The position numbers and the translations under genes are program-made. Shown piece by piece: positions 1 through 48,916 of a DNA stretch of 48,916 nucleotides. Within the stretch, counting starts at the first letter, position 1. Each line of letters begins with the position of its first letter. The notes under the pieces were generated by a model. The model searched no databases and was not told the origin of the DNA. It worked only from the letters and a program-made list of their open reading frames with translations. The DNA is from Actinomycetota bacterium (GTDB taxonomy: Bacteria > Actinomycetota > Acidimicrobiia > Spongiisociales > ZC4RG35). Location: positions 23,547 to 72,462 of the forward strand of contig DAIOGO010000002.1 of assembly GCA_036745195.1 (NCBI GenBank). Direction: 5' to 3'.

Positions 1-203
1 GCCCGCTCGTAGGGGTTCTTGGCCGACCAGGTCCCAAATGCGGCGGAAGCGGCCGAGATGGCGGCCTCCGCATCGGCCCGACCTCCGAATGCGATCGGCT
101 CGATGGTCTCCTCGGTGGCCGGGTTGATGAGGTCTTTGGTGACACCATCGATGGAGTCGACCCACTGGCCATCCACCAGGAGCCGGTTGAGCGTCGAGGT
201 CAT
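1..203 (-). CDS. NAD(P)-dependent aldehyde dehydrogenase, 5' fragment (probably succinate-semialdehyde dehydrogenase); gene continues beyond the left edge
   Basis: Minus-strand ATG at 201-203 overlaps the gabT stop (ATGA). My translation, MTSTLNRLLVDGQWVDSIDGVTKDLINPATEETIEPIAFGGRADAEAAISAASAAFGTWSAKNPYER, has the typical ALDH-superfamily N-terminus. It is absent from the ORF track because it runs off the window. Sits directly downstream of gabT. Confidence 0.7.
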   Translation of the reverse strand, partial: MTSTLNRLLVDGQWVDSIDGVTKDLINPATEETIEPIAFGGRADAEAAISAASAAFGTWSAKNPYER

Positions 204-1570
204 GCGACCCCCATCGCCGCCGCCACCGCATCGACCGAATCCGACACGACGTCGAGGGCCTCGTCCAGCTCGGCATCGGTGATGTTCAAGGGTGGGAGGA
301 ACCGGACGCAGTTGGAGTAGAGACCGGCCCGGATGGTGATGACACCACGCTGGACCGTCTCGGCGCAGATGGCGGCGGTCGCCTCCATCCACGGGGCGCG
401 GGTCGAGGGGTCCTTGACGATCTCCATGACGAGCATCGATCCAATCCCGCGTACGTCTCCCACCAGCCCCGGGTGCCTACGCTGGATCTCCTCGAGTCTT
501 GCCCGCAACCGAACGCCCACGGCCACCGAGCGGGCGAGGAACGCCGGATCGGCGATCGTGTCCATCGCCTCGATGGCGGCCACACACGCCAGCGGGTTGG
601 CCGAGTAGGTTCCACCCAGCCCGCCGGGATGGGGAGCGTCCATGATCTCGGCCCGTCCCACCACCGCCGACAGCGGCATCCCTCCCGCCAGCGACTTGGC
701 GGTGAGGAGGAGATCGGGCACGACCCCGGTGTGCTCCACCGCCCACAGGGTGCCGGTGCGGCCCATCCCCGCCTGGATCTCGTCGGCCACGAGCACGATC
801 CCGTGCTGGTCGGCCAGCTCACGCAGCCTCTGCATGAACGCAGGAGGAACCGGGAGGAATCCGCCCTCCCCCAGCACCGGCTCGATCACGATGGCCGCCA
901 CGTGGCTCGGATCGACGATGGCAGTGAAACAGTGGTCGAGGTTCTGGACCGACCAGGCGATGAAGTCTGCCTCGGACAGCCCCTGCGGCCGCCGATACAG
1001 GTTGGGGAACGGAAAGCGATACACCTCGGGCGAGAACGGGCCGAACCCCTTCTTGAAGAGGTTGAACTTGGACGTCATCGCCATCGTCAGGTTGGTCCGG
1101 CCGTGATAGGCCCCGTCGAAGACGACCACCCCCTGACGTTTGGTGTAGGCCCGGCAGATGTTGACCGCCGTCTCCACCGCCTCCGCCCCGGTGTTCATGA
1201 ACACGGTCTTCTTGGCGAAGTCCCCCGGTGCCAGCCGATTGAGACGTTCGGCTGCCTCGACCAGCGGCTCATAGGTGGAGACGATGGCGGACATGTGGAT
1301 CAGGCGCTCGGCCTGGCTCTTCAATGCCTCGACCAGCCGCTCGGGGGTGTGGCCCACGGCCAGGACGCCGATCCCGCCGGCGAGGTCGATGAACCGGTTC
1401 CCGTCGACATCGGTGACGGTGGACCCGTGCGCCGACTCGATGGCCATCGGCGTCAGCTTGGCGGTCCCGGCGGCGGTGGCCGCATCCCGGCGGGCAACGA
1501 TCTCCCGGCTACGGGGCCCCGGGATCTCGGTCACCAGCCGTATGGCCGAATTCTGCGATACCACCGTCAC
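200..1570 (-). CDS. gabT: 4-aminobutyrate aminotransferase (class III PLP-dependent aminotransferase)
   Basis: 456-aa ORF with a class III aminotransferase fold throughout (GGIGVLAVGHTPERLVEAL..., ADEIQAGMGRTGTLWAVEH, LTAKSLAGGMPLSAV). GTG start at 1568-1570 is preceded by GGAGG at 5-nt spacing. Confidence 0.9.
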   Translation of the reverse strand: MTVVSQNSAIRLVTEIPGPRSREIVARRDAATAAGTAKLTPMAIESAHGSTVTDVDGNRFIDLAGGIGVLAVGHTPERLVEALKSQAERLIHMSAIVSTYEPLVEAAERLNRLAPGDFAKKTVFMNTGAEAVETAVNICRAYTKRQGVVVFDGAYHGRTNLTMAMTSKFNLFKKGFGPFSPEVYRFPFPNLYRRPQGLSEADFIAWSVQNLDHCFTAIVDPSHVAAIVIEPVLGEGGFLPVPPAFMQRLRELADQHGIVLVADEIQAGMGRTGTLWAVEHTGVVPDLLLTAKSLAGGMPLSAVVGRAEIMDAPHPGGLGGTYSANPLACVAAIEAMDTIADPAFLARSVAVGVRLRARLEEIQRRHPGLVGDVRGIGSMLVMEIVKDPSTRAPWMEATAAICAETVQRGVITIRAGLYSNCVRFLPPLNITDAELDEALDVVSDSVDAVAAAMGVA

Positions 1571-1718
1571 TTCAACCTCCTACCGCCGGGCCCCGGCGAC
1601 CATCAACTCAATCGAAACGCTGTCATCGAGGTGCCTTGCAATTCGATTCGCTCGCAACCAGGCATCGAGAGCCGAGTATCGCTTGCATAGCGGATATTCG
1701 CAAGTGATACTCCTCGGG

Positions 1719-2192
1719 ATGCGAGCCATCCGGTCAGAGCCCATCCGCGCCAACCTCGACGACATCGACAAGGCGGTCATCCGCCGCCTCCAGGAGGACG
1801 GCCGGATGTCCTATGCCGAACTGGGCCCGCTGGTGGGATTGTCACCGGCGGCGGCCCGCCAGCGGGTGATCCACCTGATCGACTCGGGGGTGATGCAGGT
1901 GGTGGCCGTCACCGACCCCACCCGGCTCGGGTTCGACATCCAGGCGATGGTCGGGTTCCAGGTCACCGGCGACCTGGAGGAGATCGCCGGTCGCCTGGCC
2001 CATATCCCCGAGGTGGAGTACCTCGTCATCACCACCGGACGCTTCGACTTTCTGGCCGAGATCCTGGCTACCACCACCGATCACTTCCTGTCCGTGCTCA
2101 ACTCGATCCGATCGATGCCGGGCGTAGCTTCGAGCGAGGTGTTCACGTACCTGCGACTCGAGAAGCAGAGCTATGACTGGGGTGTCCGCTAG
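1719..2192 (+). CDS. Lrp/AsnC family transcriptional regulator
   Basis: The real start is the internal ATG at 1719 of track ORF 1275..2192; the upstream part is antisense to gabT. MRAIRSEPIRANLDDIDKAVIRRLQEDGRMSYAELGPLVGLSPAAARQRV is a typical HTH_AsnC, followed by a RAM/AsnC_trans_reg domain. Divergent from gabT. Confidence 0.85.
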   Translation: MRAIRSEPIRANLDDIDKAVIRRLQEDGRMSYAELGPLVGLSPAAARQRVIHLIDSGVMQVVAVTDPTRLGFDIQAMVGFQVTGDLEEIAGRLAHIPEVEYLVITTGRFDFLAEILATTTDHFLSVLNSIRSMPGVASSEVFTYLRLEKQSYDWGVR

Positions 2193-2210
2193 GAACCTCC
2201 CGGACGGTCT

Positions 2211-3761
2211 TCACCGCTCGAAGACGACCTGGCCCTCCACCACCGTCATGTCGACGGCCACCGCCGCCAGGTCGGACGCCCGGTAGGGATCCTGCGACAG
2301 CACCACCAGGTCGGCCACCGATCCCCCGGCGACCCGACCTCGATCGTCGAGGTGATTGACGAACGCCGAGCCCTCCGTGAAGCCGGCCAGTGCCTGATCC
2401 AGCGAGAGCCGCTCTTCGGGGAGGAACACGCCCGTGTCGGGGTGGCCGACCTGGGTGCGGGTGACGGCTACCGAGACCTGCCACATCACGTTGGCCGAAG
2501 AGACCGGCCAGTCACTTCCCATCGCCAGAGTCGCCCCGGCCCGGGCGAGCGCCCCGAACGGGTACTGATGCCGCGCCCGCTCACCGAGGAAGGGAATCGT
2601 CAACTCGGTCATGGCCGGTTCGTTGCAGGCCCACAGCGGCTGGCAGTTGGCCACCACCCCCAGTGCCCGGAACCGGGGAACATCGGCCGGGTCGACCAGT
2701 TGGAGATGGGCGAGGTGGTGACGCCGGTCCGACGGGCCGTTTCGCCGGCGGGCGGACTCGACTGCATCGAGGGCGGATCTGACCGCTCTGTCGCCCAGGC
2801 TGTGGAAGTGACACTGGAGACCGAGGGCGTCGAGGCGGGTGACGATCTCGGCCAGATCGTCGGCGGGGATGAAATCGATGCCGAGACCGCCATCCCCGCC
2901 CTGATAGGGATGGAGCACGGCGGCAGTGAAGTTCTCCACGACCCCGTCCAGCATCAGCTTGACCGACTCCGGTCGATAACGGCCGGTTCCCTCCCGGCTC
3001 AACCTTTCGAGTTCGTCGATCTGCTCGAGTCCCCGCTGGCGGTCCCACCACAACGCTCCCCGGACCGACGCCACCAATCTCCCCGACTCGACTGCCCGGC
3101 AGTAGGCGGCGTGGTACTCGGGAGTGATCCAAGCGTCCTGCCAGGCGGTGACCCCATGTCCCAACAACCGTTGCTGGCCCCTGTCGAGGGCGAGATCGAG
3201 CTCGTCGGGGCTGTCGGGTGGCAGATGCCGCTCGACCAATCGCATCGCTCCCTCATGCAAGGTGCCCTGGGGTGAGCCGTCCGGTAGCCGTTCGATCCGT
3301 CCGTCGGGCGGATCGGAGGTGGAAGCGTCGATTCCAGCCAGGGCCAGCGCCCGGGAGTTGACCCAGGCCGAATGCCCGTCACGGACGACCAGGAAAGCCG
3401 GCCGGTCGGGGGACAGTTCGTCGAGGAGCTCTTTGGGGGGGCATCCCCGCTCGAACCAGTCGAAGGCCCAACCACCCCCCCGCAACCACTCGCCGGCCGG
3501 AGCGGCCGCCAGCCGGGACAGACCCGTGTCCCTATCCGGGTCGTCCGACATGTCACAACGAATCATCCGCAGACCGCCCTTGATCGGGTGGACGTGGGCG
3601 TCCTGGAAGCCGGGAACGAGCATCCGGCCCCGGAGATCGATGGTGCGGTGGGCAGCCTCCTCCCCGGCCACGAGGACGATCCGACCGTCGCCGACCCCCA
3701 CCGCCGCATCCGGCGGGCACCCGAACACCGGCCCGTTGACGAAGAGGAGGTCCAAATCCAT
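2211..3761 (-). CDS. amidohydrolase-family metal-dependent hydrolase (Amidohydro_3 / COG1574-like)
   Basis: 527-aa ORF with the N-terminal metal-binding motif PGFQDAHVHP and a TIM-barrel amidohydrolase-like sequence. I prefer the ATG at 3761 (MDLDLLFVNG...). A GTG at 3794 is an alternative; neither has a clear RBS. Confidence 0.75.
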   Translation of the reverse strand: MDLDLLFVNGPVFGCPPDAAVGVGDGRIVLVAGEEAAHRTIDLRGRMLVPGFQDAHVHPIKGGLRMIRCDMSDDPDRDTGLSRLAAAPAGEWLRGGGWAFDWFERGCPPKELLDELSPDRPAFLVVRDGHSAWVNSRALALAGIDASTSDPPDGRIERLPDGSPQGTLHEGAMRLVERHLPPDSPDELDLALDRGQQRLLGHGVTAWQDAWITPEYHAAYCRAVESGRLVASVRGALWWDRQRGLEQIDELERLSREGTGRYRPESVKLMLDGVVENFTAAVLHPYQGGDGGLGIDFIPADDLAEIVTRLDALGLQCHFHSLGDRAVRSALDAVESARRRNGPSDRRHHLAHLQLVDPADVPRFRALGVVANCQPLWACNEPAMTELTIPFLGERARHQYPFGALARAGATLAMGSDWPVSSANVMWQVSVAVTRTQVGHPDTGVFLPEERLSLDQALAGFTEGSAFVNHLDDRGRVAGGSVADLVVLSQDPYRASDLAAVAVDMTVVEGQVVFER

Positions 3762-3886
3762 GGACGGAATGTACTGCCCGCCGCCGCCCGCCACGGTTGA
3801 GGGGTGGCTTCGAGATTTGGTCGTCTCGAAACCCGCGCAGGGGTGGCCCTATCTGATACGGTCGCAGACGACGAGAGGAGCCAGTA

Positions 3887-4207
3887 ATGACCGACATGCC
3901 TATGCAGCCGCCCCCACCCCCGCCGCCCCCCGCCCAGGGATACCCGGAGGCCAGCCAGGCCATCACGGCCCTGGTGCTCGGAATTCTGGGAATCGTGGTC
4001 TGTCAGATCCTCGCACCGTTTGCCTGGTCGATCGGCAAGAAGGAGTTGGAGGCGATCGACGCCGGGAGGCGCCCACCTGAGAACCGGGGAAACGCCAACG
4101 CCGGCAAGATCCTCGGCATCATCGGAACCGTGATGCTGGGTCTGGGGCTGCTGGCGCTGGTCGCCGTCGTGCTCTTCACCACGGTCGCTGCGGTGACCAC
4201 TTCCTGA
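3887..4207 (+). CDS. small membrane protein with Pro-rich N-terminus, DUF4190-like
   Basis: 106 aa: MTDMPMQPPPPPPPPAQGYPE, then two hydrophobic helices flanking a conserved loop (AGRRPPENRGNANAGKILGIIG). RBS GAGAGGAG lies upstream. Confidence 0.7.
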   Translation: MTDMPMQPPPPPPPPAQGYPEASQAITALVLGILGIVVCQILAPFAWSIGKKELEAIDAGRRPPENRGNANAGKILGIIGTVMLGLGLLALVAVVLFTTVAAVTTS

Positions 4208-4247
4208 CCCGGTCTCGACAGCACCAAGCCATAGGAGGGATCTCTCC

Positions 4248-4547
4248 ATGACCGACATGCCACCTCCGCCCCCGCCACCACCCTCCTCGGGCGGGCTCCC
4301 GCCGGCCGCTGCCTACCCGGAGAAGAGCCAGGCCACGCTGGCGCTGGTGCTCTCGATATTCGGGTTCTGCTGCTGGCCGACGGCCCTCGCCGGACTCATC
4401 ATCGCCAACAACGAAAAGCAGGGGATCACCGCCGGTCGGCGGGATCCGAGCACGGCCGGCACCGCCCAGGCGGCCTTCATCATCGGCATCGTCATGCTGG
4501 TGATCGGGCTCGGGACCTCTTTCTTTGCGTTCAACATGCGGGGTTGA
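4248..4547 (+). CDS. small membrane protein with Pro-rich N-terminus, DUF4190-like (tandem paralog of 3887..4207)
   Basis: 99 aa with the same architecture. The first 14 nt (atgaccgacatgcc) are identical to the upstream paralog. RBS GGAGGG lies upstream. Confidence 0.7.
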   Translation: MTDMPPPPPPPPSSGGLPPAAAYPEKSQATLALVLSIFGFCCWPTALAGLIIANNEKQGITAGRRDPSTAGTAQAAFIIGIVMLVIGLGTSFFAFNMRG

Positions 4548-4945
4548 TGGTGCTGCTCGTTCGGACATCGGTGAAGGTACGGCAGTGGCCTTGGCTGCTG
4601 CCCCCAGCGCTATTCGCCTTTCTCTCGTGGGGGCCTGCCACCCAGGGCCCGACGACCTGTCCTTTCGCCATCGTCACCGGCCAGGCGTGTCCGCTCTGTG
4701 GTGGCACCCGGGCCGCCTCGGCCCTGGTGCGGGGAGATCTCGACCTGGCCTGGCAGATGCACCCCGTCATCTTCGTTGCCGCACCGCTGTTTGTGCTCGG
4801 CTTCGTCCGCTGGTTGAGGGTACGAAACGGGACGACGGCCCCGCTGCCGGCGCGTACGGTCAATCTCGCCCTCACCGTCCTGGGAGCAGCGCTGGTTGCG
4901 CTGTGGGTGGTCCGAGGCTTGACGGGAACGCTGCCACCGGTGTGA
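4544..4945 (+). CDS. DUF2752-like membrane protein
   Basis: 133 aa with the motif CPFAIVTGQACPLCGGTRA followed by hydrophobic helices. The start overlaps the previous stop (ATGA). Confidence 0.7.
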   Translation: MMVLLVRTSVKVRQWPWLLPPALFAFLSWGPATQGPTTCPFAIVTGQACPLCGGTRAASALVRGDLDLAWQMHPVIFVAAPLFVLGFVRWLRVRNGTTAPLPARTVNLALTVLGAALVALWVVRGLTGTLPPV

Positions 4946-4950
4946 GAACC

Positions 4951-5262
4951 GATTAACGATTAACGAAGAAGGAAGAAGGAAGAAGGTTTCAGGTTGAAGG
5001 GTGCATGTTGCAGGTTGGGAACCTTGCCCCTGGACCTTGGACCTGGACCTTGGACCTGGACCTTGAACCTTGAACCTCTCAACCTTCCTGCCGATGCCCG
5101 ATAGCCTGCTGGCCTCAGGTTCAACGGTGCAAGTTGAAGGGTTTGAAACCTTGCACCTGGACCTTGAACCTCTGAACCTTCTAGCCGATGCCCGACAGCC
5201 GATGCCCGACGGCCTTGGGCGCAAGACGCACGACGCAAGACGCAAGGCGCAAGACGCATGAC
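4951..5262. repeat. composite heptanucleotide-array locus A (inverted relative to loci B-D)
   Basis: Arrays in order: (GATTAAC)x2 4951-4964; (GAAGAAG)x3 4965-4985; TGGACCT/TGAACCT runs 5031-5085 and 5158-5179; 14-mer AGCCGATGCCCGAC x2 5183-5210 (degenerate copy 5089-5106); (GCAAGAC-type)x6 5221-5262. A unit of about 100-127 bp is internally duplicated (4986-5112 vs 5113-5214). The locus fills the whole spacer between convergent genes. Confidence 0.9.
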
Positions 5263-5266
5263 GGGC

Positions 5267-6331
5267 TTATCGGATCACCAACTCGGGGTGGGTGCGGACT
5301 CGGGGCTTGCGGGCTACCACTGCTTCGGCCAGTTGGTCGAAGGCGGCTTCGGCCTCGCTCCCGGGGGCGGCCAGGGCCACCGGCACCCCCGCGTCGGCGC
5401 CTGCTCGCATCTCGGGCAACAACGGGATCCTGGCCATCAGCGGCACGTCGACCTCCCGGGCCAGCAACTCGCCGCCACCCTCACCGAACAGGTGGTAGCG
5501 GCGGCCGTCGTCACCCGTGAACCAGGCCATGTTCTCGACCACCCCCATCACCTCCTGGTTGACCTTGGCCGCCATCAGGGCGGCGCGGCGGGCCACCCGC
5601 TGGGCGGTGGGCTGGGGGGTGGTCACCAGCAGCACCTGCGCTCGCGGCAGGAACTGGGACAATGAGATGGACACGTCCCCGGTTCCGGGGGGCATGTCGA
5701 CCAGCAACACGTCGGGCTCGTCCCACCAGACGTCCTTGAGGAACTGCTCGATCGCCTTGTGGAGCATCGGGCCCCGCCAGATGACCGCCTGATCGTCGCC
5801 GACGAAGTAGTCCATCGACATGGCCTTCACCCCGTGGGCGGTGGGGGGGATGATGGACTCGTCGATGACCACCGGCGGGTGTTCGATCCCGAGCATGCGC
5901 GGGATCGAGAACCCCCAGATGTCGGCGTCGATCACCCCCACCGAGAGCCCCCGCCTGGTCATCGCCACCGCCAGATTGGTGGTCACCGAGGACTTGCCCA
6001 CCCCGCCTTTGCCGGACGCCACTGCCACCACCCGGGTCCGCGAGCCGGTTTCGCCCACTCCCGGTCCGGCGGCGGACCGGAGGGCCGTCATCATCGATGA
6101 GCGCTCCTCGTCCGTCATCAACTGGAACTCGACCTTGGCACCGGGAGCGATCTCCCCGATCGAGGCCTCGAAGAAAGGAACACCCTGGTGTTGAGGAACC
6201 GGCACCAGGATCGTCACCCGGGGGGCACCGAGACGGCGCTCCTCCAGACCTCCCACCATGCCGAGGTCGGCGAGGGACCGCCCGAGGAGGGGGTCCCGGA
6301 TGGCTCCGATGCGGGTGAGCAGGTCAGACAC
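5267..6331 (-). CDS. mrp: Mrp/ApbC/NBP35-family ATP-binding iron-sulfur cluster carrier
   Basis: 354 aa: N-terminal DUF59-like region, then a deviant Walker A (VASGKGGVGKSSVTTNLA) and a MinD/ParA-type fold. GTG start. Confidence 0.85.
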   Translation of the reverse strand: MSDLLTRIGAIRDPLLGRSLADLGMVGGLEERRLGAPRVTILVPVPQHQGVPFFEASIGEIAPGAKVEFQLMTDEERSSMMTALRSAAGPGVGETGSRTRVVAVASGKGGVGKSSVTTNLAVAMTRRGLSVGVIDADIWGFSIPRMLGIEHPPVVIDESIIPPTAHGVKAMSMDYFVGDDQAVIWRGPMLHKAIEQFLKDVWWDEPDVLLVDMPPGTGDVSISLSQFLPRAQVLLVTTPQPTAQRVARRAALMAAKVNQEVMGVVENMAWFTGDDGRRYHLFGEGGGELLAREVDVPLMARIPLLPEMRAGADAGVPVALAAPGSEAEAAFDQLAEAVVARKPRVRTHPELVIR

Positions 6332-6388
6332 AGGTGATTTCCCCTATCCAGATCGTGTTTAGAAAGGTCCGGCAACTATACTTGCGGG

Positions 6389-7117
6389 GTGTCCAGTCCG
6401 ATTTCGGCCGCCTCCCGACTCCTCGATGAGAGCATCGGTGACATCACCTCGGCCCTGGGAGATCCCACCCGCCGGGCGGTGTTCATCGCCGTCCGCGAGG
6501 CAGCCGGACCGGTGACGAGCGCAGACATCGCCGAACTGTTCCTCATCCATCCCAATGTCGCCCGCCATCATCTCGACAAACTGGCCGCCGACGGGTACCT
6601 CGAGGTGACCCGACGCCGGCAGACCGGCCGCAGCGGGCCGGGGGCGGGGCGACCCGCCAAGTGCTACACCGCCAGCGGCAAGGGCATCGACCTCCATTTC
6701 CCCGCCCGGCGCCACGACCTGCTGGTGGAACTGCTGGTGAGGATCATCGAGCGGACCGGTTCGGCCGACATCGCCGCCATCGCCGAATCGGTCGGCCGCG
6801 AATACGGTGAGGAACTGGCCGAAGAGATCGGTTCGCCCGGGGATGCCGAGTACGCCACCGCAGTGACCGCCATCGCCCGGGCCATGAGCGGTCTTGGCTT
6901 TCAGATGTCGGCCGATCCGGGGGCGGGTCGTTTGACCACCTCGTCCTGCCCGTTCGGCGACGCCGCCGCCGGTCATCCCGAGGTGCTGTGCTCGCTCGAC
7001 CGGGGAATCGTGTCGGGGCTGTTCGAGGGGATGAATCAGCCATGTGCCCCCGTCCTCCATCCCGATCTCGATGTGGCGTGCATCACCGAGGTCCCCGTCT
7101 CGATCACCTCGCGATAA
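6389..7117 (+). CDS. winged-helix transcriptional regulator, COG2345 (ArsR-like / SufR-like) with C-terminal Cys cluster
   Basis: 242 aa: DPTRRAVFIAVREAAGPVTSADIAELFLIHPNVARHHLDKLAADGYLEV...GRPAKCYTAS is the COG2345 wHTH. The C-terminus carries four Cys (SSCPFG-x-LCSLDRG-x-QPCAP-x-VACITE). GTG start; divergent from mrp. Confidence 0.7.
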   Translation: MSSPISAASRLLDESIGDITSALGDPTRRAVFIAVREAAGPVTSADIAELFLIHPNVARHHLDKLAADGYLEVTRRRQTGRSGPGAGRPAKCYTASGKGIDLHFPARRHDLLVELLVRIIERTGSADIAAIAESVGREYGEELAEEIGSPGDAEYATAVTAIARAMSGLGFQMSADPGAGRLTTSSCPFGDAAAGHPEVLCSLDRGIVSGLFEGMNQPCAPVLHPDLDVACITEVPVSITSR

Positions 7118-7130
7118 CCAGGATGTGCCA

Positions 7131-7949
7131 GTGCCGACGCTGACCATCGGTTCCGACCGCGCCACCGCCGTCATCTCGCCCAAACACGGCGGCTCCGTGC
7201 TCCGTTTCGACGTGGACGGGAGGCCGGCCCTCCGACCCGCAGCCGGTTCGCTCGACCCGCGCCAGCTCGCCTGTTTCCCTCTGGTCCCCTACTGCAATCG
7301 CATCGCCGGAGGGCGATTCGAACATGGCGGAACCGTGGTCGAGTTGAGCCCCAACATCGAGGGTGAGCCGCATCCACTGCACGGACATGGGTGGTTGGAG
7401 CGGTGGCACGTGGAACGGGCGGACGCCGCCGGCGCCGAGATCACGCTCACCTACCCGGCAGGCTCGTGGCCATGGCGCTACCGGGCGACACAGCGATTCT
7501 CGGTGGAGGGAGCTCGCCTCGACATCGCTCTCGACCTCACCAACCTGTCCGATCGACCGATGCCGGCTGGGATCGGTCTGCACCCCTACTTCGAACGTCC
7601 CGCCCGCATCTCCGTCAACCTGGACGGACGCTGGATCGGCCCCAGCACCATCCCCACCCGGTGGGAGGAGCACTCCGGGTTTCGTTCGGTGGACACAGAC
7701 TCGATCGTGACGGACGGCACCTACACCGGATGGGACGGCAAGGCCGTCATCGACGCCAACGGACGACGAATCGTGCTGACCGCCGACACCAGGCTGCTTC
7801 ATGTCTTCAGCCCTCCCGGAATGGGCTTCTTCTGTCTCGAACCGGTCACGGCCGCCCCCGATGCGTTGAATCACCCCGATCGAGGCCTCACCGAGATCGC
7901 TCCCTCCGAGTCGATGTCCATCGGAATGAGTATCTCGGTCGAGAACTGA
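7131..7949 (+). CDS. aldose 1-epimerase family protein
   Basis: Track ORF 7044..7949 overlaps the upstream gene. In-frame GTGs at 7125 and 7131 follow the upstream stop (7115-7117), and AGGA at 7119-7122 favours 7131. The sequence (PLVPYCNRIAGGRFEHGG..., HPLHGHGW, GIGLHPYF) resembles galactose-mutarotase-like proteins. Confidence 0.65.
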   Translation: MPTLTIGSDRATAVISPKHGGSVLRFDVDGRPALRPAAGSLDPRQLACFPLVPYCNRIAGGRFEHGGTVVELSPNIEGEPHPLHGHGWLERWHVERADAAGAEITLTYPAGSWPWRYRATQRFSVEGARLDIALDLTNLSDRPMPAGIGLHPYFERPARISVNLDGRWIGPSTIPTRWEEHSGFRSVDTDSIVTDGTYTGWDGKAVIDANGRRIVLTADTRLLHVFSPPGMGFFCLEPVTAAPDALNHPDRGLTEIAPSESMSIGMSISVEN

Positions 7950-7989
7950 GTCCGGTCGGCTCGCGACGGTGGCTCGGTAGACTCGCCGC

Positions 7990-10626
7990 ATGGTCACGAT
8001 CACCCGGTTGGACACCCCGCTCGGCTCACGCCAGATCGCCCCCCTCGCCGCCGTCGGCGACATCGATCGGCTTCCCTACTCGATCAGGATCCTCCTCGAG
8101 GCCGCTCTCCGCCATCACGGTGGCGGTCTCGTCTCGGATGACGACATCGCCGCCATCCGCCGATACGACCCCCACCATGTCGAGGAACGCGAGATCCCCT
8201 TCATTCCGGGGCGGGTGGTTCTGCAGGACTTCACCGGTGTCCCGGCAGTCGTGGATCTGGCGGCGATGCGGGCGGCCATCGTCCGCATGACCGGCAACCC
8301 GGCGAGCGCCGAGAAGGTCAACCCGGGGGTGCCGTGCGATCTGGTCGTCGACCACTCCGTTCAGGTCGACGCCTTTGGGGGGACCGACTCACTGGGCATC
8401 AACAGCCGCCTCGAATTCGAGCGCAACCGGGAGCGATACGAATTCCTCAAGTGGGGTCAGTCCGCCTTCCACAACTTTCGGGTGGTGCCGCCTGCCACCG
8501 GCATCGTCCACCAGGTCAACCTCGAATACCTGGCCAGAGTCGTCTGGGACGACGGCACCTGGCTCTTTCCCGACTCGCTGGTGGGGACGGACAGCCACAC
8601 CACCATGATCAATGGCCTCGGGGTGCTGGGGTGGGGTGTCGGCGGGATCGAAGCCGAGGCCGCCATGCTCGGTCAACCGATTTCCATGCTGCTGCCGGAG
8701 GTGGTCGGCTTCGAGCTCACAGGGCGCTTGGCCGATGGGGCGACCGCCACCGACCTCGTCCTCCGGGTCACCGAGATGTTGCGGGCCCATGGGGTGGTCG
8801 GCAAGTTCGTGGAGTTCCACGGGACCGGGCTCACCGATATGCCGCTCGCCAACCGGGCGACCATCGCCAACATGGCTCCCGAATACGGGGCCACCGTCGG
8901 GTTCTTCCCGGTCGACGAGCAGACCCTCCGGTACCTGCGCCTGACCGGGCGTCCCGAATCCCTGATCGAAACGGTCGAGCAGTACTGCAAGACCCAAGGC
9001 CTGTGGCTCGAGCCGGGCCGGCGGATCGAGTACGCCGCCGAACTGCACCTCGACATGTCGACGGTCGAGCCCTCGCTGGCCGGGCCGAGCCGGCCGCAGG
9101 ACCGAATCGACCTGTCGATGATGAAGTCGCAGTGGGAACAGGATCTCACCGGGAGGTTCGGGAAGGGGTCGCCTGCCGGGGACCATGTCGAGGTCGATTC
9201 CGAGGGATCGAAGTTCGAACTGGCCGACGGGGCAGTGGTCATCGCCGCCATCACGTCGTGCACCAACACCTCCAATCCCGACGTGATGATCGGGGCCGGG
9301 CTGGTGGCCCGCAACGCCCGCAAGCGCGGGATCGGCCGCAAACCGTGGGTGAAGACCTCGCTCGCCCCCGGCTCGCAAGTGGTGACCGAATACCTGAACG
9401 CGGCAGGGTTGACCGAGGATCTGGAGGCGGCCGGCTTCTTCACGGTCGGATACGGCTGCACCACCTGCATCGGCAACTCGGGCCCGCTCCCCCCCGAGAT
9501 CTCCGAAGCGATCAACGGCAACGGACTGGTGGCCGCCGCCGTCCTCTCCGGCAACCGGAACTTCGAAGGTCGGATCTCCCCGGATGTCAGGGCCAACTAC
9601 CTCGCCTCCCCCCCGCTGGTCGTCGCCTACGCGCTGGCCGGCACCGTCGACTGGGATCCGACTCACGAGCCTTTCCCCGGCACCGACGTGTATCTGCGGG
9701 ACGTGTGGCCCTCGGCCGCCGAGATCGACGAGATCGTCTCGTCCTCGGTGACCCGGGACCAGTTCGTCGACAAGTACGCCGACGTGTTCTCGGGTTCCAG
9801 GGAATGGAAAGAGATCGCCACCTCGGGAGGCGCCATCTACGACTGGAATCCCGACTCCACCTACATCCAGGAACCGCCGTTCTTCCAGGACCTCGGCCCG
9901 GAGGTGCACCCCATCACCGGCATCGAGGGAGCGAGGGCACTGGCCTGGTTGGGGGATTCGGTCACGACCGATCACATCTCCCCGGCAGGATCGATCAAGC
10001 CGGACTCCCCGGCCGGGACCTATCTGATCGATCAGGGTGTTCCGCGGGCCATGTTCAACTCGTACGGCTCCCGGCGGGGAAACGACCGGGTCATGACCCG
10101 CGGCACCTTCGCCAACATCAGGGTCCGCAACCTGCTCGCCCCGGGAACCGAGGGAGGATGGACCACCGACCTGCTCGATGGGAAAGTCAAGTCGATCTAC
10201 GACGCCTCCCTCCACTACCAGGCCGAAGGGGTGCCACTCGTCGTCCTGGCCGGCAAGGACTACGGCATGGGCTCCTCCCGCGACTGGGCCGCCAAGGGAA
10301 CATTCCTCCTCGGGGTGAAGGCCGTGATCGCCGAGAGCTTCGAGCGCATCCATCGATCCAATCTGGTGATGATGGGTGTTCTCCCTCTCGCCTTCCCGAC
10401 CGGGGCGACGGCCGCCACCCTTGGACTGGACGGCACCGAGGTCTACTCGGTCGAGATCGACGACGGGTTGTCACCTCGCCAGGAGGTCCCGGTCAGAGCG
10501 ACCAGATCGAACGGAGACACCGTCTCGTTCCTGGCTCGCTGCCGGGTGGAGACGCCGATCGAGATCGAATACCTCCGTCACGGCGGCATCCTCCACTACG
10601 TCCTGCGGGAGATGGCGACTCGCTAA
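7990..10626 (+). CDS. acnA: aconitate hydratase A
   Basis: 878 aa, aconitase/IRP-type throughout: [95 protein letters not shown]. Confidence 0.95.
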
Positions 10627-10668
10627 CAAGTCGACTGCCCGGGTTGCGGCTCATGGGTCGAGCGACCT

Positions 10669-11406
10669 ATGCTGTCACCCGCTAGGGGCACCAACGCCAA
10701 ACGAAGGGACGACAACCTCGTGCGCAGAGTGCCACCCCTCCTCATCCCGATCCTTCTGGCCGCCTGCTCCGGCACGGCCACCGGAGCCATCCCGGCCGGC
10801 GAGATGGTCAAGAAGGCCGCTCCGGCAGAAGCGGCGGTAGATGTCACCACGACCACGGTCGCCCCGGCAGTCACCACCACCACCGAACCGATGGAAATCT
10901 ACGAGCGACTCGGTGTGCTCGACGCCAGGGAAACCAGCCCTCCTCCCACCGGTCCCACCCGACCGGCGACACCCCCCGCCAGTCAGCCCGTTACGAAGAA
11001 CACCGGGACCACGGTGGTCCCGCCTTCCGCCCCCAAGCCGCTCGGCGGTTTCTCGGGGTCGATGGAGGGCCGGCTGGCGGCCGACATCAACGGGCTTCGG
11101 CAGAGCGTCGGGCTGGCCGGGCTGGCACGCAACGGAGACCTGGACGGGTATGCCCGCTGGTGGGCCAAGGAACTGGCTGGGGCGGGATCTCTCTCCCACT
11201 CCAACATCGGCGCCCTCCTCGGCCCGTGGAGCACCGTGGGCGAGAACGTTGCCTTCGGTGGTTCGACGAGCACCATCTTCTCGGCACTGGTCAACTCGCC
11301 GGGTCACTACGCCAACATGGTGGGAGCCGGCTTCACCACCTACGGGATCGGGGTCTATGTGGATGGGGCCGGAACCGTCTGGACCTGCCACGTATTCGCG
11401 GGCTGA
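10669..11406 (+). CDS. secreted/lipoprotein CAP (SCP/PR-1-like) domain protein
   Basis: The C-terminal 120 aa match the CAP/SCP pattern (GYARWWAKELAG...LSHSN, VGENVAFG, NSPGHYANM, TYGIGVY...WTCHVFAG). Lipobox LLAAC|SG. An alternative GTG start at 10720 would give a compact lipoprotein signal (VRRVPPLLIPILLAACSG). Confidence 0.7.
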   Translation: MLSPARGTNAKRRDDNLVRRVPPLLIPILLAACSGTATGAIPAGEMVKKAAPAEAAVDVTTTTVAPAVTTTTEPMEIYERLGVLDARETSPPPTGPTRPATPPASQPVTKNTGTTVVPPSAPKPLGGFSGSMEGRLAADINGLRQSVGLAGLARNGDLDGYARWWAKELAGAGSLSHSNIGALLGPWSTVGENVAFGGSTSTIFSALVNSPGHYANMVGAGFTTYGIGVYVDGAGTVWTCHVFAG

Positions 11407-11421
11407 CACGCCCGCCCGAGG

Positions 11422-12033
11422 TCAGTCGCCCCAATATCGCTGCTCACGGAACGGGTCGCCGTACATGTGGTAGCCGTTCCGCTCCCAGAAACCCGGCTCG
11501 TCATGGTCGAGGAAGCGAAGACCACGCACCCACTTGACCGACTTCCAGAAATAGAGGTGAGGAACCACCAGCCGCAACGGCCAGCCGTGCTCGGCCTCCA
11601 GCGTCTCGCCGCCGAAGGTATCGGCAAAGAGGTTGGGGGCAGCCAGGAAATCGGCCAGTGGGAGGTTGGCTGTGAAGCCGTGCTCGGCGAACACGAGCAC
11701 ATGGGACGCCTCCGGTCGAAGTCCGACGCGACCCATCACCTCCGCCACCGAAACCCCTTCCCAGCTGGTGTCCAGCTTCGACCACTTGGTCACACAATGG
11801 ATGTCGGCGGTGACCTGTGTCCTCGGCAGTTCCCCGAACTCTGCGTATGACCAGACGAGTGGCTCGTGCACCAGACCCTCGACCCGGAAATCCCAGCGGG
11901 TCAGGTCGACCTTCGGTGTCACTCCGGCGTGCAGCACTGGGAAGCGGTCGGTGAGGTACTGGCCGGGAGGGAGGCGGGCGGGGTCGATTCCAGCCGCCGC
12001 CAACTCGTCCTGCTTGCGTGAGAAGAACCCCAT
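11422..12033 (-). CDS. sulfite-oxidase-like molybdopterin-binding oxidoreductase (YedY/MsrP-fold, cytoplasmic type)
   Basis: 203 aa; DIHCVTKWSKLDTSWEGV and GWPLRLVVPHLYFWKSVKWV are characteristic of the Oxidored_molyb domain. No signal peptide. Confidence 0.75.
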   Translation of the reverse strand: MGFFSRKQDELAAAGIDPARLPPGQYLTDRFPVLHAGVTPKVDLTRWDFRVEGLVHEPLVWSYAEFGELPRTQVTADIHCVTKWSKLDTSWEGVSVAEVMGRVGLRPEASHVLVFAEHGFTANLPLADFLAAPNLFADTFGGETLEAEHGWPLRLVVPHLYFWKSVKWVRGLRFLDHDEPGFWERNGYHMYGDPFREQRYWGD

Positions 12034-12053
12034 TGCCGTACCCTATCCCTTCG

Positions 12054-12611
12054 ATGATGAACGACGAGGCGGCAGAGCCGTTACGAAACAGAACCGGACG
12101 CCTGACCCTGGTATTCCTGGCGCTCATCACCACCGGCCTGGCAGTCGGGGTCGGCCTCCTGCCGCCGGCCGAACGCGACGAAGCGGAGCTCCCCATGATC
12201 GGGCAACCGGCACCCGAAGTAGTCGTAGACCTCTTCACCGGGGGCGAGTGGCGCTTGTCCGAGCACCTCGCCGGAGGCGGCAGCCCGGTGCTGCTCAATC
12301 TGTGGGCTTCGTGGTGTGAGCCGTGCGAGGACGAGATACCCACCTTGTCCGACTTTGCTCTCGACCATCCCGAGTTGACGGTGGTGGGGGTGGCAGTACG
12401 CGACGATCGGGAGGCGGCCGCCGCTTTCGCCGAACGTCTCGCTCCCGCTTATCCGATGGGTTTCGATGCCGGGGGCCGGCTGCGCGACCGCTACGTCGGC
12501 TTCGGTCTGCCGGCGGTGTTCCTGATCGACTCCACCGGGATCGTCGTCGCACAACTCGAAGGGGGCGCCCAACGCGCCGACCTCGACCGTCTGACCGCCC
12601 TCCTCGGCTGA
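12054..12611 (+). CDS. TlpA/ResA-like thiol:disulfide oxidoreductase (thioredoxin fold, membrane anchored)
   Basis: WASWCEPCEDEIP is a CxxC active site, with an N-terminal TM segment (LTLVFLALITTGLAVGVGLL). I prefer the ATG at 12054. The track start GTG 12018 would overlap the divergent gene. Confidence 0.75.
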   Translation: MMNDEAAEPLRNRTGRLTLVFLALITTGLAVGVGLLPPAERDEAELPMIGQPAPEVVVDLFTGGEWRLSEHLAGGGSPVLLNLWASWCEPCEDEIPTLSDFALDHPELTVVGVAVRDDREAAAAFAERLAPAYPMGFDAGGRLRDRYVGFGLPAVFLIDSTGIVVAQLEGGAQRADLDRLTALLG

Positions 12612-12614
12612 CGA

Positions 12615-13271
12615 TCAGGCCGCCGCCAGCACGTACTCGAGGTTGGGCCCTTCGACCAATTCGGCCATCACGACCAACCGTTCCCGGGCGGAGCCGACCG
12701 GGTTGCAGGTGGTGAGGGTGAGCCAGGCGCCGTCCTTCGGCGCCGCCACCCAGACATCGGTCGGTTTGACGATCAACAGCTCCCTGACCGCGAACCGATG
12801 CGTACCGAGGGCGGTGTCGACCTCGATCTCGTCGCCGGACTCGAGGTCGTCGAGTGCGAAGAACGGTGCGCCATACGTGGTGCGATGCCCCGAGACAACC
12901 GAGTTGCCCGGCTGTCCCGGCACCGGTGTCCCGTCGAGATGTCCCGGCCCCCGTTTGAGGGTGGAGGTGGCGGTTCCCTCGAAGACAACCAGATCGAGGC
13001 CGAGGGTCGGGATGCGGAGCAATGCCAGCTCATCTCCCTCCTCCCCCGGCAGCTCCGGGAAGAGGACGGCGTCTGGTTGATCGATGGCCGTCTCGGGAGT
13101 CGGGAGCGACTGGGATCGAACCGACAGGGTGTCCTGGAAGGCGGCCCGCGCCTCCTGCTGCACGCCCCGATTGAGCAGATTGGTGGCGCCGACCTGGTAC
13201 CCGACGAACCCGAGCAGGAAGAAGCCGCTCCAGATCATCGTCCAGCCCAGCACCCGAATGGTCCACCGCAT
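12615..13271 (-). CDS. class E sortase
   Basis: 218 aa: N-terminal TM segment, VVSGHRTTYGAPF (catalytic His), TLTTCNP (catalytic Cys), and a downstream conserved-Arg region (SARERLVV). Confidence 0.85.
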   Translation of the reverse strand: MRWTIRVLGWTMIWSGFFLLGFVGYQVGATNLLNRGVQQEARAAFQDTLSVRSQSLPTPETAIDQPDAVLFPELPGEEGDELALLRIPTLGLDLVVFEGTATSTLKRGPGHLDGTPVPGQPGNSVVSGHRTTYGAPFFALDDLESGDEIEVDTALGTHRFAVRELLIVKPTDVWVAAPKDGAWLTLTTCNPVGSARERLVVMAELVEGPNLEYVLAAA

Positions 13272-13332
13272 CGATCGACAGGCTATCGGAGCGAACGAGC
13301 AAGTCGAGAGAGCCGGCGCCGGAGCCGGGAGA

Positions 13333-14100
13333 TCAGTGGTGGCTCCACCGCGGTTCGCGCCGTTCGACGAACGCCAGCACCCCTTCCCGCGAGTCCTCGG
13401 TGAGCGAGACCGCCGTCAATCCCGCCTGCAACCGATCGAGGGCGGCATCGAAGCCGAGATCCCGGGCTGCGTAGAAGGCGTCCCGTCCCAGCGCCAGCGT
13501 GACAGCGCTCTTGGCGATCAGGCTCGTCACGGTCTCGTCGACCGCCGCATCGAGTTGGTCGCGAGGCACCACCCTCGACACCGCACCCAGAGCCAGCGCC
13601 TCGTGCGGGGTGATGATCCTTCCGGTCATCATCAGCTCCAGAGCCGCCTTGGGCGGCATGGCGGTCCCCAGCACCGCCGAGATCATCATCGGCCACAAGC
13701 CAACATTGATCTCGGTCGTCCCGAGCTTGGCGTCTTCCACGCAGATGGTGATGTCACAGGCCACCGCCAATCCGAATCCGCCGGCCAGTGCGTGACCATT
13801 GACTCGTGCCACCGTGGGCTTGCCACCGCTTCGCATGATCCTGAACAGATCGGCCAGCGCCCCGCGGCGCCGGTGGAGGCCGATCGGATCGTCGACGAAG
13901 CCGGAGGAGAGGTCACCGCCGGCGGAGAAGGCCTTGTCTCCGGCTCCGGTGTAGACGAGGACTCTGACGGCCGGGTCGTCGATGGCGGCCCGGGTCATCT
14001 CGGCCAGGGAATCCATCGTGGCCGCCGACATCGGGTTGCGACGCTCCGGATCATCGATGGTGAGAGTGGCTCTGCCCTCTGCAACCCGATACTCGACCAC
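13333..14100 (-). CDS. enoyl-CoA hydratase/isomerase (crotonase) family protein
   Basis: Crotonase fold (TLTIDDPERRNPMS, YTGAGDKAFSAGGDL, ARVNGHALAGGFGLAVACD). GTG start at 14100 is preceded by GAGGAG at 5 nt. The longer track ORF (to 14238) has no support. Confidence 0.85.
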   Translation of the reverse strand: MVEYRVAEGRATLTIDDPERRNPMSAATMDSLAEMTRAAIDDPAVRVLVYTGAGDKAFSAGGDLSSGFVDDPIGLHRRRGALADLFRIMRSGGKPTVARVNGHALAGGFGLAVACDITICVEDAKLGTTEINVGLWPMMISAVLGTAMPPKAALELMMTGRIITPHEALALGAVSRVVPRDQLDAAVDETVTSLIAKSAVTLALGRDAFYAARDLGFDAALDRLQAGLTAVSLTEDSREGVLAFVERREPRWSHH

Positions 14101-14141
14101 ATCGACTCCTCTCGCTGCCGGGAACCTGGGATACTGGGCGC

Positions 14142-14726
14142 ATGGTATGGCTGCTGGTGGTCTTTTTTGTCGCGCTGGCCCTGGCGGTTTTTCGAGGCGG
14201 ACGACTCGGGAATCTGGCAGACATCCATCTGCGGGCATGGTGGCTTCTGCCGGTGGGGTTCCTCCTGCAGACGGTGGCGGGCTTCATCCCCAGGGACAAT
14301 GCCTCGATAGGAGTCGGCCTGATCCTCGTCTCCTACCTTCCCCTGCTGGCAATGGTGGCGCTCAACCGGCAGCGTCCCGGGATGTCGCTGATGGGTCTGG
14401 GGATTCTGATGAATTTCGCGGTGATCTCCCTCAACTCCGGCATGCCCGTTCTCAGCGAGGCGGCGGTGGTGGCTGCCGACTTCCAGCAGGATCCGGTGGT
14501 GGCCGAAGGCTACAAACACATCATTCTCGGGCCCGATACCGTGCTCCCGTTCCTGGCCGACGTGATACCCATCAGGCTCTTCGGTCAAGGTCAGGTCATC
14601 TCGCTCGGAGACGTGTTGCTGGCGGTGGGTCTGTCCGGTTTCATGCAGGCCGAGTTGCGACGCCCAGTGAGATGGTTCAAGCGGGGCGTCACCCTCCAGG
14701 GCGGTTCAGCCACCCGGCCCCAGTGA
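14142..14726 (+). CDS. polytopic membrane protein, DUF5317-like
   Basis: 194 aa with several hydrophobic helices. The N-terminus MVWLLVVFFVALALAVFRGGRLGNLADIHLRAWWLL resembles my recollection of the DUF5317 family. Its stop lies 2 nt from the stop of the convergent HD-domain gene. Confidence 0.55.
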   Translation: MVWLLVVFFVALALAVFRGGRLGNLADIHLRAWWLLPVGFLLQTVAGFIPRDNASIGVGLILVSYLPLLAMVALNRQRPGMSLMGLGILMNFAVISLNSGMPVLSEAAVVAADFQQDPVVAEGYKHIILGPDTVLPFLADVIPIRLFGQGQVISLGDVLLAVGLSGFMQAELRRPVRWFKRGVTLQGGSATRPQ

Positions 14727-14728
14727 CC

Positions 14729-15982
14729 TCAGCGGGCCACCGGGTGATGGACACCCCCGACCCGCTCCAACCGACTGCGGAGGGCGGCGACCACCGCGGG
14801 GTCGAAATCGTCGGACGTTCCCCGCTGCAGGTCGTCCAGGACCTCCGGCACCGATCGCCCTCGTTCCGTGCCACGGATGAACGCCCCCACCACCCGAACT
14901 ATCCGAGGCAACGACCCCAGCGTCGGGTCGACCGATCCCCCCGGGCTCCGATAGGCGTCGTACTGGCGGCGAACCGCGTCTCTCACCTCACCGAGATAGC
15001 TGGACTGTCCAAGCACCTCGGCCCCCCAACGGGCGATGTCGAAGTCGGTGTAACCACCATGGGCAATGCCTGGCTCATTGAGGGCCACCAGACCCACCTC
15101 GTGCATGAGGGAGGCATGCTCCGCTCCGTCGACCCGGCGCGGGTCGAGCCCCAGATCGAGGGCCAGTTGACGCCCCAGCCGCCCGGCCGCCAGTGCATGA
15201 CCTGGTGCGGCATGGCCCGCCACCTCGGGAATCTGGGCGAGAGCCCGCAACGTCTGCTCGTAGGTGCTCTTGGTGTTGCGGAAGCGGGCGAGCGCGGTGT
15301 GGGTGAAGGAGTAGGGAAGGATCGACACGACCAATGCCCACCAGCCCACGTATCCGAAGCTGAGACCGAACAAGGCTCCGGCGCCGGTGATGGCGAGGAA
15401 CGAGTCGGCATCACCCAGCACCCGGAGGACCCGGTACCTGATCCCGCCCCGGTCGCGCCCGGCCACGGCCACCGACGCCCACACCAGCTCGAACAGGAAG
15501 ACGCCGATGGCGGCAACGACGAACAGCAACGTTCGCGGCCAGCCCACCGTGGCGGAGCCGAAGATGGGGGTCGATCTCAGCCCGGCGACCAGCTCGACGT
15601 ACACCGTATAGGTCAACAAAGCCTGCACCATCACCGGAATGAGGGTGCGCTGATCCCGCCCCCGAATCGCCGATACGAGCCAAACGACCCCGAGCCCACC
15701 GAGCCCGACTGCGATGGTGGCGGCCCGATCGAACAGCCAGTCGCCATCGACCAGCAACAGCGGGATCGCCGCTCCCACCCCGTGCGCCACCGTTCGTGAA
15801 GCCCCGCTTCGGGTGGGAATCGTGATCGCCGACCCGATCGCAACCGCGGCGATGGCAATCAGGGCGGCATCCCATCCGGTGTCGGACCGGCCCATCAGAA
15901 ACCAGGCTCCGACCAGCGTGGCGGGCGCCGCCACACCCGAGAGGACCCATACCCACGGTGCGGTCTGACTCCTATCAGCCAC
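14729..15982 (-). CDS. multi-pass membrane protein with degenerate HD-GYP-related C-terminal domain (HD replaced by HE)
   Basis: The C-terminal domain aligns with the upstream paralog (GHALAAGRLGRQLALDLGL vs GHTERVAEFCRLIGEEL; LMHEVGLVAL vs LIHDMGKLAV) but lacks the Asp of the HD dyad. Proposed GTG start at 15982 overlaps the upstream stop (GTGGCTGA). The track start at 16063 is less likely. Confidence 0.6.
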   Translation of the reverse strand: MADRSQTAPWVWVLSGVAAPATLVGAWFLMGRSDTGWDAALIAIAAVAIGSAITIPTRSGASRTVAHGVGAAIPLLLVDGDWLFDRAATIAVGLGGLGVVWLVSAIRGRDQRTLIPVMVQALLTYTVYVELVAGLRSTPIFGSATVGWPRTLLFVVAAIGVFLFELVWASVAVAGRDRGGIRYRVLRVLGDADSFLAITGAGALFGLSFGYVGWWALVVSILPYSFTHTALARFRNTKSTYEQTLRALAQIPEVAGHAAPGHALAAGRLGRQLALDLGLDPRRVDGAEHASLMHEVGLVALNEPGIAHGGYTDFDIARWGAEVLGQSSYLGEVRDAVRRQYDAYRSPGGSVDPTLGSLPRIVRVVGAFIRGTERGRSVPEVLDDLQRGTSDDFDPAVVAALRSRLERVGGVHHPVAR

Positions 15983-17375
15983 TGCGGATCTCCGACAACT
16001 CGGCCCGCTCCCACTGACCGAGGGTGGGCTGACCGAAGACCCTCCCCGATTGCCCGATCGCATGGCGAAGGGCCTCGATGACGTCCTTGTCGTACAAGGG
16101 CGAGCTGTTCTCGAGGAGGGCTTCGAATGCCGAGTTCTGCGGCATCGACATCCGGTAGGTGCGGGAACTCGTCATCGCGTCGAAGGCGTCGGCCACAGCC
16201 AGCACCCGCTGTTCCAGGGTCGGGTCTGCCGTGTGCCTGTGGTGCAACTGACCGAATTCCTCGTGCTCCAGCCGGGGATGGCACCCGGAGGTGATGTCGA
16301 CCATCGGCTCCAGGAAGTCGACCTCGCTGAGCAGGTCATCCACCCGATGGGAATGCTGCCTGAGCAAACGGTATTCCTCGTCCGACAGCGTGCCCTGCTT
16401 GCTGAGGAGTTCGGCCGGGACAGCCAGCTTGCCCATGTCGTGGATCAGAGCCGCCCACCGCATCCGCTCCATCTGGGTGCCGGTGAAACGCAGCTCCTCG
16501 CCGATCAGACGGCAGAACTCGGCGACACGTTCGGTGTGTCCCCGGGTGTAGAGGTCCCGTGTCTCGAGGGTCTTGACGAAGCCTTTGAGAGAGTCCTCGT
16601 GCGCCTGTCGGAGCCTGGAGTATGACGTGTAGACGAGGTGGCCGATCACATAGACCCCCAGCACCAGCGGGATAAGCGGTGACCCGGCCGGGCGGTCGGA
16701 TACGCCGGGTGCGCTCGAGAGCAGCAACGCCCCCAACATGCCGCCCAGAAACCCCATCAAGAGCTGAACGAACCCCAAGGACGACATCCGTGACCACGGG
16801 AGCAGGTTCTCGGTGCCGAAGGCGACACTCACGGCAAACCGCACCAGCCCCAGATTCAAGACGGTGTAGACGAGCGCGGCGGCACTTCCGGCGATGGCCA
16901 CCTGGAGCATGTTGTTCTCCGAGATCTGCGTTCCGGCGAGATCCACCAGCAGCCGGTCGAGCACCAGGCCCGCCGTCGAGGCGGACACCGCGATCTGGCC
17001 GAAGTTGGAGAACGGCTGGAATACCCGGCGGTTGCGGATGTCACCCGGTCCGATGAGCCCGGCGGCACCGATCAACATCATCGCCGGCACCGCACTGCCC
17101 GATTGAAGCGAGAACACGACGCCACCCGTGAAGAGCGGCATCACCCCCGAGCTCATCTTCCACCGGTCGTTGACTTCCACCGCCTTCAACTCGAGAACCA
17201 GGAAGGCGATTCCGAAGAAGAGCGCCGATGCCCAGTCGAAGCCGGCGGGAGGTGGCCGCCACACCAGCATCGCGATCATCGCCGTTGCCCCGAAGACGCT
17301 GTAGATCGAACCGATCAGCAGACGGCCACGTTTCCGGCGGTGAGAGATTCCAGTGGCAAGGGTCACGTCGGCCAA
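15975..17375 (-). CDS. multi-pass membrane HD-domain phosphohydrolase (HD-GYP-related signalling protein)
   Basis: 466 aa: about 240 aa of TM helices, then RDLYTRGHTERVAEF...ALIHDMGKLAVP...LAVADAFDAMTSSRTYR, the HD-GYP superfamily pattern. A literal GYP motif is not visible. TTG start at 17375, or GTG 9 nt downstream. Confidence 0.75.
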   Translation of the reverse strand: MADVTLATGISHRRKRGRLLIGSIYSVFGATAMIAMLVWRPPPAGFDWASALFFGIAFLVLELKAVEVNDRWKMSSGVMPLFTGGVVFSLQSGSAVPAMMLIGAAGLIGPGDIRNRRVFQPFSNFGQIAVSASTAGLVLDRLLVDLAGTQISENNMLQVAIAGSAAALVYTVLNLGLVRFAVSVAFGTENLLPWSRMSSLGFVQLLMGFLGGMLGALLLSSAPGVSDRPAGSPLIPLVLGVYVIGHLVYTSYSRLRQAHEDSLKGFVKTLETRDLYTRGHTERVAEFCRLIGEELRFTGTQMERMRWAALIHDMGKLAVPAELLSKQGTLSDEEYRLLRQHSHRVDDLLSEVDFLEPMVDITSGCHPRLEHEEFGQLHHRHTADPTLEQRVLAVADAFDAMTSSRTYRMSMPQNSAFEALLENSSPLYDKDVIEALRHAIGQSGRVFGQPTLGQWERAELSEIRSG

Positions 17376-17451
17376 CCGATCTGAGTACCGACTGGGTCAA
17401 GGTCCGCTGGTCGAGGATGGAGTGGGGGTGAGAGATCGCCCGGCAAGTCAG

Positions 17452-17541
17452 TCAACCGATCCGCGAGTTCGCCGAGGCGGCGACGATCATCGTCGCCAGG
17501 CTACCGACGGTTGTGATGAATCTTGCAATCTTGGTCTTCAT
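17452..17541 (-). CDS. candidate 29-codon sORF (MKTKIARFITTVGSLATMIVAASANSRIG), hydrophobic/signal-peptide-like
   Basis: My own translation; the ORF is below the track cut-off. The ATG is preceded by AGGTGA at 7-nt spacing, and 23 of the 28 codons after the ATG end in G/C. It lies 76 nt upstream of, and co-oriented with, the HD-domain gene pair. Confidence 0.35.
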   Translation of the reverse strand: MKTKIARFITTVGSLATMIVAASANSRIG

Positions 17542-17545
17542 CCGC

Positions 17546-17621
17546 CTATCACCTGGTTTCTGTTGGATTCTCGCCAATTCTCCTCAGAATCGGCGGATTT
17601 CCGCTCCGCTGGAGGTGATAG
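17546..17621 (-). promoter_or_regulatory. candidate structured 5' leader sequestering the sORF Shine-Dalgarno (closing stem plus two internal hairpins)
   Basis: Perfect 9-bp inverted repeat: plus-strand ctatcacct 17546-17554 and aggtgatag 17613-17621. It encloses GATTCT(17566-71)/AGAATC(17586-91) and GCGG(17593-96)/CCGC(17601-04). On the minus-strand RNA the 5' arm reads CUAUCACCUCC and the 3' arm AGGUGAUAG contains the SD. Confidence 0.35.
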
Positions 17622-17862
17622 CTGACCGCCTGCCGGGCTCTCTCTCCTTCTTCCCAGAGTGGCTCTGGGAAACCTCGTCCATCCTCGGTTCCAGGTCGAC
17701 ACGAGGCCCCTGCTCACTCCGCCCCCCGGAACGGGCAGAACATCTGGGAGACGCCTGACCCGCCCGAGAGCTGAACTCTTCGGCCGACATCGCGGAATCT
17801 AGCCTTGTTGGACGCTCACCACAAGCGCGTGATCCGCGACGGAGGGTGGCTAGCCTGGCGCG

Positions 17863-18480
17863 ATGAAGCCGACTGCCCTCGAAGACAGCCTCCGCCGAAT
17901 CCCCGGTGTCGAGGCGGTGCGGGTCGTCATCCGGGGTCAGGATCTCGCCGAGATCCATGTGCTCGCCCATCCCGGCAAACCCGCCAAACAGGTCGTCCGC
18001 GACGTGCAATCCGTCGCCCTGGCCGGCCATGGCGTCGAGATCGACCGGCGGATCGTATCCGTCGTCCAGATCGAAGGATCCGAATTGGGGGCCGGTGACC
18101 GGCCGATGATCCTCGATGTGGCCGAGGAGGTCGACGGATCACACATGAAGATCACCGTCAGCCTGGAGTGGCACGAGGCCCGATTGACTGGAACCGCCAC
18201 CGGCCCTGCCGCCTCGTCGACTCGCCTCCGACTGGTGGCGGAGGCCACCATCGCCGCCCTGGAACAGGCGATCAGTCACGATGCGGCCTTCGCCGTGAAC
18301 GCGGTCGACACCCCGATGGTCGGGCCAAACCAGGTGGCCGTCGCCCAGGTGGTGCTGGTGGTCGACCAGAAAGAGCGGATGCTGGTCGGCTCCTCACTGA
18401 TCGACGGCGACCCGTCCCGATCGATGGTGCGGGCCGTCCTCGACGCGGTCAACCGGCAGGTACCCGCCCTCCGCCGGTGA
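17863..18480 (+). CDS. hypothetical two-domain cytoplasmic protein (no confident family assignment)
   Basis: 205 aa with good GC3 and no TM segment. Its stop overlaps the GTG start of ggt (GTGA at 18477-18480). Confidence 0.6.
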   Translation: MKPTALEDSLRRIPGVEAVRVVIRGQDLAEIHVLAHPGKPAKQVVRDVQSVALAGHGVEIDRRIVSVVQIEGSELGAGDRPMILDVAEEVDGSHMKITVSLEWHEARLTGTATGPAASSTRLRLVAEATIAALEQAISHDAAFAVNAVDTPMVGPNQVAVAQVVLVVDQKERMLVGSSLIDGDPSRSMVRAVLDAVNRQVPALRR

Positions 18481-20024
18481 CCGATCGCCCCGGGATCGTC
18501 GTCTCACCTCATCACCTGGCCTCCGACGCCGGCGTGGACGCCCTTCGCCAGGGTGGCAATGCAGTGGATGCGGCCATCGCCGCCAACGCCGTGCTGGGAG
18601 TGGTGGCGCCGGAAACCTGCGGGATCGGCGGCGATCTCTTTGCTCTCGTCTGGGACGGGTCAGAGGTGACGTGCCTCGATGCCTCCGGCTGGGCGGGGTC
18701 GGGGTCCGACGCCGCCGCCTTACGACAGGCCGGCCACACCACGATCCCGCCGTTCCATCCGGTGACCGTCACGGTTCCCGGTTGTGTCGCCGGCTGGCAG
18801 GCACTGGTCGTCCGCCATGGCCGTGTGCCGCTGGGGCGTCTGCTCGAACCCGCCCTCGAGTTTGCAGCCCACGGCTTCCCCGCCTCCCAGGAACTGAGCG
18901 AGGCGGTGAGGGCCCGGGAATCGATCCTGGCCGGCCAGCCGGCTGGACAGGAACTGCTCGCCGACGGCGTGCCGCCCGGGCCGGGAGCGATGCTTGTTCG
19001 CCCTTCGCTGGCCGCCACCCTGACGGCGATCGCCCAGGAAGGTCCGCCGGCGTTTTATGAAGGAGAGCCCGCTCGGGCGATCACGCGGGCGGTCGGCGGG
19101 CTGCTCTCGCCTGGTGACCTCGCCGGGTACCACCCGGAATGGGTCGAACCGCTGTCTTTGGAGGTGTTTGGGAGAACGGCCTGGACGATTCCACCTGCCA
19201 GCCAGGGTTACCTGACCGTGATGGCCGCCGCCCTGTTCGAGCGTCTCGACGCCCCCGCCGACCCCGAAGACCCGACCTACACCCATCTCCAGATCGAGGC
19301 GTACCGGGCCGCCGCCGCCGGTCGCGACGACCTGCTGGCGGACCGGCGGTGGGTTCCCGACGCGTTCTGGAGCCAACTCCACCCGGCCGCCCTCGCCCGG
19401 ATGGCGGGCACCATCGATCGGACCAGAGCCGGGCGATATCCCGCCCCGTCCCCCCGCCCGGGAGGGACCGCCTTTCTGTGTGCCCTCGACGGGGCGGGGA
19501 TGGGTGTGAGCCTGATCCAATCGAACTTCATGGGCCTGGGGGCGGGAATCGGGGCGGCCGGGTTCTTCCTCCACAACCGCGGAGCGGGATTCGATCTGCG
19601 CCCGGGGCACCCGAACGAACTGGCTCCGGGCAAACGCCCCCTCCATACCTTGTCTCCCACCCTGTGGACGAAAGACGGTGCCCTCGATCTGTTGCTGGGG
19701 ACGCGGGGTGGCCACCAGCAGCCACAGATCATCCTGCAGATGGCGACGGCACTCTTCCATGCCGGTTTGGACCCGGCGGAGGCGATGATGCGACCTCGCT
19801 GGACGACGGACCACTGGCAGGCCGGCACTTCGTCCCGGATCCTGGTCGAGTCGAGGTGGAGCGCCTCTCACCAAGCGGCGCTGGTCGGTGGCGGTCATGC
19901 GGTCGCCAACGGCGGGGCCTGGGAACGGGGATGGGGCCCGGTGTCGATCATATCCCGGCAAAGGCTCCCGATCGGGGTGGCCGACCCCCGGGTAGCCACC
20001 GCCTCGGCCGCCACCGAGACCTGA
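18477..20024 (+). CDS. ggt: gamma-glutamyltransferase family protein
   Basis: In-frame GTG at 18477 within track ORF 18168..20024; the upstream 103 codons are Arg/Gly/Pro junk overlapping the previous gene. GGT pattern: VVSPHHLASDAGVDALRQGGNAVDAAIAANAVLGVVAPETCGIGGDLFALVW; the autoprocessing region GGTAFLCALD; RPLHTLSPTL. Confidence 0.85.
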   Translation: MTDRPGIVVSPHHLASDAGVDALRQGGNAVDAAIAANAVLGVVAPETCGIGGDLFALVWDGSEVTCLDASGWAGSGSDAAALRQAGHTTIPPFHPVTVTVPGCVAGWQALVVRHGRVPLGRLLEPALEFAAHGFPASQELSEAVRARESILAGQPAGQELLADGVPPGPGAMLVRPSLAATLTAIAQEGPPAFYEGEPARAITRAVGGLLSPGDLAGYHPEWVEPLSLEVFGRTAWTIPPASQGYLTVMAAALFERLDAPADPEDPTYTHLQIEAYRAAAAGRDDLLADRRWVPDAFWSQLHPAALARMAGTIDRTRAGRYPAPSPRPGGTAFLCALDGAGMGVSLIQSNFMGLGAGIGAAGFFLHNRGAGFDLRPGHPNELAPGKRPLHTLSPTLWTKDGALDLLLGTRGGHQQPQIILQMATALFHAGLDPAEAMMRPRWTTDHWQAGTSSRILVESRWSASHQAALVGGGHAVANGGAWERGWGPVSIISRQRLPIGVADPRVATASAATET

Positions 20025-20025
20025 G

Positions 20026-21042
20026 TCAGGACCGAACGGCCGAGACGAGGATGCTCATCTCCTCCGGGCCGAAGCCGGCGTCCTCCCCCAGGTTGTAGAA
20101 GGAGAGTCGCTCGACACGGCCGGCGTAGCGGGCCCGCACCGCCGCCCCGATCCGATCGGGTTCGGCCACGATGGCGACCTCGTCGACCACCTCATCGGGG
20201 ATCACCTCTCCGATATCGGCCCACCGGCCCCGTTTCGTCAGCGCCGTGAGCTCGGGGCCGAAACCCCAACCGTGGAGGTCGAGCACCGGCCGGTAGCTGG
20301 GGGTGGAGGCGTAGAAGCCGATCTGCGACTTCACCCGGGAACGGACCGACGCCATCTCGTCCTCGTCGCGCCCGGTCACGATGAAGACACTCACGTACCG
20401 GGCGACCTCGTCGGGTTGGCGACCGGCGGCGGTTGCTCCCACCGCGATGTTCTCCTGGATGACTTCATCGAGATACCGGACCGTGTGGAACGGATGGATG
20501 TGAAAGCCATCACACAACTCCCCCGCCAACCGGCTCAAGGCCGGCCCGACCCCGGCGATCGCCACCGGGATGGAGCCGTAGGCGGACGGACCGGGGGAGA
20601 AGAAAGGGGTCAGCAACGAGAACCGATAGTGCTCGCCATCGAAGCGGAGCGGAGCATCACCGTCGAAGGCCGACCAGATCGCCCGGAGGGCCTGGATGTA
20701 CTCCCGCAAACGCGGCACCGGAGCACTCCATGCGGTCGAGAACCTTCGCACGATGTGCGGTTTGATCTGGGTACCGAGACCGAGGATGAATCGACCGCCG
20801 GTGGCATCGGCCAGGTCACGGGCGGTCTGGGCGACGACCATCGGTGAACGCGGAAAGGCGACCGCAATCCCGGTTCCCAGGGTGAGACCGGGAGTGGCGG
20901 TGGCCGCCACCGCCAGTGGCAGGAACGGGTCATGGCTCGTCTCGGCAGTGAAGAACCCATCGAAGCCGGCGGCGGCGGCGGCCCGGGCGGCACCGGCGGC
21001 ATCGACCAGCGGGCCGGGGGCAAAGATGCGATCGACGAACAT
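20026..21042 (-). CDS. LLM-class (luciferase-like) F420-dependent oxidoreductase
   Basis: 338 aa; the TIM-barrel LLM pattern (GFDGFFTAETSHDPFLPLA, GTGIAVAFPRSP, RFILGLGTQ) is typical of actinobacterial F420-dependent LLM proteins. Confidence 0.75.
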   Translation of the reverse strand: MFVDRIFAPGPLVDAAGAARAAAAAGFDGFFTAETSHDPFLPLAVAATATPGLTLGTGIAVAFPRSPMVVAQTARDLADATGGRFILGLGTQIKPHIVRRFSTAWSAPVPRLREYIQALRAIWSAFDGDAPLRFDGEHYRFSLLTPFFSPGPSAYGSIPVAIAGVGPALSRLAGELCDGFHIHPFHTVRYLDEVIQENIAVGATAAGRQPDEVARYVSVFIVTGRDEDEMASVRSRVKSQIGFYASTPSYRPVLDLHGWGFGPELTALTKRGRWADIGEVIPDEVVDEVAIVAEPDRIGAAVRARYAGRVERLSFYNLGEDAGFGPEEMSILVSAVRS

Positions 21043-21104
21043 GCCGGGACGATACCCCAGCCCTGCTGCCCCGACCTGGCGGCTACCTCGACCGGATCGC
21101 TACG

Positions 21105-21434
21105 ATGGCCGGCATGAAGAAGGTGGCGAAATTCCTGGGAGTGGTTGGCGGGGTGGCAGCAGTGCTGTGGGCCATGCGCGATCGGCTCGTCTCCATCGCC
21201 GCACCCAAAGAGCCGGAACCACCCCGTTTCCGGGTGGCGGAGCCGGCTCCTCCCGCCGATGATCTCACCGAGCTCTCGGGAATCGGACCGGTGTTCGCTA
21301 CTCGCTTGGCCCAGGCGGGGATCGCCACGTTCGCGGCGCTGGCGGATGCGGCTCCAGGGCGGGTGGCAGAGGCGACCGGGGTGCCGGAGGCCAGAGCGAA
21401 CGATTGGATCGAACAGGCCGCGGCCCGGGTCTGA
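21105..21434 (+). CDS. small membrane-anchored helix-hairpin-helix domain protein
   Basis: 109 aa: N-terminal TM segment (FLGVVGGVAAVLWAM), then LTELSGIGPVFATRLAQAGIATFAALA, which is HhH-like (DUF4332/HHH_5-like). Confidence 0.55.
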   Translation: MAGMKKVAKFLGVVGGVAAVLWAMRDRLVSIAAPKEPEPPRFRVAEPAPPADDLTELSGIGPVFATRLAQAGIATFAALADAAPGRVAEATGVPEARANDWIEQAAARV

Positions 21435-21442
21435 GCGGGGTG

Positions 21443-22504
21443 ATGTACCTCACCCCACCCGACGAACTGACGACGTTGCTCGGGGAAGATCAACCCCGGT
21501 TTCGGGCCGAGCAACTCCGCCAATGGCTCTATCGCCACCCGGTCTTGTCGGTCGACTCGATGACCAACCTCCCACTCGCCTTTCGAACCGAGCACCGCGA
21601 CTCGCTCTGGCCCTTTCGACTGGAGGCGGAGCAGGTCTCCGACTCGGGGACGACCCGCAAGTGGCTGTTCCGTACCCCCGATGGCAAGGCAATCGAATCG
21701 GTCCTCATGGGTTATCCACGACGGGCCACCCTCTGTCTCTCGAGCCAGGCGGGGTGCGCCCTAGCCTGCACCTTCTGCGCCACCGGTCAGTTCGGTTTCG
21801 AACGTCACCTCGACGCCGGCGAGATCGTCGCCCAGGTCGCATTCGCCAAGGCATTCCTCTCCGAAGTCGGGATGCCGGGCGTGCCGGATCATCTCACCAA
21901 CGTCGTGTTCATGGGGATGGGGGAGCCTCTGGCCAACTACCGGCGGGTCCGCGAGGCTATCCGATTGATGATCGAGGAAATGGGTATCTCGGCTCGCTCG
22001 TTGACCGTGTCCACCGTCGGGGTGGTGCCCGGTATTCGGCGCCTGGCCGAGGAGCCATGGCCGGTCAACCTCGCCATCAGCCTCCACGCCGCCGACGACA
22101 CGACCCGTTCCTCCATGCTCCCCATCAACGACCGTTACCCGATCGCCGACCTCGTCTCGGCCGCCTCCTACTACTTCGAGAGGAAGCACAGACGGGTGTC
22201 ACTCGAATGGACCATGATCGAAGGGGTCAACGACACCGACGACCAGGCGTCCAAGCTGGCGTCGATCGCCCTGCAACTCCGGGCTCACGTCAACCTCATC
22301 CCGATGAACCCGACTCCCCTCTCGGCCGACCGCCCGTCGAGCGAGTCCACCATCGAGCGGTTCGCTGCATCGCTGCGGGCGGCCAGGGTCAACGTAACCA
22401 TCCGGGACACGAGGGGCCGGGACATCGACGCCGCCTGCGGTCAGTTGCGTTTGCGCGTCGAGGGCGGCAGCACAGATCTTTCAATCTCGGGAAGCCGACG
22501 GTAG
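21443..22504 (+). CDS. rlmN: 23S rRNA/tRNA (adenine-C2)-methyltransferase, radical SAM
   Basis: [11 protein letters not shown], the radical-SAM cluster motif [20 protein letters not shown], and [16 protein letters not shown] are the RlmN/Cfr family signature. ATG at 21443 within track ORF 21404..22504. Confidence 0.9.
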
Positions 22505-22550
22505 GCTGCCTGGAACGGTCGGTGTCAGGGGCACTCCATGGGGGTGTCAC

Positions 22551-23876
22551 ATGCCGAGACAACTCAACGAGACCGATCCGGTGCGCCTGTCCGGATCGCT
22601 CGACGGATCTGCGAGCGGGTTCCCGCAAGTTCTGTTTGCTTCCTGGTCACGAATCCGGACGCGATCTTTCAACTTTCTTCGCCGCGAGGCTGCTGCCTGG
22701 CGCGCCTCCTGGCGCCGAACTGTCGGTCGCCGTCGACGCTCCGACCTCAGTTCGACCCTGATGATCGGCCTGGTGGTCATGGTCTCCCTCGCCTCCGCCG
22801 AATACACCGTCAAGAGCGGTGACACGCTCGGGCGCATCGCGGCCAACCACAACACCACGGTGGCCGCTCTGGTCGGCGCCAACGGAATCTCGAACCCGAA
22901 CCTGATCCGGGTCGGTCAGAAACTGGTCATTCCGGGCGCGGATCCCGCCATACCGGTCCCCCCGGTCATCGCCGCCTCCAGCACCTATCAGGTCGTCTCG
23001 GGCGACACACTCGCCAAGATCGCTGCCCGCCACCAGACGACTGTCGCCGCGCTGGTTGCTGCCAACGGTCTCGCCAATCCGAACCTCCTCAAGATCGGTC
23101 AGTCTCTCCTGCTGCCGGTCGCCCAATCCGGGGCGCCCCCGGCACCGATCGCGGCTCCTCCTCCGGGGCCGGTCGCAACCCATCTGGTCCAGGCGGGCGA
23201 CACCCTGGCTTCGATAGCCGCCAAATACGGCACAACGGTCGAGTCGGTCAAGGCATCGAATGGATTGACCAGCTCGATCATCTACTTGGGAACGTCGCTC
23301 ACCATCGGGGCTCCGGCTCCGCCGGCGGTCACCTCCGTGTCGCAGCCTGCTTCCTACACAGTGGCGCTCGGGGACACGCTGGGAAGCATCGCGGCCCGCC
23401 TCGGTGTCAGCGCCTCGTCGCTCGCCACCGGCAATGCCATCACCAACCCCAACCTGATCGTTGCCGGTCAAATCCTGACCGTCCCCGGAGTCACCAGCTG
23501 GCGTTGCCCGGTGACAGGTGGCAGATACTTCAATGACTGGGGCTTCCCGCGCTCAGGCGGGCGATTCCACCAGGGCAACGACATCTTCGCCCCCCGGGGA
23601 ACACCGATCCTCGCTCCGGTCGGCGGAACCGTGGAATTCAAGACGGGCACCATCGGTGGCCTCCAGTTCTGGCTCGTCGGAGACGACGGCGTGCGGTACA
23701 TCGGCACCCATCTCGAGGGGTTCGGAATCGCCGGCAAGGTATCGGCGGGAGACGTGATCGGTTATGTCGGCGACTCCGGCAACGCCGTCGGGTCGCTTCC
23801 CCATCTCCACTTCGAGATGGCAAAGGACGGCCAGACGTTCAACCCCTTCCCCACCCTGCAGGCCAACGGCTGCTGA
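22551..23876 (+). CDS. LysM-repeat (x4) M23 family metallopeptidase (cell-wall hydrolase)
   Basis: Four LysM modules ([13 protein letters not shown]..., [13 protein letters not shown]..., [13 protein letters not shown]..., [13 protein letters not shown]...) and a C-terminal M23 domain ([35 protein letters not shown]). The start is uncertain: ATG 22551 has a GGGGGTG RBS-like element, but codons 1-70 have poor GC3. ATG 22761 is the alternative. Confidence 0.8.
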
Positions 23877-23877
23877 T

Positions 23878-24192
23878 TGCGTCATGCGGAATGCGTCATG
23901 CGGAATGCGTCATGCGCCATGCGTCATGCGTCATGCGTCATGCGTCATGCGTCATGCGCCATGCGCCAAGAGTCAGGCGTCAGGCGGCTGTCGGGCATCG
24001 GCTGTCGGGCATCGGCTGTCGGAACGTGCCGGAGGCCCCGGGCAACCTATGACACCTGCAGGGGGATGACCCCCGGCACCCCCCAACAACGCGCCCGAGC
24101 TGCCCGGCAACCCCAGCCGATGGCTGATTGGCTTATGGCTGATTGGCTGATGGCTGATGGCCGATAGCCGATAGCCGATGGCTGATCGCCGA
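23878..24192. repeat. composite heptanucleotide-array locus B
   Basis: 15 in-phase heptamers 23878-23982 (TGCGTCA x9 with TGCGGAA/TGCGCCA variants). 14-mer GGCTGTCGGGCATC x2.5 at 23986-24022. About 90 nt of unique spacer with hairpin GGGGG-atga-CCCCC. An 11-unit TGGCTGA/TAGCCGA array at 24115-24192. The locus starts 2 nt after the M23 gene stop. Confidence 0.9.
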
Positions 24193-24298
24193 ATCACATG
24201 GCCGGGGACCGGACCGATCCTGCGGGATACACCTTGCAACGTGCCATGATCGTGACTTGCACCGGCTCTGGTGCGAGATCATCGACGCGAGGAGCATC

Positions 24299-25294
24299 AT
24301 GGGCGCACCAATCGTTCGGGTTGAAGGCGTCAGCAAGACATTCAAGGGGACCATCAAGGCGCTGAGCGAAGTCTCGCTCGAGTTCGAGCCGGGAATCGTC
24401 TACGGATTGCTCGGCCCCAACGGAGCGGGCAAGACGACCCTGATCCGGGTTCTGACAACCCTTCTCACGCCCGACACCGGGAAGGCCACCGTGGCCGGTG
24501 TGGACGTCGTCGCCGATCCGGTGACCGCTCGCACCAAGATCGGGCTGGCCGGTCAGTTTGCGGCGGTGGACGCCTACCTGACCGGGCGCGAGAACATCGA
24601 GATGGTGGCGCGCCTATACAACCTCCCGCGGGCCGAGGCTCGCCGGCGGACCGACGAACTGCTGGAGCGCATCCACCTCACCGACGCCGCCGATCGGCAG
24701 GTGCGGACGTATTCGGGCGGTATGCGGCGTCGCCTCGACGTGGCCGCCTCGATGGTCGGTCGACCGGAGGTCCTCTTCCTCGACGAGCCCACGACCGGGA
24801 TCGACCCGCGCAGCCGGGTGGATCTGTGGGATCTGATCGAGGAGTTGGTGGCAGAAGGGACGACGATCTTGCTCACCACCCAGTATCTGGAGGAGGCCGA
24901 CCACCTGGCCGACCAGATCGCCGTGATCGATCACGGCCGGCTCGTGACTCAAGGCACCGCCGACGAGCTCAAGGACAAGCTGGGAGGGGCGGTGGTGGCG
25001 CTCAAGGTCGGCGATCACGAACGTGAACAGATACGCCGACTCCTCGGCACCCTCAGCGACGCCGTGATCTTCGACGAGACAAGGGACGAGCTCACCATTC
25101 CCGCCGCCGAGGGGTCGTCGACCCTGACCGCAGTGGTGCGCCTGCTGGACTCCGCTGCGATCGTCCCCCACGACATCGCCCTTCGCAAACCCACCCTCGA
25201 CGAGGTGTTCATGGCTCTGACCGGACACCCCGCAGAAGAGGATGTCCCCAACCAGATGGCCGCCGGTGGGGCCCGATCCAGGAGGCGTTCATGA
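24299..25294 (+). CDS. ABC transporter ATP-binding protein (DrrA/ABC-2 exporter type)
   Basis: Walker A GPNGAGKTT, signature YSGGMRRRL, Walker B LFLDEPTTGID. ATG 24299 is preceded by GAGGAG; the track start at 24257 is a TTG inside the spacer. Confidence 0.85.
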   Translation: MGAPIVRVEGVSKTFKGTIKALSEVSLEFEPGIVYGLLGPNGAGKTTLIRVLTTLLTPDTGKATVAGVDVVADPVTARTKIGLAGQFAAVDAYLTGRENIEMVARLYNLPRAEARRRTDELLERIHLTDAADRQVRTYSGGMRRRLDVAASMVGRPEVLFLDEPTTGIDPRSRVDLWDLIEELVAEGTTILLTTQYLEEADHLADQIAVIDHGRLVTQGTADELKDKLGGAVVALKVGDHEREQIRRLLGTLSDAVIFDETRDELTIPAAEGSSTLTAVVRLLDSAAIVPHDIALRKPTLDEVFMALTGHPAEEDVPNQMAAGGARSRRRS

Positions 25295-26172
25295 CCACGA
25301 TGGCCACTCACACCCGGATCCCGTTCGGTCGGGCCGTCAAGGACACGCTGGTGGTGGTGCGTCGCAACATGGCCAAGAACATCCGCCTCCCGCAACTCCT
25401 GGTGTTCGCCACCATCCAACCGGTGATGTTCCTGTTGTTGTTCAACTATGTCTTCGGTGGGTCGATCGGTCTCGCCCTCCCCCCGGCCGCCGACGGGAAG
25501 TACATCAACTGGCTGCTCCCGGGGTTGCTCATCCAGGTGGCTACCTTCGGGGCGTCACAGACCGCCATCGGATTGACCGACGACCTCAAGAATGGCGTCA
25601 TCGATCGGTTCCGATCGCTGCCGATGGCCCGTTCGGCGGTGCTGGCCGGCCGCACGATCGCCGACCTCGTCAGAAACACATTCGTGATCGGATTGATGTT
25701 GACCGTGGGAGCCATCGTCGGCTTCCGGCCGGGAACCAGCTGGCTGGGACTACTGGCCGGGTTCGGGCTGGCACTCCTGTTCGCCTTTGCGTTCTCGTGG
25801 GCGATGGCGGCGATGGGGCTCCTCGTGAAGGACCCGGAGACGGCCCAGATCGCCGGGTTTCTCCCTCTCTTCCCGCTCGTCTTCGCGTCGTCGGTGTTCA
25901 CCCCCACCGACACGATGCCGGATTGGCTGCGGGCTTTTGCCGACAACCAGCCGATCACGGTGGTCGCCAATGCCGTCCGGGGACTGACCCTCGGAAGGGA
26001 GGCACTGGCCGACGTCAGCTACGGGCTGGGAGGAGCAACCGTCACGCCCGAGGCATTGGCAGCCGCACCGAGTGTGGGAGGTCAGGTAGTCCTGGCGTTG
26101 ATCTGGATCGCCGGGATCATCCTGGTGTTCGGCCCCCTGTCGGTGCGGATGTACCGCAAGACGGCCGACTGA
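25291..26172 (+). CDS. ABC-2 type transporter permease (DrrB-like)
   Basis: 293 aa, 6 TM helices, ABC2_membrane-like N-terminus (VVVRRNMAKNIRLPQLLVFATIQPVMFLLLFNYVFG). ATGA overlap with the ATPase gene. Confidence 0.8.
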   Translation: MTTMATHTRIPFGRAVKDTLVVVRRNMAKNIRLPQLLVFATIQPVMFLLLFNYVFGGSIGLALPPAADGKYINWLLPGLLIQVATFGASQTAIGLTDDLKNGVIDRFRSLPMARSAVLAGRTIADLVRNTFVIGLMLTVGAIVGFRPGTSWLGLLAGFGLALLFAFAFSWAMAAMGLLVKDPETAQIAGFLPLFPLVFASSVFTPTDTMPDWLRAFADNQPITVVANAVRGLTLGREALADVSYGLGGATVTPEALAAAPSVGGQVVLALIWIAGIILVFGPLSVRMYRKTAD

Positions 26173-26187
26173 AACACATCCCGACGA

Positions 26188-26210
26188 GACCGTCCCGCCG
26201 GGGAACGGTC
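26188..26210. terminator. candidate GC-rich hairpin between convergent operons (no U-tract)
   Basis: GACCGTCCC-gccg-GGGAACGGTC forms a 9-bp stem with one bulge, 16 nt after the permease stop. It overlaps the 3' end of the candidate sORF on the other strand by 2 nt. Confidence 0.3.
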
Positions 26211-26316
26211 ACCGAATCCGGGAACGGACCTCGGCCATGGCGGCGCCCAACCCCAGACAGGCAACTGCCAGCAGGGGGGCGACCAACTGGAGATCCATCC
26301 CTTCGAGCCACTTCAT
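26209..26316 (-). CDS. candidate 35-codon sORF (MKWLEGMDLQLVAPLLAVACLGLGAAMAEVRSRIR), single TM helix
   Basis: My own translation; below the track cut-off. Mostly G/C third positions, co-oriented with cobO and 67 nt downstream of it. Only a weak RBS (GAGAG). Confidence 0.25.
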   Translation of the reverse strand: MKWLEGMDLQLVAPLLAVACLGLGAAMAEVRSRIR

Positions 26317-26383
26317 ATCTCTCGAACCTTGCCCGCTAATCCGTCCGCCGTCAAGCGGAATCCCGCCGAGCGGGAACCCGGCC

Positions 26384-26950
26384 TCAGAAGTCGAGCCCGC
26401 GCCGAGCCATCACACCCTGGTCATAGGCATGTTTCACCTTGCCCATCTCGGTCACCGTGTCGGCGATGTCGATCAGGGGTTGGGGAGCGTCGCGCCCGGT
26501 ACAGATCACGTTCACGTGGTCGGGGCGGGTCCGGATCGTCTCGACGACTTCGGCCGTATCGATCCACTCCCAGTTCATCGGATAGGTGACCTCGTCGAGG
26601 ATCACGAGGTCGTAATCGCCCGATGCCAAACGTTCGGCTCCGAAACGCCACGCCTCCTGGGCCACCGCCTCCGACTCGGTCATGTCGTCGGAATCCCAGG
26701 TGAAACCGTCACCGATCGCAAACCAGTCCACCCCCAGATCGCGCCCGATCTTCTCCTCACCGACCTTCCATTCGCCCGATTTCAGGAACTGGACCACGCA
26801 CACCCGCCAACCGCGAGCCACCGCCCGGAGCATGGTTCCAAAGGCGGCGGTCGACTTCCCCTTGCCATCGCCGGTGTTGACGATCACGAGTGAGGAGGCG
26901 CGGGTGGAACCGGGGTCGGGGCGCCGGGTGGGTGGTGTCTGCGCAGTCAC
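26384..26950 (-). CDS. cobO: cob(I)yrinic acid a,c-diamide adenosyltransferase (CobA/CobO/BtuR type)
   Basis: 188 aa; the P-loop TGDGKGKSTAAFG, RVCVVQFLK and LVILDEVTY are the CobA/BtuR pattern. GTG start overlaps the upstream stop (GTGA). Confidence 0.9.
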   Translation of the reverse strand: MTAQTPPTRRPDPGSTRASSLVIVNTGDGKGKSTAAFGTMLRAVARGWRVCVVQFLKSGEWKVGEEKIGRDLGVDWFAIGDGFTWDSDDMTESEAVAQEAWRFGAERLASGDYDLVILDEVTYPMNWEWIDTAEVVETIRTRPDHVNVICTGRDAPQPLIDIADTVTEMGKVKHAYDQGVMARRGLDF

Positions 26951-27789
26951 GGGGAAGTGGTCACGTTATCGGCGTGTTTCATGGGATCGGCTCCCATGCT
27001 GACATGGTGGGAAGGGTTAGCGCGAACCGGGATGACCACGACCCCCCCGATGTCGTCTGCGAGCACCCGCACCCTTGCCCCGTAGTGGGCGAAGATCGAG
27101 GACTCGGTCAGGACCGATCGAGCCGACCCGGTGGCGACGATATGACCTCCCGCCACCAGCACCAACCGGTCGCAGAACTGAGCCGCCAGGGTCAGGTCGT
27201 GGATTGCGCTCACCACCGTCAACCCCTGGGTGCGGCGCAGTTCGTCGACCAGGGTCAGGACTTGCTGCGCATGCCCCACGTCGAGCGAGGCGGTCGGCTC
27301 ATCGAGCAGGAGGAGCGGCGCCGCCTGGGCGAGAGCCCGCGCCAGCACGACCCGCTGCAACTCGCCGCCCGAAAGGGTGGCCACCATACGGCCGGCAAGG
27401 GCATCGACCTCCATGTTCTTCATGGCCGCCCAGGCCGCCGCCACATCGGATTCACCATGCATCTGCAGGTAACGAAGGTGGGGGGCGCGCCCCAGCAGCA
27501 CGTAGTCGATGACCCTCACCCCGGGCGGGATCTCCGGACGCTGCGGAACCAGGCCGACCATCCGGGCCCGATCCGAGCGGGAAAGACGGCGGCCGGCAGT
27601 CCCGTCGATCACGATCGATCCGGCGCAGGCGAGCAGGCCGGCGATGGATCGCAGGATGGTCGTCTTGCCCGCTCCATTGGGGCCGATGATCCCGACCCAC
27701 TCTCCCGGTTCGACCGTCAGGTCGATCCCTTCGACCAGCGTCGATGTCCCGATCTCGACCTGGAGCCCGGTGACCGTCAGGGCACTCAT
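26947..27789 (-). CDS. ABC transporter ATP-binding protein (FecE/BtuD-like, iron-siderophore/cobalamin class)
   Basis: Walker A GPNGAGKTT, signature LSGGELQRV, Walker B LLLLDEPTASLD. ATGA overlap with the permease gene. Confidence 0.85.
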   Translation of the reverse strand: MSALTVTGLQVEIGTSTLVEGIDLTVEPGEWVGIIGPNGAGKTTILRSIAGLLACAGSIVIDGTAGRRLSRSDRARMVGLVPQRPEIPPGVRVIDYVLLGRAPHLRYLQMHGESDVAAAWAAMKNMEVDALAGRMVATLSGGELQRVVLARALAQAAPLLLLDEPTASLDVGHAQQVLTLVDELRRTQGLTVVSAIHDLTLAAQFCDRLVLVAGGHIVATGSARSVLTESSIFAHYGARVRVLADDIGGVVVIPVRANPSHHVSMGADPMKHADNVTTSP

Positions 27790-28817
27790 TGGACCACCTG
27801 ACGGCTGCGAAGGACCACGGCAAAGAACGGTGCGCCGAACATGGCCGTGACCACCCCGATCGGCAATTCGGCCGGAGCGAGGGCGGTGCGAGCCACCACA
27901 TCGGCCAGCACCAGAAAGGCGGCGCCACCGATCAATGCCAGCGGCAGCACCACCCGGTGGCCGACGCCAAACACCATCCTGATGGCATGGGGAACGATGA
28001 TCCCCACGAAGCCGATCAGCCCGCTGACCGCCACCACCGCCGCAGTTCCCAGGGTGGCGGCGCCCACCACCACCAGGCGGACCCGGGCGACGTCGACGCC
28101 GAGAGCGGCAGCCTCACCATCGCCGACCGACATCACATCGAGGAGCCGCCGGTGGGACAGGATGACTACGGCGGCGATCACTACGTACGGCATGACCGCC
28201 AGCGTCTCCGCCCAGCCGGAGGTCGACAACCGGCCCAGGATCCATGAGTAGACCTGACGGATCGTCTCGTCGTTCCGTTGCTGGACGAAGGTCTGGGCGG
28301 CGGTCAAGAAGGACGCAACCGCCACCCCGGAGAGGATCAGCGTCGTGGCCGATCCTCCCCCCGAAACCCGACCGAGCAGATAGGTGAGGGTGACCGCCAC
28401 CAGCGCTCCGGCAAAGGCCGCCACGGGGAGAAAGACAGTCGAGCCACCTCCCTGTACGACGGCGATAGTCGCCCCCAGCCCGGCACCGGCTGCCACGCCG
28501 AGCAGATACGGGTCGGCGAGCGGATTCCGGAAGACGCCCTGATAGGCCGCTCCGCACAAGGCGAGGGTCCCCCCCACCACCGCCCCGAGCACCACCCGCG
28601 GCAGCCTGACCAACCAGAGGATGTCGGACTGCCGGGTGGTCAACCCGGGGTCGAAGGACAGCCCCGGGAGCCGGTCGAGAGCCGACAGCACCACCTGGCG
28701 GATCTCGATACTCGATGGTCCCAGCACCGCCGCCAGTGAGAGGGCGCCGATCAGCAGGACGAGGGAACCGATCAGGGCTCCCCCTCCGAGTCTGGCCGGC
28801 GCCACTGCCGGGATCAC
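27786..28817 (-). CDS. FecCD-family ABC permease (BtuC-like)
   Basis: The FecCD pattern (RLPRVVLGAVVGGTLALCGAAYQGVFRNPLADPYLLGV...) continues to the C-terminal PIGVVTAMFGAPFF. GTG at 28817 overlaps the binding-protein stop (GTGA). The extra 47 N-terminal codons of the track ORF are Gly/Arg junk. Confidence 0.85.
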   Translation of the reverse strand: MIPAVAPARLGGGALIGSLVLLIGALSLAAVLGPSSIEIRQVVLSALDRLPGLSFDPGLTTRQSDILWLVRLPRVVLGAVVGGTLALCGAAYQGVFRNPLADPYLLGVAAGAGLGATIAVVQGGGSTVFLPVAAFAGALVAVTLTYLLGRVSGGGSATTLILSGVAVASFLTAAQTFVQQRNDETIRQVYSWILGRLSTSGWAETLAVMPYVVIAAVVILSHRRLLDVMSVGDGEAAALGVDVARVRLVVVGAATLGTAAVVAVSGLIGFVGIIVPHAIRMVFGVGHRVVLPLALIGGAAFLVLADVVARTALAPAELPIGVVTAMFGAPFFAVVLRSRQVVQ

Positions 28818-29797
28818 GGTGTATCCACCGCCGCCGCCTTGGTCACCGCTTCGACCACGACCGCCACGAACTCGACGATCCTGGGTCCCCAGCGGGACGA
28901 CACGTCCGCATCCACCGCCACGATGTTGCCCTTGAGCACGGCCTGGAGATCCGCCCACCCGGGGCGGGCGGCGACGGTCTCGGCGGACTCTCCATAGGCT
29001 CCATCGGCCAGGAAGATGATGTCGGGATCCGACTCGATGACGTATTCGGCCGAGAGCTGCGGGTACCCGAAACTGTCGGCGGTGTCGACCGCATCGGCGA
29101 TGTTGGTCAGACCGAGCATGGCATACACCTGGCCGATGAACGTGGCGGAACTGGCCGTATAGAGCGTTTTGTCGATCTCGTGGAAGAACGTGATCGGTTC
29201 GGCCAATCCGGGCATGGAAGCGATGAGGGCATCCACTTCCGACTGCATCGTGGCGACGAGTTCGGTTGCCTCGGCGAAATGACCGGTGGCGGATCCCACC
29301 GTTTCGATCTGGGCATACACGTCGTCCATCGACGATGCCGCCGGCAGGTGGAGAACGGCGATGCCCAGACCCTCCAGCGCCCCAACCACCCCGTCGAGAT
29401 CGTCGGAGACAACCACCAGGTCCGGGGCATAGCCGGCGATCGCCTCGATGTTGGGAGTGAATCCGGACAGGTCGGTGACCGGCGCCTCCGCCGGGTAATA
29501 GGAGAACTCGTCCACCGCCACCACCTGATCACCGGCTCCGACCGCAAAGAGCATCTCGGTGCCGGTGGGAGAGAGAGACACGATGGCGGTTGGCTCGGCG
29601 GCGATTGTGACCTGACCGTTGGAGGCGGTGACGGTGACCGGGAACGGACCTTGGGCCATGGTGGTCTCGGTGACGGGGGCCGCAGTCGTGATCGGTACAC
29701 CGGTGGTGGCAACGGGGTCCGTCGTCGAGGGCGAGGCTCCGCCGCAGGCGGCGAGCCCCACCAGCAACGGCCACACCAGGCGGGTTCGTCTGAACAT
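28814..29797 (-). CDS. periplasmic-binding-protein type ABC substrate-binding lipoprotein (BtuF-like, cobalamin/siderophore class)
   Basis: ATG 29797 (MFRRTRLVWPLLVGLAACGG, lipobox LAAC) is preceded by GGAGGA. A Peripla_BP_2-like body follows (IVSLSPTGTEMLFAVGAG, VAVDEFSYYP). Confidence 0.8.
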   Translation of the reverse strand: MFRRTRLVWPLLVGLAACGGASPSTTDPVATTGVPITTAAPVTETTMAQGPFPVTVTASNGQVTIAAEPTAIVSLSPTGTEMLFAVGAGDQVVAVDEFSYYPAEAPVTDLSGFTPNIEAIAGYAPDLVVVSDDLDGVVGALEGLGIAVLHLPAASSMDDVYAQIETVGSATGHFAEATELVATMQSEVDALIASMPGLAEPITFFHEIDKTLYTASSATFIGQVYAMLGLTNIADAVDTADSFGYPQLSAEYVIESDPDIIFLADGAYGESAETVAARPGWADLQAVLKGNIVAVDADVSSRWGPRIVEFVAVVVEAVTKAAAVDTP

Positions 29798-29825
29798 GAA
29801 AAAACATCCTCCGGCTTGGAGGATG
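29798..29825 (-). terminator. riboswitch expression platform: hairpin plus U-tract that also buries the SD
   Basis: Minus-strand RNA: CAUCCUCC-AAGCC-GGAGGAUG, then UUUUUUC, then the AUG of the binding-protein gene. It has the form of an intrinsic terminator, and its 3' arm is the GGAGGA RBS. Confidence 0.55.
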
Positions 29826-30040
29826 AAGGTGCTGTCGGCTGGTTCCCTGTAGCCGACGAACTCGACCTTCACCCGAGGTTCGTTCGTCGTCGTTCCCCAG
29901 GCGACCTGGCTCGCCGATGCCGGCCGTGGGGTCGGTCAAGGGCTCACAGTTGCGGGACAGCGCCGGATTGATGACCGGACTTCGCTGGTGAACGACCCTC
30001 CCCTTTTTCGGGGAGGATCATTCACTGTAGCGACATCGTA
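29798..30040 (-). promoter_or_regulatory. cobalamin (B12) riboswitch
   Basis: The reverse complement of 29941-29970 reads CAATCCGGCGCTGTCCCGCAACTGTGAGCC, the conserved cobalamin-riboswitch core. A B12-box-like GAGCCAGGTCGCCTGG lies downstream and a 5' hairpin CCTCCCC-gaaaaa-GGGGAGG upstream. It sits directly upstream of the btuF-like/btuC-like/btuD-like/cobO genes. Confidence 0.8.
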
Positions 30041-30064
30041 CCGGGCGCCGGCGAGCCTTCTCCG

Positions 30065-31171
30065 TCAGCCTCCAGAGGCGCGGAGGGTGGCGGTCAGTTC
30101 CAGCGCCTCACCGCCGCGGATCACGGAGAGGACCACCACGTCGCCGGCCTCGCGATCACGAATCCGAGCGGCCAGGTCGACGATGCCGGTGACCGGGACT
30201 GCATCGACTGCCGTCACGAGGTCACCGACCTCGAGACCGGCCGCTTCGGCGGCGGATCCTGGCGTGATCTCGATCATCACTGCTCCGGCCGGGGACCCGG
30301 CGGCTGCATTCTCGCCCCTGACCCCGAGGAACCCGGGCACGAACTCCTCCCCCGACCGCAGGGCTTCGGCTACCCGGTAGGCCCGATCGATCGGCACGGC
30401 GAAGCCGACACCGTCAGAGGCACCCGACTCGGTGAAGATCGAGACGTTGATCCCGATCACCCGCCCCTCGCGATCGGCCAGCGGACCCCCCGAGTTGCCT
30501 GGGTTGATGGCGGCATCGGTCTGGAGCATCGAACGGGAGTTCTCACCGGCGAAATCGGTCAGCGTGCGGTCCACCGCACTGACGATGCCCGACGTCACCG
30601 TCGAATCGAGGCCCCACGGGCTGCCGAGGGCGATCGCCAGCTGGCCGACTCTGGGCTTCTCGTCCAAGGCCAGCGGCGCCGCCGTGAGCCCCGACTCCTC
30701 GATCTGGACCACGGCAATGTCGGTCACGGCGTCGGCCCCGACTACCGTCCCGGTGACCACCCGGCCGTCGAAGAGGCGCACATCGACCGTTGTGATTCCT
30801 TCCACCACATGAGCGGCGGTCAGGATCCATCCGGCCGAGTCATAGATCACACCCGAGCCGACCCCACCGCCGGTATCGATCTGGACGATCGAGGGCAGCA
30901 ATGCCTCGGCCACATCGGCCACCGGTTCCCCGGAATCGGGGGCGACGAGGGTCGGGGCGGGAGAGTCCGGCGAAGTAGGCTCCGCCGACACCTCGATCTG
31001 CGCCACGGTGGTGGCGGGGGCGGCCGGCTCCTCGGTGTCGGTGAATAGGTAACCGATGCCGACGCCGGACCCGAACAGCGCCAGCACCGTCAGCAGGGTC
31101 GCCAGCCGCCGCCGAACCGGGCCGGCTGGATTCTCATGGATGGTGGTGGTGGGGTCTGTCACGGTCGTCAT
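30065..31171 (-). CDS. HtrA/DegP/PepD-like S1C serine protease with C-terminal PDZ domain
   Basis: 368 aa: N-terminal TM anchor, catalytic triad contexts (TAAHVV; D in the AVTDIAVV block; GNSGGPL), and a PDZ-like C-terminus (GFLGVRGE...GLEVGDLVTAVD). RBS AGGAG at 7 nt. Confidence 0.9.
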   Translation of the reverse strand: MTTVTDPTTTIHENPAGPVRRRLATLLTVLALFGSGVGIGYLFTDTEEPAAPATTVAQIEVSAEPTSPDSPAPTLVAPDSGEPVADVAEALLPSIVQIDTGGGVGSGVIYDSAGWILTAAHVVEGITTVDVRLFDGRVVTGTVVGADAVTDIAVVQIEESGLTAAPLALDEKPRVGQLAIALGSPWGLDSTVTSGIVSAVDRTLTDFAGENSRSMLQTDAAINPGNSGGPLADREGRVIGINVSIFTESGASDGVGFAVPIDRAYRVAEALRSGEEFVPGFLGVRGENAAAGSPAGAVMIEITPGSAAEAAGLEVGDLVTAVDAVPVTGIVDLAARIRDREAGDVVVLSVIRGGEALELTATLRASGG

Positions 31172-31250
31172 ACTGGTCTCCTGCCGGTCCTACACGAAGT
31201 CTCGGAGCCAGAGCATCGCCCAACCCCGGTAAAACCTCCGTAAACCGCCA

Positions 31251-31586
31251 TGCGCCATGCGTCATGCGCCATGCGCCATGCGCCATGCGTCTTGCGCAAT
31301 GCGCCATGCGTCGTGCGTCATGCGTCATGCGCCGTGCGTCATGCGCCGTGCGTCTTGCGCCGTGCGTCTTGCGCAATGCGTCTTGCGCCGTGCGCCATCG
31401 GCCATCAGCCATCGGGCATCAGCCATCAGGCGCTGAGGCCGGCCCGGGAGCGCCGGGATCAGACCTTCACCTCCGAACCTTCAACTTTCAACCTTCGTTC
31501 CGCGTGCATCCTTCACGTTCCTCGTTCATGGCTGATAGCCGATAGCCGATAGCTGATAGCTGACTGCTGATCGCCGATCGCCACTA
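31251..31586. repeat. composite heptanucleotide-array locus C (longest)
   Basis: 26 heptamers in unbroken phase at 31251-31432 (21 x TGCG[T/C][C/T]N, then 5 x TC[A/G]G[G/C]C[A/G]). Hairpin CCCGG-gagcg-CCGGG. An ACCTTCA-type run at 31463-31528. 8 in-phase T[A/G/C]GC[C/T]GA-type heptamers at 31529-31584, ending on the first base of the sensor-kinase stop codon. Confidence 0.9.
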
Positions 31587-32729
31587 GATCCCGGCCAGCC
31601 GGATCGGGACCGGGGCGAGATGTGGCTCATGGTCGATGGGTGGCAGGAACACCACCACCACCGAACCCCCGCCCACCCGGGGCACCATCATCAAGTGCCC
31701 GCCGTGGCTCTCGGCCACCCGCCGGGCGATGGCAAGACCAAGCCCGTGGCTGGAACGGAGCAGATCGGGGTCGAACCCGGGACCACGATCCGCCACCGCT
31801 GCGTAGAACCACTCGCCTTCGGTTCCGGTGGCCAGCTTGATGGCTCCACCGCCGGCGTTGATGGCGTTCTCCATGAGATTGCTCACCGCCCGCGCCACAC
31901 CGATCTCGTTGCCTCTGACGAGCAGTGGTGGGCCGGGTTCGAAGTCGACCGGGATCCTGGCCCTGGCCTCCACGGCCAGTTCCCCCACGATCTCGACGAG
32001 GTCCAGCTCGCTCGCCTCGGCCGCCCCGGCTTCGAAACGGGCTGCCACCAGCAACGCATCGACCATCTCCGACATCCGCTCCCCGGCCCTGGCGACCACC
32101 TCGGCGGTGCGCCGCCATTCGTCCAGGTCGGTGTCTGGATCCGCCAGCGTCACCTCGAGGTTGGATCGCATCACCGCCAGCGGGGTGCGCAGATCGTGTG
32201 AAGTCTGCGCCAGGAACATCCGTTGCTGTCCGAATGCCCGCTCCAACCGGTCGAGCATCCCGTTGAAGGTGGCGGCCAGCTGCCCGAGTTCGCTGTCGGG
32301 ATCGGCGACGTCGATTCGCCGGCCCAGATCCCGGGCCTGGATCTCGCGGGCGACCCGGGTCATCTCACCGATCGGGCGCAACACCCTTCCGGCCGACAGC
32401 CAGCCCATGGCGAGGCTGATGACAAACAGAACCGCCAGAACCACCAGGGTGGTCAGGGTCACCCGATTGAGAACCAGCTGGCGATAGATGGCTTCGACCG
32501 ATTGCACCTGCTCGGGTGTCACCTGTCGGGGAAACACGAAGACCTGGTCGCCGATCCGGATGGCGGCGCCCTCGACCCTGAGCCGCGTCATCGTCTCGGC
32601 CTGGAGATACCGGCGGAGAACCAGGTAGATCGCCCCCAGTGCCAGCGCCCCGGTGCCAAACACCACCGCCGAAGACATCAATGCCAATCGAAAACGGACC
32701 GATCGAAACAGCGTCCTGAAGGCCATCAT
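31584..32729 (-). CDS. two-component sensor histidine kinase (HAMP-HisKA-HATPase, MprB/CssS-like)
   Basis: 381 aa: two TM segments, a HAMP domain, the H-box FLAQTSHDLRTPLA, and N/G-box regions (NLMENAINAG, DRGPGF, GLGLAIA). Confidence 0.9.
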   Translation of the reverse strand: MMAFRTLFRSVRFRLALMSSAVVFGTGALALGAIYLVLRRYLQAETMTRLRVEGAAIRIGDQVFVFPRQVTPEQVQSVEAIYRQLVLNRVTLTTLVVLAVLFVISLAMGWLSAGRVLRPIGEMTRVAREIQARDLGRRIDVADPDSELGQLAATFNGMLDRLERAFGQQRMFLAQTSHDLRTPLAVMRSNLEVTLADPDTDLDEWRRTAEVVARAGERMSEMVDALLVAARFEAGAAEASELDLVEIVGELAVEARARIPVDFEPGPPLLVRGNEIGVARAVSNLMENAINAGGGAIKLATGTEGEWFYAAVADRGPGFDPDLLRSSHGLGLAIARRVAESHGGHLMMVPRVGGGSVVVVFLPPIDHEPHLAPVPIRLAGI

Positions 32730-32751
32730 CGGGGACGGTAGGCGAATCCGG

Positions 32752-33480
32752 CTAAGCCGGCGGTAAACCCGAGCGGATCACGTAACCCCGATTCGGGATC
32801 GTGTGGATGACGGGAGGGGCGCCCAGCTTCTTGCGCAGGTTCGACATGGTGACCCTGACCGTGTTGGTGAACGGGTCGGCCATCTCATCCCAGCAGTGCT
32901 CGAGAAGCGCCTCCTGGCTGAGGACCCGATCGGCATTTCGCATGAGGTACTCGAGCACCGCGAACTCCTTGGCCGTCAGCTCGAGCGACCGGCCTTCCCG
33001 GGAGGCCTTGAAACGCCCGGGATCGAGGACGATCCCGGCCACCTCGATCACGGGAGCGGCGTCGTCGGCCTCCCGCCGGAGGAGCGCCCGCACCCTGGCT
33101 TCCAGTTCGGCGAAGGCGAACGGTTTGACGAGGTAGTCGTCGGCCCCGGCGTCGAGACCCGCCACCCGATCGCCCACGCTGTCGCGGGCGGTGAGCATGA
33201 GGACCCGCGGCCGCACGCCTCCAAAGGGTCGGAGATCACCGCCGGTCACACGCTTGCACAGGTCGAGACCGGTTCCGTCCGGCAGCCCCCAGTCGAGGAT
33301 GAGCAGGTCGTAGGCGGCTGACATGATCTTCTGTTCCGCCTCGACCACCGCCGATGCCGAATCCAGCCCATGACCCTGCCGGCGGAGCCCCTTCACCAGC
33401 GCCGCCGCCAAATCGACCTCGTCTTCGACCACCAGGATTCGCACCGGAGCATGTTGGCCGCCGCGTCGCCCCCGGCGCAA
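32752..33480 (-). CDS. OmpR/PhoB-family response regulator (MprA-like)
   Basis: Receiver domain (ILVVEDEVDLA..., LILDWGLPDGTG, with a phospho-acceptor Asp present) plus a winged-helix trans_reg_C (LTAKEFAVLEYLM...VRVTMSNLRKKL). Start is either TTG 33480 or GTG 33444. Confidence 0.9.
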   Translation of the reverse strand: MRRGRRGGQHAPVRILVVEDEVDLAAALVKGLRRQGHGLDSASAVVEAEQKIMSAAYDLLILDWGLPDGTGLDLCKRVTGGDLRPFGGVRPRVLMLTARDSVGDRVAGLDAGADDYLVKPFAFAELEARVRALLRREADDAAPVIEVAGIVLDPGRFKASREGRSLELTAKEFAVLEYLMRNADRVLSQEALLEHCWDEMADPFTNTVRVTMSNLRKKLGAPPVIHTIPNRGYVIRSGLPPA

Positions 33481-33512
33481 CCTCGGATTGCGGCGATCTA
33501 TCGTCGCGTTCC

Positions 33513-34232
33513 ATGCCGTGGCGGCCGCTGGCCTTCCTGTTCGATCTCGACGGGGTGCTCACCCCGACTGCGGTCGTCCACCGCTCCGCCTGGGCCGAAA
33601 CCTTCAACCGCTTCCTGCAACGCCGGCAGCTCGGGCCGCCCTTCACCGACGGCGACTACTTCGAACACGTCGACGGCAAACCACGGTTCGACGGGGTTCG
33701 CCAGTTCCTGGCCTCACGCGGGCTCCACCTCCCAGAGGGCTCTGCCGACGATCCACCGGGTTTCGACACGGTCCAGGCACTCGGGAATCTCAAGAACGAG
33801 TTGTTTCGAACGGTGCTGTCCCGGGATGGACTCGAACCCTATGTCGGTTCGGTCAGGCTGCTCGGCCTCCTCGACGAGCGAGACATCCCGTGGGCGGTCG
33901 TCTCTTCCAGCGCCAACGCCCGGGACGTGCTGGAGGCGGCCGGTCTGGGCGATCGGACGGCCGTGGTGATCGACGGTCGGGTGGCGGCAACCGAACACCT
34001 GGCAGGCAAGCCCGATCCCGAGACCTTCCTCCTCGCCGCCCGGTTGTTGGGAGTGGAGCCGGAGGACTGTGTCGTCGTGGAGGATGCCCTGGTAGGTGTG
34101 ATCGCCGGCAAGGCCGGTGGTTTTGGCAGGGTGATCGGGGTGGCGCGAGAAGACGACGCCGGGGCATTGGAAGAGGCCGGCGCCGACCGGGTCGTGACCG
34201 ATCTGGCCGAATTGATCGAGGACCTCGAATGA
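33513..34232 (+). CDS. pgmB: HAD-superfamily beta-phosphoglucomutase family hydrolase
   Basis: ATG at 33513 within track ORF 33354..34232. HAD motif I FLFDLDGVLTPT, motif III GKPDPETFL, motif IV VVVEDALVGVIAG. ATGA overlap with the downstream GH65 gene. Confidence 0.8.
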   Translation: MPWRPLAFLFDLDGVLTPTAVVHRSAWAETFNRFLQRRQLGPPFTDGDYFEHVDGKPRFDGVRQFLASRGLHLPEGSADDPPGFDTVQALGNLKNELFRTVLSRDGLEPYVGSVRLLGLLDERDIPWAVVSSSANARDVLEAAGLGDRTAVVIDGRVAATEHLAGKPDPETFLLAARLLGVEPEDCVVVEDALVGVIAGKAGGFGRVIGVAREDDAGALEEAGADRVVTDLAELIEDLE

Positions 34233-36556
34233 TCGGGCGGACCCGCCGCGACCTGCCGGCCGACATCTATCCGGACGATCCCTGGCGGCTCTCGGAGGAA
34301 CGGTGGACGCCTGGTTTCGTCCCGATGACCGAGACCCTCTTCGCCCTTTCCAACGGCAACCTTGGGATCAGGGCAACGATCGAGGATGGCGGCCCGGCTC
34401 ATGCCCGCGGCACGTTCCTCAACGGCTTCCACGAGACATGGCAGATCGAGTATCCCGAGGCGGCCTACGGGTTCGCCACCGTCGGCCAGACCATCGTCAA
34501 TCTCCCTGACCCCTCCGGGATCACGATCACCGTCGACGGGGAGGTTCTCACTGCCGAGGGCGCCAACCACTGCCGCCGCACCCTCGACTTCCGGGTGGGG
34601 GTGCTCGAACGGGACACGACCTGGACCACCAGATCCGGCGTCGGCGTGACTGCCCGGCACCGGCGGCTGGTATCGCTCGAGCAGGCCGATCTGATCGCTT
34701 TCCACCTCGAGATCGAGGTCGACCGGACCGCCGAGGTGACCGTCGGCTCGACAGTGACCGAACATCGGCCGGTGGCGGCACCGGATTCGTTCGACCCCCG
34801 TAAGGCTGCCCGTGTCGGCCATCGGGTGCTGGAACCGGTGAGCCGGTCGCAGGAGGGTGACGTGTCGATCGCCACCTGGCGGACGGCCAACTCGCAGCTC
34901 CCGCTCACCGTCGCCACCTTGCATCGGATCGAGGGGCCGCCCGCCGTGCAGAGCCAGGTCGAGACCGACGACTCATTCGGCCTGGTTACGAGTGCGACCG
35001 TGGGGCCGGACACGCCTTGGCGGATCACCAAGTGGGTGGTGTACCGGCCGGAGGAGACTGCCGGGAACGCACTCGCCTCTCTGGCAGCCGCCGCCTCCTC
35101 CGGCTTCGAGGACATGGCGGCGTCCCAGCGCCGGGCGCTGGCCGCCTTCTGGGATCTGGCCGACATCGAGGTCGAAACCGGCCCCGGCGTCCAGCGGGCC
35201 ATCCGCTGGACGCTCTTCCAGATCTACCAGTCGTCGGTTCATCTGGCGGGACGGTCCATCCCCGCCAAAGGCCTCACCGGTCAGGCCTATGACGGGCACT
35301 ACTTCTGGGACACCGAGATCTACCTGATCCCGTTCCTGGCAGGTGTGGCTCCGGCAGCAGCCAGGGAGGTGCTCCGCTACCGGCACGGTCTCCTCGACCA
35401 CGCCCGGGCCCGGGCGAGAGAACTCTCGGTGGCGGGAGCGCTGTTTCCCTGGAGGACAATCTCCGGAGAGGAGGCTTCGGCCTACTTCCCGGCCGGCACC
35501 GCCCAATACCACATCGACGCCGACATCATTCACGGTCTCCGCCACTACCTGCTCGCCACCGGCGACGACGAGACCCTGTGGGACATCGGTGTCGAGATGG
35601 CGGTGGAGACCGCCCGCATGTGGCGGGATCTCGGCTTCTTCCTCGATGGTTCATTCCACATCCACGGGGTCACCGGACCCGACGAGTACAGCGCCCTGGT
35701 CGATGACAACGCCTTCACCAACCGGATGGCTCGCATGAACCTGCGCTTTGCAGCCGAGTCGGTGGCCAGAATGCAGATCGAACAACCCGCCCGTTTCGCC
35801 CTCCTCGCCGCCAAGCTGGGACTCGGCCCCGAGGAACCGTCCGACTGGTCGCAGGCGGCCGAGGCGATGTTCGTCCCCCATGACCCTGTTCGGGGCATCA
35901 CCCCGCAGGACGCCCACTTTCTGACGAAGGAGGCCTGGGACTTCGCTGCCGTCCCGCCCGAGTCATACCCGCTGCTCCTCCACTTTCACCCTCTCGTCAT
36001 CTACCGCCACCAGGTCCTGAAGCAGGCGGACGTGGTGCTGGCCGATTTCCTCCTCGGAGACGAGGTCCCCCCGGATCTCAAGCGAAGGAACTTCGAGTTC
36101 TACGACCCGATCACCACCGGGGACTCATCCCTTTCGCCCAGCATCCAATCGATCGCCGCCTGTGAAATCGGTGACATGGCGAAAGCGATGGCGCACTTCT
36201 CCAATGCCCTGATGGTGGATCTGGCGGATCTGGCCGGCAACACGGCCGATGGAGTCCACATGGCGTCAGCCGGTGGGATCTGGCTGGCCCTGACCTCCGG
36301 ATTCGGCGGCTTGTCGATCCGCCAGGGTCGGGTCGTCCTCACCCCGCGTCTCCCCGACGGCTGGAGCAGGCTGACGTTCACGACCCGGTTCCGGGGGATC
36401 CTGCTCGAGGTCGACGTCCGACCCGGGCGGCTGAACCTGATGGTGCGAGGAGGCGACTTGACCGTGGAGGTGTTCGACCGTCAAGTCGCCCTCACCGACA
36501 TGGTTCCCGTGACCGTCGAGCGGTCACCGGGACCGGTCAGCCGGCGGCGGCAGTGA
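34229..36556 (+). CDS. glycoside hydrolase family 65 phosphorylase (trehalose/maltose/kojibiose phosphorylase type)
   Basis: In-frame ATG at 34229 of track ORF 33488..36556. GH65 features: LFALSNGNLGIRA, GLTGQAYDGHYFWDTEIY, HITGDIA-like HIDADIIHGL, and GPDEYSALVDDNAFTN. Partnered with beta-PGM as in known GH65 operons. Confidence 0.85.
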   Translation: MIGRTRRDLPADIYPDDPWRLSEERWTPGFVPMTETLFALSNGNLGIRATIEDGGPAHARGTFLNGFHETWQIEYPEAAYGFATVGQTIVNLPDPSGITITVDGEVLTAEGANHCRRTLDFRVGVLERDTTWTTRSGVGVTARHRRLVSLEQADLIAFHLEIEVDRTAEVTVGSTVTEHRPVAAPDSFDPRKAARVGHRVLEPVSRSQEGDVSIATWRTANSQLPLTVATLHRIEGPPAVQSQVETDDSFGLVTSATVGPDTPWRITKWVVYRPEETAGNALASLAAAASSGFEDMAASQRRALAAFWDLADIEVETGPGVQRAIRWTLFQIYQSSVHLAGRSIPAKGLTGQAYDGHYFWDTEIYLIPFLAGVAPAAAREVLRYRHGLLDHARARARELSVAGALFPWRTISGEEASAYFPAGTAQYHIDADIIHGLRHYLLATGDDETLWDIGVEMAVETARMWRDLGFFLDGSFHIHGVTGPDEYSALVDDNAFTNRMARMNLRFAAESVARMQIEQPARFALLAAKLGLGPEEPSDWSQAAEAMFVPHDPVRGITPQDAHFLTKEAWDFAAVPPESYPLLLHFHPLVIYRHQVLKQADVVLADFLLGDEVPPDLKRRNFEFYDPITTGDSSLSPSIQSIAACEIGDMAKAMAHFSNALMVDLADLAGNTADGVHMASAGGIWLALTSGFGGLSIRQGRVVLTPRLPDGWSRLTFTTRFRGILLEVDVRPGRLNLMVRGGDLTVEVFDRQVALTDMVPVTVERSPGPVSRRRQ

Positions 36557-38630
36557 AGAACAGGCGCTGGGCGACGTCGTCGTAGAACAGGCGGTAGCCG
36601 ACGCCGCCCCGGGCGGTGGCCGAGTCGAGTCCGATGAGCACGGGTTTGGAAACATCCAATCCCATCGAGGCCAGCAGGTCTCGCCGTCCCGGTCCATCGA
36701 GATTGGGATCGGCCACTGCGATCATCATCCCCATGGCCTGGAGACCCACCGCATCCGCCTCTGATGGGCCGGTCGGGTCGATGGTCATCGTCACCGTGTC
36801 GACCGAGCCGGCGGCCCCAACCGTGCCCGCCACCGCCACATAGGGAGTCAACTGGAACTCGAACTCTCCCGGAAGCAACGAGGGCAGTGCCAGCTGCGGA
36901 TTGACGGATGCCGCCGTCTCGTTCCAGCGCTTGACGAACTCGGGGGCGGTGAGGGCAAAAGCGGTGGGCTGGAATGGGGCAACCGTCGTCTCCGGAACTG
37001 CCTCGGTGGTGGGCGGGGCGGTGGTGGCAACCGGTGACGTGGAGGGCGTGACCTGTGAGCCATCCACGGTAGGAGTGGGCTGCGCCGAGGTGGTGCCGGT
37101 CGGCTCGGCATCCTGGGTGAGCAGCCGGAAGGCCAGATAACCACCCAGCCCGAGTCCGCCCAGCAGCAGGACGACGCCCGTGAGGATGGCGACCCGTCTG
37201 AGAAAGCCGGGCAGCCGGGATGGTTTGGTCGATGATTCGCGGAGTGATCGCTGCGAGGCGATGATGGCGTCGGCGACAGTGACCGCCTCTTCCTCGTTGT
37301 CGGATTGCCGCCGAAGTGCCTCCACCGCCGCCGCCAGCGAACCGGCGTCGGTCCCGATCTCCTCGTCCGGCGAAGGAGCTTCGAGGGTGACTTCGGGGGC
37401 TGCACCGTCATCTTCCACACGCTCGGCGGCGGGCGGAACGGGGGCGATTCGTCGCCTCCCGAGCCGTTGACCGAAGTTGCGCCGCAACTCCTCGCCCTCT
37501 CCCCCGATCGCCATCACTCGCTCGGTCAGAGACTCGGGGGAATCGACGGCCTTCTCGGTTTGGGCTAGGTCATCCTCGGGGGAGACTCCGGAACCATCAG
37601 CCAGGGCGCCGGCGGGTTCGACCAGCCCGGGCTCGCCACCGAGATCGAGCACATCCTCGTCTGCCGGAACCGGCATGGTCTCATCGACGGGATCGAGCAC
37701 GGTTTGGTGGGGGCCGGGGTCGTCCGCAACCCATCCGGCGTCGGAATCGGGATCGGTTTCGTCAGCGACAGGGACTTCCACCACCGGCGCCTCGGGCTGA
37801 GGGCTCCAGGGCTCCGGTTCCGGGCCGGGATCGATCTCCCAACTCCCCCCCACCCCGTCGAGTCGGTCGTTGTCTGCGTGTTCGGGGGCGATGGAGTCGG
37901 CGACGAATGGCTCGGCAGCCGGCTCGGGACCCGCCGCGATCTCGATACTGGTAGCACTGGAGGAAGCCGGATCCGCCTCCACACCGTCGATCTGGCCGAT
38001 GTCGTCCACCAACACACGCTTCGGCGCCCGGGGCGTCCCCTTGGGAGCCGGGCGAGGCTTCTTGTGTTTGGGAGCCCTCTCAGCCACTTCCTCAACCTGT
38101 GTATCTTCGAGCGTCACCTCGGACGGCGGGGACGCCGCTTCGGAGTCCGCCAACCCTGACTCAGCCACTTCCTCGACCTGTGAACCTTCGAGCGTCACCT
38201 CGGACGGCGGGGGCGCCGCTTCGGAGTCCGCCAACCCTGACTCTGCCACATCGACTTCGGCGCTGCGAGCCCGAGTCTGTTTGGGTTTGGCGGCCCGCGG
38301 TTTCCTGGCAGCCGGTTTCGGGGCAACCTCCGACCCCTCGAGCCCGGTCCTCCCCGAGAGGAACCCGCTCAGGGTTCCCCGGTCGATACTGGCGACCATC
38401 TCGGCAAAGTCACCGTGATCATCCGGGGTGAAGTGGATGGCGTCCCCGTCGACGTGAACGGCAAAGTCGCCACCGCCGTTGGCGCGAATGGTGCAATCGG
38501 CAATCGGCCACGTTCCGATGTCGACCGCACCCGCCGCCACCTGCAACTGATCAGAGGTGACGCGCAGCGCCACCTCCAAGGGAGAGTCGTCTCCGACGGC
38601 GATCCGCCCGGAAAAGGTCTTCGATTCCAT
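36537..38630 (-). CDS. large single-pass membrane protein: uncharacterised N-terminal cytoplasmic domain, long acidic repeat-containing linker, TM, Pro/Thr linker, uncharacterised extracytoplasmic C-terminal domain
   Basis: About 697 aa from ATG 38630 (the track begins one codon earlier at a TTG). TM segment VAILTGVVLLLGGLGLGGYLAF. The N- and C-terminal domains are homologous to those of 39408..40340. Confidence 0.75.
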   Translation of the reverse strand: MESKTFSGRIAVGDDSPLEVALRVTSDQLQVAAGAVDIGTWPIADCTIRANGGGDFAVHVDGDAIHFTPDDHGDFAEMVASIDRGTLSGFLSGRTGLEGSEVAPKPAARKPRAAKPKQTRARSAEVDVAESGLADSEAAPPPSEVTLEGSQVEEVAESGLADSEAASPPSEVTLEDTQVEEVAERAPKHKKPRPAPKGTPRAPKRVLVDDIGQIDGVEADPASSSATSIEIAAGPEPAAEPFVADSIAPEHADNDRLDGVGGSWEIDPGPEPEPWSPQPEAPVVEVPVADETDPDSDAGWVADDPGPHQTVLDPVDETMPVPADEDVLDLGGEPGLVEPAGALADGSGVSPEDDLAQTEKAVDSPESLTERVMAIGGEGEELRRNFGQRLGRRRIAPVPPAAERVEDDGAAPEVTLEAPSPDEEIGTDAGSLAAAVEALRRQSDNEEEAVTVADAIIASQRSLRESSTKPSRLPGFLRRVAILTGVVLLLGGLGLGGYLAFRLLTQDAEPTGTTSAQPTPTVDGSQVTPSTSPVATTAPPTTEAVPETTVAPFQPTAFALTAPEFVKRWNETAASVNPQLALPSLLPGEFEFQLTPYVAVAGTVGAAGSVDTVTMTIDPTGPSEADAVGLQAMGMMIAVADPNLDGPGRRDLLASMGLDVSKPVLIGLDSATARGGVGYRLFYDDVAQRLFFTAAAG
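38083..38250. repeat. in-frame 81-bp tandem repeat (2 copies plus a partial third) inside the 36537..38630 gene
   Basis: 38083-38163 and 38164-38244 are near-identical (a few mismatches), with a third unit starting at 38245. They encode the 27-aa unit EVAESGLADSEAAPPPSEVTLEGSQVE. Confidence 0.85.
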
Positions 38631-38706
38631 CAATGCTGTGTTTCTTCGGCTCCTGAGGAGCGCACCTTGACAGAAGTATGCATCGACCAGGTCGGGGAAC
38701 CGGGGA

Positions 38707-39291
38707 TCACCAACACCCGCCGCTGGCGTTCCAATGGGACCAACCGCCGCCCTCGTACACCAACCAGGCCGCCACCGCCACGTTGGCCACGGGATCGAAC
38801 ACGTCGGATCCGGCCCAGCCTGCCTTGGCCGACCGGGTGCGCCACTGGCTGGCCAGATGCTGGAACAAACCGCTGGCGGTGGAGGTGGGGTTCTTGGCCG
38901 AGGACACTCCCCTCGACTCGCACGAGATCACCCGGACTGCTCGATCGACATCGCCCGGTTCGAAGAACATCTCGACCAGGGGTCGCCAGTCCTCGACGGA
39001 TTCGATCTCGGCGGGGACCAGGTCGTAGGGCCCGGGCGGCGGGGGTGGAGCCGGTTGGACGAGGTCGCCGGGCAGGCACACCGATCCACTCACCGGTGGG
39101 TGACACCCGGTCAGGAGTGGTGAGGGCTCGGCCGGGATGACGGCGTCGAGACCCGCTGCAAACAGGGCGGCGTCGGCCGGGCCCATCACCACGAACAGGG
39201 AAGGAGCGGGTTGGGCGACCGCTCCCCCCGCCGCAATCAAACCGGCCAGGGTGAAAATTCCGATCAGGTAGGAACCGAACGCGCGCATCAC
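38707..39291 (-). CDS. secreted lytic-transglycosylase-like (lysozyme-like/SLT-type) protein
   Basis: Signal peptide MRAFGSYLIGIFTLAGLIAAGGAVA|Q. The C-terminal ISCESRGVSSAKNPTSTASGLFQHLASQW...AAWLVY..GWSHW has the catalytic-Glu context (CES) and the GLFQ motif of transglycosylase-like domains. Start is GTG 39291 or ATG 39288. Confidence 0.65.
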   Translation of the reverse strand: MMRAFGSYLIGIFTLAGLIAAGGAVAQPAPSLFVVMGPADAALFAAGLDAVIPAEPSPLLTGCHPPVSGSVCLPGDLVQPAPPPPPGPYDLVPAEIESVEDWRPLVEMFFEPGDVDRAVRVISCESRGVSSAKNPTSTASGLFQHLASQWRTRSAKAGWAGSDVFDPVANVAVAAWLVYEGGGWSHWNASGGCW

Positions 39292-39407
39292 GAGAACCTC
39301 ACGGTGGGGAATTCCTCGAACAAGGAAGGGAGGCCCCTCAGGGCCGCAAACAGCTTACATCGATGTTGTTCACCATCGCAAGCAGGAAGTGCGCAAAAGC
39401 GAGCGGG

Positions 39408-40340
39408 TCACGGACGCGGTTCGATCCGAAACAACACACTTCCGAACCCGGCCAGGTACTGGAGGCTGTAGCGGTTCGACCCCCAGTCCACCGTGGACTC
39501 CACCGGCTGGAGCTGCGGGTCGTCGGGATCGATGCCGAGTTGCTCGAGGATGGCTCTTCGCCCATCAGGACCCACCACCGGATCGACCGTCGCCATGGCC
39601 AGACCCCAAACCGCCAGCCCCTGTTCGTCGCTCTCGGCTGGACCGTTGGGGTCGAGGGTGATGAGGATCAAATCGAGCGTTCCATCCTCACCGGTCGTGG
39701 CCTGGAGGTAGATCCACTCCGAGAGCCCGACCTCGAGACCGGAGGAAGCGTCGACGTTGGGGAGGGCGGCGCCGACCCCGAGGTCGGCCGAATTGCGGTT
39801 CCAGCGCTCGACGAATTCTGCCGGCTCCAGCTCGAACCAGGGTGTCGCCGGGACGACGGTCGTTGTCGGAGAAGCGGGAGACGCCACCGCCGGCGGATCG
39901 GGACGCTGACTCACCACCAGGATCCCGTAGGCGGCCGCCACCAGGGTGGCCGCCACAGCCGCACCGACCAGCATCCGCCGAACATCGGTAGGGGGCACGG
40001 CCTCGGCTGGGTCCTCGTCGGTCGGGGGCGGAGGCGGGGTATTGGCAGGGAGCAATTTCACCGTCGAGATGCGGTCAGCCAGCGTGGAGGAGACGAACCG
40101 GCCGGCGGCCACGTGGGCAAAGCCGACGGGGTCGTTCGGTTCGAACACCACGGGTTCCCCGTCGATGGAGAGATCGAAGGTCCCGTTCTTGCCGGGAGTG
40201 ACCCGGCAGTAGCGGATCGGCCAGGCCCCGATGGAGGCCCCGTTGGCAACCATCCTGACCGCGTCGGCCCCAACCTCGAGCTCGACCACCACGGCCTCGC
40301 CTTCGGCCAAGGTCATCCGGCCTCGGAAGATGTCGACCAC
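39408..40340 (-). CDS. single-pass membrane protein, short paralog of 36537..38630 (same N- and C-terminal domains)
   Basis: 310 aa, GTG start. TM segment MLVGAAVAATLVAAAYGILVV. N-domain ...IGAWPIRYCRV...FDLSIDGEPVVFEPNDPVGFA; C-domain PAEFVERWN...TLDPNGPAESDEQGLAVWGLAMATVDP..GPDGRRAILEQLGID. Confidence 0.75.
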   Translation of the reverse strand: MVDIFRGRMTLAEGEAVVVELEVGADAVRMVANGASIGAWPIRYCRVTPGKNGTFDLSIDGEPVVFEPNDPVGFAHVAAGRFVSSTLADRISTVKLLPANTPPPPPTDEDPAEAVPPTDVRRMLVGAAVAATLVAAAYGILVVSQRPDPPAVASPASPTTTVVPATPWFELEPAEFVERWNRNSADLGVGAALPNVDASSGLEVGLSEWIYLQATTGEDGTLDLILITLDPNGPAESDEQGLAVWGLAMATVDPVVGPDGRRAILEQLGIDPDDPQLQPVESTVDWGSNRYSLQYLAGFGSVLFRIEPRP

Positions 40341-40390
40341 CGGCCATCAGGTTAACCGACCGAGAATGACACCCCCCTACAGTCACCAAC

Positions 40391-42784
40391 ATGACCCTCC
40401 CCGTCGAGCCCGTGATCCCCGAATTGCTGGAGGCGCTGGCCGACGATGGCCAGGCGGTGCTCGTGGCGCCGCCCGGATCGGGCAAGACCACGGTGGTTCC
40501 GCTGCACCTCATGGGGAGGAGCGGACGGGTCGTGATCCTCGAGCCGCGACGGGTGGCAACCCGGGCGGCCGCTCGCCGGATGGCATCCCTTCTCGGAGAG
40601 GAAGTCGGTGAGACCGTCGGCTACGTCACCCGGGACGACCGGAGAACGGGACCGGCCACTCGCATCGAGGTGGTCACTGAAGGAGTGCTGACCCGACGCC
40701 TGCAGACCGATCCCTCGCTTGCGGGGACGTCGGTCGTGATCTTCGACGAGTTCCACGAGCGCAACCTGCAGACCGATCTGGGGATGGCCCTGTTGCTCGA
40801 TGTCCGCCGATCGATCCGACCGGATCTCGAGGTCCTGGTGATGTCAGCCACCATCGACGCCAACCGGATCGCCGACCACCTCGGCGGGGCCAGGGTCGTT
40901 CGAGCGGAGGGTTCGGTTCACCCGGTGGAGATCCGCTGGCTGCCGCCGGCCCGCAACGCCTCCTTCGAGGGCCACGCCGCCACGACCATCAACCGATCGC
41001 TCCGCCAGGATGAGGGAGACATCCTGGTGTTCCTCCCCGGCATGGCCGAAATGCGGCGGGTGGCCGCCGCTCTCGAGGGAGTGTCCGCCGCCATCCACCT
41101 CCTGCACGGGAGTCTCAGCCCGGCCGAACAGGATGCCGCCTTGGCACCCGGACCGACCCGCAAGGTGATCCTGGCGACGGACATCGCCGAGTCGAGCCTC
41201 ACGGTGGAGGGCGTGCGGGTGGTCATCGACGGTGGAGCGGCGAGGGCACCACGATTCGATCCCCGCACCGGGATGACGAGATTGCAGACCGTGGCCATCT
41301 CGCGCGCTTCCGCCGACCAGAGGTCCGGGCGGGCCGGCAGGCTGGGGCCGGGGGTGGCCTACCGGTTGTGGTCCAAGATCGAGCATGGCACCCGTCCACC
41401 CCACATCGAAGCCGAGATCGGCCAGGTCGACCTCGCCGGGTTGGTGCTGGAACTGGCACTGTGGGGGGTGGGTGGACCGGACGAGTTGCCTTTCCTGGAA
41501 CCACCGCCCGCCCGATCGATACAGGGGGCGAAGACCCTGCTCCAATCCCTGGGCGCCATCGACGAGGGTGGCCGGATCACAGATGCCGGACGGAAGATGG
41601 CCAACTTGCCCGTCCACCCCCGGCTGGCGGCGATGGTGGTCGACGCCGGCGACGGCACCGGCCTCGCCTGTGTGCTCGCCGCCTTGATCGGCGAGCGAGA
41701 CCCCTTCCGGGGCCGGCCCGACGATCTGCCTATCGACCTCGCCACCCGGGTGGCGGTGATCGCCGGCATCGGATCCCACCCGGCAGCCGATCGGGCGAGC
41801 ATCGATCGAGTCAGGCGCTCGGCCGCCGATCTGGCCCGACGGCTGGGGCTCTCGATCGGAACGGTCGATCCCGGGGCTTCCGGCCGGCTGCTGGTCAGGG
41901 CTTATCCCGACCGACTGGCCATCCGGCGTGGCTCTCCCGGACGGTTCCAGATTCGAGCAGGACCCACTGCCTGGTGCCCGCCCCAGGATCCCCTGGCGAT
42001 CGAACAATTCCTGGTGGCGGTGGATCTCGACGGGAAACGCAAGGACGCCCGAATCAGACTGGCGGCGGCCCTCGATCCTTCCGATCTCATGGAGGCGTTC
42101 GGGTCGGCGATCACCTCCGTCGTCTCCCTGGAATGGTCGGGCGACCGGCTGGTCGACGTTTTCGAGGATCGCCTGGGCGGTATCGTGCTCGGCTCCCGGA
42201 CCGAACGCGCCACCCCTCGCCAGGCGGTGGTCGATGCCCTGCTGGAGCGGGTACGACGGGAGGGGATCGACTGTCTGCCCTGGAGCGAGCGGGCCAACCA
42301 CCTCCGCCGGAGGGTGACCTTCCTCCACCACCGGGTGGGCCCGCCGTGGCCCGACCTGTCCGACGAGGCGCTCGCCGCCACCTGCCGCCACTGGCTGGGA
42401 CCTTTCCTGGGCACATGCACCTCGATGGCCGATTTGGGCAAGATCGACCTGACCAGGGTTCTGAAGTCGATGATCGGTCCGCAGGCTGCCCAGCTCGATC
42501 GGCTGGCGCCTCCGACGGTTCGCCTCCCGGGAGGACGTACCGTTCCTCTCGACTACTCCGGTGAGATCCCGGTGCTCGCCGCCAGGGTGCAGGACCTGTT
42601 CGGGTTGCACACCACACCGCTCGTGTGTGACGAACCGGTGGTGGTGCATCTTCTCTCCCCGGCCGGGCGACCCGTCCAGATCACACGCGATCTCGAGCGG
42701 TTCTGGAACGGATCGTGGCACCAGGTCCGCAAGGAGATGGCGGGCCGGTATCCCAAACACGCCTGGCCCGAGAACCCGGGGTGA
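40391..42784 (+). CDS. hrpB: ATP-dependent RNA helicase HrpB (DEAH-box)
   Basis: 797 aa: motif I APPGSGKTT, motif II DEFHER, SATID, TDIAESSLTVEGV, QRSGRAGR, and a C-terminal HrpB_C-like region. Confidence 0.9.
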   Translation: MTLPVEPVIPELLEALADDGQAVLVAPPGSGKTTVVPLHLMGRSGRVVILEPRRVATRAAARRMASLLGEEVGETVGYVTRDDRRTGPATRIEVVTEGVLTRRLQTDPSLAGTSVVIFDEFHERNLQTDLGMALLLDVRRSIRPDLEVLVMSATIDANRIADHLGGARVVRAEGSVHPVEIRWLPPARNASFEGHAATTINRSLRQDEGDILVFLPGMAEMRRVAAALEGVSAAIHLLHGSLSPAEQDAALAPGPTRKVILATDIAESSLTVEGVRVVIDGGAARAPRFDPRTGMTRLQTVAISRASADQRSGRAGRLGPGVAYRLWSKIEHGTRPPHIEAEIGQVDLAGLVLELALWGVGGPDELPFLEPPPARSIQGAKTLLQSLGAIDEGGRITDAGRKMANLPVHPRLAAMVVDAGDGTGLACVLAALIGERDPFRGRPDDLPIDLATRVAVIAGIGSHPAADRASIDRVRRSAADLARRLGLSIGTVDPGASGRLLVRAYPDRLAIRRGSPGRFQIRAGPTAWCPPQDPLAIEQFLVAVDLDGKRKDARIRLAAALDPSDLMEAFGSAITSVVSLEWSGDRLVDVFEDRLGGIVLGSRTERATPRQAVVDALLERVRREGIDCLPWSERANHLRRRVTFLHHRVGPPWPDLSDEALAATCRHWLGPFLGTCTSMADLGKIDLTRVLKSMIGPQAAQLDRLAPPTVRLPGGRTVPLDYSGEIPVLAARVQDLFGLHTTPLVCDEPVVVHLLSPAGRPVQITRDLERFWNGSWHQVRKEMAGRYPKHAWPENPG

Positions 42785-42826
42785 GCCACGGCCGTCCAGA
42801 ACCCCCCTGAGGCGATACCCTCAACC

Positions 42827-43945
42827 GTGATGCCAGATCCGACCCGATTCTTCGACACCCGGGCGGCGTATCTGATGTTCGTCACCACCACCGACGAGAA
42901 GATCGTCGCCGCCGAGCGGATCGGCCGGGAACTCGACTCGATCCAGCCGACCCAACCCGGTCTGCGGGTGTTCGATGCCGGCATGGGGGACGCCTCCCTG
43001 CTCAGCCACCTGATGCGGCGCATGCACGGGGTCTTTCCTCACATTCCGTGGCTGGTGGTGGGAAAGGAGATCAGCATCGAGGACGTCCGCCAGGCCCTGG
43101 GGCGGATGCCCGAGCGCTTCATCGAGCATCCCGAACTGGTGTGGGTGATCACCAATCTCCGCTTTGAGGATGCCGTCCGGCTCGACGCCGCAGGTGGTGA
43201 CATCGTGTGGCGCGACGTGGCTCTGGAGGGGGACACCAGCCACGCCTTCGCCGAGCAGATTCGAACGCTGGTCCCGGCGCTGGCGGACGACTGGGCGGTC
43301 ACCACCTCGCCCAGGAGCGGCAACCCCATGTACCGGCGGCCGACCGTGCTGGTCCTCTCCCGGGCCGACCGGCGTTTCACGCTCGACGCCGTGATCCCGC
43401 GCCCGGGAGGACGGCCACTCCACTTCGACCTGGTCATCGCGTCACAGGCCTACCGGGCCGCCACCCCGGTCGAACGCAAGGTGCGAATGGTGATTGCCCC
43501 GCTCGCCAGGGCCCTTGCCCCGGGGGGCCGGCTGATCGGGATCCAGGCCCACGGCGATGATCCGGCCGAGGAGATCGTTCGGTCCCTCTGGCCCGACTTC
43601 GAGCCCTTCCCCCACACCCGGCACGACATCCTCGCCGAAGCCCGCCGCCAGCTCGGAGACCGCATCGACCTGGTCTTCCTCGATCTCGAGGACGCCGACT
43701 CACACCTGCGTTACCGCCTCCATGCCATGCCGTCGGAGTCCGCAGAGCACATCGGGACCTCGACGGTGCTGGCGGCCTGGAATGCAGCCGCCTATGTCGC
43801 CCAGATCGACGACGCCCGGCTCACCGAGGCGCTGGCGGACAACCGGTACGCCGCCGCCACCCGGGAGGTGATGGACCGTCACGGGGAGATCTGGTTCATC
43901 GACGAGTCCTTCGTCGTCGCCCGGTCACCCTCACCCGCCCGGTAA
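42827..43945 (+). CDS. hypothetical protein with weak class I SAM-methyltransferase-like motifs
   Basis: 372 aa. RVFDAGMGDASLL resembles MTase motif I, and FDLVIASQAY...LAPGGRLIGIQ resembles the post-II/III region, but the two are separated by about 190 aa. Start is GTG 42827 or ATG 42830. Confidence 0.5.
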   Translation: MMPDPTRFFDTRAAYLMFVTTTDEKIVAAERIGRELDSIQPTQPGLRVFDAGMGDASLLSHLMRRMHGVFPHIPWLVVGKEISIEDVRQALGRMPERFIEHPELVWVITNLRFEDAVRLDAAGGDIVWRDVALEGDTSHAFAEQIRTLVPALADDWAVTTSPRSGNPMYRRPTVLVLSRADRRFTLDAVIPRPGGRPLHFDLVIASQAYRAATPVERKVRMVIAPLARALAPGGRLIGIQAHGDDPAEEIVRSLWPDFEPFPHTRHDILAEARRQLGDRIDLVFLDLEDADSHLRYRLHAMPSESAEHIGTSTVLAAWNAAAYVAQIDDARLTEALADNRYAAATREVMDRHGEIWFIDESFVVARSPSPAR

Positions 43946-43968
43946 TCTGAGCCGACGAGGAGGAAACC

Positions 43969-45225
43969 GTGACAGGAACACTGGCTGACGTCTGGTTCAA
44001 GATGAGCGACCTGGAGGTTGCCCGGGGCGAGGGAAGCTGGGTCTTCACCGTCGACGGGGACCGCTACCTCGACTTCACGTGCGGAATCGCGGTCACCAAC
44101 ACCGGGCACTGCCACCCGAAGGTCGTCGCGGCCATCCAGCAACAAGCCGGGCGCTTCATCCACGCCCAGGTCAACATCTTCTCGCACGACCTGCTGCGAC
44201 CGCTGGCCGATCGACTCGCCTCGATCACGCCCCCGTCGATCCAACGATTCTTCTTCACCAACTCGGGCGCCGAGGCTGTAGAAGGTGCTGTCAAACTCGC
44301 CAAGCAGGCGACCGGTCGACCCCACATCGTGGTCGTCGAAGGGTCGTTCCATGGACGGACCGCCATGACCATGGCGATGACCACCTCCAAGACTTCCTAC
44401 CGGGCCGGTCACTCACCACTCCCCTCCGGTGTGTTCGTCGCGCCTTTCCCCGATCACTACGCCGGCGGGGAGTCCCCCCCAGCGGCGGTGGATCGATCGA
44501 TCGCCGGGCTCGAGTGGTTGCTGAAGACCCAGACGGCGCCATCGGAGACGGCAGCGATCGTCATCGAACCGGTGCTGGGCGAAGGCGGCTACGTGCCTGC
44601 CCCGGCCGGCTACCTCGAGGCTGTCGAAGCCATCTGCCGCCGTCATGGCATCCTGCTGGTCATGGATGAGATCCAGTCAGGATTCGGCCGGACCGGCCGG
44701 ATGTTCGCCTCCGAACACCACCAGATCTCTCCGGACATCATGACGATGGCGAAGGGGATCGCCTCCGGGTTCCCGATCGCCGCCATCGGCGCACGGGCCG
44801 AAGTGATGGATCGGTGGCCGGTTGGCTCCCACGGGGGTACCTATGGAGGCAACCCGATCGGATGCGCCGCCGCCCTCGCCACGATCGAGGTCATCGAAGA
44901 GCCCGGATTTCTCGACAACGTCGTCGCCCGGGGAGATCAGCTCCGGGCCGGTCTCGCCCGACTTGGCGTCGAGCACCCGGGGATGAGAAACGTCCGCGGA
45001 CCGGGGCTGATGGTGGGAGCCGACTTCGTCACGGTCGGGGGCACACCCGACGCCGACCGCTGCAACGCCATCATTCGCCATTGTCGGGAGGAGTCCCGGC
45101 TCTTGCTGATGGGTGCCGGGGCCCGGGGAAACACCATCCGGTTCATGCCGCCGCTGATCGTCGACGCCGACCAGGTCGACCTGGCATTGGAGGCCCTGGG
45201 CAAGGCGCTCTCAGCGACCGCCTGA
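43969..45225 (+). CDS. class III PLP-dependent aminotransferase (GABA/ornithine/omega-aminotransferase family)
   Basis: 418 aa: GIAVTNTGHCHPKVV, FTNSGAEAVEGAVKLA, DEIQSGFGRTG, TMAKGIASGFP. GTG start is preceded by GAGGAGGA. Confidence 0.85.
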   Translation: MTGTLADVWFKMSDLEVARGEGSWVFTVDGDRYLDFTCGIAVTNTGHCHPKVVAAIQQQAGRFIHAQVNIFSHDLLRPLADRLASITPPSIQRFFFTNSGAEAVEGAVKLAKQATGRPHIVVVEGSFHGRTAMTMAMTTSKTSYRAGHSPLPSGVFVAPFPDHYAGGESPPAAVDRSIAGLEWLLKTQTAPSETAAIVIEPVLGEGGYVPAPAGYLEAVEAICRRHGILLVMDEIQSGFGRTGRMFASEHHQISPDIMTMAKGIASGFPIAAIGARAEVMDRWPVGSHGGTYGGNPIGCAAALATIEVIEEPGFLDNVVARGDQLRAGLARLGVEHPGMRNVRGPGLMVGADFVTVGGTPDADRCNAIIRHCREESRLLLMGAGARGNTIRFMPPLIVDADQVDLALEALGKALSATA

Positions 45226-46194
45226 CCCGAGCCCCACTTCCAGACAGATCAGGTCTCCGCTCACGCCAATCGGTGTCGTCGCCGCAATCGAGGCCGGGAC
45301 CAGCCAGGTGCTGCCGGTCCGGGCAACCCTGCCAGCGATCTCCATGGAGCCGTCCAGCACCATCACGACTCTCGCTTCGCCGTCACCCCAGTCCGGCCCC
45401 ACCCCCCGGTGCTCCCTGATCCAATAGAACGGGGTCTCCACCAGCAAACGAGCTCCGGTCTTGGTCGCCGGGTCCAGATCGAAGGCGTCGGGTGGATCGA
45501 GGTCGAGCGCCTCCGCCGCCTGGACGAAATGAAGCTGGCGGTGTGGTCGCCCGTACTCTTCCGTCCAGTCGTACATACGAAAGGTGGTGTCACTCGGTGT
45601 CTGCACCTCCGCCACGACCACTCCCGCCCCCAAAGAATGAATGAGCCCGGCCGGCAGGTGGTGGAAGGCCCCGGGAACCGCGGGAACGGAGCGGAGCAGC
45701 CCCGGGAGAGCGGATGACCCGATGGCGGCCACCACCGTCTTGCGATCGATCCCGGGACGAACCCCCAACAGGAGTTGGGCACCCGGTTCGGCCGCCAGCA
45801 CGAACCAGGACTCGGTCTTGAGCCGCGCCTCCCGGTGAGTCCTGATGTAGCTCGCCGGCGGATGGACCTGGATCGAGAGATGCTGGCCGGCATCGAGCAA
45901 CTTCACGAGCAGGGGAAACCGGCCCTCGATCGCCGCCGCCGAGCCCATCAGCTCAGGGCCGAATCGATGAATCAGATCCGTCAGCGCCCAGCCGTCGTAC
46001 CGTCCGCCCTCGACGATCGTCCATGGCTCGGGCACGGTCTGGTTCTCATCGGGGGGCAGGTCGGCCACCTCCCAGCTCTCCCCCACCCCTGGGCCGGCTT
46101 CCTTGCCGAATTCGGACAACCTGCCGCCTGCCCACGGCTTGTCGGCGAACACCGGACGCATCAGCAGCGGTTCGAGCATGGGGCATTTGACCAT
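45211..46194 (-). CDS. manA: type I phosphomannose isomerase family (cupin) protein
   Basis: 327 aa: KPWAGGRL, ESWEV, LLVKLLDAGQHLSIQVHP (the PMI class I zinc-site motif), and a downstream His in FHHLPAG. Start is ATG 46194 or ATG 46179. Confidence 0.7.
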   Translation of the reverse strand: MVKCPMLEPLLMRPVFADKPWAGGRLSEFGKEAGPGVGESWEVADLPPDENQTVPEPWTIVEGGRYDGWALTDLIHRFGPELMGSAAAIEGRFPLLVKLLDAGQHLSIQVHPPASYIRTHREARLKTESWFVLAAEPGAQLLLGVRPGIDRKTVVAAIGSSALPGLLRSVPAVPGAFHHLPAGLIHSLGAGVVVAEVQTPSDTTFRMYDWTEEYGRPHRQLHFVQAAEALDLDPPDAFDLDPATKTGARLLVETPFYWIREHRGVGPDWGDGEARVVMVLDGSMEIAGRVARTGSTWLVPASIAATTPIGVSGDLICLEVGLGSGGR

Positions 46195-46251
46195 ACCTGC
46201 CCTTCATTCGGCGTCGTCGGTGCCGACCGGAAACCCAGGCACGAGGAGCCA

Positions 46252-47376
46252 ATGCACAAGAAGGTTCTGCTGATCGACGACGACGACGGGCGGTCCAGCG
46301 CCGAGTTCTTCCATGCGTTGGAGGCGACCCGACTGGACCTGGAGTGCGTCGTGGCGGCGACCGGAGACGAGGCGATGGCACTGCTTGGTTCGGTGGACTG
46401 CCTGGTGGCAGCCGTGTCCACACCGAGCGGGAAGTCGTTGCCGGTATTACGCCGTGTCGCAGCCAATCACCCGGCAATGGGCCGGCTGGCAGTGACCCGC
46501 TTCCCCGGGCTGATCCGGCACGAGACGAATCACGTGTTGCGCCCTCCGTATGACGCGGACCGCCTCCGCCGGGCATTGCTCGGCGCCACCCTGATCGGTG
46601 ACCGGGTCACCAAGGAGCGGATCGACTCCCTGGTCGCCGGAGCCGTCAGGATGCCGGCATTGCCATCGGTGTACATGCAGCTCCAGGACCTCCTGCACTC
46701 CCCCGACCCCTCACTCCACGATGTGGGCGAGATCATCCGGACCGACCCGGCGATTTCGCTGAAGGTGATCCAGACGGTGAACTCGGCCCTGTTCGGGCTA
46801 CGGACCCAGGTCGCCGACGTCGCCCAGGCCTCGGTCCTCCTTGGGATCAACCGGGTCTCGAGCCTCGTGCTGGCGGTGGCGGTGTTCAGAGATGCCTCCC
46901 ATCTGGACGTGAAGCTGATCGAGTCGATGTGGAGAGACGCCATGGCGGTTTCTGCCCTGGCCGGCGCCATCGCCCATGCCGAGGGGCTGGCTCCCCTGGA
47001 GGTCGACACCGCCAAACTCGCCGGACTCCTCCACGACGTCGGGGCCATCGTCCTGTTCCAGAACTGGCGAGACGAGTACCTGTCGATCGAGCCGGGCGAC
47101 GACGAGGCAGAACAAGCCCTGTTCGGGGTCTCGCACTCCGACATCGGCGGGTACCTGTGCGCTCTCTGGCACCTGGCCGACCCGGTCGTGGAGGCGGTGC
47201 TCCACCACCACGATCCCCCGCCGCGCGAGGTCTTCGATGCCACCGCCGCGGTACATGTGGCCAGGGCGCTGGTGTCGTCGTCCCTCGCCGTGGATCGGGT
47301 GCGGATCCAACCGGAGATCGGATCGCGGTTCGCCTCCTTGGAGAAGTTGGCGGGATGGGCCTCCCTGGCCGCCTGA
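46252..47376 (+). CDS. HDOD-domain signalling protein with degenerate N-terminal receiver domain
   Basis: ATG at 46252 within track ORF 45775..47376. KVLLIDDDD begins a REC-like fold. The HDOD pattern is PALPSVYMQLQDLLHSPDPSLHDVGEIIRTDPAISLKVIQTVNSALFG...GLLHDVG...HS.IG. Confidence 0.75.
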   Translation: MHKKVLLIDDDDGRSSAEFFHALEATRLDLECVVAATGDEAMALLGSVDCLVAAVSTPSGKSLPVLRRVAANHPAMGRLAVTRFPGLIRHETNHVLRPPYDADRLRRALLGATLIGDRVTKERIDSLVAGAVRMPALPSVYMQLQDLLHSPDPSLHDVGEIIRTDPAISLKVIQTVNSALFGLRTQVADVAQASVLLGINRVSSLVLAVAVFRDASHLDVKLIESMWRDAMAVSALAGAIAHAEGLAPLEVDTAKLAGLLHDVGAIVLFQNWRDEYLSIEPGDDEAEQALFGVSHSDIGGYLCALWHLADPVVEAVLHHHDPPPREVFDATAAVHVARALVSSSLAVDRVRIQPEIGSRFASLEKLAGWASLAA

Positions 47377-47381
47377 CACGA

Positions 47382-48791
47382 TCAGCCGGCGACGGCCTGC
47401 TGCAATTCCTGCCACAGTCGATCGACGTGATGCGGCTCGGTCGTCTCCGCGCCGAATGAGACACGCACCAGCCAGCGTCCCTCCACCAGCGCCGGGGTGA
47501 GGTAGAAATTGCCCGCCCGGTTGACCCGTTCCACCCATGCCAGGGTGTGGCGGTCGGTCTCTTCGGGCGTCAACCCTTCCGGTTCATGGCGGAGGCAGAC
47601 CGTCTGCAGCGGCACCGGGGCCACCACCCTCCAGTCCGGGTGGGCCGACGCCAGCGAGAGCAGACGCTGGGCATACTCAAGATCGCGCCGGATCCGGTGC
47701 TGGATCGACTCGATGCCGTCCAGCCGCAACTGAAACCACAGCTTGAGCGCTCGGAACCGCCGGCCGAGCGGGATCCCCCAATCCCGGTACTGGGTCACCG
47801 CCCCGTCGACGGTGGTCCGCAGATACGACGGGCTGGTCGACATGACACCGACGAGTTCGGCCGGGTCGCGCACATAGAACAACGAACAATCGAAGGCGGT
47901 GCCCATCCACTTGTGGGGGTTGATCGAGATCGAGTCGACCGCCTCCACCCCATCCCACATCCAGCGGAGATCGGGAAGGAGCATTGCGCTGCCGGCCATG
48001 GCGGCATCGAGGTGACACCAGATGCCGTTCCGGGCGGAGATCTCGGCGATGGCGGCTACGGGATCGAGGGCGGTGGTGGCGGTGGTTCCGACGGTGGCGA
48101 TCACCGCCGCCGGACGCAGACCGGCGGCGATGTCCGCTGTGATCGCGGCCTCGAGCGCTTCGACCCGCATCGCCAGCGAAGCATCGACCTCCACGAGTCG
48201 AAGGTGTTCGGCCCCGAAACCGGCCAGGTGGACGGCCTTGGCCACAGAACTATGAGCCTGGCTCGAGGCGTACACCACCAGCGGGGCGGCGGCTGCTTGC
48301 AGCCCGACCCTGCCCGCCTCGCCCAGTGCCCGCTCCCGGGCACAGAGCATCGCCACCAATGCCCCACTCGAGGCCGTGTCCTGGATCGTCCCCCGCCAGC
48401 GGTCGGAGAGACCGTAGAGCTGGCGCATCCAATCACACACCACCTGTTCCAGTTCGGTGAGGGCCGGCGACAGCTCCCAGGTGATACCCAGTTGCCCCAG
48501 ACCGGTCGACACGAGGTCTCCCAGCGCCGACGAGAGCGAGGCGTTGGCCGGAAAGAACGCCATGAAGCCGGGATGTTGCGGATGTGAGCAGGCGGGAAGA
48601 AGGATCTGGTCGAGGTCGGCGACGAGCTCCTCGAGTGAAGCCTGCCCGGCGGGAGGGACCGAGGGGAACCTGTCCGAAACGTCACCCGGCAGCGCTGGGG
48701 ACTTGACCGGGAGTGTCTCGATCCTGCTGCGGAAGTCGGCGATCCAGTCGACGAGTTGATGGCCGGCGGCGCGATATTCCTCGGGAGTCAT
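47382..48791 (-). CDS. group II PLP-dependent decarboxylase (aromatic-L-amino-acid/tyrosine decarboxylase-like)
   Basis: 469 aa: HPGFMAFFPANASL, TSGGS-like DTASSGALVAM, and SINPHKWMGTAFDCSLFYV (PLP-Lys in NPHKW). Confidence 0.85.
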   Translation of the reverse strand: MTPEEYRAAGHQLVDWIADFRSRIETLPVKSPALPGDVSDRFPSVPPAGQASLEELVADLDQILLPACSHPQHPGFMAFFPANASLSSALGDLVSTGLGQLGITWELSPALTELEQVVCDWMRQLYGLSDRWRGTIQDTASSGALVAMLCARERALGEAGRVGLQAAAAPLVVYASSQAHSSVAKAVHLAGFGAEHLRLVEVDASLAMRVEALEAAITADIAAGLRPAAVIATVGTTATTALDPVAAIAEISARNGIWCHLDAAMAGSAMLLPDLRWMWDGVEAVDSISINPHKWMGTAFDCSLFYVRDPAELVGVMSTSPSYLRTTVDGAVTQYRDWGIPLGRRFRALKLWFQLRLDGIESIQHRIRRDLEYAQRLLSLASAHPDWRVVAPVPLQTVCLRHEPEGLTPEETDRHTLAWVERVNRAGNFYLTPALVEGRWLVRVSFGAETTEPHHVDRLWQELQQAVAG

Positions 48792-48815
48792 CGGAGGCCG
48801 ACACTAGCCGGGCCC

Positions 48816-48878
48816 TGCGTCATGCGTCCTGCGGCTTGCGTCCTGCGCCTTGCGTCCTGCGTCATGCGTCATGCGTTC
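48816..48878. repeat. heptanucleotide array locus D (TGCGTCN x9); may extend as a composite element beyond the window
   Basis: Nine in-phase heptamers (TGCGTCA TGCGTCC TGCGGCT TGCGTCC TGCGCCT TGCGTCC TGCGTCA TGCGTCA TGCGTTC), beginning 25 nt upstream of the decarboxylase start codon (opposite strand). Confidence 0.85.
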
Positions 48879-48916
48879 GACTGGTACCAACCCCATGACC
48901 GAGTCCACACCGCGCC

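Follow-up and report, generated by a model that had tools for sequence, protein, structure and literature searches.

The spacer between a histidine-kinase gene and htrA in the window (the whole 48,916-nt stretch of DNA analysed here) carries tandem 7-nt units arranged in several modules (31251-31583, locus C). This raises the question of what such arrays are, whether those in different spacers are copies of one family, and how they vary and spread.

Heptamer arrays in the window and in other assemblies

TRF placed period-7 arrays at 4950-5263 (locus A), 23878-24192 (locus B), 31246-31582 (locus C) and 48816-48876 (locus D), with a largest copy number of 21.9, and found no further non-coding array of more than about four copies in the window. 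A three-unit TGCGYCN pattern with at most one mismatch was matched 37 times in the window, every time within loci A to D, compared to an expectation of 0.00 from 100 dinucleotide shuffles. The four-copy array family proposed in a first-pass annotation of this DNA was thus confirmed. All four loci, and the extra loci described below, lie between Pfam-supported genes, in agreement with the earlier view that the arrays are non-coding. A 100-aa ORF at 31250-31552 was rejected as a gene, since it exists only because the TGCGYCN units hold no stop codon on that strand and the genes on either side run on the opposite one. CRISPR was likewise rejected, as it had been at first reading: the units are of 7 nt and have no spacers, and no Cas domains were detected among the window proteins scanned.

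The entire locus B composite was found, identical, in two JGI metagenome assemblies, L121 (Ga0062383) and L123 (Ga0209798), and 105 nt of locus C were found again in contig L001. Wetland samples of these populations are JGI 3300027843 and 3300004782. Because independent metagenome assemblies reproduce locus B whole and locus C in part, the heptamer arrays are genuine sequence and not the assembly artefacts that the first-pass annotation had allowed for. Many short-read contigs do end inside or beside arrays (L001, L118, L120, L134, L135 and L137), as collapsed or chimeric low-complexity sequence might, and the exact unit count from any one assembly needs caution for this reason. However, several further samples also have orthologous arrays at matching positions, and we consider an artefact scarcely credible. 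A look-up by the kinase, decarboxylase and Mrp proteins of the window itself gave no recorded contigs.

Module order, shared junctions and the palindromic core

The features of the four loci are listed below, where M1 is the TGCG array, M2 the second module and M2' the distal TRGCYGA array.

4946-5182, minus strand: locus A distal modules, AAGGTTC/AAGGTCC arrays with internal inverted arms, later TTCAACC-type, CTTCTTC and GTTAATC units
5183-5215, minus strand: locus A M2, (GTCGGGCATCGGCT) x2.3
5216-5266, minus strand: locus A M1, six TGCGTCT-type units in the minus-strand reading
23878-23985, plus strand: locus B M1, 13 TGCGNNN units and three transitional units
23986-24022, plus strand: locus B M2, (GTCGGGCATCGGCT) x2.7, left arm of the core
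24023-24114, plus strand: locus B core centre, with the G5/C5 hairpin element TGCAGGGGGATGACCCCCGGCACCCCCCAA within it (24057-24086)
24115-24192, plus strand: locus B M2', 11 TGGCTGA/TAGCCGA-type units, the last being GATCGCCGA, right arm of the core
31227-31247, minus strand: direct repeat TTTACGG-N-TTTACCGG upstream of htrA, putative response-regulator box
31251-31397, plus strand: locus C M1, 21 in-phase TGCGYCN units with TGCG invariant and positions 5 and 7 variable
31398-31432, plus strand: locus C M2, five TCRGSCR units in the phase of M1, left arm of the palindromic core
31433-31528, plus strand: locus C core centre, a short GC hairpin (CCCGG..CCGGG) and a degenerate ACCTTCA/TTCAACC-type heptamer stretch (M3')
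31529-31583, plus strand: locus C M2', eight TRGCYGA units with GATCGCC units last, right arm and reverse complement of M2
48816-48878, plus strand: locus D, M1 only, nine units, the window ending 38 nt beyond

A full copy consists of (TGCGYCN)n, followed in the same 7-nt phase by (GTCGGGC ATCGGCT)n, then by AAGGTTC/TTCAACC-type units and finally by (TRGCYGA)n ending in GATCGCC, and the elements measure from ~125 to 340 nt. At locus C, the first-pass description of M1 as TGCG[T/C][C/T]N stands as to 21 in-phase units starting with TGCG and fails at position 6, which is A in two of them (TGCGCAA). The M2 units there read, in order, TCGGCCA TCAGCCA TCGGGCA TCAGCCA TCAGGCG. The reverse-complement relations previously noted for locus A were right, and a second short M2-like piece lies in its distal part (5088-5107). 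The G5/C5 hairpin element of the locus B core occurs once in the window.

The elements closely adjoin genes. M1 of locus A starts 4 nt past the stop codon of an Mrp/ParA-type ATPase, and the distal end of this locus is the stop codon of a DUF2752 gene; M1 of locus B begins 1 nt past the stop codon of a LysM-M23 peptidase, and M2' of locus C abuts the histidine-kinase stop codon (31584-31586). Across all loci, arrays start within 0-30 nt of a stop codon or 10-80 nt of a start codon. They take up only the dispensable stretch of the spacer, which reaches from the stop codon as far as the conserved regulatory region of the following gene. The six resolved gene contexts were convergent in three cases, tandem in three and divergent in none, numbers too few for statistics.

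A search with the M2 24-mer alone returned four further loci in the same population (L118, L119-1, L119-2 and L120/L122), all with M1 directly 5', so the family is not confined to the window, as the first-pass annotation had considered it might be. Alignment revealed that the junction ..TGCGYCA GGCAGCT GTCGGGC ATCGGCT.. is colinear and in phase at all seven M2-bearing loci, bearing out the earlier claim of a conserved module order across a multi-copy family. The right terminus GCTGATCGCCGA recurs at locus B, locus C, L122 and L119-2. This conservation of the in-phase junction and of the termini between loci demonstrates that the copies share ancestry.

M2 and the distal TRGCYGA array are reverse complements of each other, a relation that the first-pass annotation missed; its statement that there are no terminal inverted repeats is consequently wrong at the level of arrays, and the core amounts to a long imperfect palindrome. 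Its inverted arms are 40 nt long and 75% identical at locus C (31387-31426 versus 31528-31567), 32 nt and 78% at locus B (23985-24016 versus 24160-24191), and 20-40 nt with 75-89% identity over all cores. The predicted folds of five cores gave z = -5.1, -3.7, -3.1, -2.8 and -2.2 relative to shuffles, the first being the locus B core (-120 kcal/mol). In contrast, M1 alone gave z = +0.8 and +1.9, i.e. it was less structured than its shuffles, so that the fold signal sits in the M2/M2' core and M1 contributes none. The folds of the whole locus C element modestly beat shuffles (RNA z = -2.65, DNA z = -1.37). If transcribed, the palindromic core would, according to these folds, give gene 3' ends a highly stable hairpin, and the predicted hairpin could act as a barrier, a terminator or an RNase III target. 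A consensus scan for promoters and intrinsic terminators at 31100-31700, covering the locus C spacer as the sole region scanned, returned no sites. Rfam gave no match at gathering score over the whole window and only chance-level matches in 31150-31650 (E up to 10).

This architecture could also be that of a non-autonomous element of MITE or REPIN type, in which the M2...M2' core would be mobile, its inverted arrays would provide the terminal inverted repeats or hairpin for a transposase acting in trans, and the TGCG array would be a pre-existing or induced flank. The inverted arms that bound the core, the junction and terminus sequences common to several loci, and an element orientation that is independent of the flanking genes are in line with this idea. 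So are two individual cases: the locus B core is found only in the window lineage, relatives at 95% and 80% identity keeping M1 without a core, and the L119-2 core has direct M1 units on both sides. However, there are neither target-site duplications nor sharp ends, and M1 passes into M2 in unbroken phase; the sizes spread over the whole range given above, and the M2' arm is missing from loci A and L119-1. The ~48 larger window ORFs scanned yielded no transposase, RAYT, Y1 or reverse transcriptase, as the first-pass annotation had remarked for transposases, and no transposase or RAYT was found at the other loci examined. The absent target-site duplications, the in-phase M1-M2 join and the variable size led us to reject membership of the MITE class, and a mobile core of either type is, in our judgement, unlikely.

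Unit-number variation and invariance of the TGCG core

Comparison of orthologous spacers, which the first-pass annotation had called for, revealed unit-number polymorphism at loci B, C and D. At locus B, M1 has 13 units in the window and 4-5, at least 7 and 11 in its orthologues, and the motif is kept even though the flanking protein is only 80% identical in relatives. The locus C spacer of the window, 412 nt long, holds 21 M1 units and the core; the orthologue L124, whose HtrA is 93% identical, has eight units in a spacer of 156 nt, and relatives with 67-69% identity have no array and spacers of 79-87 nt. At locus D, the counts are 9 (window), 4 and 0. Co-occurring strains in one metagenome, L120 and L122, have 11 and 8 units at the same locus. 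Unit numbers therefore change fast between strains and close relatives, as expected of the hypervariable slipped-strand type suggested at first reading. More distant relatives have no array in the corresponding spacers, and the neighbouring genes are unchanged across 0-21 units. In the htrA spacer, the direct repeat TTTACGG-N-TTTACCGG is conserved in a comparison of four orthologous spacers and is probably a response-regulator box; the arrays of the window and of L124 alike stop right at the upstream edge of this TTTAC..TTTACC box.

Within the units, variation is unevenly spread. None of the 87 internal units in 11 arrays departs from TGCG, whereas positions 5 and 7 of TGCGYCN vary freely, with variants interleaved and not in blocks, and the TGCGYCN motif is kept at at least nine loci. 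Pure neutral slippage does not explain the invariant TGCG, the interleaved variants or the retention of the motif at these loci and at the diverged locus B. We considered a nucleoid-associated or regulatory DNA binder, which the first-pass annotation had suggested might bind cooperatively to TGCG cores on one DNA face, or a single-strand RNA binder, that would read TGCG every 7 nt. A protein of this kind would fit the fixed core beside two nearly free positions and its persistence in the orthologous arrays of diverged relatives, and the positive fold z scores of M1 are as expected of a single-strand platform. Yet the arrays are dispensable, being missing in relatives' spacers and ranging from 0 to 21 units next to unaltered genes; their orientation to the flanking genes is variable, no candidate protein emerged, and the arrays of other phyla do not conserve the TGCG core. 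We regard such protein-binding arrays as quite unlikely.

A different role is suggested by analogy with the hmw1A and hmw2A genes of H. influenzae. In these genes an (ATCTTTC)n array makes up the left arm of a long hairpin in the 5' UTR that is cut by RNase III, and a change in unit number requires RNase III and transcription (PMC12721329). A contingency-type cis-regulatory RNA of this kind would let the unit number of a transcribed array tune the neighbouring gene. The present family shares with hmw the heptamer array as a hairpin arm, both arms of its long predicted hairpin being heptamer arrays, and the rapid change in unit number. A position upstream of a start codon, as in hmw, fits only locus D, which lies 25 nt upstream of the start of a minus-strand PLP-dependent decarboxylase gene, and L119-1, whose M1 lies ~10-15 nt upstream of the PPK2 start. 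In contrast, the regulator box, and so probably the htrA promoter too, lies downstream of the locus C arrays, which would place these outside the 5' UTR, and three of the six resolved loci lie between convergent genes. Whereas hmw is a single-locus system in an adhesin 5' UTR with a demonstrated expression phenotype (PMC12721329), the present family occupies many loci, mostly at 3' ends, beside housekeeping genes of unrelated functions. Contingency regulation of this type seems distinctly improbable here.

A probable lineage-specific family of composite heptanucleotide repeats

Knowledge of heptanucleotide arrays dates back to the description of STRR elements, reportedly in 1990; the cyanobacterial STRR motifs are CCCCAGT, TTGGTCA, CAACAGT and relatives, found in heterocystous cyanobacteria. 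To our knowledge, the field has no explanation for the period of 7, for the few motifs per genome (at up to ~100 or more loci) or for the arrival of arrays at new spacers. The present arrays have the features of STRR-like repeats or LSSRs (sensu Mrazek 2007), namely spacer-less, non-coding 7-nt tandems, a motif shared by multiple loci and unit-number polymorphism, so the STRR analogy drawn in the first-pass annotation was apt. Like the cyanobacterial STRR and heptanucleotide LSSRs (Mrazek et al. 2007, as summarised in PMC4679880 and PMC4692102), they are intergenic, use few motifs at many loci per genome, differ in length between related strains and have no known function or generator. They differ in their motifs (TGCGYCN, GTCGGGCATCGGCT and TRGCYGA), in their probable host, a member of the Acidimicrobiia, and in their fixed module order, homologous in-phase junctions and two mutually reverse-complementary modules. 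We rejected STRR sensu stricto on the basis of the units (TGCGYCN, GTCGGGC/ATCGGCT, AAGGTTC and TRGCYGA) and of the flanking proteins, whose closest named homologues are from Acidimicrobiia.

Other heptamer systems resemble the family in part. The TAACTGA repeats of marine Beggiatoaceae, some Cyanobacteria and some Bacteroidetes are likewise motif-specific, at many intergenic sites and without an evident way of spreading (MacGregor 2015, PMC4679880), and the unit TAGCTGA found here is one base from TAACTGA. However, TAACTGA sets mostly have 2-6 copies placed a few nt upstream of start codons (PMC4679880), whereas the present arrays reach 21 units, usually run from stop codons and have no fixed orientation to the downstream gene. 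The GGGAATC/GGGGAYT repeats of Xanthomonas and Nostoc, some of which occur as inverted pairs, are rich in G and fold into G-quadruplexes (Rehm et al. 2015, PMC4692102); the present units are without G-runs. The REP, BIME and REPIN elements of proteobacteria are also dispersed between genes, often at gene 3' ends or between convergent genes, with inverted partners that form a hairpin. This resemblance is one of architecture only. A REP arm is a single palindromic unit of about 35 nt (range ~20-40 nt) and is linked to a RAYT; the arms here are arrays of 7-nt units.

The first-pass annotation knew of no described equivalent in high-GC Gram-positive genomes. As summarised in PMC4679880, however, Mrazek et al. 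(2007) counted three Actinobacteria in the top ten genomes for repeats of 5-11 nt, and among the long simple repeats of prokaryotes the heptanucleotide class was the most abundant. A scan for TGCGYCN arrays also yielded more than 115 stretches in many phyla, cultured Actinobacteria included, among them Streptomyces, Nonomuraea, Glycomyces, Kribbella and Kineococcus. Cultured carriers include Streptomyces sp. NPDC007084, whose 15 units lie upstream of a gene that, judging by the start of its translation, may be rpmG-like; Nonomuraea guangzhouensis CGMCC 4.7101, with 20 units that begin at a stop codon; Glycomyces algeriensis DSM 44727; and Kribbella sp. GL6. Inverted array pairs outnumbered direct ones by 22:5, as counted with a caller that merges direct neighbours. 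In the arrays of other phyla, the TGCG core varies within an array and variant units stand in blocks, as slippage predicts.

Terminator-like stems were seen by eye beside arrays at Glycomyces and Nanopelagicales loci and prompted a test of array-hairpin adjacency on the cross-phylum loci. A general association was not supported: z was below -2 in 10.9% of 431 flanks of 70 nt and in 7.1% of 226 control windows (Mann-Whitney p = 0.24).

Collectively, the results favour, with a probability of roughly 0.6, a single lineage-specific, composite microsatellite of heptanucleotides, of the STRR or long-simple-repeat type, whose copies are dispersed in an uncultured actinobacterium that probably belongs to the Acidimicrobiia. 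Slipped-strand mispairing would lengthen and shorten the arrays, copies would spread to further spacers, and the elements would be near-neutral passengers. Counting against this reading are the features that pure neutral slippage leaves unexplained, the negative search of the window for dispersal genes and the absence of target-site duplications. We infer slippage because it is the standard mechanism for such repeats and because 7-nt units are the most over-represented in prokaryotes; polymerase slippage is also the origin proposed for heptanucleotide repeats in passages of PMC4679880 and PMC4692102. The class of bacterial heptamer repeats is already known; what is new is the present family as a further example, and not a new kind of system.

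What the population offers is the joint display of array birth (0, 4 and 9 units in one spacer), array growth and the copying of a multi-module composite, together with strain-level polymorphism within one metagenome. In practical terms, the arrays break short-read assemblies and swell a few spacers of an otherwise compact genome, and they could be used as strain markers. More speculatively, and with little probability in our view, motif-specific heptamer arrays such as the present family, STRR and TAACTGA, which often form inverted pairs of arrays, could be made or maintained by dedicated sequence-reading machinery and not by passive slippage, the candidates being a nucleic-acid-binding protein that reads heptads and an enzyme that adds repeats from a template or works by copy and paste. 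Such machinery would account for the invariance of TGCG and for the copying of whole multi-module composites between spacers, and on this view the Acidimicrobiia family, with its fixed module order, in-phase joins and palindromic core, would represent a new type of element, either mobile or organised by protein. As the same TGCGYCN motif occurs in cultured Actinobacteria, experiments are possible there.

Heptamer arrays of the window

Tandem Repeats Finder (TRF), run on the whole window, detected period-7 arrays (periods of 14 and 21 nt included) at four loci only, A to D. The neighbouring genes were assigned with Pfam and NCBIfam:

Locus A, 4950-5263: flanked by a DUF2752 gene (+) and, convergent with it, an Mrp/ParA-type ATPase gene (-)
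Locus B, 23878-24192: 3' of a LysM-M23 peptidase gene and 5' of an ABC-transporter ATPase gene, both (+)
Locus C, 31246-31582: from the stop of a histidine kinase gene to the start of an HtrA/PepD-type protease gene, both (-)
Locus D, 48816-48876: 25 nt upstream of a PLP-dependent decarboxylase gene (-)

The remaining tandem repeats consist of about 2-4 copies of units of 3, 6, 8-10, 12 or 15 nt, except for one 2.3-copy heptamer and one 81-nt duplication. This duplication (38079-38249; 2.1 copies, 94% matches) lies within a 698-aa ORF (36537-38633, -) that has no Pfam match, and is probably a 27-residue protein repeat. G+C is 65-70% throughout the window. With one mismatch allowed, a three-unit TGCGYCN pattern gave 37 matches, every one inside the four loci, and no match in 100 dinucleotide shuffles.

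Locus C, the best exemplar, contains the following modules:

31251-31397: M1, the (TGCGYCN)n array, with 21 in-phase units beginning TGCG
31398-31432: M2, the second module ((GTCGGGC ATCGGCT)n or TCRGSCR), with five TCRGSCR units that keep the phase of M1
After M2: a CCCGG/CCGGG hairpin, then a degenerate ACCTTCA stretch
Ending at 31583: M2', the distal array, with eight TRGCYGA-type units abutting the stop codon of the minus-strand gene

M2 to M2', with the AAGGTTC/TTCAACC-type stretches between them, is termed the core, and M1 plus core the element. The first-pass annotation had described locus C almost to the base, except that position 6 of M1 is not always C or T (two units read TGCGCAA). 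An assembly artefact was rejected on the basis of independent metagenome contigs: 105 nt of array C are exact in JGI contig L001, and the 315-nt composite of locus B is identical in L121 and L123, which belong to two further metagenome assemblies. The arrays are real and were well described; their interpretation was right in part. The same population was found in JGI samples 3300027843 and 3300004782 and in the Ga0062383 assembly, and the flanking proteins have their nearest named homologues in Acidimicrobiia MAGs, at about 50-57% identity, which marks the host as an uncultured actinobacterium, probably a member of Acidimicrobiia. Six resolved loci lie in three convergent, three tandem and no divergent contexts, mostly at gene 3' ends. 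Rfam gave no match at the array loci.

Common descent and the palindromic core

A metagenome collection was scanned with a 24-mer from M2 alone (GTCGGGCATCGGCTGTCGGGCATC), a query without any TGCG unit. The scan returned six contigs, all of the window's population; two represent locus B, and the new loci are L118, L119 and L120/L122. TRF detected a second element in L119 (hence L119-1 and L119-2). A TGCGYCN array lies directly 5' of M2 in 7/7 loci (A, B, C, L118, L119-1, L119-2 and L122), and the M1-M2 junctions align colinearly in 7-nt phase (..TGCGYCA GGCAGCT GTCGGGC ATCGGCT GTCGGGC ATCGGCY AGR..). The far end is conserved too (loci B, C, L122 and L119-2 all carry GCTGATCGCCGA), and the match of ATGCACCCTTCAACC in locus A to GTGCATCCTTCACG in locus C, pointed out earlier, is a further shared piece. 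Since independent slippage in each spacer would not give identical junctions, these alignments indicate that the copies derive from one another and share descent.

Reverse-complementing TCAGCCA and TCGGCTA gives TGGCTGA and TAGCCGA, respectively. The units of M2 and M2' are complements, so the distal array is M2 inverted and the core is palindromic, a feature that the first-pass annotation had overlooked. A repeat finder gave inverted arms of 40 nt (75%) in locus C, 32 nt (78%) in locus B, 20 nt (85%) in L119-2 and 26 nt (81%) in L122, and the AAGGTTC-type and TTCAACC-type stretches pair as well in A and L119-2. Relative to 200 dinucleotide shuffles, the core folds had z-scores of -5.1 (B), -3.7 (L119-2), -3.1 (L122), -2.8 (C) and -2.2 (A). 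M1 arrays folded alone gave +0.8 and +1.9, showing no more structure than the shuffles and if anything slightly less. The full element is predicted by folding to be an unstructured array with, 3' of it, a long imperfect hairpin that has heptamer-array arms. Locus D is partial, with M1 only within the window's reach, as are A and L119-1, which end in CTTCTTC/CGTTGAT-type units in place of M2'. If transcribed, the palindromic core would form a very stable hairpin, which might conceivably terminate transcription, form a barrier at 3' ends or be cleaved by RNase III.

A G5/C5 hairpin element, TGCAGGGGGATGACCCCC(C)GGCACCCCCCAA, has a single copy in the window (24057-24086, inside the locus B core) and occurs in L118 (7667-7753) in tandem with a 38-nt period (2.3 copies, 97%) beside another M1-M2 element. 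It thus represents another small repeat family in the window's population.

The main candidate for carrying copies to new spacers is a MITE/REPIN-like mechanism. It is consistent with the all-or-none occurrence of the core at locus B and with the M1 arrays on both flanks of the L119-2 core, but the copies have no target-site duplications, their ends are not sharp, and no transposase domain was found among about 48 of the larger window ORFs scanned. Cas domains were likewise not found in these ORFs.

The region 13300-16000 (~2.7 kb), adjoining a sortase gene (12615-13271, -), is spanned solely by long ORFs that overlap one another and lie on both strands (13084-14310 +, 13982-15799 + and 14729-16063 -), for which Pfam gave no match.

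Turnover in orthologous spacers

Orthologous spacers were retrieved via homologues of the flanking proteins.

Heptamer arrays in orthologous spacers (percentages, identity of the flanking protein)
Locus C, window: 21 M1 units and core; spacer 412 nt
Locus C, L124 (HtrA 93%): 8 M1 units, one M2-like unit, 3 AGGTTCA/TCGTTCA units; spacer 156 nt
Locus C, L126 and L129-L131 (67-69%): no array; spacer 79-87 nt
Locus D, window: 9 units; no spacer length (window end)
Locus D, L132 (94%): 4 units; spacer 60 nt
Locus D, L133 (89%): 0 units, a lone GACGC at the same position; spacer 79 nt
Locus B, window: 13 M1 units and core; spacer 380 nt
Locus B, L134 (95%): 4-5 M1 units, no core; contig ends there
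Locus B, L135 (83%): at least 7 units; contig ends there
Locus B, L136-L138 (80%): 11 M1 units, then 4 GAAGGTT units, no core; spacer 220 nt

Unit numbers differed several-fold at loci B, C and D, as expected of the hypervariable spacers proposed in the first-pass annotation, and the module order that it had reported is maintained in orthologues having more than one module. L120 and L122, one locus from one metagenome with flanks differing by one SNP and a small indel, have 11 and 8 TGCG-type units, respectively. L136 and L138 have equal unit numbers and differ at position 7 in three units. Contigs L001, L118, L120, L132, L134, L135 and L137 end inside or within ~60 nt of arrays. The arrays fragment short-read assemblies, and short-read MAG censuses will undercount them.

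L130 and L131 (HtrA 69%), which lack window-family arrays, carry another 14-nt (2 x 7) array, GCCAGCTACCAGTC x3.4, directly 3' of the HtrA stop (L130 11150-11212; L131 4554-4616). The tendency to period-7 arrays is therefore wider than the TGCGYCN motif family.

A response regulator gene (-) lies just upstream of the locus C kinase gene, giving an mprAB-pepD-like arrangement with kinase and protease. The exact end of the array is marked by a direct repeat, TTTACGG-N-TTTACCGG, both in the window (31227-31247, -) and in L124 (9925-9945). This repeat is kept in all four orthologous kinase-htrA spacers (window, L124, L126 and L130), as are a downstream region with a TAGGAC-like element and a AGGAGACCA ribosome-binding region before the start codon. 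The repeat and the TAGGAC-like element probably represent the htrA promoter with its response-regulator box, within an mprAB-pepD-like unit. Because the array stops at the conserved region, the arrays fill only sequence that is free to vary.

A candidate cobalamin riboswitch, whose conserved sequence is visible in L124, L126 and L130, lies at 29879-30033 (-) upstream of a BtuF-like/FecCD/ABC ATPase/CobO operon. It was missed by the default scan because its score against RF00174 (25.5 bits, E = 8.8e-5) is below the gathering score of 31.5.

The TGCG core and the wider repeat class

In a set of 87 M1 units taken from 11 arrays, no internal unit departs from TGCG. The tally at position 5 is 43 T and 40 C, at position 6 it is 79 C and 7 A, and at position 7 it is 53 A, 16 T, 13 G and 5 C; the variants are interleaved, not grouped. 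Long TGCGYCN-containing arrays of other phyla have variants at any position, in blocks (in one Luteolibacter array, TGAGTCC x4, TGCGTCT x4 and TTCGACC x15). Such blocks are the hallmark of mutations that were then amplified locally, and they show how 'modules' in unbroken phase originate. Slippage alone leaves the stricter TGCG conservation in the window's population unexplained, and mainly for this reason some probability is kept for a sequence-specific process. A putative protein reading TGCG every 7 nt would account for the invariant core; we consider it unlikely, as the arrays are dispensable and their orientation to neighbouring genes is not fixed.

When one genome of each GTDB species was scanned for four TGCGYCN units, at least 115 stretches matched. 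The matches listed include Streptomyces, Kineococcus, Glycomyces, Nonomuraea, Kribbella and Curtobacterium; Chloroflexota, Brocadiaceae, Gemmatimonadota, Bacteroidota, Verrucomicrobiota, proteobacteria and a cyanobacterium; and a Methanobacteriota MAG. Among these listed matches, 59 of the 114 usable loci have at least two heptamer arrays, and inverted complementary array pairs within 600 nt occur at 22 loci versus 5 with a direct pair; the direct-pair count may be too low since TRF can merge direct neighbours. Arrays of cultured Actinobacteria are again intergenic, several beginning at or just 3' of a stop codon. The Methanobacteriota MAG (VGTL01) has inverted (AAGGCGC)n and (CCTTGCG)n pairs on at least six contigs (L023, L049, L059, L076, L080 and L082), with arms 23-170 nt apart and up to 17 units per arm; such pairs also occur in L092 and L099.

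The heptamer-repeat class is already on record. As cited in PMC4679880 and PMC4692102, Mrazek et al. (2007) found that in most prokaryotic genomes no long simple repeats are as abundant as heptanucleotide repeats, placed three Actinobacteria in the top ten genomes for 5-11 nt repeats, and proposed polymerase slippage as the cause. G-rich heptamer arrays of Xanthomonas and Nostoc lie between the same gene pairs in related species, vary extensively in length and in some cases form inverted pairs (PMC4692102). TAACTGA repeats make up 169 sets in marine Beggiatoaceae (PMC4679880), and in Chloroflexus short-repeat satellites are scattered over one genome (PMC6749651). The heptamer array of H. influenzae hmw1A makes up one arm of a hairpin in the 5' UTR; RNase III cleaves this hairpin and is required for unit-number change (PMC12721329).

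Collectively, the best-supported explanation is a dispersed, hypervariable family of composite heptanucleotide microsatellites of common descent, of the STRR/LSSR type (short tandemly repeated repetitive/long simple sequence repeats). Its arrays would change length by slipped-strand mispairing, and the family occupies spacer DNA that is under no constraint, mostly at the 3' ends of genes. It belongs to a known but unexplained class of prokaryotic repeats, here in a new host group and with an unusually clear composite, palindromic architecture.

Follow-up and report, generated by a model that had tools for sequence, protein, structure and literature searches.

Paralogous bitopic membrane proteins with a predicted PH-like domain flank an SLT-like gene in an Actinomycetota bacterium

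In Firmicutes and mycobacteria the position beside lexA is associated with SOS-induced division inhibitors such as YneA of Bacillus and ChiZ (Rv2719c) of Mycobacterium, both of which are transmembrane (TM) proteins with a LysM domain. MprAB-PepD and CssRS-HtrA are envelope- or secretion-stress loci, and we know of no description of either with PH-like bitopic partners. Control of peptidoglycan cleavage across the membrane is represented by FtsEX, with the hydrolase systems RipC, PcsB, CwlO and EnvC, and by SteA-SteB of the Corynebacterineae, which PMC6705760 describes as an adjacently encoded membrane pair acting on an extracytoplasmic peptidoglycan-cleaving enzyme. The pair of membrane proteins examined here, the products of genes A and C, resembles these systems in the cross-membrane concept only, so that the likeness is one of functional analogy. 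FtsEX combines an ABC ATPase (FtsE) with a four-TM permease that bears a large extracytoplasmic loop (FtsX), whereas A and C each contain a single TM helix and gave no ABC or FtsX match in Pfam, and none was present among the annotated neighbours; no sequence relationship of A or C to Pfam, NCBIfam or PDB entries was detected. The enzyme encoded between them is SLT-like, whereas FtsEX- and SteAB-type control involves NlpC/P60 or CHAP endopeptidases.

The window analysed was a stretch of 48,916 nucleotides from an Actinomycetota bacterium (GCA_036745195.1 DAIOGO010000002.1:23547-72462). It contains three ORFs, C, B and A, all on the minus strand and in the same direction, separated by 73 and 116 bp, in agreement with a preliminary description of this DNA that had listed three co-oriented minus-strand genes here. 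As at the MprAB-PepD and CssRS-HtrA loci, an OmpR-class response regulator, a HAMP/HisKA kinase and an HtrA/Do protease lie together, here beside the pair, although NCBIfam places neither regulator nor kinase with MprA/MprB or CssR/CssS at equivalog level. The features of the locus are given below.

39408-40340, minus strand: gene C, short-type family member, 310 aa (ORF; nine close homologs; GTG start at 40340, alternative ATG at 40316)
40050-40340, minus strand: gene C cytoplasmic N-domain, residues 1-97, predicted PH-like beta-sandwich followed by the helix S-S-x-L-A-D-R-I at residues 84-98 (AlphaFold2 and Foldseek)
39912-39974, minus strand: gene C TM helix, residues 123-143 (the sole Kyte-Doolittle 19-residue window above 1.6 in the protein)
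39849-39911, minus strand: gene C Pro/Thr/Ser-rich extracytoplasmic stalk, approximately residues 144-164 (read from the sequence)
39411-39848, minus strand: gene C extracytoplasmic C-domain, residues 165-310, predicted alpha/beta (AlphaFold2 model)
38707-39291, minus strand: gene B, secreted or signal-anchored SLT/lysozyme-like protein, putatively muralytic, 194 aa (Pfam SLT/SLT_3 matches, orthologs)
39214-39291, minus strand: gene B signal peptide or signal anchor, residues 1-26, ending A-V-A/Q (hydrophobic residues 4-27; conserved in orthologs)
38710-38994, minus strand: gene B lysozyme-like domain, residues 100-194 (invariant columns in an alignment of six orthologs)
38914-38922, minus strand: gene B motif C124-E125-S126 (invariant in six orthologs)
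38860-38871, minus strand: gene B motif G141-L-F-Q144 (invariant in six orthologs)
Inside the lysozyme-like domain, minus strand: gene B motif C193-W194 (invariant in six orthologs)
36537-38633, minus strand: gene A, long-type family member, 698 aa (ORF; ten homologs; both domains matched by the family HMMs)
38340-38633, minus strand: gene A cytoplasmic N-domain, predicted PH-like, residues 1-98 (BLASTP against the C N-domain, E=2e-11; N-domain HMM, E=2.4e-38)
Within the N-domain, minus strand: gene A motif I-G-T-W-P-I-A-D-C, residues 39-47
37194-38339, minus strand: gene A acidic cytoplasmic linker, residues 99-480 (composition and charge; motif conservation in long-type orthologs)
38079-38249, minus strand: tandem duplication of 81 bp (27 aa) within the gene A acidic linker (Tandem Repeats Finder)
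37128-37193, minus strand: gene A TM helix, residues 481-502 (hydropathy; motif conserved in long-type orthologs)
36972-37127, minus strand: gene A Thr/Pro-rich stalk, residues 503-554 (read from the sequence)
36540-36971, minus strand: gene A extracytoplasmic C-domain, residues 555-698 (BLASTP against the C C-domain, E=1e-21; C-domain HMM, E=1.4e-62)
32752-33480, minus strand: OmpR-class response regulator (Pfam/NCBIfam matches)
31584-32729, minus strand: HAMP/HisKA histidine kinase (Pfam/NCBIfam matches)
30065-31171, minus strand: HtrA/Do-family protease (Pfam/NCBIfam matches)

The upstream GTG of gene C was favoured over the ATG at 40316 because the F-R-G-R sequence is retained both by the paralog and by those orthologs in which no Met occurs at the later position. 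The Rfam search of the whole window gave no RNA family, and therefore no ydaO-type riboswitch upstream of gene B, and the scan for promoters and terminators gave nothing above shuffled expectation. Metatranscriptome contigs map to genes C and A at low depth.

The outer two genes had been proposed to be paralogs of N-in/C-out bitopic architecture, the longer of them with an inserted acidic linker, and pairwise BLASTP, hydropathy and composition support each part of this proposal. Two independent segments of A and C aligned significantly, the C-terminal domains over 151 aa (82 bits, E=1e-21, 36% identity) and the N-terminal domains over 75 aa (52 bits, E=2e-11, 32% identity). Each protein has a single hydrophobic segment, at residues 481-502 in A and 123-143 in C, and the TM helix of A is preceded by six Lys/Arg in 20 residues and followed by none in the next 20, a bias that fits an N-in/C-out orientation. 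The linker of A spans 375 aa with an Asp+Glu content of 22% and a net charge of -51, and is presumably disordered. It is poorly conserved, yet in long-type orthologs three conserved motifs occur at its end: S-L-T-E-R-V (residues 368-376), E-L-R-R-N-F-G-Q-R-L-G-R-R-R-I-A (residues 382-397) and T-V-A-D-A-I-I-A-S-Q-R-S-L-R-E-S-S (from residue 452). The duplication within it comprises 2.1 copies with a 94% match, and the 27-aa unit is present as a single copy in the relatives P0015 and P0016. The TM helix of the long type carries a conserved small-residue, packing-type motif, G-G-L-G-L-G-G, in long-type orthologs.

The N-domain had been considered novel, a view that the AlphaFold2 model (pLDDT 82) overturns. 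The model contains seven strands (residues 3-10, 16-23, 27-32, 35-41, 45-49, 55-59 and 62-68) and a C-terminal helix (residues 71-81), which is the seven-stranded antiparallel beta-sandwich with a closing C-terminal alpha-helix that defines the PH fold. When it was compared with the PDB using Foldseek, all of the top 50 matches were of the PH, FERM-F3 or PTB type, with probabilities of 0.98-1.00 and TMq values of 0.43-0.68. The N-domain of A and C is thus modelled as a PH-like beta-sandwich and not as a new fold. While this sandwich and helix cap are shared with the PH-like superfamily, the N-domain differs from the PH families of Pfam in having no sequence membership and in being fused through a linker to the TM helix of a bacterial envelope protein; a near-invariant Cys in W-P-x-x-x-C is a feature of its own. 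No PH-type Pfam family was matched by 15 N-domain sequences at E<=10 or by eight long-type N-termini at E<=1. One short-type N-domain aligned with DUF7092 (PF23368) over positions 15-76 of 77 at 19.9 bits, the best N-domain score, which falls short of the 24.5-bit gathering score. Matches of any score to DUF7092 were found for three of the 15 N-domains, one of 23 full-length short-type proteins and none of eight long-type proteins, and this candidate relative was rejected as unproven.

The AlphaFold2 model of the C-domain (pLDDT 89.3, pTM 0.86) has the topology a-b-b-b-a-a-b-b-b. Foldseek gave best TM values of only 0.33-0.36 against the PDB and 0.51 against BFVD, the latter for an unannotated phage protein, and neither the PDB profile search nor Pfam scans of each member gave a match. 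The C-domain is therefore without a convincing structural or sequence relative in PDB, BFVD or Pfam, which agrees with its earlier assessment as a domain that could not be placed in a known family. The T3SS chaperone InvB was returned with a probability of 0.95 and was rejected as non-homologous at a TM of 0.33 and an rmsd of 10 Å. In the model the invariant residues D-P-x-G, D-P, R and G-x-D sit at helix ends, where they may serve the structure instead of forming a binding site.

An exhaustive profile (HMM) search revealed at least 683 cluster representatives of the family, with clusters at 50% identity. A tiny family of 9-10 proteins, as returned by word-index searches, was rejected as an index artefact in view of this result. 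Both domains were present in 146 of the 167 best relatives, and in 141 of these 146 a single TM helix is predicted, which lies between the two domains and leads into a Thr/Pro-rich stalk (median 36 aa, Thr 23.5%, Pro 18.6%). Linker lengths form a continuum of 54-515 aa across the family. A and C match both family HMMs and belong to two orthogroups, long and short respectively, the short one being marked by the motif G-x-W-P-[LIV]-[KR]-Y-C-[RK]-V in members that are all 302-355 aa. There are several paralog clades, apparently several per genome. Neither domain had a Pfam or NCBIfam match above threshold in A, C and ten diverse relatives, and the gene pair represents the long and short orthogroups of an undescribed family composed of a predicted PH-like N-domain, a variable linker, a TM helix, a stalk and a C-domain of ~145 aa. 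The family is sizeable and is missing from Pfam, NCBIfam and PDB. All members with a named source come from Acidimicrobiia or from metagenomes of soil, sediment or wetland, and the family appears to be restricted to Acidimicrobiia, an uncultured actinobacterial class that abounds in soils, sediments and waters and whose wall building and remodelling are almost unstudied.

Gene B had been described as a secreted, SLT-like protein with a CES...GLFQ signature, and the signal-like segment, together with the invariance of both motifs in six orthologs, upholds that description. The window copy scored 20.7 bits against Pfam SLT (PF01464), 0.6 bit under the gathering score of 21.3, and 18.2 bits against SLT_3, while all six orthologs matched both models with best E values of 3.1e-6 and 3.8e-6. 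In profile searches it weakly matched EmtA of E. coli and the lytic transglycosylase gp144 of phiKZ. The ortholog alignment contains two Cys pairs and the signal peptide, and shows the hallmark of the SLT superfamily, a Glu in an E-S motif followed by G-L-x-Q. On these sequence features gene B encodes a predicted secreted protein of the lysozyme/SLT superfamily and a putative muralytic enzyme. As in the SLT/family-1 lytic transglycosylases, C-E-S holds the catalytic-type E-S and G-L-F-Q is the counterpart of G-L-M-Q, and the flanking Cys residues resemble those of Rpf domains. Unlike the SLT family, gene B is without an A-Y-N-x-G-type third motif, and it differs from the SLT/Rpf families (PF01464, PF18896, PF06737) in a lineage-specific N-terminal region of ~70 aa with a second Cys pair. 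The Rpf model (Transglycosylas, PF06737) matched one of the six orthologs at E=0.031 and did not match the window copy at E<=1. Designed TPR proteins from the PDB were rejected as summed repeat artefacts of ~3 bits per stretch.

The order short, SLT, long is found in seven independent lineages (the window, L001, L003, L014, L016/L023, L019 and L021), and short followed by SLT in a further two (L010 and L017), so that the synteny of the trio extends to relatives. The short proteins of the syntenic lineages are only 27-37% identical to the window copy. In three lineages (L009, L015/L025 and L013) the short-long pair occurs with no SLT gene between, and the SLT gene is therefore not obligatory; it adjoins the short gene in nine of the 12 lineages with a visible downstream region. 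L010 has the short and SLT genes without the long paralog. Wherever the two are paired the short gene precedes the long one, a constancy that fits a pair working together, and the short-(SLT)-long order persists in five lineages whose upstream flank has been replaced. The larger block of hrpB, the trio, GH65 and the regulator-kinase-HtrA genes is syntenic as a whole. Gene order alone therefore does not mark the SLT protein as a partner, and some of the linkage may stem from simple descent within one clade. Loss of C-domain motifs alongside loss of the SLT gene is suggestive for L009 and L015, but L016 is similarly degenerate and has the SLT gene, and the comparison is confounded by phylogeny.

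Among the distant members, that of L011 lies directly downstream of a gene for a 98-aa TM+LysM protein divergent from lexA, and nrdR is next. This arrangement resembles the YneA and ChiZ loci, with the difference that it involves a distant paralog and not the window genes, and that the family member itself is without a LysM domain. With its peptidoglycan-binding TM+LysM neighbour, the L011 member independently repeats the pairing with a small wall-directed protein. The neighbours of the distant members in L012 and L029 are glycogen genes and not wall enzymes.

The family probably acts at the cell wall, and it is repeatedly found beside small wall-directed proteins and an envelope-stress-type two-component system with HtrA. 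Our tentative reading, which we consider possible though somewhat short of probable, is that the A and C family pair forms a heteromeric membrane complex whose outer domains handle a wall-acting partner while the PH-like domains dock inside. The short and long paralogs would join in the membrane, and their stalked outer domains would reach into the wall to hold, position or gate the partner, namely the SLT-like enzyme here and, at a different locus of the family, the LysM protein; the cytoplasmic docking end would be the PH-like domains. The heteromer is inferred, as are contact of the C-domain with the gene B product or peptidoglycan and the direction in which signals would pass. Counted in favour of a heteromeric complex were the paralogy in both domains, the single-TM architecture, the modelled folds of the N- and C-domains, the conserved gene order, the G-G-L-G-L-G-G motif, the motifs and signal peptide of gene B, the LysM neighbour of the L011 member and the low-depth metatranscriptome contigs on C and A. 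Counted against it were the lineages without SLT, L010 without its long paralog, the glycogen-gene contexts of L012 and L029, the synteny of the larger block, and the possibility that the invariant C-domain residues are structural. The preliminary description went further in proposing transmembrane control of peptidoglycan cleavage. The architecture, the SLT-like middle gene and the trio synteny agree with that proposal; the SLT-less lineages and the unrelated contexts of distant members do not, and given these and the nearby two-component system and HtrA, control by the pair is plausible and only partly supported. Should the pair control the SLT-like enzyme, bacteria would have in it a new answer to a general problem, that of restraining dangerous wall-cutting enzymes from the cell interior; the PH-like fold would gain a membrane-tethered role in bacteria, and the extracytoplasmic domain would be a new fold. 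Without such control, the clean definition of two domains and two orthogroups still stands, and these can be deposited as families. A more ambitious version, in which a short/long heterodimeric device with a PH-like domain inside and a new wall-facing fold outside switches SLT-like and YneA-like LysM proteins from the cytoplasm, the acidic disordered arm being regulatory, and serves Acidimicrobiia instead of or alongside FtsEX-type systems, is speculative and in our view distinctly unlikely.

By analogy with envelope-stress modules, the pair might instead be accessory sensors or scaffolds for the OmpR-class two-component system and HtrA, with the SLT-like enzyme as output or passenger. The regulator, kinase and HtrA genes lie close to the pair at nearly every locus, HtrA directly after it in L013, and the linkage outlasts changes of upstream neighbour in L010, L013, L014, L019 and L021; in L010 the short, SLT, regulator, kinase and HtrA genes are co-directional with gaps of 57-102 bp, which is operon-like. 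In the window and at most loci, however, a convergent GH65 gene (with or without HAD) intervenes, so that the pair and the two-component system are not on one transcript, the kinase and regulator fall under no specific equivalog in NCBIfam, and distant family members are without a nearby two-component system. We consider this explanation unlikely. A morphogenetic or division scaffold independent of SLT appears similarly improbable. Here the proteins would be bitopic organisers whose PH-like domain recruits division or elongation factors and whose outer domain contacts the wall or its synthases, the SLT gene being an incidental neighbour. Retention of the pair without SLT in three lineages, the paralog placed between the YneA-like LysM gene beside lexA and nrdR, and the several paralog clades, apparently several per genome, are consistent with such a role, whereas the Pfam, NCBIfam and PDB searches gave no homology to known divisome or elongasome proteins, no dcw-cluster context was seen, and SLT is still adjacent in nine of 12 lineages with a visible downstream region. 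It is distinctly improbable that the three genes are functionally uncoupled and remain together only through common inheritance, in a region of a single Acidimicrobiia clade that rearranges slowly. The functionally unrelated flanks hrpB, a 372-aa hypothetical, GH65 and HAD are equally syntenic and SLT can be lost, which speaks for this reading, but the order survives a new upstream flank in five lineages at 27-37% protein identity, the three genes run in one direction and are 73 and 116 bp apart, and the paralog order is constant.

An anti-sigma factor of the zf-HC2/RskA type was rejected as an identity for the membrane proteins, there being no domain match and no sigma-factor gene among the annotated neighbours. 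The Pro-rich/TM part of gene C matched CU044_5270 (NCBIfam) at 20.6 bits, below the cut-off of 100.

Orthogroups were separated using the N-domain motif; C-domain distance did not separate them. The GTDB genome scan with A2 relied on a narrow pattern, and the two species that it gave are no measure of the distribution of the family. For the metagenome scan the diverse C-domain alignment was too diverse as a query, and the short-type alignment worked.

Genes A and C of the window (long and short type, respectively) belong to a family, undescribed until now, that comprises two orthogroups and forms a conserved, ordered pair usually enclosing an SLT-like gene (gene B). The firm results on this family are structural and evolutionary. 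The three co-oriented minus-strand ORFs reported in the preliminary description were present at 36537-40340, with intergenic gaps of 116 bp (C-B) and 73 bp (B-A):

39408-40340, minus strand: gene C, ORF of 310 aa
38707-39291, minus strand: gene B, ORF of 194 aa
36537-38633, minus strand: gene A, ORF of 698 aa

Pairwise comparison of A and C using BLASTP gave an alignment of the C-terminal domains (E=1e-21, 36% identity over 151 aa) and a separate significant alignment of the N-terminal domains (E=2e-11, 32% over 75 aa), confirming that the outer genes are paralogous in both domains. Each protein contained one hydrophobic helix and no N-terminal signal peptide was detected in either. The 20 residues preceding the helix of A included 6 Lys/Arg, with none following, and this bias together with the lack of signal peptides indicates that A and C are oriented N-in/C-out, as the bitopic topology originally claimed requires. 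The acidic linker noted in the long paralog was also found; this cytoplasmic segment of A is 375 aa long with 22% Asp+Glu and a net charge of -51. It contains a 27-aa (81-bp) tandem duplication at 38079-38249 (2.1 copies, 94% match), and the single copy in close relatives indicates that the linker is evolving via recent repeat expansion.

The ATG of hrpB (40391, plus strand) and the GTG of gene C (40340, minus strand) are only 50 bp apart. An alternative ATG for gene C at 40316 has GAGG 4 nt upstream and was chosen by gene callers in several relatives (302-aa forms), and metatranscriptome contigs end close to it at 40312 and 40318. The conserved upstream residues F-R-G-R favour GTG 40340 as the predicted start.

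Each word-index search yielded no more than 9-10 homologs. With the combined alignment, an exhaustive HMM search retrieved 683 cluster representatives (clustering at 50% identity) at E<=1e-3, including 119 at E<=1e-30. Architectures were counted over the 167 best family sequences: 146 contained both domains, 21 the C-domain only and none only the N-domain. The majority of these 21 begin inside the linker, so that they are likely to be fragments. Exactly one TM helix was predicted between the domains in 141 of the 146 two-domain sequences, and the stalk had a median length of 36 aa with 23.5% Thr and 18.6% Pro. Linker length varied continuously between 54 and 515 aa, and the net charge of long cytoplasmic linkers was about -18 per 100 aa. 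The source names of the family sequences were all "Acidimicrobiia bacterium" or soil metagenome, and the window's own sequence was found again in wetland, sediment and soil runs. No above-threshold Pfam or NCBIfam match was obtained for A, C or ten diverse relatives, and PDB sequence-profile searches with the family domains found nothing.

The short type is marked by the PH-like-domain motif G-x-W-P-[LIV]-[KR]-Y-C-[RK]-V, present in 33 sequences of 302-355 aa including gene C, and the long-type counterpart is W-P-x-x-[DE]-C-x-I. A helix S-L-[AT]-[DE]-R-I is common to both types and in the long type is separated from the PH-like domain by the acidic insertion. The long type also keeps the juxtamembrane motifs E-L-R-R-x-F-G-Q-R-L-x-R-R-R and T-V-A-D-x-I-x-A-S-Q-R-x-L-R, and the TM motif G-G-L-G-L-G-G.

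Both domains were aligned using 15 short- and long-type homologs and modelled with AlphaFold2. The N-domain model (pLDDT 82) consisted of seven strands followed by a helix, and the 50 best PDB matches identified by Foldseek were all of PH, FERM-F3 or PTB type (probability 0.98-1.00, TMq <=0.68), indicating that the predicted fold is PH-like and not new, a class membership by structure only. The C-domain model was confident (pLDDT 89.3, pTM 0.86) and had the topology a-b-b-b-a-a-b-b-b; the closest PDB structure gave a TM of 0.33-0.36 and the closest viral model, an unannotated phage protein, a TM of 0.51. The initial view that neither domain could be placed was thus overturned for the N-domain and stood for the C-domain, which on its model appears at present to be new, with no recognisable relative among PDB structures and viral models. 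An assignment of the N-domain to Pfam DUF7092 was not established, as the score was below threshold (19.9 bits vs 24.5) and seen in few members only.

The cysteine of the motif W-P-x-x-x-C in the PH-like domain is near-invariant (C45 of C, motif at 40206-40232; C47 of A, motif at 38493-38519) and is absent from the most distant family clade (L012, L029), recognisable by E-N-L-R-Q-W ahead of its TM helix. This cytoplasmic residue could conceivably have a redox or metal role.

Gene B scored 20.7 bits against Pfam SLT (gathering score 21.3) and 18.2 bits against SLT_3, and six of six orthologs from related loci matched both models (best E about 3e-6). The orthologs of L001, L003, L010, L014 and L016 were 52-68% identical to B. 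Residues C124-E125-S126, G141-L-F-Q144 and the terminal C193-W194 were invariant in the ortholog alignment, as was a second Cys pair, C63/C72, situated in a lineage-specific N-terminal region. The N-terminus has a signal-like segment ending A-V-A|Q. On the basis of motifs and near-threshold HMM scores B is a predicted secreted or signal-anchored protein of the lysozyme/SLT superfamily, in keeping with the signal-bearing transglycosylase-like product first proposed. In a PDB profile search, E. coli EmtA and the lytic transglycosylase gp144 of phiKZ were matched weakly; stronger-looking matches to designed TPR proteins were rejected as summed repeat artefacts. Gene B resembles Rpf in Cys placement but falls outside the Rpf model.

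The 29 fetched relative loci (L001-L029) were scanned using HMMs for the N-domain, C-domain and gene B-type SLT together with the window's neighbouring proteins.

Gene order at the scanned loci (RR, response regulator; HK, histidine kinase; HtrA, protease)
short>SLT>long: window, L001/2/7, L003-6, L014, L016/L023, L019, L021
short>SLT, contig ends after: L017, L018
short>SLT>RR>HK>HtrA, without long paralog: L010
short>long, without SLT: L009, L015/L025, L013

Synteny of the trio in relatives was borne out, the order short>SLT>long being kept at loci where the short-type protein is 27-37% identical to gene C. In L009 the 464-bp spacer of the pair holds no SLT ORF. The block common to most loci is wider, hrpB<, short>SLT>long>, <GH65(<HAD), RR>HK>HtrA>, and where the upstream neighbour changed (L010, L013, L014, L019, L021) the trio or pair stayed. 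Members of the family that are more distant occur as single genes with different neighbours. At L011 6630-8290 a 98-aa TM+LysM gene, divergent from lexA, directly precedes a 429-aa family member, after which comes nrdR. The 98-aa protein has a YneA/ChiZ-like architecture, and the family member may be an SOS-linked paralog. At L012 6645-8974 and L029 6276-9464 the family member lies beside the glycogen genes glgC/glgB and not beside wall enzymes; in L012 it directly follows a 98-aa zf-UBP protein.

The short-type C-domain of one clade has lost the D-P-x-G, D-P and Arg motifs:

L009 5257-6534: short type with degenerate C-domain motifs
L015 6668-7981: short type with degenerate C-domain motifs
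L016 6701-8065: short type with degenerate C-domain motifs

The SLT gene is missing in two of the three lineages of this clade, a suggestive tracking of SLT loss by motif loss that is confounded by phylogeny.

The function of A and C was inferred from context only, and the source organisms are uncultured. Tentatively, and with somewhat less than an even chance, the paralogs would join as a heteromeric membrane complex, the stalked outer domains of which would keep in place or gate a small partner directed at the wall, and the PH-like domains would form the cytoplasmic interaction end. This is supported by the repeated SLT adjacency, by a second, independent case in which a paralog neighbours a LysM protein, and by the fixed order of the paralogs. 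It is weakened by the dispensability of the SLT gene in three lineages, by synteny that covers the whole region and not the trio alone, and by invariant C-domain residues that could be structural instead of a binding site. The transmembrane control of peptidoglycan cleavage originally suggested is therefore supported in part: adjacency to SLT recurs, but the pair also occurs without it. A pair acting as an SLT-independent morphogenetic scaffold would suit the three lineages lacking SLT and leave the recurring adjacency aside, and is improbable. That the three genes have no functional coupling, being carried along in a region syntenic throughout, is quite unlikely beside the fixed order of the paralogs.

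The remaining alternative concerns the adjacent two-component system and protease:

30065-33480, minus strand: OmpR-class response regulator, HAMP/HisKA kinase and HtrA/Do protease
L010 8729-11802: RR-HK-HtrA relatives
L013 9863-11074: HtrA relative

These genes are linked to the pair across lineages, being directly after short>SLT and co-directional in L010, while in L013 HtrA directly follows the pair. That the pair has an accessory role for them is unlikely. Under the favoured heteromeric complex, the likely role of the family would be that of membrane-tethered partners of wall hydrolases, a kind already known; the definition of the family is solid and its C-domain appears new. The nearest functional concepts are the control of hydrolases through FtsEX and, in Corynebacterineae, the pair SteA-SteB; A and C do not belong to FtsEX by sequence or architecture, and their likeness to SteA-SteB is a functional analogy.

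Four sediment metatranscriptomes contained low-depth contigs on the 5' part of C (39889-40318) and the linker of A (37280-38212) and none matching B, a weak indication that C and A are expressed, as these are contig data with possible DNA carry-over. No Rfam family and no consensus promoter or terminator was found.

Two further neighbours were noted:

42827-43945, plus strand: 372-aa conserved hypothetical
33354-36556, plus strand: HAD hydrolase and GH65 ORFs

The hypothetical has no Pfam or NCBIfam match and is syntenic beside hrpB in L001, L003, L009, L016 and L023. The mechanical HAD and GH65 ORFs are too long at their 5' ends; within the 1022-aa ORF the GH65 domains begin only at residue 271, and relatives have 770-800 aa. 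The true start of GH65 probably lies right at the HAD stop (34232), which would couple the two as a beta-phosphoglucomutase-like/GH65 phosphorylase pair. The pair is convergent with gene A, and GH65 and gene A overlap by 20 bp at their 3' ends.
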